Positions 1 to 64,000 of a DNA stretch of 64,000 nt are shown here, piece by piece. Source of the DNA: a phage; assembly GCA_019385495.1 (NCBI GenBank), contig GCA_019385495.1_4102.1; one strand, 5' to 3'. The notes under the pieces are model-generated. The model was given only the letters and a program-made list of their open reading frames with translations, was not told the origin of the DNA and ran no database searches. The stretch's first letter is position 1; each line of letters opens with the position of its first letter. The position numbers were made by a program, and so were the translations under genes.

Positions 1-64
1 TAATGGTTTTGCATTAATAATTAACGAATTTGATGGAATACCATACGAATATCATAATCAATTA

Positions 65-268
65 ATGAAGATAATAAAATGTATATGTGAAGAATTAAAA
101 AGTATATTTAAAAATGAATATGTTTATGATTTAGGTAATAGTAGCAAAAAACTATACATAAAGAAATTCTGGGGAACGCATTGCGGTTTGATGGTCGATT
201 TAGGTTTAAGTTTAGACGATAATTCTGAATCATGTTCATTATATATAGATGAAATGCGAATATCATGA
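65..268 (+). CDS. hypothetical protein (67 aa)
   Basis: ORF only; co-oriented with neighbours. Confidence 0.3.
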   Translation: MKIIKCICEELKSIFKNEYVYDLGNSSKKLYIKKFWGTHCGLMVDLGLSLDDNSESCSLYIDEMRIS

Positions 269-325
269 GACGTATCAGAATTCGGTGATATAATTTGATT
301 ACATCACCAATAGGGAGAAGTTGAA

Positions 326-652
326 GTGAATGGTTCGTTTTTAACAATATTAGAAAAGACAACCGAGATGCTTTCTAGCTCGTTAATGCAGATTTTCAGT
401 ACTAATAATTTATACAATACCCAGGTGTTAGATTCAATTAATAATAACTATGTGGTAAGTATATCTGATGAAATATGTCCATTTAACGCGTATTCAATTT
501 ATAGTGTAGAAGAGTTTCGTATATCCGAGATTCGATGTGGTTTTGGTGCTTGGTTAGTTCTAAATGAACGTTCAGGGTTGTCTTTATACATCGAAGAAGT
601 TAGTAAATTTATATACAAAGGAGTAGAATATGTTAACCCCAATTATTCTTAG
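326..652 (+). CDS. hypothetical protein
   Basis: GTG start preceded by RBS AGGGAGAAG (312-320). Confidence 0.45.
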   Translation: MNGSFLTILEKTTEMLSSSLMQIFSTNNLYNTQVLDSINNNYVVSISDEICPFNAYSIYSVEEFRISEIRCGFGAWLVLNERSGLSLYIEEVSKFIYKGVEYVNPNYS

Positions 653-1259
653 CAGTGCATATGTAATCGGTATTATTATTTCTGGTATGCTTGCATATAA
701 CTATAACCGAAGTGTTCTAGGTTATGTAGTACTTGGTACAGTACTAAGTCCAGTGATTGCCATTGGTCTTCTTGTTATGCTAGGTGAGAAAAATACAAGC
801 TTCTTTATTACTAAAGAACTTGATAAAATCACTCCAGCACCAGAAACAGTTATTCCAGAAGTTAAAGAAGAAGTTAAAGAAGTTGAAGTTCAAATGCAAG
901 TTAAAGTGTATAATACACTTGAAGAAACTGATCCTAAAGTTGTAGTGAATGTAGTTCCAGTCGTTGAAGATGTGAAACCAAAAGCTCCTAAAGTACAGAA
1001 AAATACTAAAACTGCAAAGAAAGCTCGTTACACTAAAGGTAAGAACAAAGGTAAATCTAAGGATGAACCACAACTAGGTGTTCATGACCATACTGCACAA
1101 ATTGCAACGGCAGCGACCGCAGCAGCAATCGTAACATCACCAATCTACAACAATGATGATTACAGTGATTATAGCCGTCACAGCAGTTCTTCCTCTGATT
1201 CTTGTTCCTATGATAGCTCTAGTTCTGATTCAAGTTCATCGTCTGGAAGTTGTGATTAA
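630..1259 (+). CDS. membrane-anchored protein with K/E-rich linker and Ser/Asp-rich C-terminal tail
   Basis: N-terminal hydrophobic segments; C-terminus SSSSSDSCSYDSSSSDSSSSSGSCD. Confidence 0.45.
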   Translation: MLTPIILSSAYVIGIIISGMLAYNYNRSVLGYVVLGTVLSPVIAIGLLVMLGEKNTSFFITKELDKITPAPETVIPEVKEEVKEVEVQMQVKVYNTLEETDPKVVVNVVPVVEDVKPKAPKVQKNTKTAKKARYTKGKNKGKSKDEPQLGVHDHTAQIATAATAAAIVTSPIYNNDDYSDYSRHSSSSSDSCSYDSSSSDSSSSSGSCD

Positions 1260-1588
1260 TGTCAATGAAACCACTAATTCAACATAATATTTTTTATAGG
1301 TCATTATTCAAAATTCAAGATGATTTTTATCAGACGTTGAGTAATGATCTTATAGGTAAAACTGTACGATATTCGGAACAATACATCAAACGTATGACAA
1401 GTCAGTATATTGACCCTGAATACGAATACGACATTGAACACATTAATCCCAATACTAGAATGAAAATCATTGAGATATTTAAGAATGGGAGAACTATAGG
1501 TGCTGAAATTGAGTACTTGAATTGTGATTGTTACATAGATACAGAGTTGAGTTTGGATTATCTTGTTTTAGTGGATGATGAGGAATAA
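1259..1588 (+). CDS. hypothetical protein
   Basis: ORF, start overlaps upstream stop. Confidence 0.4.
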   Translation: MSMKPLIQHNIFYRSLFKIQDDFYQTLSNDLIGKTVRYSEQYIKRMTSQYIDPEYEYDIEHINPNTRMKIIEIFKNGRTIGAEIEYLNCDCYIDTELSLDYLVLVDDEE

Positions 1589-1590
1589 TT

Positions 1591-1806
1591 ATGATAACAT
1601 TTTTTGCAATATATGGATTTGTAGCATTTGTTACATTTATAACCAACTTTCTAGTACTTAATTGGGGTTGTTTTAAAGATGAAATCATGATTATCATGAA
1701 TCTCCAAACAGCAGCACTGATGGCTATTATTTGGCCTGTAACATTAGTATATATTTTTATTTCACTTACCCAAGATATTATTAACAAATATAAGAGAAAG
1801 AAATAA
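1591..1806 (+). CDS. small membrane protein
   Basis: 71 aa, two hydrophobic helices. Confidence 0.4.
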   Translation: MITFFAIYGFVAFVTFITNFLVLNWGCFKDEIMIIMNLQTAALMAIIWPVTLVYIFISLTQDIINKYKRKK

Positions 1807-2057
1807 TGTTCAACACTGACTTATCACATCTGCGATATCTTATGTCTTTGGCTGATGATTTTATAAATGATCTGAAGCCAAAATATATTGGTCAAGAAGT
1901 ACGATTAATAAACTCCAGAGGGTATGGAAAGTATATTATTACTGATATGTATATTAGTGGTGGTGAATGGCGTTTTAAAATTAATACCTATCTTAAAGAT
2001 GGTTCTTTTGCTGGAACACAAGTTACTAAACACACTAATATTATATGGTTGGAGTAA
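1806..2057 (+). CDS. hypothetical protein
   Basis: ORF, stop-start coupled. Confidence 0.4.
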   Translation: MFNTDLSHLRYLMSLADDFINDLKPKYIGQEVRLINSRGYGKYIITDMYISGGEWRFKINTYLKDGSFAGTQVTKHTNIIWLE

Positions 2058-2059
2058 TA

Positions 2060-2803
2060 ATGAAACATTTCTTAGAAGTAACCGTACCTGATGATAAAGA
2101 TTTATACATTGTAGGTGATTTGCATGGTAATGGTAAACTATGGGATGCTACAGTGAAAGAATTTGGTATTACACACAATGATTATGTTTTCAGTGTAGGT
2201 GATATTATCGACCGTGGAGAACAAAATTCAAAGCTCCTTTTTGAATTTTTGTTCGGAGAAAATCGTTACATGATTGCGGGTAATCATGAGATGATGTGCG
2301 TTGATTCGGAAACACTTCGAGATTGGTATCATTGTTGGATAAGTAATGGTGGTGATAAATTCCTTGATGAAGTTGGAGGAACAGGCATTCAATTCTTTCG
2401 TCAGTACTTAAAGGATCTCCCTATGATTATCCAAATCAATCACCGAGGATTGAAGATTGGGTTAGTTCATGCTGGTGTTCCGTTGGAATATACAACATGG
2501 GAACGATTTGTTAATGGGACAAAATCACTTAGTGCTGATATAATTGATAAGTGCTTGTGGGATAGAAAAACATTCGATTATTGTAGAACTAATAATACAT
2601 ATTATGCACCTAAGTTAGATGGAGTGCATTGTGTCTTTAGTGGACATACAGCAGTTACAGATCCACTCATTTACGGTAATCGCATTTGGATTGATAGTCA
2701 GTTCTTGACGGGTGACTTAACTCTCGCTACTCCACAAAGTGGTGGAATGAGATACTTACGTAAAGAAAAAGATGAGTACTCATTCAATCGTTTCAAAAGG
2801 TAA
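2060..2803 (+). CDS. Ser/Thr protein phosphatase (PPP-family metallophosphoesterase)
   Basis: Motifs GDLHGNG, GDIIDRGEQN, GNHEMM; RBS GGAG at 2051; ORF-track start 2045 is probably too early. Confidence 0.8.
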   Translation: MKHFLEVTVPDDKDLYIVGDLHGNGKLWDATVKEFGITHNDYVFSVGDIIDRGEQNSKLLFEFLFGENRYMIAGNHEMMCVDSETLRDWYHCWISNGGDKFLDEVGGTGIQFFRQYLKDLPMIIQINHRGLKIGLVHAGVPLEYTTWERFVNGTKSLSADIIDKCLWDRKTFDYCRTNNTYYAPKLDGVHCVFSGHTAVTDPLIYGNRIWIDSQFLTGDLTLATPQSGGMRYLRKEKDEYSFNRFKR

Positions 2804-2808
2804 TAATT

Positions 2809-3078
2809 ATGCATGATGTAGTTAAAAAATATTTGAATGATAGATATATTATGAAAAAATCTATTAATTCTATCCTAAAAGACCATGCTAATCAAATACG
2901 TGAGATTCTATCAAATAAACTTATTGGTTGTTCAGTTGAGTTCAACTACAAAAAGAATGTCGTGAAGATTGGAGTTATTAAACGTGTAGTTGCTGTTTAT
3001 GACCAAAATGTATATGTTGAAATTGAATATGATGGTAAATTATCACAATTAAGTACTGAAGATTTAACATTTTTATAA
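2809..3078 (+). CDS. hypothetical protein
   Basis: ORF. Confidence 0.4.
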   Translation: MHDVVKKYLNDRYIMKKSINSILKDHANQIREILSNKLIGCSVEFNYKKNVVKIGVIKRVVAVYDQNVYVEIEYDGKLSQLSTEDLTFL

Positions 3079-3088
3079 GGAAATAGAA

Positions 3089-3316
3089 ATGAAAGTAATT
3101 CAAGTTATGGTAGAAAAATACCAAACTGAAGATGGTCGTATTTTTGATTCAGCTAAACAAGCTGAACACCATGAACGTATTATTTCGGGTGCACGTAAAG
3201 CGTGTCCTACATGTAGTGGAACACAACAAGTACCGTCAGAAGATTACCGCAGCTTTTATGCTTGTCCACACTGTGATGGGAAAGGCTATGTAGAAAAACA
3301 AGAGGTATGGAAATGA
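3089..3316 (+). CDS. small zinc-finger protein (DnaJ-type CxxCxG repeats)
   Basis: CPTCSGT and CPHCDGKG motifs. Confidence 0.45.
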   Translation: MKVIQVMVEKYQTEDGRIFDSAKQAEHHERIISGARKACPTCSGTQQVPSEDYRSFYACPHCDGKGYVEKQEVWK

Positions 3317-3726
3317 AATTGTATTGCTTAACTAATATGTACTGTCAAGGTGTCCAAGCTGGTATTCAAGCATTCCATGCTGGTGTTAAACTAATTAAAG
3401 AATATGAAGGTACTGCTTTCAGTACTATTATTGATGAATGGTACTATGAACACGAAACTATTGTAGTACTAAATGCTGGTGGACATGATAAATTAAATTA
3501 TTATTATAACAACCTTAGCAAACAGGGGGAAGTTCCGTTTGCCAAATTCAATGAAGCTGGGTTGAATGATGCTATTACCTGTGTAGCAGTACTGTGTACG
3601 TCTGAAATGATTGAAGACATGGCTGTTATGCGTATGAATCTTCCTGCTGGTGATCAACTAATGCAAGTAAAATATGGTGCATTGTTTGACACACTAAAAG
3701 CAATCAGTACAATGAGGACTATTTGA
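3307..3726 (+). CDS. hypothetical protein
   Basis: ORF. Confidence 0.4.
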   Translation: MEMKLYCLTNMYCQGVQAGIQAFHAGVKLIKEYEGTAFSTIIDEWYYEHETIVVLNAGGHDKLNYYYNNLSKQGEVPFAKFNEAGLNDAITCVAVLCTSEMIEDMAVMRMNLPAGDQLMQVKYGALFDTLKAISTMRTI

Positions 3727-4925
3727 TGGATTTTCCAGAGAAGTTATTTGTTGCACGTTCCTATGTAAACCACAACCAAGTTGATGGTTTTATTATCGAT
3801 GCAACAAAATCACATACAAAAGCGTTTGAAACAAAGAAAGAGAGAGCAGAGTACTGGGCAAAGAAGAACAATCTTCCATCGTTATATATTGACAACGTTC
3901 CAACTACTGGATTTTGTGTAGTTGATAAATTAACAATTCATGCACGAGAAACATATTTCACAATCCGTCACCCAGAAGGATTTGAATTTATGATTAGTGC
4001 CAAAAACATGAATGATTTAATTATCAATAACGATATAATCAAAGGTGTTTTTGTAGACCCAATGTTTTTCAACAATAACTTAGAATTAATTAATGGTAAA
4101 ACAAAAACATTTGCTAAGTTAGTTGAAAAAGAAAATAAAAAAGAACAACAAAAAGAAACTGTAGCAGGTCTTAAAGTTGGTGATGGTTTCACGTATCTCA
4201 AAGAAGATTACTATTACTGCGGTAAAGTACATGCAATTTGTATAAAGAAAACTAAAGAATTTGCATACCCCGACAAAAGTTCTGTTTATCATTTACTTTT
4301 TAACAGTACTCGTGGAACTTATGCATTGAATCAACGTTTGGATAATTACAATCTGGAACCTCGTGCACTCTTGAATAAGAAAACTACGGCAGATGAAGAA
4401 ATTAAACTTGCTAATGAATTTTGGCAAAGCTATAGAACAAACAGACATAATCCATTAGGTGAATCTAACATTCCAGTACTGGTACACAATAAATCATTTA
4501 AAGCAAAAGACCTAAAAATTAAATATGAAGAAATAAATGTTGATGATCTTATGAATAATGGACGTTTCAACGAGAACGTACCATTTATGACTAAAGATAA
4601 TGAACAATCTTATCGCGTATTTTTTGGTGTAAGTAATAATACAACACGTAGTTATTATGGACGTAGCGGGGATTATAATATTCATTATAATGATAAATTT
4701 GAACGCTTTAGTGCATACCCAGTTCAAATTGATGATAATGGAATTATGTCAATGGATGTTGATATTAATGAGCACACATCATTTAGTACATGGAACGGTT
4801 ATCGTTCACCATTCTTCCCACCAAATGAACGCAAAACATCAAGTTCTCGTTACTACCAAGATAAGCCGTGTCACGTTCAACTATCAATTAGTAATCCACT
4901 TTATATTGGAAAGTATTATCTATAA
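3723..4925 (+). CDS. hypothetical protein (400 aa)
   Basis: Long ORF, ATGA overlap with upstream gene. Confidence 0.45.
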   Translation: MMDFPEKLFVARSYVNHNQVDGFIIDATKSHTKAFETKKERAEYWAKKNNLPSLYIDNVPTTGFCVVDKLTIHARETYFTIRHPEGFEFMISAKNMNDLIINNDIIKGVFVDPMFFNNNLELINGKTKTFAKLVEKENKKEQQKETVAGLKVGDGFTYLKEDYYYCGKVHAICIKKTKEFAYPDKSSVYHLLFNSTRGTYALNQRLDNYNLEPRALLNKKTTADEEIKLANEFWQSYRTNRHNPLGESNIPVLVHNKSFKAKDLKIKYEEINVDDLMNNGRFNENVPFMTKDNEQSYRVFFGVSNNTTRSYYGRSGDYNIHYNDKFERFSAYPVQIDDNGIMSMDVDINEHTSFSTWNGYRSPFFPPNERKTSSSRYYQDKPCHVQLSISNPLYIGKYYL

Positions 4926-4936
4926 AGGAATATACA

Positions 4937-6355
4937 ATGAGCATTTTAGCAATTCTTGAAAGCATTAAAAATACTAGCAGTACTCTGGGCAAAAAGGCTA
5001 TTCTTGAACAAAATAAAGATAATGTAACTTTGCAAAAAGTTCTGAAATATACACTCGATCCTAGTATTGTAAGTGGGTATAAAAAGCTACCAGACGCTGA
5101 TAACGTGTATCAACATATGACATTGGATGAAGCTATTGATAAACTAGAATGCATCTATAAGCGTGCATTGACGGGACATACAGGGCGTGATTTCATTGCT
5201 TCAGTACTAGGTAGTGTGAGTCCAGATGATGCTGAAGTTCTTCGTAAGATGCTTACAAAGAACTTAGATTGTGGTATTCAAGAAAAGAACTGCAATGATG
5301 TATTTGGTAAAGGATTTATTAAAGATGAACCATATATGCGTTGTTCTTTGCTTGATAAAAAGACTGTTAAGAACATCAACTTCAAAGGTCATGGTTATGC
5401 TGTCTCCGAGGTCAAGATGGATGGTCAGTACTTAAACCATGTAGTCATTAATGGTGCTCTTACCTCTTCCTCCCGTAATGGTAAACTATATGACTTCTTA
5501 GGTTGTCGTGATGGTGAGATGGCAGGTCTTGCACATCAAATTCAAATGAATGATGAACGTTTTAGTAGTGGTGTCGTCTTTATGGGTGAAGGTCTAGTAC
5601 TTGATAATGACGGTGAAACTATTCTTCCACGAACAACTGGTAATGGTATCATTCAGAAGGCTGGTAAAGATAGTATTAGTCAGAATGAAGCAATGCGTAC
5701 TGTATTTGTACTATGGGATGTTGTTCCGTATGATGCATTCTGTGAAGGTACATGGAATGTAAAACGTAAAGAACGTCGCGAACTTCTTGAATCTGCCATC
5801 AATGTATTGGGTAGTGATTTTGTACGTATGGTGAAATACCGTAAGGTTCAAAACATTAAAGAAGCATTTGAGTACAATAACGAACTCATGGATCAGGGTG
5901 AAGAAGGATCAGTACTGAAATGTGAAGATGGTATCTGGAAATCACATACATCTCCTAAGCAGTTGAAAGTAAAACTAAAAATGCAATTGGATTTGCGTAT
6001 TGTTGGTTTCAACGAAGGTGAAGGTAAGCGTAAAGGTTCACTTGGTTCTTTACAACTTGAAAGTGCATGTGGCACACTGAAGGTAAATGTAGGAACAGGT
6101 ATCCGTGAAAAAGATGCAGAGTGGACATTCAAAACCATTTGGGAACGAATGCAAGAACTAATTGGTAAAGTCGTTACCGTTGAGTGCAATGAGATTGTAA
6201 TCGACAAGCGTACAGGTGAACCATCACTATTTTTACCAGTGTTTATTGAATTTAGATTTGACAAAAACACTTGTGACGATTATACTCGTATCTTAGAAAT
6301 TCGTGATAGTGCTGTTGAGGTGTTCTCTAACAGTATTATTGAAGCACTTAGCTAA
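4937..6355 (+). CDS. ATP-dependent DNA ligase (T4 gp30-like)
   Basis: N-terminus KKAILEQNKDN matches T4 ligase KQAILEKNKDN as recalled; KxDG motif (SEVKMDGQ); EGLVLD; C-terminal LFLPVFIEFRFDK resembles ligase motif VI. Confidence 0.85.
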   Translation: MSILAILESIKNTSSTLGKKAILEQNKDNVTLQKVLKYTLDPSIVSGYKKLPDADNVYQHMTLDEAIDKLECIYKRALTGHTGRDFIASVLGSVSPDDAEVLRKMLTKNLDCGIQEKNCNDVFGKGFIKDEPYMRCSLLDKKTVKNINFKGHGYAVSEVKMDGQYLNHVVINGALTSSSRNGKLYDFLGCRDGEMAGLAHQIQMNDERFSSGVVFMGEGLVLDNDGETILPRTTGNGIIQKAGKDSISQNEAMRTVFVLWDVVPYDAFCEGTWNVKRKERRELLESAINVLGSDFVRMVKYRKVQNIKEAFEYNNELMDQGEEGSVLKCEDGIWKSHTSPKQLKVKLKMQLDLRIVGFNEGEGKRKGSLGSLQLESACGTLKVNVGTGIREKDAEWTFKTIWERMQELIGKVVTVECNEIVIDKRTGEPSLFLPVFIEFRFDKNTCDDYTRILEIRDSAVEVFSNSIIEALS

Positions 6356-6374
6356 TCATTTATTGGAGGTAATT

Positions 6375-7166
6375 ATGAAATTTGTTGTAACATCTGACGT
6401 ACACGGTGGAACTGATTACCTCCATCGCGGTGATTACAGTGATGTAGTACTGATCATTGCTGGGGACTTCGATGAAGTTAAACGCAGTCGTTACCGTACT
6501 GGTATCGAATCACTGTGTAAGCAGTTCAAAAATGTAGTACTGGTTCCAGGTAATCACGAATATTATGGTTCAAATATCATCAAAACGCATAAAGTACTAT
6601 CCAATATGCAGGATGAGATTCCTAATTTTATCTTTTTGCAAAACAAATTTGTATGGCTGGATGGAGTACTGCTTGTTGGTAGTACTCTGTGGACAGACTT
6701 CGATAAAGGTAATTCTTTGACGAAGTTTGATGCTCGTCAGAAGATGAACGATTACAAACATATCCGTCATGGAACAACATCAGAGCCTTGGCGTAAGAAA
6801 CTGACACCTGATGATACTGAGTTTATGCATCACAAAGATAAACAATTTATCAAAAATTCTATTGACACAGTTCGCTTTATGCATGATAATGATTTCAAGG
6901 TCATCGTGATTACTCATCACGCACCAAGTTATCAAAGTGTTTCACCAAAATATAAAAATGATTCACTAAATGGTTGTTACTGTTCCGATATGGATCAGTA
7001 CATTGAAGATTTGGGTGCTGATGTTTGGATTCATGGTCATGTTCATAGTAGCTTTGACTACCACATTGGTAAGACACGTATCATTTGTAATCCACGAGGC
7101 TATGAATCGTATAGTGGATCTTGTGAGAATTTTGATTACAATCCTAAATTTGTATTTGAAATTTAA
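6375..7166 (+). CDS. calcineurin-like metallophosphoesterase
   Basis: DVHGG, GDFD, GNHEYY, HHAP, GHVH motifs; RBS GGAGG at 6365; ORF-track start 6303 probably too early. Confidence 0.75.
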   Translation: MKFVVTSDVHGGTDYLHRGDYSDVVLIIAGDFDEVKRSRYRTGIESLCKQFKNVVLVPGNHEYYGSNIIKTHKVLSNMQDEIPNFIFLQNKFVWLDGVLLVGSTLWTDFDKGNSLTKFDARQKMNDYKHIRHGTTSEPWRKKLTPDDTEFMHHKDKQFIKNSIDTVRFMHDNDFKVIVITHHAPSYQSVSPKYKNDSLNGCYCSDMDQYIEDLGADVWIHGHVHSSFDYHIGKTRIICNPRGYESYSGSCENFDYNPKFVFEI

Positions 7167-7178
7167 TGTGAGGATACA

Positions 7179-7562
7179 GTGTCATTGATTTATTTTGAAC
7201 TACCAGAATATACCAATTATCCAAGCCGAGTTATTTGCTCAGTTTATAGTAATGCATATCATCACTTGTTAGTGAATAGTAATAAAGCTGTGCATTATTA
7301 TCGAAATAAAGAACCACGTACATTAAAGAATCGTTATGGTTTTGACCCAACTAACACTGAAGTTGAACTCTGTGATCTGTTTGGGGAAGTAATGGTGGTG
7401 TTGAAACGAGATATTCATCTTTTCCATACATACAAACTTAATCAGTACTTTATGGAAACACTGTCTATACGTTCCCATGCTCCGATGATTAAAGTTGATT
7501 TGAATTATGTTGATGATAAATTGAAATATGATTTCATAAATTCACTTGTTTATTTGGAGTAA
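7179..7562 (+). CDS. hypothetical protein
   Basis: ORF, GTG start. Confidence 0.4.
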   Translation: MSLIYFELPEYTNYPSRVICSVYSNAYHHLLVNSNKAVHYYRNKEPRTLKNRYGFDPTNTEVELCDLFGEVMVVLKRDIHLFHTYKLNQYFMETLSIRSHAPMIKVDLNYVDDKLKYDFINSLVYLE

Positions 7563-7563
7563 T

Positions 7564-7968
7564 ATGAATATACGTTCAGTACGAATATTTTCATTTGTTG
7601 ATATGAATGAAAAACACTCTTATGTGTTTGAAACTGTCAATAAGTTAAATCCTCATACGGCAAAAATGATTGAAACCATGAAGAACTTGAGTTTGCATAT
7701 AGAAGTTTACTATCTTCATGACGATTCTGTTTTTGTATATGATGATGGATGGTATGACGGTGTGTTTTATGATGACATTAGCACTACTGCTGATTACTAC
7801 TTTCTAGTGAGTAACCCACTATTCAGTACTAAAACTTTGTTTGACATTACCGATACAAGCGTGTATGATACAAGTCATGTTGAGTTACTTAAGTTTGATC
7901 CAGTATTATTCAACAAAGAAACGGCGTATTGGATGACTGATTTCTTTTCAAATATTCCAGTAAAATAG
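7564..7968 (+). CDS. hypothetical protein
   Basis: ATG after RBS GGAG; ORF-track 7546 start is non-ATG. Confidence 0.4.
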   Translation: MNIRSVRIFSFVDMNEKHSYVFETVNKLNPHTAKMIETMKNLSLHIEVYYLHDDSVFVYDDGWYDGVFYDDISTTADYYFLVSNPLFSTKTLFDITDTSVYDTSHVELLKFDPVLFNKETAYWMTDFFSNIPVK

Positions 7969-7970
7969 TT

Positions 7971-7998
7971 TGGACATTTTAAATCTTAGTGATATAAT
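7971..7998 (+). promoter_or_regulatory. promoter: TGGACAT box plus extended -10 TGATATAAT
   Basis: TGGACAT 7971-7977, TGaTATAAT 7990-7998, about 35 nt upstream of ATG 8033. Confidence 0.45.
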
Positions 7999-8032
7999 AC
8001 TCACAACAACGAAATAATAGAGGAAATTAACA

Positions 8033-8728
8033 ATGGTTGAACAATTCATGTTTGGTGGTTATGCTAATGGCGAAGTACGTAACATTTCTATTCCTTACGT
8101 AGTTGAGAAAGTTAATGGTTCAGAACGTACATATGATCTAGCATCTCGTATGATGCAAGACCGTATCATTTTCCTTGATACTGATTTCAATGATCAAATG
8201 GCACATATCATCAAACAACAATTGGTATGGTTAGACTCACAAGGTGATTCCCCTATTACATTCTACATTAGTTCACCGGGTGGTTCAGTACACGCAGGTT
8301 TGGGTATTGCAGATGTTGCTAAGTCTTGTATTTCTCCAATTCGCACTGTAGTAATGGGCTATGCAGCATCAATGGGTTGCTATACACAATCTGTAATTGG
8401 TACTAAAGGTTTCCGTTTAGGTGGTAAGCGTTCTTATTTCATGTGTCACCAAGTAAGTTCTGGTACACAAGGTCTAATTACTGACCAGAAGATTTCACTT
8501 AAACATTCTGATGCCCTAAACACTCTATTGACTAAAGAAATTGCAGAAGCAGTTGGTGTATCACACGAACAACTACTGAAAGATGCGGATCGTGACCTGT
8601 GGTTGAACGCTGAAGAAGCACTCGAATACGGTGAACATGGTTTCATTGATGGTATCATCCTCGGACCACGCAACGAAGAAGGTAAGTATCTCGTCAAACG
8701 TCGCGGTGGCGTTGAAGAGTGGGTCTAA
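8033..8728 (+). CDS. ClpP-like serine protease
   Basis: ISSPGGSVHAGLGI and MGYAASMG motifs typical of ClpP; RBS AGAGGAAA. Confidence 0.8.
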   Translation: MVEQFMFGGYANGEVRNISIPYVVEKVNGSERTYDLASRMMQDRIIFLDTDFNDQMAHIIKQQLVWLDSQGDSPITFYISSPGGSVHAGLGIADVAKSCISPIRTVVMGYAASMGCYTQSVIGTKGFRLGGKRSYFMCHQVSSGTQGLITDQKISLKHSDALNTLLTKEIAEAVGVSHEQLLKDADRDLWLNAEEALEYGEHGFIDGIILGPRNEEGKYLVKRRGGVEEWV

Positions 8729-8779
8729 TTTGAATTTCATTTGATGCCTCATTTGGGGCATCTTATTTCTGGAGATTTT

Positions 8780-9070
8780 ATGAAAGTTCTTGTACGTAAT
8801 AATACTGAAGTCAATGATGTGTTAGATGATTCAGAGTTTATTAATACCGCATTAGATCAGATTAGTGCAGTGGCTATTGAATTGAAAGGTGTTGACGAGG
8901 CAGAACGAGTACTCAATGGTTTTTCTATTGTTCTCGAATTAATGCAAGAAGTTCTTATTAAAAAGAACATTAATCCAATTAACGCAGTTCAACACGCAGA
9001 AGCTATGCGTCAAGAACATGGCACATTCTCAGATAAAAAATTCATCAGTACTGACGAGGGGAAAGAATAA
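8780..9070 (+). CDS. hypothetical acidic protein
   Basis: ATG after GGAG; ORF-track start 8741. Confidence 0.4.
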   Translation: MKVLVRNNTEVNDVLDDSEFINTALDQISAVAIELKGVDEAERVLNGFSIVLELMQEVLIKKNINPINAVQHAEAMRQEHGTFSDKKFISTDEGKE

Positions 9071-9071
9071 T

Positions 9072-9518
9072 ATGTCTAATGCACAATACAAAGAAGGTTC
9101 TGCCGCGTTTAAAAACAAAGTAGTTTTTAACAATGAACAGCTAAAATCACAGCACCCATTATTCCGTCAAGGATATCGTGCTGCACAAGCTGAAGCTATG
9201 AAGAAAAATAACGTAACCTTCCCAACAACTCTGTATGATATTCCCAAACGTCCTTCAGTGTTTAAAGCAGAATGGACTGACATTATGGCAGCAACTAAAC
9301 GTCCTCGTTTTGCTAAACTTCACACTGATGAAGGTCGCTGGATGTTGATGGGTATTATGAAAGCAGTTGAGAATCAGGCACATACTATTGTTCGTTACAA
9401 AGACGTTGTAGCTATGGTTGATAAAGCATTTGATCTTATTCTCCAGTACGGTTATGATGAAGGTGTACTAACTGTTTCCGATTGTGAGCAGTACCAGTAC
9501 ACTCCATTCCAGAAATAA
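9072..9518 (+). CDS. hypothetical protein
   Basis: ATG 9072 after RBS; ORF-track start 9018. Confidence 0.45.
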   Translation: MSNAQYKEGSAAFKNKVVFNNEQLKSQHPLFRQGYRAAQAEAMKKNNVTFPTTLYDIPKRPSVFKAEWTDIMAATKRPRFAKLHTDEGRWMLMGIMKAVENQAHTIVRYKDVVAMVDKAFDLILQYGYDEGVLTVSDCEQYQYTPFQK

Positions 9519-9525
9519 TTACTTA

Positions 9526-9552
9526 GGGAATCTTTCATGATTCCCATTTTAT
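9526..9552 (+). terminator. intrinsic terminator
   Basis: GGGAATC-tttcat-GATTCCC followed by ATTTTATTT. Confidence 0.6.
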
Positions 9553-9631
9553 TTGCTGCATATCAAAAATTATTGATCAAAAATTGATCCATACAAGGTA
9601 AATACCCAAGGTGTAATTGTTAATAGGGTAG

Positions 9632-10186
9632 GTGGATATGCAGCAATATAATTTAACTGAAGAACAAAGTGATATTTTTTATCATCATATGTTTTTAATT
9701 GATGAGTTTGCTTTGAAAATTAATTCTGAAGCAATTGATATATTGAAGAAATGGTATTCATATTATAATAAAAACAAAAAGTGGTATTGGTTTAATAGAA
9801 ATTTAAAGTCATTTTTAAAAACAATAACACAAGTTGATAGTGTAGAAATGATACATAGTTCAATTGGATATAGTTATTTGACTAAACACAATAATACTAT
9901 GATGTTATCCGGTTTTAAAGTTGAAAGAATTTCAAAGCTTACAGGTTTATCATTAAAAACAATTTTATATGATATAGAAAAGATTTGGAAAACTATAGAA
10001 TTCATGCACAAAAATATGTCATTCATATATAGAAATTATGATATATTCACTGAGGTACGTCAATATCATAATAAACCTTATGTATTGAATGAAAAGTACT
10101 ATAATCATATGGAAGTTTGTTCTAAACTCGTTGATGATTGGAATCTAGAGGGACATAATGAAATACACACACCTAAGTATAGATGA
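9632..10186 (+). CDS. hypothetical protein (very AT-rich, N/K/Y/I-rich)
   Basis: ORF; composition differs from neighbours. Confidence 0.4.
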   Translation: MDMQQYNLTEEQSDIFYHHMFLIDEFALKINSEAIDILKKWYSYYNKNKKWYWFNRNLKSFLKTITQVDSVEMIHSSIGYSYLTKHNNTMMLSGFKVERISKLTGLSLKTILYDIEKIWKTIEFMHKNMSFIYRNYDIFTEVRQYHNKPYVLNEKYYNHMEVCSKLVDDWNLEGHNEIHTPKYR

Positions 10187-10682
10187 TACTAATATCTGGT
10201 TAGATAACATAATCAAGACATTAGAATTAATTAAACTTACATTACAAAAAACTACTGATATTGAAATTAATATTAAACAAGAAATATTAAACTATTATCA
10301 TAGAAACAAATATAGCACGTTTATCTCTAAATTAATTTATGGATTATATGATATTGAAGATATTTGCATCGGTTACAGTACTGGTATTTGCTTCACTGTT
10401 AATGGTTTAAAAAATGATTTAAATTTCAGACTTTCCGATGAAGAGCAAGATTTTCGTAGATTTTGTGATAATATTATGGATACAGACAAAATTACATTTG
10501 TGATTGAATTAAATCAAACATGGTCTACATATGCAGATAAACCATTTGAAATTAATGAAACAGATGTGTTAAACTATATTCGAGTTATGAAAATTCATGA
10601 TTTGTGTAAAAACGCATTGTTAAGTATTGGAGCTTATAATGAAACATACGACTTGGTTGAAGATAGCAGAAGTAGTTGCTGA
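10158..10682 (+). CDS. hypothetical protein (very AT-rich)
   Basis: ORF. Confidence 0.4.
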   Translation: MKYTHLSIDDTNIWLDNIIKTLELIKLTLQKTTDIEINIKQEILNYYHRNKYSTFISKLIYGLYDIEDICIGYSTGICFTVNGLKNDLNFRLSDEEQDFRRFCDNIMDTDKITFVIELNQTWSTYADKPFEINETDVLNYIRVMKIHDLCKNALLSIGAYNETYDLVEDSRSSC

Positions 10683-11118
10683 GGAAAGTAAATGTATTTC
10701 ACAAAAAGTTGGTTGTGTTATTGTTAAAAATAATAGAGTATTGAGTACTGGATACAATGGAACGCCATCTAAGCAGCCAAACTGTTGTGATGTAAATCAA
10801 CATTTAGTGAACGATGGTCGTTTTCAAGACTGGGTTGATGATGCAGCAAAACATGAACATCATGAGTGGAGTAATATTCATGAGATCCATGCAGAGATGA
10901 ACGCTTTACTGTATAGTTCTCCGACTGAACGCCAAGGAGCAACTCTTTACACAACTCTACAACCATGCTATACTTGTTCTAAGTTAATCGCAGGTAGTGG
11001 GATTACCCGTGTAATTTATCACAAAAGTTATCCACGAACACCACCTGAAGCGATTAAAGTACTGGAAGATGCTGGGATTATTGTTAACTGCATTTATGAC
11101 AAGGGTATGAATCAATGA
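10639..11118 (+). CDS. cd: dCMP deaminase
   Basis: Zinc-binding HAEMNAL and PCYTCSKLI motifs of the CDA/dCMP deaminase family; RBS GGAG. Confidence 0.85.
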   Translation: MKHTTWLKIAEVVAEESKCISQKVGCVIVKNNRVLSTGYNGTPSKQPNCCDVNQHLVNDGRFQDWVDDAAKHEHHEWSNIHEIHAEMNALLYSSPTERQGATLYTTLQPCYTCSKLIAGSGITRVIYHKSYPRTPPEAIKVLEDAGIIVNCIYDKGMNQ

Positions 11119-11369
11119 CATTTATGATTGTTGGATTTCTATCAATATTAGTATTATTTTTTATAACAGTAATGTTTGTTATTGATGATAATGACATTTC
11201 TCAACGAAACTATGAAGTGCGTTTTTCTGCACAAAATAATAAGTACTATATTGTAAACTGTATACACCGTAGTGAGAAAAGGGTAACAAGTAGATTTGGA
11301 TTTACCATTTATTATAAAGACCGAGTAGAAGCTGACATGATTTGTCAGAAGCTTAATACTGTAGAATAA
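11115..11369 (+). CDS. small membrane protein
   Basis: N-terminal hydrophobic helix, ATGA overlap. Confidence 0.4.
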   Translation: MTFMIVGFLSILVLFFITVMFVIDDNDISQRNYEVRFSAQNNKYYIVNCIHRSEKRVTSRFGFTIYYKDRVEADMICQKLNTVE

Positions 11370-11374
11370 AAAAA

Positions 11375-11396
11375 GGAGCCACAAGGCTCCTTTTTT
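11375..11396. terminator. bidirectional intrinsic terminator between convergent genes
   Basis: GGAGCC-acaa-GGCTCC with A-run 5' and T-run 3'. Confidence 0.65.
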
Positions 11397-11397
11397 G

Positions 11398-11775
11398 TTA
11401 ACCAGGGATGTTACAATAATACAAATCCCAAGGGTGATATTTCATTTCTCCAGTACTCAATTTAATTTTATGAAACTGGAATGATTCGGCAAATGCACTA
11501 TCATCAATCTTAATACAAAAAGTATTTTTTGCTAAAGTTGGTGCAATCTCTAGTGCAGTTTTAGATGCATCTAATCTGATTTTATCTTTATCAAAACTTG
11601 TTATAGTTACAAAACGATAAACATTAAAATCAGTGTCGATAAGATCGTAAACACAACTAGAACGTTGATTAAAGATGTTCAAGTTATATTTCAATTCACC
11701 GTTTATATTAGCGGCGGTTACACAAAAGCCGCCGATATTGAATGGTAATTTACCTTGTGCTGCTATAGCTTTCAT
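11398..11775 (-). CDS. hypothetical protein (125 aa), only convincing minus-strand gene
   Basis: ORF with RBS AGAGGAAA upstream on minus strand. Confidence 0.5.
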   Translation of the reverse strand: MKAIAAQGKLPFNIGGFCVTAANINGELKYNLNIFNQRSSCVYDLIDTDFNVYRFVTITSFDKDKIRLDASKTALEIAPTLAKNTFCIKIDDSAFAESFQFHKIKLSTGEMKYHPWDLYYCNIPG

Positions 11776-12084
11776 ATTTTATTTCCTCTTATTAATAAAC
11801 AACTACTTTTACAGATTGTTGTACCTTTTATATTTACACCGTCAACTAAATATCCACCTAAAGTGAATGGAAATTGGTCTTGTCCTGCGATTGGTTTTCC
11901 CATTAAGGGCACTCCTTATAAAAAAGCTTTACATTTGGTATGTGTTTGTGATAGAATCTTCACAGTGATTGTACTAAGGGGATTATCAGATGAGGGAAAT
12001 TTGAGTTAAGTACAGAAAAAGTTTGACTTAAGTGTTTAAGTACTATATTATTTATATCTTCCTAACCAAAATTAAGGATTTGTT

Positions 12085-12693
12085 ATGAAAAGACTATGGC
12101 TTGAGGTAGTACAAGCAGTAATGCTTCTGATGTTGATAAATTTTCCAGCCAGTGCTGGTATTGAAAGTAAAAATGTGATAAAGTACAATCCTGAAACACG
12201 TAATGTATATTTCATCTCAGATATTACGGATGGGTCACTAAAGCGTATGATGGAGTTGTATGATAAAGAACACTATGATACCATTACCATCACATCGCCA
12301 GGTGGTGATTTTGATGCTGGGATTAAAATGGCAAACTTCGTTAGAGACAATGGTATAAATTTAATTGTTTCTAGGTATTGCAACTCAGCATGTACTGTGG
12401 TATTCTTCAGTGTAGCTTTTGAAAAGCGATACATGATAAATCGCTCAGTACTGGGTCTTCATAACATTTCGATTAAAAGTAATGTTACTGATGGTGATAA
12501 TTCATTTGTGTCTGTAAGACAGCTATCAACTTTTACCGAAGAAATGGCAACAAAGGTAGGTTTCCTTTTTTCACTATATGCAGCAAATGGAATCCCACCA
12601 GAAGTTCTATTTAGAGTTAGTCGTTCTCGTGGTGAAGATGTTGTAATATTAACAAAACCAGAACTGGTTTTTTACGGTTCAGTCAAACAATAA
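12085..12693 (+). CDS. secreted ClpP/crotonase-fold-like protein
   Basis: Signal-peptide-like N-terminus; ITSPGGDFDAG motif resembling ClpP/SppA. Confidence 0.4.
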   Translation: MKRLWLEVVQAVMLLMLINFPASAGIESKNVIKYNPETRNVYFISDITDGSLKRMMELYDKEHYDTITITSPGGDFDAGIKMANFVRDNGINLIVSRYCNSACTVVFFSVAFEKRYMINRSVLGLHNISIKSNVTDGDNSFVSVRQLSTFTEEMATKVGFLFSLYAANGIPPEVLFRVSRSRGEDVVILTKPELVFYGSVKQ

Positions 12694-12763
12694 AAATAAT
12701 TAAAATAACAGGATGATTATGATGTACTTCCTTTGTTATTAATTATATTGAGATTATATAACT

Positions 12764-13024
12764 ATGACAAACATCCAAAACTTGACATCTATTATTTTTT
12801 ATGCTACTGTAGTAATGTATGCTACAGTTATTTTTCTAACAGTTTTCATTTACAAAGATTATCGTAATGGCTTTATTGATCCAACTACAATGAAGTTCAA
12901 TTCAAAATTCGAAGCAATAATTTATTATGTACTATCAACTTCATACTTGGTGTGCCTAATGTTGTTAGGAGCACTAATTTATATCTTATACACAACATTA
13001 TTTGCAATTGGAGCTATTTTATGA
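12764..13024 (+). CDS. small membrane protein
   Basis: Two hydrophobic helices. Confidence 0.4.
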   Translation: MTNIQNLTSIIFYATVVMYATVIFLTVFIYKDYRNGFIDPTTMKFNSKFEAIIYYVLSTSYLVCLMLLGALIYILYTTLFAIGAIL

Positions 13025-13614
13025 CCTGTATTATTGCACACACTGACGGAGTAAGTTCTTTTATTGCTGGGGATAAGTTAGGAAGCAATGGATTTACAAA
13101 AACTGTTCAAACTGAGCCAAAGGTATTCGAGAAAGAATTTATCAAGTTACATGATGATGGACTAACTAGAACTAAAGAAGTAATGGCATTGGGTTATACT
13201 ACATCATTTCGTATGGGTCAGTTGTTAAATTATAACCTTAATTTACCTGAACAAGATGCTAGTCAAACATTTTCACAATATTTGGTTCTTAAAGTTATTC
13301 CAATCATTCGTCAAATGTTTAAAGAAGAATGGGGTGCACGAGATGCATCACAAGATGTAGGTGGTGGACAATTTATCATTCTCCACAATCATACAATCTA
13401 TGAAGTTCAAGAAGACTTTTCAGTACTACAACCTAAAACAAGAATTACCGCAGTAGGTAGTGGGACATATCATGCAATTGCAGCAATGCAAGCATATATT
13501 GAAGTTGAGAACGAATCTAAAAAACCACTACACGAACGTATCAAATCAATTTTTAAAATTGTTAGTGATAATGTAACAAGCGTAAGCGAAGAGTTTGATG
13601 TTTTAAAATATTAA
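13021..13614 (+). CDS. HslV/proteasome-beta-like Ntn hydrolase
   Basis: MT-CIIAHTDG..IAGDKLGSNG N-terminus (Thr right after Met) and AVGSGTYHAIAAM near C-terminus, resembling HslV; ATGA overlap. Confidence 0.5.
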   Translation: MTCIIAHTDGVSSFIAGDKLGSNGFTKTVQTEPKVFEKEFIKLHDDGLTRTKEVMALGYTTSFRMGQLLNYNLNLPEQDASQTFSQYLVLKVIPIIRQMFKEEWGARDASQDVGGGQFIILHNHTIYEVQEDFSVLQPKTRITAVGSGTYHAIAAMQAYIEVENESKKPLHERIKSIFKIVSDNVTSVSEEFDVLKY

Positions 13615-13641
13615 AAGTACTAATATTATAAGAGAGAATAG

Positions 13642-13836
13642 ATGATGGCATACACAATTTATGAATGGGTTTTGAGTTTTTTTATAGTTTTTTCTATTGT
13701 TGTAATTTATAACAATGCTAAATGCTTATATAGAGACTTGAAATCCAATGGTTATCACAAAGATAATAATTTTATGTATGCCTATCATATTGGAATCATT
13801 CTGTTATTATCAATATATTTAATTGTTTTTTTATAA
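13642..13836 (+). CDS. small membrane protein
   Basis: 64 aa hydrophobic. Confidence 0.35.
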   Translation: MMAYTIYEWVLSFFIVFSIVVIYNNAKCLYRDLKSNGYHKDNNFMYAYHIGIILLLSIYLIVFL

Positions 13837-13845
13837 GGATTGAAT

Positions 13846-14598
13846 ATGATATCAGAAAAATTTATAAGCAATGAAGGTAAAAAGCGATTACTGATTATAT
13901 CAGGTGCAGGACTTTCTGTTGAAAGTGGTATGGAACCTTTTCGATTTGATGATGGTTTGTGGGATACATTTAAAATTAATGATGTATGTAACATTGCTAG
14001 TTTAACTACGAAATATCACGTTGTTCATTCCTTCTATAATACATTACGTGTAAAATTGGGACAATGCGAACCCAATGCAATGCATTATTTTATAAAATCG
14101 TTAGAAGATCAATATGGTGATTGCTTCCTTCATATGACTTCTAACATGGACGATCTTTATACTCGTATTGGTGGTCATGAGCTTAAACTTCATGGAAACT
14201 TGTGCGAAGTTATTGAAAATTATAGTATCAATTCCGATGATTATAATGTTATTAACTGCGGATACGAACCATACATACCAAAACATGATGTTTTTGCTAA
14301 ACCAAATGTAGTAATGATTGGAGAATATCATCGTTATGTTGATGGTATTCGCTTACCAATTTACGAAGAACGAAATAATGTGTTGAAATCTCTTAATGAA
14401 AATGATACAGTTATTGTAATTGGTAGTAGCGATACAGTACTGGTATGGTCGAGATTAGCAGCAGCATTACCATGTTATAGTGTTAATGTTAACATTCGTA
14501 AAAATGATAATGATTTTTTGTTTAATGAAAAAGTTATCAAGCCAGCAACCAAAGCAATACCGCATCTAGAGACTATAATTAAGGAACGTATGAAATGA
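13846..14598 (+). CDS. Sir2-family NAD-dependent deacylase/ADP-ribosyltransferase
   Basis: SGAGLSVESGMEPFR, TSNMDDLYTRIGG..ELKLHG, PNVVMIGE, VIVIGSSDTV sirtuin motifs; canonical CxxC zinc pairs absent. Confidence 0.75.
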   Translation: MISEKFISNEGKKRLLIISGAGLSVESGMEPFRFDDGLWDTFKINDVCNIASLTTKYHVVHSFYNTLRVKLGQCEPNAMHYFIKSLEDQYGDCFLHMTSNMDDLYTRIGGHELKLHGNLCEVIENYSINSDDYNVINCGYEPYIPKHDVFAKPNVVMIGEYHRYVDGIRLPIYEERNNVLKSLNENDTVIVIGSSDTVLVWSRLAAALPCYSVNVNIRKNDNDFLFNEKVIKPATKAIPHLETIIKERMK

Positions 14599-15146
14599 GT
14601 GTTAAAGAAGTTCCCTTTGGTGAATATGGCACACGTGCAAATTTTGTATTTTGTTATTTCTTTGCAAGAAAATGCAACCCTTACAAAAACTATGAGTTGA
14701 ATGATATACCAGAAGTAAATTTAGTATTACTGCAATTACGATGGGATGGTCTTCTTGGTGGATGTGGTGGAACCGTAGAAAGTACTGATATCTCACTAGA
14801 AGATGCGTTGCGTCGTGAAGTTCAAGAAGAAATGGATTACAATATTTTTGTTTCCCATCTTCGACCACTCAAAACTTTTGAAATTTACCCAGGTGCAAAC
14901 AGTCACAGTTTTAGCTATGAAGTAACCTATGACGAGTTGAAACACATTAGAGATGGATACACTAATGCTAAACATGCAAGTGCAGAAGTTGCTGGTGTAA
15001 ATTTATGTCATATTTCTCGTTATTCTAAGGGACAAAATCGAGAAGCGGGATATAATAATCTTATGACACAGAACTTCATCGGTACAGCAAAACAAGAATT
15101 GGAGTATCTGGTTCAAAAAGAAAACTTACTAATTAGTTATCTATAG
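14595..15146 (+). CDS. Nudix-like hydrolase
   Basis: WDGLLGGCGGTVES..ALRREVQEE resembles a Nudix box; ATGA overlap with Sir2 gene. Confidence 0.55.
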   Translation: MSVKEVPFGEYGTRANFVFCYFFARKCNPYKNYELNDIPEVNLVLLQLRWDGLLGGCGGTVESTDISLEDALRREVQEEMDYNIFVSHLRPLKTFEIYPGANSHSFSYEVTYDELKHIRDGYTNAKHASAEVAGVNLCHISRYSKGQNREAGYNNLMTQNFIGTAKQELEYLVQKENLLISYL

Positions 15147-15155
15147 GAGTTTAAC

Positions 15156-15476
15156 ATGTCTTACTCAATGTTTTTGGATGATATTCGTGATGCAAATCTA
15201 TATTATCCAAACCAAGATATGGTGGTATGTCGTGACTTTAAAAGTGCATGTGAATATGTTATTGAAAATGGAATTCCAGCATTTGTATCATTCGACCATG
15301 ACTTGGGTGATGTGAGCGAAGACGAAAAGACTGGATATTCTTTTGCTAAGTTTCTTATTGATTATATGTTTGATAATAATATTAAAGAACCGTTTGAGTA
15401 CTTTGTTCACAGTAGTAATCCTGTTGGTAAAATTAATATTGAAACATACTTAAACAATGGATTTAACTCATTATGA
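15156..15476 (+). CDS. hypothetical protein
   Basis: ORF. Confidence 0.4.
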   Translation: MSYSMFLDDIRDANLYYPNQDMVVCRDFKSACEYVIENGIPAFVSFDHDLGDVSEDEKTGYSFAKFLIDYMFDNNIKEPFEYFVHSSNPVGKINIETYLNNGFNSL

Positions 15477-15775
15477 TTCAAACACACATCAAAAGTCTTA
15501 TTTGTACTGTTCTGTTAGGTGCAGGAGTTCTTTGGTTCGGACAGTATCACGAGAACACTAAGCGTACCAACATTCACTACAATACCGCAGAAGTTGTTAG
15601 TTTAGGACAATGTAGCGAGTCCAAATGTTCATTTATGTATAAAACCCAAAGTGGTGAAGTACGTAATGGACTATCAAGAGAACCAGTTTCAATTGGTCAA
15701 CTTGTTTACCAGGAGTGCTGGGAAGAAAAGGTTCGAGGTTCACGTTGCTATGTTGAATACGAACCAAATATGTAA
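15473..15775 (+). CDS. membrane-anchored hypothetical protein
   Basis: N-terminal TM helix. Confidence 0.4.
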   Translation: MIQTHIKSLICTVLLGAGVLWFGQYHENTKRTNIHYNTAEVVSLGQCSESKCSFMYKTQSGEVRNGLSREPVSIGQLVYQECWEEKVRGSRCYVEYEPNM

Positions 15776-15835
15776 TAATCCGAGTCAATAACATTAGTCG
15801 AGTACAAGGATGTACTCATAACTCAAGGATGTTTT

Positions 15836-17275
15836 ATGAAAAAATATACAATTGACACAAACGTACTACTATCTGACCCTAATGCATCTATTGCTTTTGA
15901 TGGTGCTGCAATCATTCTACCATTTACAGTACTGGAAGAATTGGATTCAATTAAGAGTCGTAATGTAGATGTTTCACGCGATGCTCGTGTTGCTATTCGT
16001 AACATTGAAGCAATTATTGCAGATGCATCACATGATGAGATTAGTAGTACTGGTGTTAATATTGCTGATGTTCATACCAATATGAATCCTGATAGCAAAT
16101 TGTTTGTTATTACAAACGAAGAAGCTGAAGCACTAATTCGTACTAAAGGTTCAGAAGAGAAAGTTCAAACCCTTCTCAAAAGCACAGTACCTGATGATAA
16201 AATCATTCTGGTAGCTTTAGCAACAGAATCAGTACTGGTAACTCGTGATATCAACATGCGTATCAAAGCACTAAGTTATGGTGTCGAGGTACAAGATTAT
16301 CGCCATGATATTGTTATTGGTGATAGTGATTTGATTCACATTGGTCAACACCATTTGGAAATCAATTTTTGGGAAGTATATAGCAACTTAACCAATACTA
16401 ATATTCAATCCGAACAAGTTGGTCGTCGTTTGTATCATTACATTTCCAAAAGCTTGATTGAGCATTTGCTCCCACAAAATCTATGCATCGGGGATTATCT
16501 ATATGATGATGCAGACGTATTATTTGTGTACGAAGGTCAATCAGCAATTGAGGAAGATGATGGAACACTAACACCAGAAGATATTTTGGTATTCCAAGAT
16601 ATTGGACAATCAGTAGCTTTACGTGCTAAAGTATGGGATATTAAAGCAAAGAATATCCAACAAGCACTCGCCATCAACAGTATTCTCGATCCTGATGTAC
16701 ATCTAACAGTACTGCTAGGTTCTGCTGGTACTGGTAAAACACTAATTACGATTGCGACTGCATTAGAATTAGTACTGGAAAAACGTAAATACGACCGAAT
16801 CATCTTCTCTAAAACTCAAGACTCACAGTTTGAAGATATTGGTTTCTTGCCAGGTTCAGAAGCAGAAAAAGTGATTCCATTCTGTGGAGCCGCAATTGAC
16901 GCGTTAGAGTTTCTTCATAAAGATGATGCTAACCCTCAAGGTAGTATTGAAGAGATTATGAAACGTAATGTTATTCAATTTAAAGCACTAAACTTTGTAC
17001 GTGGACGTTCATTCACCAACACTATTCTAGTAGTTGATGAATTCCAAAACATTACACCTGCACAAGCCAAAACAATCTTGACACGAGCAGGATTAAACTG
17101 TAAAGTAGTAATTATGGGTAACTTGAGTCAGATTGACAGTAAGTTTATTAGTCCTGTTAACAGTGGTTTGACATATGTAACTGAGAAGTTTAAAGATTGG
17201 GCAGGTTGTCGTGTCATCGAACTTGAAGGTGTTGTTCGCTCACCACTAGCTGAATTTGCTGAAGAAAATATGTAA
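15836..17275 (+). CDS. phoH: PhoH-like ATPase with N-terminal PIN domain
   Basis: Walker A LLGSAGTGKT; 479 aa architecture typical of PIN-PhoH. Confidence 0.85.
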   Translation: MKKYTIDTNVLLSDPNASIAFDGAAIILPFTVLEELDSIKSRNVDVSRDARVAIRNIEAIIADASHDEISSTGVNIADVHTNMNPDSKLFVITNEEAEALIRTKGSEEKVQTLLKSTVPDDKIILVALATESVLVTRDINMRIKALSYGVEVQDYRHDIVIGDSDLIHIGQHHLEINFWEVYSNLTNTNIQSEQVGRRLYHYISKSLIEHLLPQNLCIGDYLYDDADVLFVYEGQSAIEEDDGTLTPEDILVFQDIGQSVALRAKVWDIKAKNIQQALAINSILDPDVHLTVLLGSAGTGKTLITIATALELVLEKRKYDRIIFSKTQDSQFEDIGFLPGSEAEKVIPFCGAAIDALEFLHKDDANPQGSIEEIMKRNVIQFKALNFVRGRSFTNTILVVDEFQNITPAQAKTILTRAGLNCKVVIMGNLSQIDSKFISPVNSGLTYVTEKFKDWAGCRVIELEGVVRSPLAEFAEENM

Positions 17276-17278
17276 TAT

Positions 17279-17312
17279 TGTATGGGACATAATGTCCCAT
17301 ACATGATATAAT
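17279..17312 (+). promoter_or_regulatory. promoter with 25 bp perfect palindrome (candidate operator) over the -35 region
   Basis: TGTATGGGACAT-A-ATGTCCCATACA (17279-17303) then TGaTATAAT (17304-17312). Confidence 0.5.
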
Positions 17313-17343
17313 GTTGTTATCATAATACAGAAGGAGATATAAA

Positions 17344-17532
17344 ATGGCTAAACAACCTAAGAAAAAAGAACCAGTAGCAAAAGTTAAGAAAGAGAAAGTT
17401 ATTCAATCTAAAGAACAACGTATGTACGAACAACGTAAGAGTGAAACCCTATCCGGTCTACAAGCTCTACGCAAACAAGGTGTACTAACTCGTGCACAGT
17501 ACCGTGAACTAGTAGCTCAGAAAGGTTTTTGA
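17344..17532 (+). CDS. small basic protein (62 aa)
   Basis: RBS AAGGAGAT; K/R-rich. Confidence 0.45.
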   Translation: MAKQPKKKEPVAKVKKEKVIQSKEQRMYEQRKSETLSGLQALRKQGVLTRAQYRELVAQKGF

Positions 17533-17636
17533 TTCATTTGAAGACATATTGTGGAGTTCTTAATAAATACTTTTATAAGAATAATAATACTTTTTATTAA
17601 ATTAAAAAGAACTCCATGTGTTATTTCAGTTTTTCG

Positions 17637-17662
17637 TCCCTGTCTTTTGGCAGGGATTTTTT
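17637..17662 (+). terminator. intrinsic terminator
   Basis: TCCCTG-tcttttgg-CAGGGA followed by TTTTTT. Confidence 0.65.
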
Positions 17663-17758
17663 ATATCTATATCTTGACAAAAGGAACAAATCATGAGAAC
17701 ATGTATTAAAGGAAGAATGACTTTCCATTAGGTTATTTTAACTTAAAGGAGATTTCAT

Positions 17759-18316
17759 ATGTTTTTTGACCAAACATTTACGTTGTATCACGATTCTGGT
17801 AAAGTTGAGATTATTGATAATCTGTTAGAGTACATTGCGGAACATGACGGTATAGACCGTTTCCACAGTAAGATGAAATTCGATTTAGCTGAATTCAACA
17901 AAAAGAATCGTGAAACATTTTGGAAGAACCGTTTCTATTACGAAATGTTTCCAGAAAAGTTTGTGGGTTATTATCTTTGTACTGAAAAAGGATTACTTGT
18001 ATCTCCTGATTTACTTATGGGTGAATACATGACACTCTATAATGAGTACTGGGAACATAAACGTAAAGCTCGTGATACGGAATGGCGACATAAGCGTTCG
18101 TATATGTACAAACATAACCACTCCCGATACAAGCGTCCTAAGACACAACAAGAGCGTCGTATGGCTTGTGCAGTACTGAAGGATGAGGGGGAACCTGATA
18201 TACGTGGAAGACGTAAGATGCGTTCATTACCATCGTATTGGGACGATATCAGAACAAGACATAGTACTGGCTGGAAATACAGTACTAAACGTAAACATCA
18301 ATACAAAGGGAGCTAA
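17759..18316 (+). CDS. hypothetical basic protein
   Basis: RBS AAGGAG; R/K-rich C-terminus. Confidence 0.45.
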   Translation: MFFDQTFTLYHDSGKVEIIDNLLEYIAEHDGIDRFHSKMKFDLAEFNKKNRETFWKNRFYYEMFPEKFVGYYLCTEKGLLVSPDLLMGEYMTLYNEYWEHKRKARDTEWRHKRSYMYKHNHSRYKRPKTQQERRMACAVLKDEGEPDIRGRRKMRSLPSYWDDIRTRHSTGWKYSTKRKHQYKGS

Positions 18317-18343
18317 TGCTCCCTAATTTTATAGGTGAACTTT

Positions 18344-18673
18344 ATGAACAAAATTGACGTTACTGTAGTGATTGGTTATATTGAAATTGAACCGTGTGGC
18401 ATTGATACCTTTATTGACACTCTTAATAAGTATCGTGCTGAATATAACGGTCACATTAGTCTTTCACCAGACGGTGGTTACGGCGGGTTCGATGGATACA
18501 ATGTAATTTGGACCAGAGAAGAAACTGACGAAGAATATAATACACGAATTGAAGCTGAATCTAAAAGATGTGAAGAAATTGAACGTCAAGAAATGAAACA
18601 CTTAATGAACAAGAAATCATTAAGTACCGAAGAGAAATCTAAACTGCTAAAATACATCAAGGATTACATGTAA
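18344..18673 (+). CDS. hypothetical protein
   Basis: ATG start; ORF-track start 18335. Confidence 0.4.
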   Translation: MNKIDVTVVIGYIEIEPCGIDTFIDTLNKYRAEYNGHISLSPDGGYGGFDGYNVIWTREETDEEYNTRIEAESKRCEEIERQEMKHLMNKKSLSTEEKSKLLKYIKDYM

Positions 18674-19323
18674 TGAAAAATGTAACTCAAGAAAAGATTC
18701 TGTACCTTGCAAAGTACAATGGTGGTTTCAATATCATTAGCCGTGAGTACAGTGGTAATTTGGCTAAGTTGATTGACAGTTTGTTAGAATTTGATTTCAT
18801 TAAATGGGAAACTAATGAACTTTGGTACGAATATGCTGGTCAGAAATGGGAAAGTGATTATGATAATGCAATACATTCATACACTATCACCAAAGCAGGT
18901 GAAGTTCGATTAGCCATTATGCGTTGTGCATATACTTACAAAAATCATAAAGGTGAAGAAAAACATATTCGCAGAAATGAAGAGCTATTACTTCTCATGG
19001 AAGCAGCAAAAGTTACAATGCATGATTTGTTCCACCACCCACGTTGGTATGAAAATCTAACAAAAGCAGAGTACAAAGCTTTACGTTACATTGATGAACA
19101 AAACAACAACCCAGTTGAAGTTGATGATGTTAGTGATGATGAACTAAGCCTCAAAAATGTATTTGAAAGTACCAGTACTGAAAGTATTACAGACATTTCT
19201 GTACAGATGGCACTAAAAGCAATGGAACTTTTCAAGACACAATATGAAGGACACAGTGCTGAAGAAGTAGAGCGTGAGTTCATTACACGCGTACAGATTG
19301 CATTGTTCCAATCGAAAAAGTAG
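18673..19323 (+). CDS. hypothetical protein
   Basis: ORF. Confidence 0.45.
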   Translation: MKNVTQEKILYLAKYNGGFNIISREYSGNLAKLIDSLLEFDFIKWETNELWYEYAGQKWESDYDNAIHSYTITKAGEVRLAIMRCAYTYKNHKGEEKHIRRNEELLLLMEAAKVTMHDLFHHPRWYENLTKAEYKALRYIDEQNNNPVEVDDVSDDELSLKNVFESTSTESITDISVQMALKAMELFKTQYEGHSAEEVEREFITRVQIALFQSKK

Positions 19324-19328
19324 GATGA

Positions 19329-19508
19329 TATGAAATTTTTACTTGTACTAATCGCAGTTCTTATGGTATTATCTTGTTCAGTTAGTAATGGTTCATACAT
19401 TTACGTATCAGTATTTGAAGAAGCTCCCGACAACTGTGTATTAACTCACACTGGAATTGTGTTAGTTAATGGTAAACCATCAATCGAGTACTTATGTATA
19501 GGTGATTA
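19329..19508 (+). CDS. small putative lipoprotein (59 aa)
   Basis: Signal peptide with LSCS lipobox-like motif; below ORF-track cutoff. Confidence 0.4.
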
Positions 19509-19512
19509 AATT

Positions 19513-19743
19513 ATGAAATTATTATATATTTTTATTATTTCTTCTATTGTATTTCTGAGTGGATGTGCTCCTAAAGTTGATGAGATGGATGCTGAAATCA
19601 TCCGTCAAGGTTTAACAAAACTAAATCACCAAGGAACACTATACGCATGTCATACTATGCGTCATGGGCAAGATCTTAATCTCATGTGCAGGAAGATTGT
19701 GAATCGCAAACGTCTTAATACTGTTCCGAAGGATGCACAATGA
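19513..19743 (+). CDS. putative lipoprotein
   Basis: Signal peptide with lipobox LSGC. Confidence 0.45.
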   Translation: MKLLYIFIISSIVFLSGCAPKVDEMDAEIIRQGLTKLNHQGTLYACHTMRHGQDLNLMCRKIVNRKRLNTVPKDAQ

Positions 19744-19910
19744 AAGAAGTAATTGACTACAAATGTAAAAATTGTGGCAAAGATAAGGGTAAGCATTCAG
19801 TACAAGGGATGGCTTGCCCGAATCCAGGTCGTGGTAATTTCAGAGGGTTCAGTACTGAAAAGTCTTACGAACCGGATCATACCAAACCTGTAATGGGTTA
19901 TAAATTATGA
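19740..19910 (+). CDS. small zinc-ribbon-like protein (56 aa)
   Basis: CKNCG..CPNPG; ATGA overlaps on both sides. Confidence 0.35.
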   Translation: MKEVIDYKCKNCGKDKGKHSVQGMACPNPGRGNFRGFSTEKSYEPDHTKPVMGYKL

Positions 19911-20266
19911 GTGATTATGTAGCATTTCTTCATCGCTTTGGAGAAGCTAAAGAAAAACATATTATCCGTATGCCATTATATGGTGAAAAAGACTGGTACA
20001 AAAGTACTATCAGTGTAGGTGCATTTCGTGACCGTGAAGCTGGATTCTTTCTGGGTAAGAAACATGAACGAGAGGTACTTTGCTCACTGTGGCGTTTGGA
20101 TGAATGGGATAGTGAGAACGTAAGAACTGCTGAATCAATGCTGGCTATTGTTGGTATTGCGAACTATCAGCATCCATATGACCTATTACCTACATTTGAA
20201 CATGCTTCTTTGTTTGACTTTTACAAAGCAGTAGGGTATGATTATAAAAAGAAACGTTACATTTAA
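19907..20266 (+). CDS. hypothetical protein
   Basis: ORF. Confidence 0.45.
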   Translation: MSDYVAFLHRFGEAKEKHIIRMPLYGEKDWYKSTISVGAFRDREAGFFLGKKHEREVLCSLWRLDEWDSENVRTAESMLAIVGIANYQHPYDLLPTFEHASLFDFYKAVGYDYKKKRYI

Positions 20267-20311
20267 TATCAGTACTGTCATAATGGCAGTACTTTTTAAT
20301 TGGAGATTACT

Positions 20312-20926
20312 ATGACTACATCGGAAAAGTACTGGTGGATTTTGGCTCATCCTAAATTCATAAACAAAGATATGGTTCCAGCTAGGATTGATATAGAACC
20401 TCATGATGTGTGTCCAATGACAAATCGAATTGAAGATTTCAAAGCATTGAATACAAAGACTCAATTTTGGGTAGAATTTCTTTCACCAATGTATATTGAG
20501 CAAGACGACGAATGGGTACAAGCACATGATTATCAATTGGATTGTGGTGGTGATACGTATGAAGAGGCGATTGATAAATTATACAAAAATGTGCTAAACA
20601 CATATGGTGATTACACCCAACAAGAAGCAGATAACACATTTAATAAGATCCATGCATTCAAATCTACTCCATCAATTTTTAATCCCACTAAAACTGTTTG
20701 GGAGGAACGACACAGTTGGAGTTCATGTGTAATCGATGAAGAAACCAAAGAAAAAATCATCGATGATATAAAAAATTTAAAAAATACGATAGAAGCCTTG
20801 CGTGAATTCATAATGTCTTGTACAATAGAACAACAGAAAGAGGCAAAGATACATTTGGAGAGTGAAGAATGTAAACTTTGGGTTCTAGAGAAATCTATTG
20901 AAAAGGGTATAGACTTAGACTTATGA
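20312..20926 (+). CDS. hypothetical protein
   Basis: ATG after GGAG; ORF-track start 20300. Confidence 0.45.
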   Translation: MTTSEKYWWILAHPKFINKDMVPARIDIEPHDVCPMTNRIEDFKALNTKTQFWVEFLSPMYIEQDDEWVQAHDYQLDCGGDTYEEAIDKLYKNVLNTYGDYTQQEADNTFNKIHAFKSTPSIFNPTKTVWEERHSWSSCVIDEETKEKIIDDIKNLKNTIEALREFIMSCTIEQQKEAKIHLESEECKLWVLEKSIEKGIDLDL

Positions 20927-21291
20927 ATAGTAAATTGGAGAAACTAATCGAAGAATTACGCCAGATGCCACCTATTGAACAAGTAGGAAATTACAAACGG
21001 TATCGTGTTATTGCTCGTGCACTTGATAAAAAAGGTAGAGTACTGGCAACTCGCACAAATTCTTATACACAGACTCACCCAGTACAGAAGGGTTTCGCCA
21101 TTCGTGCTGGGCGACCGCAAGGTGAGTTTCTTCATGCTGAAATTTCATGTTTACTGGCTGCTCGTGCTGATGTTCATACTTTACTGATTGCACGGATAAG
21201 TAAAGATGGAATTCCTGTTCCGGCTAAACCATGTGAAATTTGCTCATTAGCAATAAAAGAATATGGGGTGAAAGAGATTATCCACACATGA
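20923..21291 (+). CDS. CDA-fold deaminase-like protein (cytidine or tRNA-adenosine deaminase family)
   Basis: HAEISCLLAA and PCEICSLAI zinc-binding motifs. Confidence 0.55.
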   Translation: MNSKLEKLIEELRQMPPIEQVGNYKRYRVIARALDKKGRVLATRTNSYTQTHPVQKGFAIRAGRPQGEFLHAEISCLLAARADVHTLLIARISKDGIPVPAKPCEICSLAIKEYGVKEIIHT

Positions 21292-21509
21292 AAATTGAAA
21301 GATATGCTAAGCATACTGTTGGGTGTGTAAATGATATATTCTATTATTATATTTTTGCACCTGAACTACGTTTTCAAATCACAACATACAATGATGGCAG
21401 ATTTAAAGATACAAACTTCCTCATAACCGACTTAGCAAAGTATGCGAATACAGAACATTTTAATCATTTAGTATTTGTGTACTGTATACCAAACCCAAAT
21501 AAAAAGTAG
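21288..21509 (+). CDS. hypothetical protein
   Basis: ATGA overlap with upstream stop. Confidence 0.35.
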   Translation: MKIERYAKHTVGCVNDIFYYYIFAPELRFQITTYNDGRFKDTNFLITDLAKYANTEHFNHLVFVYCIPNPNKK

Positions 21510-21520
21510 GAGATTAAAAA

Positions 21521-21879
21521 TGGCTAAAACAATTTCTTTAAAAAATGAAAATGTAGGACAACGCAAAGATGGTTTCTTTGGTTTTTCTTGGACAACATTA
21601 TTCTTTGGACCGTTCCCTGCATTGTTTCGTGGTGACTTTATTACGTTCATCGGTGCATTCGTAATTTACTTCATCCTCAACGCAGTGTCATTTTGGATTG
21701 TGGGTACAATTGCAATGGTTGTATGGGCATTTCTTTATAATAAGTACTACACCGTGAATCTCATCAAGAATGGGTATAAATTCAATGGCACACATGAAGA
21801 AAATGCTGAAGCTGCAATGGCTTTGCAAATTGATTTGAATAAAAACAACACAGTTGATAAAAATAAAGATCCTGAATAA
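21521..21879 (+). CDS. membrane protein
   Basis: ATG 21521 after RBS GGAG; hydrophobic helices. Confidence 0.45.
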
Positions 21880-22098
21880 ATGGAAAAATATGACATAATT
21901 TACGATTATTATGGTAAGGCTTATATGAAGTGTGGGCGTTATGTTGAACTCTCTAATAGAGAATCAATAGATCCCCACACTCTTATAACAATTCATAATT
22001 CGTACTATAAAAAAGTTACAATAGCTAATTTCGCTACATACGTGAATAATCCATTATTTCCTTACATTATTCAGTACTACTGTAGAGTTATCAAATAA
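21880..22098 (+). CDS. hypothetical protein
   Basis: ORF. Confidence 0.35.
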   Translation: MEKYDIIYDYYGKAYMKCGRYVELSNRESIDPHTLITIHNSYYKKVTIANFATYVNNPLFPYIIQYYCRVIK

Positions 22099-22109
22099 GG
22101 TAAAAAGAA

Positions 22110-22520
22110 ATGTTAGCTGATGAATTTATGTCACTAAGTATCAAGATATTTGATATACTAGGTGATGAAACAGATTTCAATCTAAGCGACAAAGATATTC
22201 CATTGGAAGATGGTGGATACTTTTTTGCGATTGGAACTACGTATAATCTGGATCTTTCAAAGCCTATCAGTGATGATAGTGATTATAATGCAACAACATA
22301 TTTTGATTTCCAGCTTGATGGACATAAAGAGCGTTTACTAACGTACAGACGTAAAGGTAGTTTCAATAGAACCGAGATTACAATAATGGATTTTGAAAAA
22401 CGCATTGAACTAGCTAAGAAACATCCATTCATCAGTACTCATACATTTAATAGACTAATCGATCTATTAGATAATTATCCATATACAATCCGAGGGTCGT
22501 TACGTTTAAATGCAGAATGA
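22110..22520 (+). CDS. hypothetical protein
   Basis: ORF. Confidence 0.45.
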   Translation: MLADEFMSLSIKIFDILGDETDFNLSDKDIPLEDGGYFFAIGTTYNLDLSKPISDDSDYNATTYFDFQLDGHKERLLTYRRKGSFNRTEITIMDFEKRIELAKKHPFISTHTFNRLIDLLDNYPYTIRGSLRLNAE

Positions 22521-22695
22521 AATCTTCAAAAAAGAATACGATGGTGAAAGTCTCTATGATATTCAAAGAGACGTACATGAAGCATTCGATTCAAGATTTA
22601 ACCCATTAGCTGAACAAATCCCACAAGATGAGTTTGGTTTTCAGGAAGGCACTTTCACAGTGACTATTACATGGAGTCCAGATGAGACTAGCTAA
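22510..22695 (+). CDS. hypothetical protein
   Basis: ORF. Confidence 0.3.
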   Translation: MQNEIFKKEYDGESLYDIQRDVHEAFDSRFNPLAEQIPQDEFGFQEGTFTVTITWSPDETS

Positions 22696-22798
22696 ACTTG
22701 TCATAGGTTGTAGTGCAATTGCTGCATATATGCTTTTTTCAGCCCCAACCAATGTATTACTGTTAATTTGGGCAGTTGTTATATTAGCAGTACTTTAA
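22682..22798 (+). CDS. small hydrophobic peptide (38 aa)
   Basis: MRLAKLVIGCSAIAAYMLFSAPTNVLLLIWAVVILAVL, directly followed by a terminator. Confidence 0.3.
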   Translation: MRLAKLVIGCSAIAAYMLFSAPTNVLLLIWAVVILAVL

Positions 22799-22820
22799 AG
22801 CACCCTAGTGGTGCTTTTTC
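22799..22820 (+). terminator. intrinsic terminator
   Basis: AGCACC-ctagt-GGTGCT followed by TTTTTC. Confidence 0.6.
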
Positions 22821-22957
22821 TATTTGTGCAAATAAAAACCAATGTGACTTTTCCTTGATATAGGTCAAGAGAAATAACCTGTTTTGACGCTATAATGTTG
22901 TCTGGTGATATTAAATATCTTCACCCCCAGATGATTTCAAAATACAAGGAATGTACA

Positions 22958-24763
22958 ATGCAATTAGATAAATTATATACTGACGTAACGAATTTCCTCA
23001 ATCAGAGCAATACTGATCTTACCAACGAAAATGCGAACAAAGATGCGAAATGCGTCAATACACACAGGGATTTACTTGCAGGTATCCTATCTAAGCATTA
23101 TTCACAAGATGTTATTCCAAATGAGCTAATGCAGTGGCATAATGATGGTTATGGTCATATTCATGATTTAGACTACTATATCAGCCCATTAACCAACTGT
23201 TGCTTAGTTAACTACCCAGATATGCTAAAAAATGGATTTACCATTGGTTGTGCCAAAATTGAAGAACCAAAGAGTTTTAGTGTAGCATGTACAGTACTGA
23301 CACAAATTGTTCAGGCTGTTGCTAGTTCCCAGTACGGTGGACAATCGTTGGCTCATATTGACGTTGGTCTTGAACCTTACGTCCAAAAGTCATGGGATAA
23401 GCTGTTAGAAAAACAAAAGAAATATAATCTAAGTGATGAGTTCATTGAAGAAGAATTACGAAAAGAAGTATACGATGGATGTCAAACATTACTTTACCAG
23501 ACTAATTCAATGATTAGCACTAATGGACAAGCTGCATTCATTTCTCTTAGTTTAGGGCTTAATACTTCTAAATTTGGTAAATTAATCACTGAACAGTACT
23601 TAAAAGTTCATGAGAATGGTTTAGGTAAAGATAAGATTACTCCAGTGTTTCCTAAAGTAATTTTCTTTTTACAAGATGGTATAAACATGAATACCAATGA
23701 TAGTAATTATGACCTTAAACAGTTAGCTATGCGTTGTGCATCAAAACGAATCTACCCAGACTTTGTTTCAGTTCCATTAAATCACAAAGTGACTGGAAGT
23801 AGTAGTACTGCTGTAACACCGATGGGCTGTCGTTCATTCTTAGGAAAATGGGAAGATTCAAATGGAAATGAACAATACAACGGTCGTTTCAATTTAGGCG
23901 TAGTTTCTATCAATTTACCTCTAATTGCTCTTGAGTGTGCTTCTGATGGAGAGTTTTTTGATAAGATAGACGAGCACATGAATATTGCATATCGTGCTCA
24001 GATGAACCGTGTGGAGCGTTTAAAAGGCACTAAAGCGAAGCAGAATCCAATTTTGTTCATGGAAGGTGCATTAGCACGTTTAGGTGCAGAAGAAACCATT
24101 GACAAGCTATTTTACAATGGTTATGCTAGTATTAGTATTGGTTATGTTGGTCTTGTTGAATGTTCAGAAATCCTCACTGGTTCTATCAGTAAGGAGTTTT
24201 GTATGTCAGTACTGAATTATATGAAAGTAAAATGTGATGAGTTCAAAAAAGAAAGTAATATTGCTTTTAGTCTATATGGAACTCCAGCAGAGTCGCTTTG
24301 TTATAAATTTGCACGTTGCATTGAAGCAAAATATCCTTCAGTACTAAAACGTGATTACATCACAAATTCCTTCCATCAACCAGTATGGGTAGAAAGTTCT
24401 CCATTTGATAAATGGAGTTATGAAGAAGGCTTTGCTTACCTAAGTAACGGTGGAAACATCAGTTATGTTGAATCTCCAAACTTAGCAAACAACATTCAAG
24501 CACTTGAAACATTAGTTAACTATGCGTACACTAAGATACCATATTTTGGTATTAACCAACCAGTTGACCATTGTTATGAATGTGGCTTCCAGGGTGAGTT
24601 CAGTGTAGATAAACATGGTTTCCACTGTCCGGTATGTGATAATCGTAATGAGAAGACAATCTCAGTGATTCGTCGTGTTTCTGGTTACTTGGGTAATCCT
24701 TCTTCGCGTGGATTCAATAAAGGCAAACAACAAGAGTGTTGTGAGCGTATTCAGCACAAATAA
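22958..24763 (+). CDS. nrdD: anaerobic ribonucleoside-triphosphate reductase
   Basis: Strong recalled similarity to T4 NrdD (DLTNENANKD.., PLTNCCLV, QYGGQS); C-terminal zinc ribbon CYECG..CPVCDN; glycyl-radical motif RRVSGYLG; start at Met22 of the ORF-track frame with RBS AAGGA. Confidence 0.9.
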   Translation: MQLDKLYTDVTNFLNQSNTDLTNENANKDAKCVNTHRDLLAGILSKHYSQDVIPNELMQWHNDGYGHIHDLDYYISPLTNCCLVNYPDMLKNGFTIGCAKIEEPKSFSVACTVLTQIVQAVASSQYGGQSLAHIDVGLEPYVQKSWDKLLEKQKKYNLSDEFIEEELRKEVYDGCQTLLYQTNSMISTNGQAAFISLSLGLNTSKFGKLITEQYLKVHENGLGKDKITPVFPKVIFFLQDGINMNTNDSNYDLKQLAMRCASKRIYPDFVSVPLNHKVTGSSSTAVTPMGCRSFLGKWEDSNGNEQYNGRFNLGVVSINLPLIALECASDGEFFDKIDEHMNIAYRAQMNRVERLKGTKAKQNPILFMEGALARLGAEETIDKLFYNGYASISIGYVGLVECSEILTGSISKEFCMSVLNYMKVKCDEFKKESNIAFSLYGTPAESLCYKFARCIEAKYPSVLKRDYITNSFHQPVWVESSPFDKWSYEEGFAYLSNGGNISYVESPNLANNIQALETLVNYAYTKIPYFGINQPVDHCYECGFQGEFSVDKHGFHCPVCDNRNEKTISVIRRVSGYLGNPSSRGFNKGKQQECCERIQHK

Positions 24764-24771
24764 GGTAAATT

Positions 24772-25104
24772 ATGGATTTAAAGCCAATTGTGGTTAACAA
24801 ATACAAAGAACCGTATGATGTGTATATTGGACGTGGGTCTAAATGGGGAAACCCATTTACCCATATTAAAGATAAACAAACCAAAGCCGAGTTCATTGTT
24901 AGTACAAGAGAAGAATCAATTGAAAAATTCAGAGAATACATTATTGAACGTATTTCTTGTGGAGAAGTTAAGATTGATGAATTACTTGAACTCGCAGGGA
25001 AACGCCTTGGTTGTTTCTGTAAACCAAAATCATGTCACGGCGATGTTCTTGTCGAAATAGTGAGTGCAATATTAGATGAATTACCAGACGATAATCAAGG
25101 ATGA
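24772..25104 (+). CDS. DUF4326-like protein
   Basis: YIGRGSKWGNPF and LGCFCKPKSCHGDVL motifs as recalled for this family. Confidence 0.45.
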   Translation: MDLKPIVVNKYKEPYDVYIGRGSKWGNPFTHIKDKQTKAEFIVSTREESIEKFREYIIERISCGEVKIDELLELAGKRLGCFCKPKSCHGDVLVEIVSAILDELPDDNQG

Positions 25105-25546
25105 TTTAGTAAATGGAGAGGGCGTTCGCTGCTCTTTATTTGTTAGTGGGTGTTCGCACGGATGTGATGGTTGCTTCAATGAAGAAGCATGGGATTACAG
25201 AAGTGGTCAATTGTTCAGTACTGAAACAGTTGAGATTATACTACAGGAACTAAAAAAACCATATGTTAGTGGTTTGTCACTTCTAGGTGGTGATCCATTA
25301 ATGAAAAAGAATATAGATGAAGTTTTAAATCTATGCAAAGTAGTTAAAGAAACTTATCCTAGTAAAACTATTTGGTGCTGGAGTGGGTATACTTTAGATG
25401 AGATTATGAAAAATCATTCTAAAGATATACTTCAGTACTTAGATGTATTAGTTGATGGTAAGTTTATCGAGTCCGAAAAGAATTTAAAATTACCTTTCCG
25501 TGGTTCAAATAATCAAAGAATACTATATAAAAATAAAGATTTTTAG
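25076..25546 (+). CDS. nrdG: anaerobic ribonucleotide reductase activating protein (radical SAM)
   Basis: N-terminus MNYQ..LVNGEGVRCSLFVSGCSHGCDGC matches T4 NrdG pattern; CxxxCxxC. Confidence 0.9.
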   Translation: MNYQTIIKDDLVNGEGVRCSLFVSGCSHGCDGCFNEEAWDYRSGQLFSTETVEIILQELKKPYVSGLSLLGGDPLMKKNIDEVLNLCKVVKETYPSKTIWCWSGYTLDEIMKNHSKDILQYLDVLVDGKFIESEKNLKLPFRGSNNQRILYKNKDF

Positions 25547-25550
25547 CATA

Positions 25551-25573
25551 AGCACCCGTTGGGTGCTTTTTTA
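25551..25573 (+). terminator. intrinsic terminator
   Basis: AGCACCC-gtt-GGGTGCT followed by TTTTTT. Confidence 0.7.
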
Positions 25574-25622
25574 TTATGTATATAAATACATTAACTAATA
25601 TCTAATTTATAAGGGATATATA

Positions 25623-28319
25623 ATGTCAAAGAAAATATATGGTGGCTTAGATGTCACACATAATGTGACAGTTAATGGTAAAAGAACAATTCAAGGAATA
25701 AATGAACAAGTTTTTGATTCCAACGGTAACTTGGAATTAGATACTTATTCCAGAGATGAAGTACTAGATATAGTAAGTATGATACCAATCTCCCATTATG
25801 GTTCACAAAACTATCTACCTGCGGGTGTTTCTGGGGATTTCAATGGTGCATCAGAAAACCAGTCACAACGTAGAAATAAAATTTTATTAGAAAACGATGG
25901 TACACTAGTGCTTTTACGTAGTGGGACAAACGGTAGTGTTGAGGGATTATTTTATTCATATTTGGCTAACGCATTATCAGTTGATGACATGAGCCGTACA
26001 ATTAACACCAGTCGTCAATACAAGCCTGGGTTTTTTGGTTCAAATAGAGTTGCGATTGGTTTATACAATACTGATCCAAATATTTTACTCGGTAGATATA
26101 TTGATACTTCTAACAGTACTAATGGTTTGTTCATATCAATTACCAATGGTACATTAGATGATAAATTGCATACTGGTTTTTTCGTTAACCAAGCAGATAT
26201 ATCACCGGAAGGTGGTATTGAATATGCTATGATGGCAGAAGATGGTTCTATATATGTTTTTAGCGTACTTAATGAAAATAACCAACTACAATTAGTTGTT
26301 GTTAAAGTTGTTTATAATATAAGCAATGGTACTTATACTGCAACTCGAATTACTGGATGGACTACTAAAACATTTTATAACACGACATATTCTGCACAAA
26401 ATAATATGGTTATTACTAATCAGGTAAGATCAACAAATATTGCTGATAAACCTTATGCTTATGTCCCACAAAATCTACGCGGTATTGGGATTTACATGAC
26501 ATCAATTGATTTATATGTTGCACAGCAGCCAGGAACGCAGAATTTCCGCTTTAGAATGAACGGGGACGCTTGGTTTACAATGGCAACATATAATACACGT
26601 CCACAGCATAGTTACAGTTTTGTGTTCAATATGAGTACTAAACAATGTACATTAGATGCGGGTAACGATATTGGTTCATATCAAGCACCATTAGTTATAA
26701 CTAATACTGGTTCGGCATTAGTTCCTACTGGTAACGTTTTAAATAACGATCCATTGTATAACCATGCAAATGCAAGAAACATTTATAGTTCATATTTTTA
26801 TTTAAATTCAGGTGAAGCATTTTGTACTGCATGTCCAAACTTAGCAGAACCATTACTTATGCAAAAAGCTAAGTTTCCTATTCAAATAGTTTATAGTATG
26901 CTGAATGTCCGTGCTGTACTTTCTACTGACTTCAAAGGTGGTATAGTTCGCCCGTCTTTTGGTTCAGCGGTTGGTTCATTTATTAATGGTGTAGAATTAC
27001 TACCAGATAACAGTACTAAACAATATTCACGTGCATCAGGTAGTGGTGGATTTAGACCATCATATGCAGTTCATAAAAGTACTCCTAATTTTACATTTAA
27101 ATCATTATCTTTAGGAACAATACAAGGTTATGAACCTACAGTTGAACGTGCTAATGTTGATGATAATGCAAATAATAGAATTTTTATTAGTAGTATTTCT
27201 GGGTCAACTGTCACAACCAATGGTGGTATTTTTATGGTTGGGCAACGTTATTCACAATCATTATCCTATGATAAAAACTTAAATGGCACAGGAATTATAA
27301 GCGTTACACAATCAGTACTGGACAATTTTAGAAATACTGAATATGCCAAAGTTCTAAGTGATTGGAATTTATCAGCACAAGCATACCGTGATATGACACT
27401 ATTTGTTCCACAACAAACAGACATTCCAGCTTTTGTTATGTTGAGTACAATTACTAATGATTATAGAAACTATATTAGAATTGCTGAAGTTAATGTCAAT
27501 ACTAGAGTTGGTAATATTACATCTATTACATTTAAGCGTTTAGTACTTGAGAATACGTATGGTGATAACTTTACACCAACTGGGAATGGTTCGATTGCAT
27601 CTTCTTCTGTTGGTTTGACAATATATGATGGTGGTTCATTCTACTTCATTGGTGGTTCTGATCCATTATCACATCCAACAATAGGTAATACTGCAACTCA
27701 TCAATTTAGAGCATATGTAACTAAATCAACTGCACAATTTACAAGTTTTATAATTACTGGATCTCATGCCAGTTATGAACAAGGAAGTCAACCAGCAGCA
27801 TTACCTGGTATTGGTTTTGGAATTTTTGAACCAATGGATTACTCAAATAAAATGACATTCAAAAAATATGGAACAACGATTGCAGACTATAATAACTGGA
27901 CTGCACAAGGTAGCCCAATTAACGTAGTATCCCAGGACGTTGCTCAAGGGTTTATTGTATATTTTACAGAGGAAACACCAGTTATTCTTTCAGGTAAGTC
28001 ATTTTCACTACCAGTTTCAAATATTGATTTGAGAACTATTAAGTCTAATCCAGCAAATACAACATTTTATGTATATGTTAAATTGGAACAAGGATTGGCA
28101 AACTATTACATAACTACTGATGTTATTTCTGAAACAGGAACAACTGCATATAATATTTTTTGGATAGGTACAATTCAAACTAATGCAATTCAAATCGAAA
28201 CAATTAATATACAAAAACGTTCCCGTTTAGATATATTTGGTGCTTCACTTGAATCAGCAGGTTCATCGTTCCCAGTTAGCTACGGTCTACCATCACAAAC
28301 AGGAACCATAAACTGGTAA
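25623..28319 (+). CDS. tail-fibre-like protein (898 aa)
   Basis: Large Ser/Thr/Asn/Gly-rich protein sharing N- and C-terminal modules with two downstream paralogs; TATAAATA at 25581. Confidence 0.6.
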   Translation: MSKKIYGGLDVTHNVTVNGKRTIQGINEQVFDSNGNLELDTYSRDEVLDIVSMIPISHYGSQNYLPAGVSGDFNGASENQSQRRNKILLENDGTLVLLRSGTNGSVEGLFYSYLANALSVDDMSRTINTSRQYKPGFFGSNRVAIGLYNTDPNILLGRYIDTSNSTNGLFISITNGTLDDKLHTGFFVNQADISPEGGIEYAMMAEDGSIYVFSVLNENNQLQLVVVKVVYNISNGTYTATRITGWTTKTFYNTTYSAQNNMVITNQVRSTNIADKPYAYVPQNLRGIGIYMTSIDLYVAQQPGTQNFRFRMNGDAWFTMATYNTRPQHSYSFVFNMSTKQCTLDAGNDIGSYQAPLVITNTGSALVPTGNVLNNDPLYNHANARNIYSSYFYLNSGEAFCTACPNLAEPLLMQKAKFPIQIVYSMLNVRAVLSTDFKGGIVRPSFGSAVGSFINGVELLPDNSTKQYSRASGSGGFRPSYAVHKSTPNFTFKSLSLGTIQGYEPTVERANVDDNANNRIFISSISGSTVTTNGGIFMVGQRYSQSLSYDKNLNGTGIISVTQSVLDNFRNTEYAKVLSDWNLSAQAYRDMTLFVPQQTDIPAFVMLSTITNDYRNYIRIAEVNVNTRVGNITSITFKRLVLENTYGDNFTPTGNGSIASSSVGLTIYDGGSFYFIGGSDPLSHPTIGNTATHQFRAYVTKSTAQFTSFIITGSHASYEQGSQPAALPGIGFGIFEPMDYSNKMTFKKYGTTIADYNNWTAQGSPINVVSQDVAQGFIVYFTEETPVILSGKSFSLPVSNIDLRTIKSNPANTTFYVYVKLEQGLANYYITTDVISETGTTAYNIFWIGTIQTNAIQIETINIQKRSRLDIFGASLESAGSSFPVSYGLPSQTGTINW

Positions 28320-28330
28320 AGGATTACATA

Positions 28331-28918
28331 ATGGCATATAAAATAAGAGCAGACCTTAAGGCAATGCAACAAGTAACAGTTCAGGGTAAAAGTACTGGTC
28401 TTGGTGTATTAGGTAATAATATGACTTATTACCCAACAAATTCAAATGGGGAATGTACATTCCCCTCTATTACCAAAGATGAAGTTAACTTTATTGTCAA
28501 TGGATTACCACTTACACAATACGGAGAATTGTATGATGACGCTAGTCTAAATATTACTTCATCAGGCTATAGTCTTACATTTAACAGACAGATACCATCA
28601 TTTATTGGTGGTTATCTTTATAAATTTCCAGCAGTTTCTATTTTTGCTTCAACTGTTTCATCTGGAACACAAACACAATACGTATATGCAACGTTAGTTC
28701 TCGGTGAACCAATTTATAAAATATCACCAACACAAATACAAGAATCTGAAATTATAATGTTTATTGGAACACTGACCGTTGGTACAAGTGGTATTACAAA
28801 TATAAACATTAATAAAGTATCCAGATTTAGTACATATAGACCTAGTGTTACACAAAAAGGTTCTTCATTCCCAGTCAGTACTGGAAAACCATCAGAAACT
28901 GGTACAATTGGTTGGTAA
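28331..28918 (+). CDS. short tail-fibre-like paralog (195 aa)
   Basis: C-terminus GSSFPVSTGKPSETGTIGW matches GSSFPVSYGLPSQTGTINW of the upstream gene. Confidence 0.5.
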   Translation: MAYKIRADLKAMQQVTVQGKSTGLGVLGNNMTYYPTNSNGECTFPSITKDEVNFIVNGLPLTQYGELYDDASLNITSSGYSLTFNRQIPSFIGGYLYKFPAVSIFASTVSSGTQTQYVYATLVLGEPIYKISPTQIQESEIIMFIGTLTVGTSGITNININKVSRFSTYRPSVTQKGSSFPVSTGKPSETGTIGW

Positions 28919-28934
28919 ATTAAGGAAAAGAAAG

Positions 28935-31664
28935 ATGTCATCAAAACGAATTATAGGAAGTGCCGAGATCCTTGGGAACTTGGCAATTGGACAAAGGTAC
29001 GCTATGCGTACTTTTAATGGAACCTCACCGAATGCCAATACTGGAATTGTTCAATATCCAATATATAAGCGTTCAGAAGTTCAAAGTATTTTAGATATGT
29101 TGCCTATATCACGTGTAGGAGAAATGGATTACTTACCATTAAACGTAAGTGGGTCGTATGAAGGTGCTACACCTATGTCAAGTGACCAAGTAGTTCAGCC
29201 AACAATTATTGAAGATGATGGAACCGCCGTTGTTCTGCGTAGCGGAACCAATGGTAGTACTAAAGGTTTTTATTATTCATTTATACGAGAACTCCGAAAT
29301 ATAACTATGATTTCACAAGAAAGTGTTATTTCAACCAATTCAATGTATAAACCTTCAATTATGAGTAGTACTGAAAATATTAAGTATTTTATTGGCTCTA
29401 ATGGTTATGAGATGCTTGGATGTTTAAGTACTGAAGATAATTATATTTTTACTATAACCAATGGCACATTTAACGAAATATCACATATTCATGCTAAAGT
29501 GCCAAGTACTTCTTTTGGTAATGATATGCCAATATATACACATATTGTTGGGACAAAGGTTTATATTTGGTGTAAAGATAAAAGTGTTTCTAATTTAGGA
29601 TTAGCACTTTCAATTTATACAGTAGAGCTAAGTGATGTGAAAGCAAGCTCAATGGCATCATTAACAAAAGTTACTGGGTTATCAGGTCAAACTGTTCGAA
29701 ACACAAGTTATTCTGCATCTAATAACATAAGAGTGTTCGATAAATTATATAGTGTTGGTACTAGCTCGGATTCATTATTCGAAGTTACATCACCAGTATC
29801 ACGTGTAGAATTTTCAGACTATACAGACTTTAACATTCAAGCCAACGTTAGTCCTGATTTATCAAAAATACGTGTAACTTTATATCCAACACATCGAATG
29901 GTTACACCTTTGTATATTTCAACAGTTTATGGTACTGGAATAAGTTTTGTTTATAATATAAACTCAAAATCTATGTCACTAGATGGTAGTGCTCGTGCAC
30001 CTGCAACTGTTTCATATAATAATGGATTTCAAGTTTCTAACCCATTTGAAATTAATATGGTCAACTTCACAGGGACAACTGCTGCTGGTGTATTAGGAAA
30101 CGCAGGTGGTTTATGTCAAACTAAAGATGGTTTGGTATTTGCATCTAAATTTAGATGGAGTTCAACTGAATTTTATGGTCTACAACGATATAAGGTTAGT
30201 GGTACACCGTTTGATTCATGGGTTGCCAGTACTAGAACCGCAAGTAACGTTATAAATGCAAACGTTTTACCAGTTTTTGGTAGTGCTGTTGGTGCAAACC
30301 TTTTAGGTGTACGTTTCATCGATAATAGAAAAATATTATTAGCATGTTCTGGTACGTATGATGATGTAACATATAATTATAATAATACTGTTTTTTCTGA
30401 AATAGGTTCACAACCAACATATCAATATAACTCAGTTCAAAATAATACTACATTAAATGGTTTTGCTCCACAATCTAATCGTAAACAAATAGGCGATGAT
30501 TTTACATACACTGCTATGATTTCTCTTGTTGATACCGATGGTAGTGTTAGATGCTATGGAACATCATTCATTGAAGGTGTATATAAAACAAGTGGTGGAT
30601 TATTAAATCCAGATACTTTAGAATTTGATGAAACATATACAATAGAACCAACGGTATTAGAATCATTAAAACAAGATATTTTTGCTAATATAGGAAACTC
30701 TGGCATTGTTGGTACACTATCTGGACAAATTGTATTATATTATGTACCTGATAATACTTTTTCTAAATCCATCGCAGTAGTTTCAGCATATAATCTTAAC
30801 AATAACCAAGGTTATGCAATCTATGCCGAAGTTGATGTTGTATTATCTGGAACTAACATAACTTCAGCTACATTGGTAAGTACTAGATATGAGACACTTA
30901 GTTCTGTTACAGGAATTATTACTGAAGCATATATGAAACGTTGTACTGGTCTAACAGTTGCTAAATATTCAGGATTTGGTTACATTGGTGTTGATGCCGT
31001 TCATCAATTTTCACAACCAGGTAATGCACAATTTAAGATGATGATAGCTAAAACAGTAGATGGTGTCATAACATCAAATCGTTTTTTATCATCTAGTTAC
31101 ATCCAACTCGGTGCAGCATATCAACATGGTGTTATTCCTGGTGTTGGTTTTGGATATTACAATTTTCAAGATTCTGACTATCAAACCAAATCTGTATTCA
31201 GCGTTTTTGGTACAACATCTGCTGAAATGGATGGTTTAATTAGCGGAAATGGTAGCGTTAAAGAAAAGATTGTGGTAGTATCACAAGACGTTGCACAAGG
31301 ATTCTCAGTGTACTTTACACGTGAAGTTCCGGTGTTTTTAGGTGGAATTTTCGACAGACTACCTATACAAAGTGTAGATTTAAGTACTGTAAAAAGTAAT
31401 CCAGCTAATACTACGTTCTATTTGTATATACAAATGAACAGGAATACTAAGAAAGCTTCATATGTTATTAGTACTGAAACTATTGATGAATCTTTAACTA
31501 GCACTTACATTGGTAAGATAGTTACTGGAACTTCAGGAATAACTTCAATTGATACAGAAAAAGTAACTCGTTTTTTGACATATCGTCCAAGTACAACGAA
31601 ACGTGGTTCAGCGATACCTGCCAGTACTGGTGTACCATCAGGTCCAGGTACACGTTGGAAATAA
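28935..31664 (+). CDS. tail-fibre-like protein (909 aa)
   Basis: Shares VVSQDVAQGF..VYFT and C-terminal modules with 25623-28319; RBS AAGGAAAAG; ORF-track start 28845. Confidence 0.6.
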   Translation: MSSKRIIGSAEILGNLAIGQRYAMRTFNGTSPNANTGIVQYPIYKRSEVQSILDMLPISRVGEMDYLPLNVSGSYEGATPMSSDQVVQPTIIEDDGTAVVLRSGTNGSTKGFYYSFIRELRNITMISQESVISTNSMYKPSIMSSTENIKYFIGSNGYEMLGCLSTEDNYIFTITNGTFNEISHIHAKVPSTSFGNDMPIYTHIVGTKVYIWCKDKSVSNLGLALSIYTVELSDVKASSMASLTKVTGLSGQTVRNTSYSASNNIRVFDKLYSVGTSSDSLFEVTSPVSRVEFSDYTDFNIQANVSPDLSKIRVTLYPTHRMVTPLYISTVYGTGISFVYNINSKSMSLDGSARAPATVSYNNGFQVSNPFEINMVNFTGTTAAGVLGNAGGLCQTKDGLVFASKFRWSSTEFYGLQRYKVSGTPFDSWVASTRTASNVINANVLPVFGSAVGANLLGVRFIDNRKILLACSGTYDDVTYNYNNTVFSEIGSQPTYQYNSVQNNTTLNGFAPQSNRKQIGDDFTYTAMISLVDTDGSVRCYGTSFIEGVYKTSGGLLNPDTLEFDETYTIEPTVLESLKQDIFANIGNSGIVGTLSGQIVLYYVPDNTFSKSIAVVSAYNLNNNQGYAIYAEVDVVLSGTNITSATLVSTRYETLSSVTGIITEAYMKRCTGLTVAKYSGFGYIGVDAVHQFSQPGNAQFKMMIAKTVDGVITSNRFLSSSYIQLGAAYQHGVIPGVGFGYYNFQDSDYQTKSVFSVFGTTSAEMDGLISGNGSVKEKIVVVSQDVAQGFSVYFTREVPVFLGGIFDRLPIQSVDLSTVKSNPANTTFYLYIQMNRNTKKASYVISTETIDESLTSTYIGKIVTGTSGITSIDTEKVTRFLTYRPSTTKRGSAIPASTGVPSGPGTRWK

Positions 31665-31670
31665 ATTTAA

Positions 31671-31709
31671 AGCTCGTCTATTGACGGGCTTTTCTTTTAT
31701 GTGTATAAT
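31671..31709 (+). promoter_or_regulatory. terminator hairpin overlapping a sigma70-type promoter
   Basis: AGCTCGTC-tatt-GACGGGCT plus T-run; TTGACG (31681-31686), 17 nt, TATAAT (31704-31709). Confidence 0.55.
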
Positions 31710-31731
31710 TGAATAAAAATAGGAGGAAATT

Positions 31732-32298
31732 ATGGTCAAATCTTTATTACCGCCACCAAAACGTCACAAAATCAAAGAAATGAAAGAACAACGTACATTA
31801 AAGATGTACATCAATTTAGTTAAGTTACTGTGTAAAAGTCCATCGCTCAAAGCAGAGTTTAAAACTGATGATGACCGCAAAGCACTAATTGAGATGAAGT
31901 ATATGCTCAGTAAAATGTCCTTTTACAAATTTGTAAAAGAATACGCATCTGACCCATTTAGTCCTCGTTGGAGAGCCAAACCAAGAGAGTATTTTTACGG
32001 TGGTTCATATACGGATCTCATTCAAGACACAGTGATGGGAGTTGAATTTGAAATCGATTATGAGCCGAATGGTGTGGAAAGCTGGCCGATTGAGAAACGT
32101 TTACCAAGTGAAGAAGAAATTTATGTTTATGCAAGAAAACTTTCAAATTTCAGTTCAAGAATTACTCTAGGCAATTTAGATTCATTTATTATTTTCTATA
32201 CACGTGTTGGTGTAGATAAAATGGTAACTAAACTCAATGAACTTTCATTACAACAAAAACAGATTAATGCATACAAAGACATTACTGATTTATACTAA
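31732..32298 (+). CDS. hypothetical protein, tandem paralog 1
   Basis: Shared D-R/K..Y-K/M-LSK motif with the next two genes. Confidence 0.45.
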   Translation: MVKSLLPPPKRHKIKEMKEQRTLKMYINLVKLLCKSPSLKAEFKTDDDRKALIEMKYMLSKMSFYKFVKEYASDPFSPRWRAKPREYFYGGSYTDLIQDTVMGVEFEIDYEPNGVESWPIEKRLPSEEEIYVYARKLSNFSSRITLGNLDSFIIFYTRVGVDKMVTKLNELSLQQKQINAYKDITDLY

Positions 32299-32304
32299 TG
32301 AGGA

Positions 32305-32823
32305 ATGGATATGTTTTTTGGATCAGTTGGAAAACAAAACAGTACTTTAATTTGGCATGAAATTATCTTTAAAATTATATCTAAAAGCTACTCACTAAAG
32401 GATATTATCACCACAGATAATGATAGACGTATCCTGTTAGATGCAAAATATAAATTGAGCAAACACCCTTTACTTTCTTTAATCATTGATTACGTTAATG
32501 ATTATGAATCTAGTCGTTGGAAGTGGGAAGACGGCGGTTTATTTCGTGGAAAAACATTCTACGGTGCGGAACGATATGTTTTCAGTGATACATCAAATGG
32601 CGTTAAGTTTGTTATTAGAAACTTTAACTCCAAAGAAAATGATTATCTTGAAAGTGGAGTGAAAGTATATATCGATAATAGCAATGTACTAACATATGAC
32701 GAATCACTAATTATGTTACAAATAATGCGTGGAGTTGAAGGTGTAAGAAACAACCTTACTAAATTGAAAATCCAGCAAAATGATATACATAATAGACAGA
32801 AAATTAAGGGTTTATATAAATGA
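32305..32823 (+). CDS. hypothetical protein, tandem paralog 2
   Basis: Paralogous to 31732-32298. Confidence 0.45.
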   Translation: MDMFFGSVGKQNSTLIWHEIIFKIISKSYSLKDIITTDNDRRILLDAKYKLSKHPLLSLIIDYVNDYESSRWKWEDGGLFRGKTFYGAERYVFSDTSNGVKFVIRNFNSKENDYLESGVKVYIDNSNVLTYDESLIMLQIMRGVEGVRNNLTKLKIQQNDIHNRQKIKGLYK

Positions 32824-33329
32824 TTTCATTTTTCAAAAAGAAACAAAAAGTTGATGAAACCGGATTAGAATCGTTTCTATGGACTCTTATCATCAAAAAA
32901 AGTCCATTGATAAAAGAATATGCTATCAATGATGCTAATAGAAAAACTATCATTGAATACAAATACGAATTATCAAAATGTGATCCAATCGTTTATCACT
33001 TTGCGAAGTACTGTTCAAAAAATTTATCGGATATCACAATCGACCACGAGTCAGTCCCGATGAGTTTTCCTTATGGTGATTGGGTAGATACTTTTGATAT
33101 TTTTGATGGGTCAAATGGTTTCAGTTTCTTTTACTCGTCAAATAAAGCAAATGTTCGTATTAAAACAGACATAGGTTGGACACAGCATAGCTCAAATAAA
33201 GAAGATTATAATTTATTAGCTGACGTATACCGAAGTGTGAAGAATTCAAAGGATATTGATGAAAGAATTAAAAAGCAAAATCGTATATCTTTATCACTTG
33301 AAACATACAAGTCAAAGTATGGTGGTTAA
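32820..33329 (+). CDS. hypothetical protein, tandem paralog 3
   Basis: Paralogous; ATGA overlap. Confidence 0.45.
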   Translation: MISFFKKKQKVDETGLESFLWTLIIKKSPLIKEYAINDANRKTIIEYKYELSKCDPIVYHFAKYCSKNLSDITIDHESVPMSFPYGDWVDTFDIFDGSNGFSFFYSSNKANVRIKTDIGWTQHSSNKEDYNLLADVYRSVKNSKDIDERIKKQNRISLSLETYKSKYGG

Positions 33330-33331
33330 CT

Positions 33332-33733
33332 ATGACTACAGTTGATGATATCTATAGCACTATACGCAATATGAGTACAGATAGAAAAGTATTTGGCGAT
33401 AAAGAAAAATCTAAGTGTTATGGTATTGATTCTTTTGATATAATTTCTTATGAGTACAATACAAGTGGAAATAGTTCACTGAATATCGTCTGTCCTCGTG
33501 ACCCAGAAAATAATTTTATGTATGTTGAAATTAATAATGATGGAATGTTTTTTACAAAAGTTTTCAAAGGTGGAATTAATTACGAACCTATTGAATGTAT
33601 GAATGAAGAAACTTTCTTTCAAGAAGATACAATTATCAATTTAGGTTTTAGTTTTGATGATTATAAAACATTAGAACATGACTTTAATCGTTATTATAAT
33701 GGTTTCTTAAAGGAGTTAACAATTTATCTATGA
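33332..33733 (+). CDS. hypothetical protein
   Basis: ORF. Confidence 0.4.
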   Translation: MTTVDDIYSTIRNMSTDRKVFGDKEKSKCYGIDSFDIISYEYNTSGNSSLNIVCPRDPENNFMYVEINNDGMFFTKVFKGGINYEPIECMNEETFFQEDTIINLGFSFDDYKTLEHDFNRYYNGFLKELTIYL

Positions 33734-36000
33734 ATAACCAATATATTGAACAAACAATAGTGAAACACTTGGCTGGGTCACAAGCCTACGGAACCAGTAC
33801 ACCTGAAAGTGATACTGATTATCGTGGTATTTTTCTTGCTAATAAAGAATTTATTCTTACACCCTTCTATAAGGTCAAAGAGGTAGCTGATAAAAGCGAA
33901 GAAGATACTAAATTCTATGAGTTGAATCAGTATTTAAAATTATACACTGAAGCTAACCCTAATATTCTTGAATCACTTTGGGTTGAACCTGAACACATTG
34001 TTGAAAGTACTGAAATTTATGACTATCTTCGTTCATTTAACCAAAAACTTCTTAGTTCCAAGATTGCATTTTCATATACTGGTTATGCATATAATCAGAT
34101 TAAGCGTATGACAAATCATCACGGTTGGATGGATAAAGAGCGTATTGCTGAAAAACGATTAAATGAGATTTTAGAAGAACACCCTGTCGATGAGGTTCTT
34201 GCGTGGATGTATGATTCATTCCCACAGTATCTTGTTGAACGTTTAGATACATCGAACTTACATCCATTTAATGCTAAAAAGATTGATTTTGAAAAATATA
34301 TGCGTGATACATCATTGCAGTTAGTTTCGAAAAATCCATTAAAGCAATATCATTTCGTAAGATTAGTGCATAACTACACTACTGAAAAAATTCTTGATCG
34401 TGATTTCAATTTATTGAATTTTAATAATGGTTATGAACTAATTCATTACGGAGAAAACATTTTTGCGATTGTTAAAAATCCGAATGAAAGTACTATCAAT
34501 GGTGATGGTTCATTGCGTTATTTTTCTAAAGAGCGTAGTACTGAAGAGTTGAAAACTAAACCAGAACTAATTGTCAAATTTAACGAAAAAGAATATCAGG
34601 AAAATAGTGAGAATAGGAAAAGTTATCATAAATGGAAAGAAAATCGTAATGCCAAACGTGCTATTTTAGAATCACAACACGGATACGACTGTTATAGTTT
34701 TGATACTGAATTCTTAACTAAAGATGGTTGGAAATTATTTGACGACATCACTGATAAAGATCTATTAGCGACTTTTGATAAAAATCACAAAATAGAGTAT
34801 CAAAAATACACAGAACGTTTTGATAATTTATACAATGGAAATCTTTACCATTTCACTGGTCATCACCAAGATACGTTAGTGACTGCAAATCACAGAATGT
34901 ATGTTAAGAATTATGCACGTAATCAGCAAAAAGATATGTCAGAATGGCAATTTGTTGAAGCAGCACAATTAAAAGAAACTTATAAAATTTTGAATACATT
35001 ATCTCCAATAACAAAGGAATATAAAGATAAAAAAAGCCCAATTGACTATATGGATATCAAAGTTTATCTTCAACTGATGGGATGGTTTCTTTCAGATGGT
35101 AGTATAAGTTTTAGAGATGGAAAAGTAAAATCATTATACATTTCACAATCAAAAGCCAGTCCTGGTATGCGTTGTGCTTTATCAAAATACAAACAATCTG
35201 GACAAATGATATTTCAGGAATACATTAACGAAAGAAAAGATTACCAATCAAATGATGAATCAAGATTTGTATTTCCACGTGAAGTGGCTGAAGCATTATA
35301 TAATGATTGTGGGCATGGATCATATAATAAAAGAATTCCAAATTGGGCATTTGATTTAACAAAACGAAAAATGGATTTTCTGCTAAAAGGTTTGTTGCAA
35401 GGTGATGGTACAAAACGTAATTTGGTCAATCATGATGACACATATGTATATTATACTGCTAATTCATTATTAGCTGATGATGTTCAAAAACTAGCATTAC
35501 TGTGCGGTTATGAAACATCGAAATGGGGACCATACACAAACGAAACTAATTTTGGTTATATTGAAATGTATCAAGTTCATATCAATATGAAACCTAAATC
35601 AGAAAAAATAAACATGAAACAAAATCTTGAAAAAATTCCAGTAACTAACTACAGAACTGTTTGTTTTTCAGTTCCGAACGGTACACTGGTTACTCGTAGA
35701 AATGGTAAAACTGCATTACATGGAAACTGTAAACATGCTATGCACACAATCCGACTTTTGAATAGTGCAGAAGAAGCATTACAAAGTGGAATTATTCAAG
35801 TTAAACGACCAGATGCACAAATGTTGATGGATATTCGTAATGGTAAATGGAAGTATGAAGAAGTCTTAGAATATTTCGATGATAAAGTACAATACATTCG
35901 TGATGTTCTATATAAGAAATCAGTACTTCCTAAAAAACCAAACATCAAGTTAGCATCAAAAATTATCATTGATATTAGAGAAATGCAATGGTATAAGTAA
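33730..36000 (+). CDS. nucleotidyltransferase-fold protein interrupted by an intein
   Basis: N-terminal GSQAYG..SDTDYRG minimal NTase motif; internal intein-like segment of about 346 aa. Confidence 0.6.
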   Translation: MNNQYIEQTIVKHLAGSQAYGTSTPESDTDYRGIFLANKEFILTPFYKVKEVADKSEEDTKFYELNQYLKLYTEANPNILESLWVEPEHIVESTEIYDYLRSFNQKLLSSKIAFSYTGYAYNQIKRMTNHHGWMDKERIAEKRLNEILEEHPVDEVLAWMYDSFPQYLVERLDTSNLHPFNAKKIDFEKYMRDTSLQLVSKNPLKQYHFVRLVHNYTTEKILDRDFNLLNFNNGYELIHYGENIFAIVKNPNESTINGDGSLRYFSKERSTEELKTKPELIVKFNEKEYQENSENRKSYHKWKENRNAKRAILESQHGYDCYSFDTEFLTKDGWKLFDDITDKDLLATFDKNHKIEYQKYTERFDNLYNGNLYHFTGHHQDTLVTANHRMYVKNYARNQQKDMSEWQFVEAAQLKETYKILNTLSPITKEYKDKKSPIDYMDIKVYLQLMGWFLSDGSISFRDGKVKSLYISQSKASPGMRCALSKYKQSGQMIFQEYINERKDYQSNDESRFVFPREVAEALYNDCGHGSYNKRIPNWAFDLTKRKMDFLLKGLLQGDGTKRNLVNHDDTYVYYTANSLLADDVQKLALLCGYETSKWGPYTNETNFGYIEMYQVHINMKPKSEKINMKQNLEKIPVTNYRTVCFSVPNGTLVTRRNGKTALHGNCKHAMHTIRLLNSAEEALQSGIIQVKRPDAQMLMDIRNGKWKYEEVLEYFDDKVQYIRDVLYKKSVLPKKPNIKLASKIIIDIREMQWYK
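34690..35727 (+). mobile_element. intein with LAGLIDADG homing-endonuclease motifs
   Basis: Starts CYSFDTEF (block A-like), VTANHRMYV (block B TxxH), LMGWFLSDGS and LKGLLQGDGT (LAGLIDADG-like), ends ..ALHGN followed by Cys. Confidence 0.55.
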
Positions 36001-36014
36001 CATATACAAGTGTA

Positions 36015-36206
36015 ATGGTACTAAAAATGCCATTACACTCAATAAATACTCAATATAAATTAACACAAGGATTAAGTATGGCACAACAAATTTTCACAGA
36101 TATCCACACTACCGGAGTTATTAAATTTCAAAATAATTTTTCAGGTGCAACTGGTGTAGACATTAAAAATGATGGTTTTAACATTATCAGTACTCGGATC
36201 TATTGA
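36015..36206 (+). CDS. hypothetical protein (possibly 5' part of a frameshifted gene)
   Basis: ORF overlapping the next by 38 nt in another frame. Confidence 0.3.
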   Translation: MVLKMPLHSINTQYKLTQGLSMAQQIFTDIHTTGVIKFQNNFSGATGVDIKNDGFNIISTRIY

Positions 36207-36705
36207 TGGTGAAGATAGTTCTCTTAGTGATTCTGTGATTGCATCATTCGGAACTAATAAAAACAGTTCTTTTATTATATCTGGATGGACTGGAATGACT
36301 GATTCTGAAAATAATGTTAAGATAAAAGCTAAAGCTACTAACGAGAATCATGAAACAGAATGGGTAACATTATATGATAGTGCAAGTAATAAGTTATATA
36401 ATGTACTAAGTTCTAATAATATTTTAATTAATCCACTGTCGGGCAATGCTGTTTTTAATATTAATTTATCTGATAGAAATACTACTATTTCGATTGGTGC
36501 GGCTCCTACTGAAGTTTATTCAATTACCATCCTATTAACACAACAAACAGGTTCAAACCTAGTTAATTGGGGTTCTAATGTTAAATGGTCATATAACAGA
36601 CCAGTTGTTCTTTCTTATGAAATTGGTGAAAAAGATATTATTTCATTAGAAACATATGATAAAGGAGTTACATGGTACGGTGCATTAATTAGAGCAGGAG
36701 TATGA
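36169..36705 (+). CDS. hypothetical protein
   Basis: ORF. Confidence 0.4.
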   Translation: MMVLTLSVLGSIDGEDSSLSDSVIASFGTNKNSSFIISGWTGMTDSENNVKIKAKATNENHETEWVTLYDSASNKLYNVLSSNNILINPLSGNAVFNINLSDRNTTISIGAAPTEVYSITILLTQQTGSNLVNWGSNVKWSYNRPVVLSYEIGEKDIISLETYDKGVTWYGALIRAGV

Positions 36706-36706
36706 T

Positions 36707-39496
36707 ATGTTAAACAATAATATTGATAATATTGTACAACTTCTTTATGGGCATCACAAATTTATTGAAAGAAATACTGGTGATACAATAGACCCAACAG
36801 TACAACATTATGTGGTGAATAATCAGGGTGTTTTGGCGAACAACCGTCATTTTATTAACTATTCTGCAATGGAAGGTCAACCAAACGGTGACGGGACAAC
36901 AGAAGGTCAAAGTCTATTAATTTTAGGATACATTTATGCGTATCTGGCAACAAATGATCCAATGTTTTTAGATAAAGCCAAATGGTACTGGGATGCATAT
37001 CATCAGTACTTTTATGCTGGGCGTGAATTACCAGACCCACCAACCCCACTGCAATGTAACTGGATAGTTAATGCCAAAGAACCGATTTTGGCTAACTGGC
37101 CTTTAGCTGATGATGGATGGCCTACACATGGTGGTTTCAAGGGTGTAGAATTTACATTTACAAATGGACAATGTAAAATACCACATGGTGCACCTTATTA
37201 TGGTCAGTTCTTGGATAAAGTAACATTTGCATTCAAAGGTGCTTTAGCATGGAACCAAATAAATGCGTCAGTAAAAGCTTTATTACCAGATGGTAGTGTT
37301 GATTGGGATACACCAGGTGAACAATATGATGTTGACTGGATTATTGATTTCATGGGTAGAAAAATCGACTGGGATGGTAATATTTTAGCAGAAGGTTTTG
37401 ACGAATCTGAAAAAGGAACTGTTCAATTAAAGAATACAACAATTAATGGTGTATATAAATTAAATTTTGCTAATCGTCAACCAGTAGAATATGGTGGTGT
37501 GATAATTCAACGAAATGAAATGCAACACAACCGCCCTCTTCATGTTCCAATTGATTTGGAATTTGCTGATAACGCATCAGATGCAGAATTATGGTTTAGT
37601 GATGCTTCTTATTTGTTATATAAAATAACAAAAGAAAGAAAACATTATTTGGGTTGGAAATGTTCACTACTAACGTGTTATGCTTATGGTGATATTGACT
37701 CCAGAGATAAATTTTTCAGACAAAGTACAATTGTAACCACACCATTCACTGATGGTATTTCCTATGAATATTTTTATCCAAGTGATGCTATTGCTAAGTT
37801 TGGTAGAAATTCTCTAGGATATATTACTATCAGGCAAGACCAAAGTGCACAAAGTACAATGGAACAACAAGCTATTTGGTTCAGGGTCAATGCTGATTCT
37901 AAATTACTTGTAGACTATGGTGGTGTATGTGATGATGGTAAGCCGTTATCATTTAAACCAGTACTGGAATTGTCAAAAACAAAAAATGACCATGATGTTG
38001 TTCGTTATCGTTGTGGCTTACCGGAAAGTAAAGACCAAAATATCACACATTCATTAACACCTTTAAGTGCATTTGTTAGAGAAAAGAAAGCAGATGGTTC
38101 CCCTTATATAATTGCTGATAGTAGAATTGTTGTTCCTTATGGTGCAGCTACGTCCGAAATGATATATAGTACTGATATATTAGTTACACGCCGCGATACC
38201 ATTAATCAGTTAGTTTGTGGTGAAGATGATGGTGCTGTTATTGGATTTTGGCTATTAGCAACAAATAAGTCTGAAGTTAAATCTTTTACATATCGTTCAT
38301 ATGAAGATGATTACAATATAAGAATTGTAGATGATAATGGTTGGAGATGGTGGTGGATGATTCCTGCAACACACGGGGAATGGACTACAATCACACTAAG
38401 TTCCGATACATTACGTTTATCTGGGTATCAGCCAAATCATCCAAGTTCTGACCCAAGACCAGATGCACCAGTTTATAGTGAACTAGAAGATATTACTATT
38501 TTACCTGATACAACCCCAGTAGATGGTGTTGCTGCAATAATTGATTGGTATTGTATTAATGACATTCCAGAATTATACACGGATGCTGACGGTGATGACT
38601 ATACTATGACATTTTCAATAACAATTGCAGGTGAATCACCATATACTGCACAGTTAGGGGATTGTGTAATCAAGGATTATTTGTTAAACTCATTGCATTA
38701 CACACCAGGAACAATACCATTTTCTAACATCACTGACCCGTATGCGAACCAGTATTCAGGATGGCGTGGTTTACCGTATCCAGGTTATCAATATCCTGTG
38801 ATATATTGTTTTAAAGACCAGCCGGTAGATAACACACGCTTAGGAAACATGTTAAGCTTTATGAAAGATTCCCAAACATGGTTTACTCAACAATTCGGTA
38901 CTGTTGGTCCGTGTGCACAAGCATATGTTTGGAACCGCTGGGATAACTTAAAATATGGTGAACCAGATACATTTACTATGCTACATTGGGGTGATCAAGC
39001 ATGGAGTGGGTATGAACCACGTGCGTTCTTTGGGGCTGCCAGAGCATGGCAAGAACTCGCAGAGAGAGGAATTGAACCACCAGCAGATCTTGTTGAATTT
39101 TGTGAGAATTGGATTCACTTTTTAATTCAATTTCAAAAAGATAATGATGGTCGTTCACCAACAATCTTCAATAAAGATGGCACAGTTGAAGGTCCAGATT
39201 GGGACTTTACAGGTCATATGTGTGGGTTGTGGTTAGCTGGGGCTTGTGCTGCTGGATTGGCTGGATGTAAAATAGAAGGTCTAACAACACTCGCTGATAA
39301 CTTAGTTCTCGAACTTCAAAAGAATTATGTTATTGTAAATCCAGGTTCACCAATGAATGGTTCATGGAGTCCAGCAGTCAGAGAAGGTACTGATAATGGT
39401 ATGTTTTTTGGTTTCTGGGCAGGTGAGATTATGCGTGGATTGGGATTATACTCAATGTACCGCTTAAACACACCAAATCGTTTCCGTGATTTATAA
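36707..39496 (+). CDS. large hypothetical protein (929 aa), Trp-rich
   Basis: Long ORF; function not recognised. Confidence 0.5.
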   Translation: MLNNNIDNIVQLLYGHHKFIERNTGDTIDPTVQHYVVNNQGVLANNRHFINYSAMEGQPNGDGTTEGQSLLILGYIYAYLATNDPMFLDKAKWYWDAYHQYFYAGRELPDPPTPLQCNWIVNAKEPILANWPLADDGWPTHGGFKGVEFTFTNGQCKIPHGAPYYGQFLDKVTFAFKGALAWNQINASVKALLPDGSVDWDTPGEQYDVDWIIDFMGRKIDWDGNILAEGFDESEKGTVQLKNTTINGVYKLNFANRQPVEYGGVIIQRNEMQHNRPLHVPIDLEFADNASDAELWFSDASYLLYKITKERKHYLGWKCSLLTCYAYGDIDSRDKFFRQSTIVTTPFTDGISYEYFYPSDAIAKFGRNSLGYITIRQDQSAQSTMEQQAIWFRVNADSKLLVDYGGVCDDGKPLSFKPVLELSKTKNDHDVVRYRCGLPESKDQNITHSLTPLSAFVREKKADGSPYIIADSRIVVPYGAATSEMIYSTDILVTRRDTINQLVCGEDDGAVIGFWLLATNKSEVKSFTYRSYEDDYNIRIVDDNGWRWWWMIPATHGEWTTITLSSDTLRLSGYQPNHPSSDPRPDAPVYSELEDITILPDTTPVDGVAAIIDWYCINDIPELYTDADGDDYTMTFSITIAGESPYTAQLGDCVIKDYLLNSLHYTPGTIPFSNITDPYANQYSGWRGLPYPGYQYPVIYCFKDQPVDNTRLGNMLSFMKDSQTWFTQQFGTVGPCAQAYVWNRWDNLKYGEPDTFTMLHWGDQAWSGYEPRAFFGAARAWQELAERGIEPPADLVEFCENWIHFLIQFQKDNDGRSPTIFNKDGTVEGPDWDFTGHMCGLWLAGACAAGLAGCKIEGLTTLADNLVLELQKNYVIVNPGSPMNGSWSPAVREGTDNGMFFGFWAGEIMRGLGLYSMYRLNTPNRFRDL

Positions 39497-39497
39497 C

Positions 39498-39526
39498 TTG
39501 ACATAGAAAAAGTAATTATGTATAAT
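39498..39526 (+). promoter_or_regulatory. consensus sigma70 promoter
   Basis: TTGACA (39498-39503), 17 nt, TATAAT (39521-39526). Confidence 0.7.
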
Positions 39527-39527
39527 C

Positions 39528-39558
39528 AGAGAACTTCATATGGAGTTCTCTTTTTTTA
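39528..39558 (+). terminator. intrinsic terminator immediately downstream of the promoter -10
   Basis: AGAGAACT-tcatatgg-AGTTCTCT followed by TTTTTTT. Confidence 0.6.
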
Positions 39559-39570
39559 TAAGGTGATAAA

Positions 39571-39990
39571 ATGTTAAATGAACGTATTAAAAATGCACTA
39601 CATGTATTGAACCAAGAAGTAAATTCTATTGATAAAAGTACTGACCGTTATAAAGTAATGCATGAAATCAAACAAGAATTGGAATCTATTAATAAGGGAG
39701 AATGGTGGTATCTTCAGCCCGAATATCAAACTCGTGAATTAAACGATGTTGAAAAAGAAATTGTCAAATTCATCACTACTCGTTACTGTGATACATCAGA
39801 GAATGAGGTATCAGCGAACTTCAATCTTACTAAATTGGAAGTCGAAGAAAAATTCAATTTTGATTGGCTTGATTGGATTGAAATGGTCATGGAACTAGAA
39901 GAAAAATTCAATGTTGAAGTTGATGAAAAGTTCGAGAATAATGAAACGAAGCTGTATGAACTAGTAGAACATATTCAAAAAATGTTGTAA
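39571..39990 (+). CDS. hypothetical acidic protein
   Basis: RBS AAGGTGA; E/D-rich. Confidence 0.45.
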   Translation: MLNERIKNALHVLNQEVNSIDKSTDRYKVMHEIKQELESINKGEWWYLQPEYQTRELNDVEKEIVKFITTRYCDTSENEVSANFNLTKLEVEEKFNFDWLDWIEMVMELEEKFNVEVDEKFENNETKLYELVEHIQKML

Positions 39991-40043
39991 AACTATACAA
40001 TTGTATACTCTAAATAATATCATCAACTATAGGAGATATTATT

Positions 40044-40418
40044 ATGAGTATGTTAGAAATAATTGTTTCAAAAATTCTTATTCCATTTTGGAAACCAATT
40101 TCTTTTGTATTATTAATTGGCGGTTCAGCTTATGCTGGTTGGGAAGCTAATACTTATTACAGTGGATATCAACAAAGCATAGAGCAACAAATAGCTAAAA
40201 AAGTTGATACCGCCTTGGATAAAATGCAACAAGAAAATGCAAAAAATTACCTTGAAACTAAAAAAATCATGGAAGATAATGCTAAAGTTATTGAAACAAA
40301 AGTTCCTTTTATTGTAGAACGTGAAGTTTATAAGAATGTATGTTTAGATGAAGATGGTGTAAAAGTACTGAATGAACTAAAACAAAATTCTCAAGCTGCG
40401 AGGAATAAATTCAAATGA
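40044..40418 (+). CDS. putative i-spanin (Rz-like)
   Basis: N-terminal TM helix then coiled-coil-like region; followed by overlapping lipoprotein gene. Confidence 0.5.
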   Translation: MSMLEIIVSKILIPFWKPISFVLLIGGSAYAGWEANTYYSGYQQSIEQQIAKKVDTALDKMQQENAKNYLETKKIMEDNAKVIETKVPFIVEREVYKNVCLDEDGVKVLNELKQNSQAARNKFK

Positions 40419-40723
40419 AAAAATTATTAGTTCCGTTTATTTCTTTTTTAATTATAAGTGGATGTGCAGAACAAGTAAAACTACAATCCCCTGCACCAAT
40501 TAAACAAGAAATTCTGTTAGAAAGATGTGATGATGATACACCTCTACCACAAAAAATTATGATTGACAAAAATGGTTTTAAAGGTTATGATGGTGCAGAA
40601 ATTCTTAAAGTACTTACTCGTTGGGATGCAGTATACAACGAATGTGCTTTAAAACATGATGCATTAATTAAAACTATTCGTGATTTACAAGGTAAAGATA
40701 TTAAAATCAATATCAAGGAATAA
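40415..40723 (+). CDS. putative o-spanin lipoprotein (Rz1-like)
   Basis: Signal peptide with lipobox ISGC; ATGA overlap with upstream gene. Confidence 0.5.
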   Translation: MKKLLVPFISFLIISGCAEQVKLQSPAPIKQEILLERCDDDTPLPQKIMIDKNGFKGYDGAEILKVLTRWDAVYNECALKHDALIKTIRDLQGKDIKINIKE

Positions 40724-40724
40724 A

Positions 40725-41195
40725 ATGAACAAATATCATGTTTACTATACGACCAAATTATCACTTCTTGACGAATTAAATCAACGAAGTACTAAGATGA
40801 AACGCTACACTTTAAATGGTATTACTTTTCGATATTTCCCACAAAAAGTTCTTACATTTATTAAGAATCCAAAATGCGTGGCATGTGGGATTGAAGCTAC
40901 TGAAGTACGCATTGAACGTTCATTATGTTCTGATCCAGTATATGGTAAACCACATTTAAATGTATATGCTGTATGTGGTCTTTATGAAGTTTTAATGACA
41001 GTTGACCATAATCATCTGGCATCTAAGGGTGGACCTGATTTAGAGTCAAACTTTAATACTATGTGCTCCAGATGTAATCAACTACGTTCGAATAAAACTG
41101 AAACAGTTGATGAGTTTCTTGAGAAAGTTAAAGGTCGTAATCTTCTCCAAGAACATATGAATAATTTCTTTAATGTACAAAAAAAAGAAAAATAA
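40725..41195 (+). CDS. HNH endonuclease
   Basis: VDHNHLASKGG..N..CSRCN HNH motif; RBS AAGGAA; ORF-track start 40680. Confidence 0.75.
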   Translation: MNKYHVYYTTKLSLLDELNQRSTKMKRYTLNGITFRYFPQKVLTFIKNPKCVACGIEATEVRIERSLCSDPVYGKPHLNVYAVCGLYEVLMTVDHNHLASKGGPDLESNFNTMCSRCNQLRSNKTETVDEFLEKVKGRNLLQEHMNNFFNVQKKEK

Positions 41196-41350
41196 CATTG
41201 ACAAGTCGAAACTACTAGAAGAACGTAGGTTACGTCAAGAATTATGGGAAACTGATCATCTATGGCATGTTCGAGAGTTTGGTCGTCATATGAAAGCTTT
41301 GAAAAAAGAACAGAAGAAATTGAATAAACATGATTGATATGATATTATAG

Positions 41351-41379
41351 GGACTTGAGTATTCAAGTCCTTTTTTTTT
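41351..41379 (+). terminator. intrinsic terminator
   Basis: GGACTTGA-gtat-TCAAGTCC followed by T9. Confidence 0.75.
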
Positions 41380-41390
41380 GGAGAAAATAA

Positions 41391-41747
41391 ATGAAATCTA
41401 AAATCTTTTTACCACAATTAATGTGGCATCTAGCAGAGTTAGATGAAAATGATGAATATACTGACTATGGTGCATGGGATGACAGTACTGAAACTTTTAA
41501 ACCAGATGTAAAATATAAAATCATCTGCAATGAAAGCAAAGGACACAAAAGGTGGACTGAAGAATTTGATCTCGTATTTCTTGACATGAGCACAAATAAG
41601 TTTTATCATTGTAATTATGAACGAGGTTTAACAGAAGATAGACCAGTACAACCATTCAGTACTGAAACTGATGGTGTTAAGTGCAATGAAGTTTCTGTTA
41701 CCAGAGAAGAAATTATCACTTATCGAACTTTGTGGAAATATTTGTAA
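41391..41747 (+). CDS. hypothetical protein
   Basis: RBS GGAG. Confidence 0.45.
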   Translation: MKSKIFLPQLMWHLAELDENDEYTDYGAWDDSTETFKPDVKYKIICNESKGHKRWTEEFDLVFLDMSTNKFYHCNYERGLTEDRPVQPFSTETDGVKCNEVSVTREEIITYRTLWKYL

Positions 41748-41748
41748 A

Positions 41749-42147
41749 ATGCTTAAAGAATTAGATTTTTCAAACTTAGAAATTATCAGTGCTGTAAAAA
41801 ACATTTCCGATATGGGAGATGAGAAAGCAGTTCTTGTTACTATTACTTTTGTAAAAGAAAAAGATAGCTATAGCTATTTAACTGGCATTGAAGAACTAAT
41901 TCATAAAACCAATCTTGAGAATGATGGTAAACTCATCAAGCTTCAGGCTTCCTATACGCAAAAAACGTCAAATTTTATAGACCTAAATAATGTAGTCAAG
42001 GTGGTATACAATCATCCTGAACACACATATAGGAATACGACAAGAAATGAAAATGTTGCTAACGATTCGAATATTATCGAAGATGTTGAATTCATAAACA
42101 CAATTTTTGATCGTTGTTCTAAGGATTTAAAAAAAGTATACATGTAA
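41749..42147 (+). CDS. hypothetical protein
   Basis: First ATG after upstream stop; ORF-track start 41671 overlaps the upstream gene. Confidence 0.4.
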   Translation: MLKELDFSNLEIISAVKNISDMGDEKAVLVTITFVKEKDSYSYLTGIEELIHKTNLENDGKLIKLQASYTQKTSNFIDLNNVVKVVYNHPEHTYRNTTRNENVANDSNIIEDVEFINTIFDRCSKDLKKVYM

Positions 42148-42176
42148 TGGGACATTATATGTTCCAATGATATAAT
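42148..42176 (+). promoter_or_regulatory. promoter with imperfect palindrome TGGGACAT-tat-ATGTTCCA and extended -10
   Basis: Palindrome 42148-42166; TGaTATAAT 42168-42176. Confidence 0.5.
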
Positions 42177-42183
42177 GTATATA

Positions 42184-42699
42184 GAAAATGACAACGGACA
42201 TTGAAAAATGGACACTGAGAACCTACTTCTCTTGAAAATGTAAAGGATAGATGAGCTTTACCGTTGTAGCGAACAGCAGAAGAAACCTGTTAGAGTACTG
42301 GCATTCAAACAAACACGATGTAAGACCACGAATCACGGCGACACGGCTGTATAAAGAACTCCGATAAGCATACAGAGAGTTCCTAGATAGATGTATAAGG
42401 TTCGCACCTTACCAGATTTGCTAAGGGAGTTTAAGAATAGCGGACGCAATTTTACAAGAAAGTTGCGTCCAAAATTTGAGAACAGGTACTTACTTTGATC
42501 GAATAGAGTTAGTACTGAGTGCTGTTGATGAAAAGACCAGCGACCGTTGCATATGACTGCGATAGAGAGAAACCGAGCAACCCGCTTTCGCTCTCTAAAT
42601 TTTGGTACAAGAAAGATCCGTCCAAAATTTGAGAAATTCGCAATTCGATAATATCCGATGCCATCATCGTCAAGAGAGACTTAATTGTCTCTTTTTTAT
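42184..42699 (+). ncRNA. candidate structured non-coding RNA (about 0.5 kb, unknown class)
   Basis: No credible ORF; GC visibly higher than flanks; own promoter and terminator; several GC-rich hairpins and a 30-nt direct repeat. Confidence 0.3.
42673..42699 (+). terminator. intrinsic terminator
   Basis: AGAGAC-ttaatt-GTCTCT followed by TTTTTTATT. Confidence 0.6.
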
Positions 42700-42837
42700 T
42701 ACCTTCATTCCCCTGCGGGGGGATGTAATAGTCCTCAACAAATCCCGTCAAGTTTTTAAAGTACATTATCATTTTCAGAAGGAACAAGTTTACGAAGTAA
42801 ACGCAGTGACTTCTTGAGTTACGAGAGAACGAAGTGA

Positions 42838-43266
42838 ATGAGTAACACAACGAAAATATCCGATAAATCCGAATTAACACAAATGTTATTCAAAGAATAT
42901 TTTGAGTTTCAGATAAAAGACGAACATCAATTACCACAGCAATATTTGAAAAGAATTAAAGATCCGTCAGTAATTACTAAAGAAACTAATTTTTATAATA
43001 GTATTTTGGATTTCGTTAAATCAGTTCATACAACAAGACCTATTGTAGTTTTGTTTTTTGATAAATCTATTCCTTTAGTAGTTCCTGAAAATGTATTTTT
43101 TATTTCAGAAACTGATTTAAATAATCAAAGTACTGTAAGTAGATTAAGAAATTGCTTACTTGTAGTATGTGATTCTTCTTTGTATAATAACAGAATACTA
43201 TGGGATAGAAGTAAACGCAATGCAGTTTCTGAAATGAATCCTGAAATTACCTTTATTATTAACTAA
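42838..43266 (+). CDS. hypothetical protein
   Basis: ORF. Confidence 0.45.
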   Translation: MSNTTKISDKSELTQMLFKEYFEFQIKDEHQLPQQYLKRIKDPSVITKETNFYNSILDFVKSVHTTRPIVVLFFDKSIPLVVPENVFFISETDLNNQSTVSRLRNCLLVVCDSSLYNNRILWDRSKRNAVSEMNPEITFIIN

Positions 43267-43298
43267 ATAATAAGAGAATAACTCTAAGGAGAGATATT

Positions 43299-43739
43299 AT
43301 GGAAGATATTAATGATTTACGACACGTAATGGACTTTATCGGAAGTACTGAAGAAGATAATTCGTATGATGAAGTACTATTAACTTTTATTGAAAATAGT
43401 TTGTTTTTAAGTTCTGCTGCACATAACTGGCACTTACAATGTCATTTTTATACAAAGCATTTACAATTAGATGAACTATATAAAGAATTACCAGAATATG
43501 TAGACGCATTTGTTGAAGGTATTATGAATAATCGTGGTGCTTTGCAAGTTGGGACTGGTAATAGTTATCGTTTTACACCAATTGAAGATTGTGTACCAAT
43601 TCTTGAAGAATATGTTGAGCAATGCAGAGCAATTCATGATATGCTTGAAGAATCGGGTGATTACGGCAGTGTAAACACATTAGAAGATATTATGAGTTTT
43701 GTTGAAGGAACACTTTACAAACTTAAAGTTTTACAATAA
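43299..43739 (+). CDS. hypothetical acidic protein
   Basis: RBS AAGGAG. Confidence 0.45.
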   Translation: MEDINDLRHVMDFIGSTEEDNSYDEVLLTFIENSLFLSSAAHNWHLQCHFYTKHLQLDELYKELPEYVDAFVEGIMNNRGALQVGTGNSYRFTPIEDCVPILEEYVEQCRAIHDMLEESGDYGSVNTLEDIMSFVEGTLYKLKVLQ

Positions 43740-43787
43740 ACTATATGGAGAGTCGCTATGACTCTCCTTTTCTTTTGGAGAAATAAT

Positions 43788-44405
43788 ATGAAATCGCATG
43801 AGTTAGCAAAATTACTACTATCTCAACCAAATCTAGAAATTTATCATTATGATGCAGAGAGTGACTTGCATTATCAGAATTTTGATAATAGATTAATGGT
43901 TACACCATCTGGTATTTTCACAACGGTAAAACCTACATCAGTTTCTGAAAATGTACTTACACCATACGAAACCCCCCTCTTGGGTCATGTGCAAATTTTC
44001 TTTAAGGATGGTACTATTACTCCAAAATTGGAGGGTTCACATATTCAAACTGTTCTTAGCTTAGAATATGGGTTGGTATTTAACATTCCTTATGAAAAGC
44101 CAATTGTTTTATTAGGTAAAAATAAATCAACACAATTCTCTAATCAACATGCTGTTTGTTATACATCTGATGATATTGATTTCATTTCAGTACTGACAGA
44201 ATATGATCCTAATACTTGGCATGAAACATGGGAAAATATGTCATATGATGAAGCAATTGAATGTGGTAAAAATTTAGCCAAAATGTTATTTCCACCGAAA
44301 AAAGAACTTTCACAAGAACAAAATGAATCATTTTCTAAAGATTTTCCTGATTCTGAATTCAATGTAAAAGTATCACCTTCTATGATTGATAAAATTGAAA
44401 AATAA
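43788..44405 (+). CDS. hypothetical protein (paralog of 45141-45725)
   Basis: N-terminus HELAKLLLSQPNLEIYHYD vs KDLAALLMQNPEMEVYHEH; ORF-track start 43758. Confidence 0.45.
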   Translation: MKSHELAKLLLSQPNLEIYHYDAESDLHYQNFDNRLMVTPSGIFTTVKPTSVSENVLTPYETPLLGHVQIFFKDGTITPKLEGSHIQTVLSLEYGLVFNIPYEKPIVLLGKNKSTQFSNQHAVCYTSDDIDFISVLTEYDPNTWHETWENMSYDEAIECGKNLAKMLFPPKKELSQEQNESFSKDFPDSEFNVKVSPSMIDKIEK

Positions 44406-44417
44406 AAGAGGTTGAAC

Positions 44418-44771
44418 ATGAGTGATTACCGCGTAACATCTGGACTAATGGCACGTCTTATTGAAGCAGTTCCTGAAGATGATTATGAAGCTATTTCAGA
44501 TCGTCTTTTTGACGCAGATTCTAAACTCCATATTACATATGATGGTGCATTGATTTACAGTACTGATATTGATATGTCTAGTTATGAATTTGAGATTTCT
44601 TTTGGTAACAAACTAACTACTGAAGAATTCGCTCGAAAATGTGAGCGTGAAGGATTCTGTATTGATATTAGTTCAGTTCAGCCATATACATCACTGTGGT
44701 ATGATGGTGCTGATAGTCCAATGTCTACTACATCTTTACAGGATTTTCTAAATGCAAATCAAAAAGATTAA
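44418..44771 (+). CDS. hypothetical protein
   Basis: ATG after AGAGG. Confidence 0.45.
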   Translation: MSDYRVTSGLMARLIEAVPEDDYEAISDRLFDADSKLHITYDGALIYSTDIDMSSYEFEISFGNKLTTEEFARKCEREGFCIDISSVQPYTSLWYDGADSPMSTTSLQDFLNANQKD

Positions 44772-45144
44772 ATTCCACCAGCATTGTTCTATACATGAAT
44801 GTGATGATTGTGGTATACAAATGAGTGATATTTATACAGTTTCCTGTAAAGGTTTCAAATTCACTCATGGTGAACCTGCTTACTGTTATGGCACAGAAGA
44901 AGGTGATATCGAGATAGTACTGAAAGAATTGTTCCAGTACTTGCAAAGTGTCGGTCATGATGTTACAATACCCACATATTATGAAGATGATTATGATGTA
45001 CATGTAGAAGAAAATACATATTATAATCAATTCGTTTATGGTAATGGTTTTATCACATACCTACATGAGAATGGTATTGAGGTAAAAACTAAGTACACCA
45101 GTGATGATTATGATGATGATAATTCTATGGAGATTGAAGATTGA
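44752..45144 (+). CDS. hypothetical acidic protein
   Basis: ORF. Confidence 0.45.
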   Translation: MQIKKIKFHQHCSIHECDDCGIQMSDIYTVSCKGFKFTHGEPAYCYGTEEGDIEIVLKELFQYLQSVGHDVTIPTYYEDDYDVHVEENTYYNQFVYGNGFITYLHENGIEVKTKYTSDDYDDDNSMEIED

Positions 45145-45725
45145 AAGCAAAAGACTTGGCAGCACTGTTGATGCAGAATCCTGAAATGGAAGTGTATCAT
45201 GAGCACATGCACATTGATGACATGTGTGACGCTTACTATTCACCAGAAAATGTGTCTGGTATTGAAATCACCCCTAGTGGAGTATTCATCAGTACTGAAC
45301 GTATTGATTTGAATTCCCAGCAAGAAATCAAAACTCCACATAATAAACCTCGCATTGGTGCTATTGACCTAGTATTTCATCAGGACCGTTTGGTGGAATA
45401 TGATGAAGACGATGGTACTACTCAAACTGATGTTGAGAATGTTGTTTTTCGTTTTTATAATGCATACGAAGACCCAACTACTGGAGAAGATTTCTTCCGT
45501 GAGCTATTAGAGGATGGGGAAGTTTATGGTCAGGATGGTACGGTTTTTGTACTAGACCCTAACTATGAGCCAGATCACAATACATGGCAATTCTATACAC
45601 CAGAAGATGTAATGGAAGTTAAAGTACTTATCGATATTGACGATAAATGGAATCCTATGTATACTTCAATGACATATGAAGAAGCCAAAGAATACTTCGT
45701 TTCTAAACTAAACATTACAAAATAA
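45141..45725 (+). CDS. hypothetical protein (paralog of 43788-44405)
   Basis: TTG start overlapping upstream stop (TTGA). Confidence 0.45.
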   Translation: MKAKDLAALLMQNPEMEVYHEHMHIDDMCDAYYSPENVSGIEITPSGVFISTERIDLNSQQEIKTPHNKPRIGAIDLVFHQDRLVEYDEDDGTTQTDVENVVFRFYNAYEDPTTGEDFFRELLEDGEVYGQDGTVFVLDPNYEPDHNTWQFYTPEDVMEVKVLIDIDDKWNPMYTSMTYEEAKEYFVSKLNITK

Positions 45726-45742
45726 TAAGGATTCACAAATTT

Positions 45743-64000: not shown

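Follow-up and report, generated by a model that had tools for sequence, protein, structure and literature searches.

The window, by which we mean the whole 64-kb stretch of DNA analysed, contains a 690-nt gap without genes that is GC-enriched, conserved as one unit and home to a pair of direct repeats. The unit consists, in order, of a phage-type promoter and a predicted RNA of about 515 nt with a terminator-like end hairpin, followed by a hairpin rich in G and by more conserved hairpins as far as about position 42840. DNA identity of the region between genera is 66-71%, and most records leave it without an annotated gene.

A direct-repeat search returned one family, with copies at 42453-42482 and 42606-42635 (TACAAGAAAGTTGCGTCCAAAATTTGAGAA versus TACAAGAAAGATCCGTCCAAAATTTGAGAA). 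The copies are identical at 28 of 30 positions and spaced 153 nt apart, which agrees with the near-identical 30-nt pair described in the initial annotation. The extra GGT it had noted in copy 2 is also present, and with GGT treated as an insertion the similarity runs 6 nt further upstream (AATTTT). When the 690-nt gap was shuffled 300 times with dinucleotides preserved, the highest identity between ungapped 30-mers had a mean of 19.2 and a maximum of 23/30. A motif HMM trained on non-Asteriusvirus homologues only gave exactly two sites in the 64-kb window, namely both copies (E 2e-5 each), followed by a match with E 0.07.

The features of the unit are given below, with the repeated element referred to as the module. 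Covariation was assessed on 39 non-redundant homologues and on an alignment of 27 sequences (A1).

42148-42176, + strand: putative promoter, TGGGACA (42148-54), a 13-nt gap and an extended -10 TGaTATAAT (42168-76)
42184-42697, + strand: main body of the predicted ncRNA, about 515 nt, GC 0.41-0.43 versus about 0.30 around it, no conserved ORF
42191-42267, + strand: PK3, leader ACAACGGA (42191-98) predicted to pair with ACCGUUGU (42260-67), the loop of hairpin 42255-57/42268-70
42273-42350, + strand: helix ACAGC/GCUGU (42273-77/42346-50), 5 bp, 4 compensatory, 97-100% canonical
42356-42382, + strand: hairpin GAACU/AGUUC, 5 bp, 5/5 compensatory, 96% canonical
42384-42429, + strand: highly conserved junction, UAGAUAGAYAUAUAAGG, hairpin 42396-400/42407-411, then CUUACCA...UAAGGGAG
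42429-42483, + strand: site 1, peripheral hairpin carrying module copy 1 (42453-42482)
42485-42516, + strand: hairpin Pa, stems 42485-89/42512-16 and 42492-96/42505-09
42498-504/42643-49, + strand: PK1, predicted pairing of the Pa loop AUCGAAU with AUUCGAU
42521-42541, + strand: hairpin Pb, GCUG/CAGC, 4/4 pairs compensatory, 95% paired
42542-42590, + strand: most conserved core, GACCGUUGCA...GAAACCGAGCAACCCGC, invariant columns in A1
42546-50/42577-81, + strand: PK2, predicted pairing GUUGC/GCAAC, 100% paired, one pair CG:20/UA:7
42558-62/42638-42, + strand: Pe, UGCGA/UCGCA, 100% paired, 4 compensatory pairs
42565-69/42585-89, + strand: Pf, GAGAG/CUUUC, 100% paired, 4 compensatory pairs
42592-42637, + strand: site 2, peripheral hairpin carrying module copy 2 (42606-42635)
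42638-42669, + strand: 3' segment with the 3' strands of Pe and PK1, then hairpin CGAUG/CAUCG (42656-60/42665-69)
42675-42697, + strand: terminator-like hairpin AGAGAC-UUAAUU-GUCUCU plus U6, read from the sequence
42706-42845, + strand: downstream conserved part, seen in alignments, extending to the ATG of ORF 42838
42706-25, + strand: G-hairpin CAUUCCCC-UGC-GGGGGGAUG of the downstream part
42736-52, + strand: CAACAAAUCCCGUCAAG of the downstream part, which also includes hairpins with loops of the ACGAAGUGA type and an AU-rich stretch

The promoter scan gave GGGACA-16-TATAAT with TG. In all homologues the -10 box and a TGRRACR box are aligned, often with a terminator just before, and we infer a transcription start at about 42183-42185. 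A promoter of the same type, the 'divergent RpoD-like' type (TGAAACG and TATA), has been described for CBB and GAP32 (PMC5259590). The main body of the RNA has an MFE z-score of -2.9. An HMM of the non-Asteriusvirus members matches 42196-42756 (E 5e-103), and one made from bacterial-island copies only matches 42218-42839 (E 5e-69).

The terminator scan missed the hairpin at 42675-42697 because its A/U-rich stem contains few G-C pairs. At this position homologues show a variable hairpin, and many paralogues and bacterial copies have a hairpin without a U-run, or no hairpin at all. As the U-run is present in only some homologues, the hairpin may be structural or an attenuator. The hairpins further downstream show, sequence by sequence, variable stems around a conserved loop; alignment-level covariation was not obtained for them because MAFFT misaligns the variable stems.

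Copies in jumbo phages and bacterial islands

The core pattern was found at 46 loci in IMG/VR, which form about 15 clusters at 25% divergence. Rak2-like jumbo-phage genomes encode 2-5 diverged paralogues; by the core pattern, 121Q and RaK2 have two copies each, GAP32 and fHe-Yen9-04 three, Serratia BF four and one UViG five. The pattern occurs once in the 64-kb window, and no second paralogue lies within it. Paralogues exchange segments, as seen from variable-region forms that are shuffled among clusters (L001 versus L096, for example).

The same element is found in small integrative low-GC islands of Enterobacterales chromosomes, beside integrase and CI/Cro-like genes, and one island copy adjoins two ParB/RepB-like genes. 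One such island lies in E. coli LR-29-1 (NZ_AP027515.1, about 3.476-3.484 Mb). The 8-18-kb island loci are parts of islands, and the subset of their ORFs that was scanned had no match to a structural-protein family. PADLOC gave marginal matches only (E 0.0015-0.006), to unrelated families, for the island proteins beside the RNA, and a 286-aa island protein has no phage homologue. We did not find a protein that is consistently encoded beside the RNA; the flanking proteins cluster by syntenic position only and differ between paralogue types.

Searching the 64-kb window against Rfam 15, with its models for GOLLD, ROOL, OLE, group I/II introns, RNase P, tmRNA, 6S, riboswitches and small ribozymes, gave no match at gathering score, and a permissive search of the region gave only snoRNA-type noise (E 0.36-10). 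Nothing relevant was found for 10 paralogue loci, nor for seven bacterial loci, where the sole match was an unrelated TPP riboswitch. ARAGORN returned 0 tRNA or tmRNA genes in the 64 kb. A tRNA-like domain was rejected, as the internal ...CCUUACCA forms a hairpin and its loop shows no T-loop conservation. The RGAUGAG-hairpin-CG arrangement is similar to a hammerhead, but the U4 position is A or G, the 'GAA' varies (CGAUGA, CGCAGU, CGUUGU) and there is no Rfam match. A likeness by eye to CR-I/CR-V of RNase P was also dropped; the would-be P4 strands are not complementary and no covariance model matched. The family is absent from Rfam 15, and we found no description of it in the literature searched; it could be among the 10,006 unnamed candidates of PMC10690425. 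The literature search found no RNA-seq dataset for any Rak2-like phage.

Covariation and pseudoknots

In A1, 90% of cells are paired, compared with 69% in shuffles. Covariation scores 0.62, against 0.21 in shuffled alignments, none of 500 shuffles reaching 0.62, and about 0.1 in slid controls. Double changes are seen in 37 of the 45 pairs. These compensatory changes strongly indicate an evolutionarily conserved structured RNA, and the covariation supports at least three pseudoknots.

PK1 has changes on both sides in 7/7 pairs, with 100% of cells paired (27 sequences). PK3 comprises 8 bp, seven of them with compensatory double changes, and is 89% canonical across 39 sequences; in GAP32 it takes the form UGAUUGA/UCAAUCA. 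A closing helix of 5' CUGAUUGAC with 3' CGUCAG was dropped in favour of PK3, which covaries. The ACAGC/GCUGU helix encloses a conserved AGAAGAAACCYGUUAG block and a variable region with two interchangeable forms. The junction at 42384-42429 consists of near-invariant columns, and its small hairpin is read from the sequence. The 3' hairpin is paired in only 38% of A1 owing to misalignment by MAFFT, and each homologue shows its own complement (CUGG/CCAG, AGCU/AGCU, GGUA/UACC).

The module and its two hairpins

Both hairpins drawn in the initial annotation were recovered by folding. The copy 1 hairpin, in which GGACGCAAUUUU pairs with AAAGUUGCGUCC, folds at -20.7 kcal/mol (z -6.2), and the copy 2 hairpin, with AAAUUUUGG/CCAAAAUUU, AC/GU and UCUC/GAGA, at -12.4 kcal/mol (z -3.9). 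The two were also said to display an identical UACAAGAAAG loop, which is not the case: the loop of copy 1 is ACAAG only, and that of copy 2 is AAGAAAGAUCC.

Site 2 is built from a base helix UCUC/GAGA (42592-95/42631-34), which is 95% paired with 4/4 compensatory pairs, the A/U stem, AC/GU and an 11-nt open loop (42610-42620). Among homologues its stem appears as GG/CC, AG/CU or AUUCCA/UGGAAU. Site 1 has an extra 5' arm (42442-53) that covers the middle of module copy 1. MFE folding of 16 site-1 copies pairs this arm with motif positions 10-19 in 11-15 of them. In the folds of 19 site-2 copies, the same positions are paired with the 5' flank in at most seven (positions 10-18: 1-3), and only motif positions 20-28 pair with the 5' flank, in 11-16 copies. 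The site-1 arms co-vary with the variable bases of the module: GCAAU/GUUGC in the window, GAUUUAU/AUAGAUC in L007, GACGGAAUUAUA/UAUAGUUACGUC in XaC1, GACAC/GUGUC in L030 and GGU/ACC in A4. The basal stems of the module hairpins hold G.U pairs, for example GUUAAAUUUGG/UUGAAUUUGAC in L020, which argues for pairing at the RNA level.

With the motif HMM, the module was found in most of the 39 non-redundant members, with site 1 only, site 2 only, both sites or neither occupied; it is present at both sites in 7 of the 9 bacterial copies. RaK2, EJP2 and the second 121Q paralogue are without it altogether, and in the GAP32 group the entire site-1 hairpin is replaced by GCCA-GAAA-UGGC. Hairpins without the module are short, several capped by GNRA/UNCG-type loops (GAAA, GAGA or UACG-type) and others by UUUA, AAAA, 5-nt or longer loops. 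Since some members do without it, the module is dispensable for the core function. In brief, two peripheral hairpins can carry the 30-nt element at their tips as an optional module, and the sequence of the element is conserved far better than its local fold. Gene conversion among paralogues could account for part of this conservation. What stands of the initial interpretation is an RNA-level motif, one sequence in two hairpin contexts, a pattern that is family-wide; the identical loop and the micro-ORF alternative, discussed below, do not.

Possible roles and known systems

We lean, with modest confidence, towards the view that the repeats are a conserved module of about 28-30 nt that caps two hairpins of a pseudoknotted ncRNA (about 515-660 nt) and acts as a docking platform. 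The module would most likely be a sequence-specific platform for a trans-acting partner, because it is the sequence, not the hairpin, that is held. We suggest that a large pseudoknotted ncRNA is transcribed from the promoter at 42148-42176 and that the module lies exposed at the surface of the fold, where it would dock the partner. A protein is the favoured partner, an RNA the second choice. The 11-nt loop of site 2 would expose the central AGAUCCGUC segment, and at site 1 the co-evolving extra 5' arm would mask it, so that the RNA of the window would present one open and one masked copy.

It is possible, but in our view rather unlikely, that the module makes an RNA-RNA contact, either a tertiary contact replacing tetraloop caps or a quaternary kissing-loop contact as in the homo-oligomeric GOLLD, ROOL and OLE assemblies. 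At both sites members have either the module or a short cap, in some cases of GNRA type (GAAA, GAGA), and large ribozymes typically exchange peripheral contact elements in this way. The common module variant has the palindrome GAUC in its open loop, but GAUC is swapped for GUUG/GUUA in many members, copy 1 here included. It should be noted that large phage-associated RNAs form RNA-only multimers, as outlined in PMC12286853. A complementary or co-varying receptor for the module was not found, however, and module presence has no link to the form of the 5' variable region, which would be a sign of a receptor. Nor does the window contain an antisense copy of the 30-nt motif, and the conservation of the loop is too high to yield covariation.

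We also considered the DNA itself. One tentative and in all unlikely reading is that the unit of about 700 nt is a cis-acting handle of Rak2-like phages, most plausibly for transcript-primed replication, that the islands captured it for amplification or carriage, and that the modules are recognition sites for a phage factor. If true, jumbo phages that form no nucleus would have the islands as natural satellites. The conserved downstream part and the presence of the unit in islands suggest that the element might act in cis as DNA in addition to its role as RNA.

The repeats might be DNA-level sites in such an element, be it a transcript-primed (R-loop) origin or another phage handle, bound iteron-like by a DNA-binding protein and lying in insertion-tolerant hairpin tips while the islands are replicated or mobilised by a Rak2-like phage; we consider this quite unlikely. 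T4 origins consist of a middle promoter and an unwinding element, plasmids with T4 origins are replicated and packaged by T4, and ColE1 RNA II is a structured pre-primer of about 550 nt. Consistent with DNA sites, the sequence is held whatever the RNA fold, there are 2-5 copies per genome, and downstream of the RNA come a G/C-rich hairpin and an AU-rich stretch. In CBB, promoters of this type precede DNA-synthesis genes (PMC5259590). The full unit is common to integrase-bearing low-GC islands, once next to the two ParB/RepB-like genes, and jumbo-phage satellites are documented in Pseudomonas (PMC12595487). On the other hand, the heavily covarying pseudoknotted fold far exceeds the needs of a primer, and the G.U pairs in the basal stems and the co-varying masking arm are RNA-level constraints. 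A spacing of 153 bp is a non-integral number of helical turns, members with one or no module exist, and GC skew, uninformative as to an origin, remains positive to either side of the element (40000-45000) without switching.

Copies that arose by duplication or gene conversion between paralogues and are tolerated in variable hairpin tips, with no function of their own, are an improbable explanation. The module is dispensable in several members and paralogues clearly exchange segments, but the sequence of about 28 nt is kept in paralogues more than 25-30% diverged elsewhere and in island copies of several genera. Purifying selection on the module sequence is indicated, since it was kept while the stems around it changed by compensatory substitution.

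That the repeats belong to two paralogous micro-ORFs encoding basic peptides is hardly credible: the ORFs listed initially are present and open in the window (42391-42498, 35 aa; 42547/42553-42651), with the repeats in the same frame, but neither is kept in relatives, and the peptide reading fails because both are broken even in 95%-identical ones. In EC.P1 and CMSTMSU (95% identical) a frameshift ends ORF1 after 10 codons, and neither JNE01 nor any of the examined non-Asteriusvirus phages has its ATG; in JNE01 and A4, stop codons interrupt the frame of ORF2. The GAP32 group lacks copy 1, and length differences among homologues are frequently not multiples of 3. A small protein-coding gene with conserved start, frame and stop and indels in threes was thus rejected by comparison. 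The comparison with related phages proposed in the initial annotation kept the repeat and revealed base-paired covariation, which accounts for the conservation, at the expense of the micro-ORFs.

Few ncRNAs are large and intricately folded, and every class known so far (RNase P, group I/II introns, tmRNA, OLE, GOLLD, ROOL) brought new biology. The candidate class presented here has unusually clean covariation support, with three predicted pseudoknots. Cultivable E. coli phages (PBECO4, 121Q, phAPEC6 and similar) carry it, and the RNA is therefore directly testable, with several paralogues per genome as natural variants. The module, a short conserved sequence on putative surface hairpins, offers a concrete handle for finding the partner. 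That the RNA is common to virulent jumbo phages and integrase-bearing islands suggests a link between phages and islands of Enterobacterales that has gone unrecognised, at a time when jumbo-phage satellites gain recognition elsewhere. Dozens of jumbo-phage genomes in the databases have 'empty' gaps of about 0.7 kb, a number of them annotated with spurious small ORFs, and these gaps now qualify for annotation as RNA genes.

Abundant unannotated ncRNAs of 236-619 nt were detected by RNA-seq in the jumbo phage PA5oct (PMC7318152), a member of a related phage lineage. Of these, ncRNA001 and ncRNA002 were compared and rejected as relatives, as they show no similarity (nhmmer E>1; core motifs absent). 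ColE1 RNA II and T4 oriF/oriG resemble the unit in having a promoter, a long transcript, a G/C-rich element and an AU-rich stretch. Like transcript-primed origins, of which T4-like genomes have several copies, it is shared with small non-autonomous islands. Its RNA structure is much more elaborate than theirs, and GC skew gives no sign of an origin. Pseudo-ToxI repeats and RNA decoys are likewise short conserved RNAs of variable copy number in which the sequence rather than the fold is conserved, whereas the module occurs in 0-2 copies within a large folded scaffold, not in tandem, and has no known cognate protein.

The large ribozymes (group I/II introns, RNase P RNA), with their tetraloop caps, receptors and expansion hairpins, also keep a fixed pseudoknotted core while peripheral hairpins swap a short cap for an extended module; in the RNA of the window the cap is of GNRA or UNCG type in some members. 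Unlike them, the RNA of the window is Rfam-negative and intergenic with its own promoter, and no receptor was identified. GOLLD and ROOL, large 'ornate' ncRNAs that phages or prophages frequently carry, often adjoin tRNA genes, whereas the window has no tRNA gene. The RNA of the window further differs from GOLLD, ROOL and OLE in having no Rfam 15 match and 2-5 diverged paralogues per genome, and in its host range of Enterobacterales jumbo phages and islands. It shares with them the 500-800 nt class, many conserved helices and pseudoknots, an own promoter, the association with phages or integrated elements and the lack of a known biochemical function. As outlined in PMC12286853, these three show that assembly through loop contacts is possible for such RNAs.

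The repeat and the fold of the RNA

The initial annotation described two nearly identical copies of a 30-nt element, and a repeat search recovers them at 42453-42482 (copy 1) and 42606-42635 (copy 2), identical at 28 of 30 positions and spaced 153 nt apart. Once the GGT insertion in copy 2 is allowed for, the preceding AATTTT matches too. Dinucleotide shuffles of the 690-nt gap that harbors the repeats never gave a best repeat identity above 23/30. A motif HMM built without Asteriusvirus sequences found exactly two sites in the 64 kb, copies 1 and 2 (E 2e-5 each). Both hairpins are predicted to fold as proposed, much more stably than shuffles, at -20.7 kcal/mol (z -6.2) for copy 1 and -12.4 kcal/mol (z -3.9) for copy 2. 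The sole inaccuracy in their description is that both were said to display the same loop; copy 1 has the loop ACAAG, copy 2 the loop AAGAAAGAUCC. The annotation was right that one sequence is held in two different hairpins, and MFE folds of homologues reveal this family-wide. The other suggestion, a pair of micro-ORFs encoding related peptides, is refuted, as both ORFs are broken in close relatives. The repeat is real, and is the visible tip of a far larger feature.

Comparison with related phages gave compensatory changes that support RNA helices. Helix support was taken from a covariation scan of 39 non-redundant copies and from pair counts on 27 3'-domains. In the list, PK1-PK3 are pseudoknots, Pa, Pb, Pe and Pf are helices, and site 2 is the peripheral hairpin holding copy 2 (42592-42637).

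Supported pairings of the RNA
42191-98 / 42260-67, PK3, 5' leader with the loop of hairpin 42255-70; 8 bp, 7 compensatory
42273-77 / 42346-50, ACAGC/GCUGU; 5 bp, 4 compensatory
42356-60 / 42378-82, GAACU/AGUUC; 5 bp, 5 compensatory
42485-89 / 42512-16 and 42492-96 / 42505-09, Pa; double changes at 10/10 pairs, 90% paired
42498-504 / 42643-49, PK1, Pa hairpin loop with a 3' strand; compensatory at 7/7 pairs, 100% paired
42521-24 / 42538-41, Pb; compensatory 4/4, 95% paired
42546-50 / 42577-81, PK2, upstream strand with the Pf loop; 100% paired, one pair CG:20 / UA:7
42558-62 / 42638-42, Pe; 4 compensatory, 100% paired
42565-69 / 42585-89, Pf; 4 compensatory, 100% paired
42592-95 / 42631-34, base of site 2; compensatory 4/4, 95% paired

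Pe and Pf meet the site-2 hairpin in a three-way junction, and the 3' strand of PK1 immediately follows that of Pe. Covariation in the 3'-domain is 0.62, compared with 0.21 in shuffles (reached by 0/500) and about 0.1 in slid controls. The region is a structured RNA and not coding sequence, and our confidence in its anatomy is high.

Genomic setting and extent of the RNA

The window belongs to a Rak2-like jumbo phage, an Asteriusvirus. The repeats lie inside a 690-nt gap (42148-42837) flanked by + strand ORFs, with a GC content of 0.41-0.43 against about 0.30 in the surroundings; most database records have no annotation there. Phages slurp01, PBECO4 and 121Q are 98-99.7% identical to the region. 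DNA identity across the gap is 66-71% in GAP32, CBB, XbC2, fHe-Yen9-04, Serratia BF and Erwinia phages, and Klebsiella phages RaK2 and K64-1 share 86% over a 49-nt core.

Features in the gap
42148-42176, + strand, promoter at the start of the gap (TGGGACA, 13-nt gap, TGaTATAAT)
42675-97, + strand, terminator-like hairpin followed by U6 near the gap end, as read from sequence
42706-25, + strand, G-rich hairpin, CAUUCCCC-UGC-GGGGGGAUG

The promoter is aligned before every family member, bacterial copies included (TGRRACR, about 13-14 nt, TGnTATAMT), and in homologues a terminator often lies upstream of it. It is of the same type as the "divergent RpoD-like" motif (TGAAACG + TATA) reported for CBB and GAP32 upstream of DNA-synthesis genes (PMC5259590), which suggests phage-controlled (middle-type) expression of the RNA.

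The element follows GAP32_343 in GAP32. A Dam methylase comes after it in BF, XaC1 and Muenster, and in Munch, EJP2 and Hallingskeid it has endonuclease VII on one side and the baseplate hub on the other. Because its neighbours differ among phages, the element is a self-contained unit. Two genes upstream of it, a + strand ORF (40680-41195, 171 aa) has an HNH-type motif (…DHNHLASKGG…CSRCNQLRSNK) and looks like a free-standing homing endonuclease; an HNH endonuclease is annotated at the equivalent relative position in phage A4. Several GenBank records annotate small hypothetical ORFs within the RNA, on either strand and not conserved among relatives. Examples are fHe-Yen9-04 g347/g348, RaK2 ORF245, Muenster CPT_Muenster_135 and A4_511; Salmonella SD-* and WPEC phages have several such calls, labelled "hypothetical protein (x4-x6)". 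These are probably spurious.

The window has a single copy of the RNA. IMG/VR contains 46 instances of the core motif GACCGTTGYA-N-GAAACMGRRCAACCCGC, and Rak2-like genomes carry 2-5 diverged paralogues each (loci L019-L096). We counted two core-motif copies in 121Q (L045 and L084) and in RaK2, three in GAP32 and in fHe-Yen9-04, four in Serratia BF (L043, L060, L094 and L096) and in a UViG of 359,777 bp, and five in a UViG of 366,160 bp. The paralogues are similar over their full length and group into about 15 clusters at 25% divergence. They exchange segments; the 5' variable region, for example, comes in two forms shuffled across clusters.

Conservation does not stop at the terminator-like hairpin. 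In every member the G-rich hairpin and then CAACAAAUCYCGUCAR come next, and after an AU-rich stretch there are hairpins that have ACGAAGUGA-type and GNRA-type loops and stems that vary among members (conserved part 42706-42845). CGUCAAG occurs twice, just before the terminator-like hairpin (42669-75) and again at the end of CAACAAAUCYCGUCAR (42746-52). An HMM made from bacterial copies alone aligned to 42218-42839 (E 5e-69). We obtained no alignment-level covariation in this downstream part. Since many members lack the U-run after the variable hairpin, the RNA may be longer, about 660 nt here, and 42675-97 may be a structural hairpin or attenuator. The next gene in bacterial islands is convergent, and the downstream conserved part thus cannot simply be a 5' UTR. 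The ATG of ORF 42838-43266 lies within the last conserved hairpin (GUUAC...GUAAC), so the annotated start may be wrong or the ORF may overlap the element. The first ~55 nt of the RNA (42184-42240) show 71-77% complementarity to 42747-42790, downstream of the G-rich hairpin, including a perfect 8-bp GAAAAUGA/UCAUUUUC. We did not see an equivalent pairing in phage A4; it may be AU-rich chance or a long-range closing helix.

The module and its possible function

The consensus of the 30-nt module is roughly (G/U)UACAAUAUAG(A/U)U(C/G)(C/U)GUC(C/U)AAAAUU(U/C)GAG. It can occupy site 2 and site 1, the peripheral hairpin of copy 1 (42429-42483).

Occurrence of the module
Site 1 only: e.g. BF/SNUABM19-type, L034, L043
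Site 2 only: GAP32 group, L031-type
Both sites: window, A4, JNE01, XaC1, L030, 7/9 bacterial copies
Neither site: RaK2, EJP2, second 121Q paralogue (L045)

Wherever the module is missing there is a short hairpin: GCCA-GAAA-UGGC (GAP32) or C(UACG)G (L031) at site 1, UCUAUU-GAAA-AAUAGA or UCUA-GAGA-UAGA at site 2, and elsewhere loops of UUUA, AAAA or 5 nt and longer. The module is therefore an optional apical part of two peripheral hairpins.

MFE folds differ between the sites. Among 19 copies at site 2, the 5' flank is paired to motif positions 20-28 (…AAAAUUUGA) in 11-16; the middle of the motif stays unpaired or, in the GUUGUAUC variant, folds into a small internal UACAA/UUGUA hairpin. Among 16 copies at site 1, positions 10-19 are paired to an extra 5' arm in 11-15. 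This arm co-varies with the few variable bases of the module: GCAAU/GUUGC in the window, GAUUUAU/AUAGAUC in L007, GACGGAAUUAUA/UAUAGUUACGUC in XaC1, GACAC/GUGUC in L030 and GGU/ACC in A4. The two substitutions between copies 1 and 2 (UUGC vs AUCC) are exactly those that the arm of copy 1 matches. In this RNA the 30-nt repeat serves as a surface module that is both conserved and optional.

Both strands of a helix are usually free to drift together. Here one strand, that of the module, is conserved in sequence between paralogues that differ by more than 25% and in bacterial copies, and its pairing partners adapt, which argues that the sequence itself is read by something. The likeliest of three readings would be that a trans-acting partner docks on the outside of the folded RNA; site 2 would be the open copy and site 1 the masked one. 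We did not find a conserved neighbouring protein as partner; the flanking proteins vary. Second in likelihood is an RNA-RNA tertiary or quaternary contact through the module, against which no co-varying receptor was seen, nor an antisense copy of the module in the window. A DNA-level binding site comes third. As no partner was found in any of these searches, our confidence in the docking mechanism is moderate.

Bacterial copies and known systems

Scanning one genome per species, we recovered complete elements from nine Enterobacterales assemblies (L099-L107): Serratia fonticola (complete chromosome), Citrobacter amalonaticus, Enterobacter chinensis, Silvania, Buttiauxella, a second Serratia and MAGs. 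Two of 5426 complete E. coli genomes carry it, one being LR-29-1 (L108; NZ_AP027515.1, about 3,478,971-3,479,553), and the E. coli island adjoins ffs. The bacterial copies lie within low-GC integrative islands of the chromosomes (0.28-0.39 vs 0.58 in the flank for L105). Several loci share the order integrase (large serine or tyrosine type), RNA, CI-like S24 repressor on the opposite strand, Cro-like wHTH protein and a 286-aa protein. At one locus the RNA adjoins two ParB/RepB-like genes, with a duplicated rof gene.

Rfam 15 gave nothing relevant on the region, ten paralogues or seven bacterial copies, and ARAGORN gave no match. Blocks GAAGAAACCCGUUAG and GAGCAACCCGCUUUC recall CR-I/CR-V of RNase P; they are mutually non-complementary and match no model. 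A hammerhead-like RGAUGAG-hairpin-CG is without the invariant U4 and GAA, and a tRNA-like end (...CCUUACCA) is without a conserved T-loop. Group I and group II introns were rejected on the RNA's own promoter, absent flanking exons and lack of a model match, and promoter or IHF-site readings of the module on unsuitable spacings. The PA5oct RNAs ncRNA001 and ncRNA002, known from RNA-seq, are unrelated. We found no description of the family in the literature; it is possibly among the unnamed candidates of PMC10690425. We conclude that this pseudoknotted RNA is apparently uncatalogued, measures at least 515 nt, is present in multiple copies in Rak2-like jumbo phages and is shared with chromosomal islands. 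Transduction of Pseudomonas islands by a jumbo phage was shown recently, with no shared non-coding element described (PMC12595487). The enterobacterial islands may be satellites of Rak2-like phages, in which case the unit would be a shared cis-acting handle.
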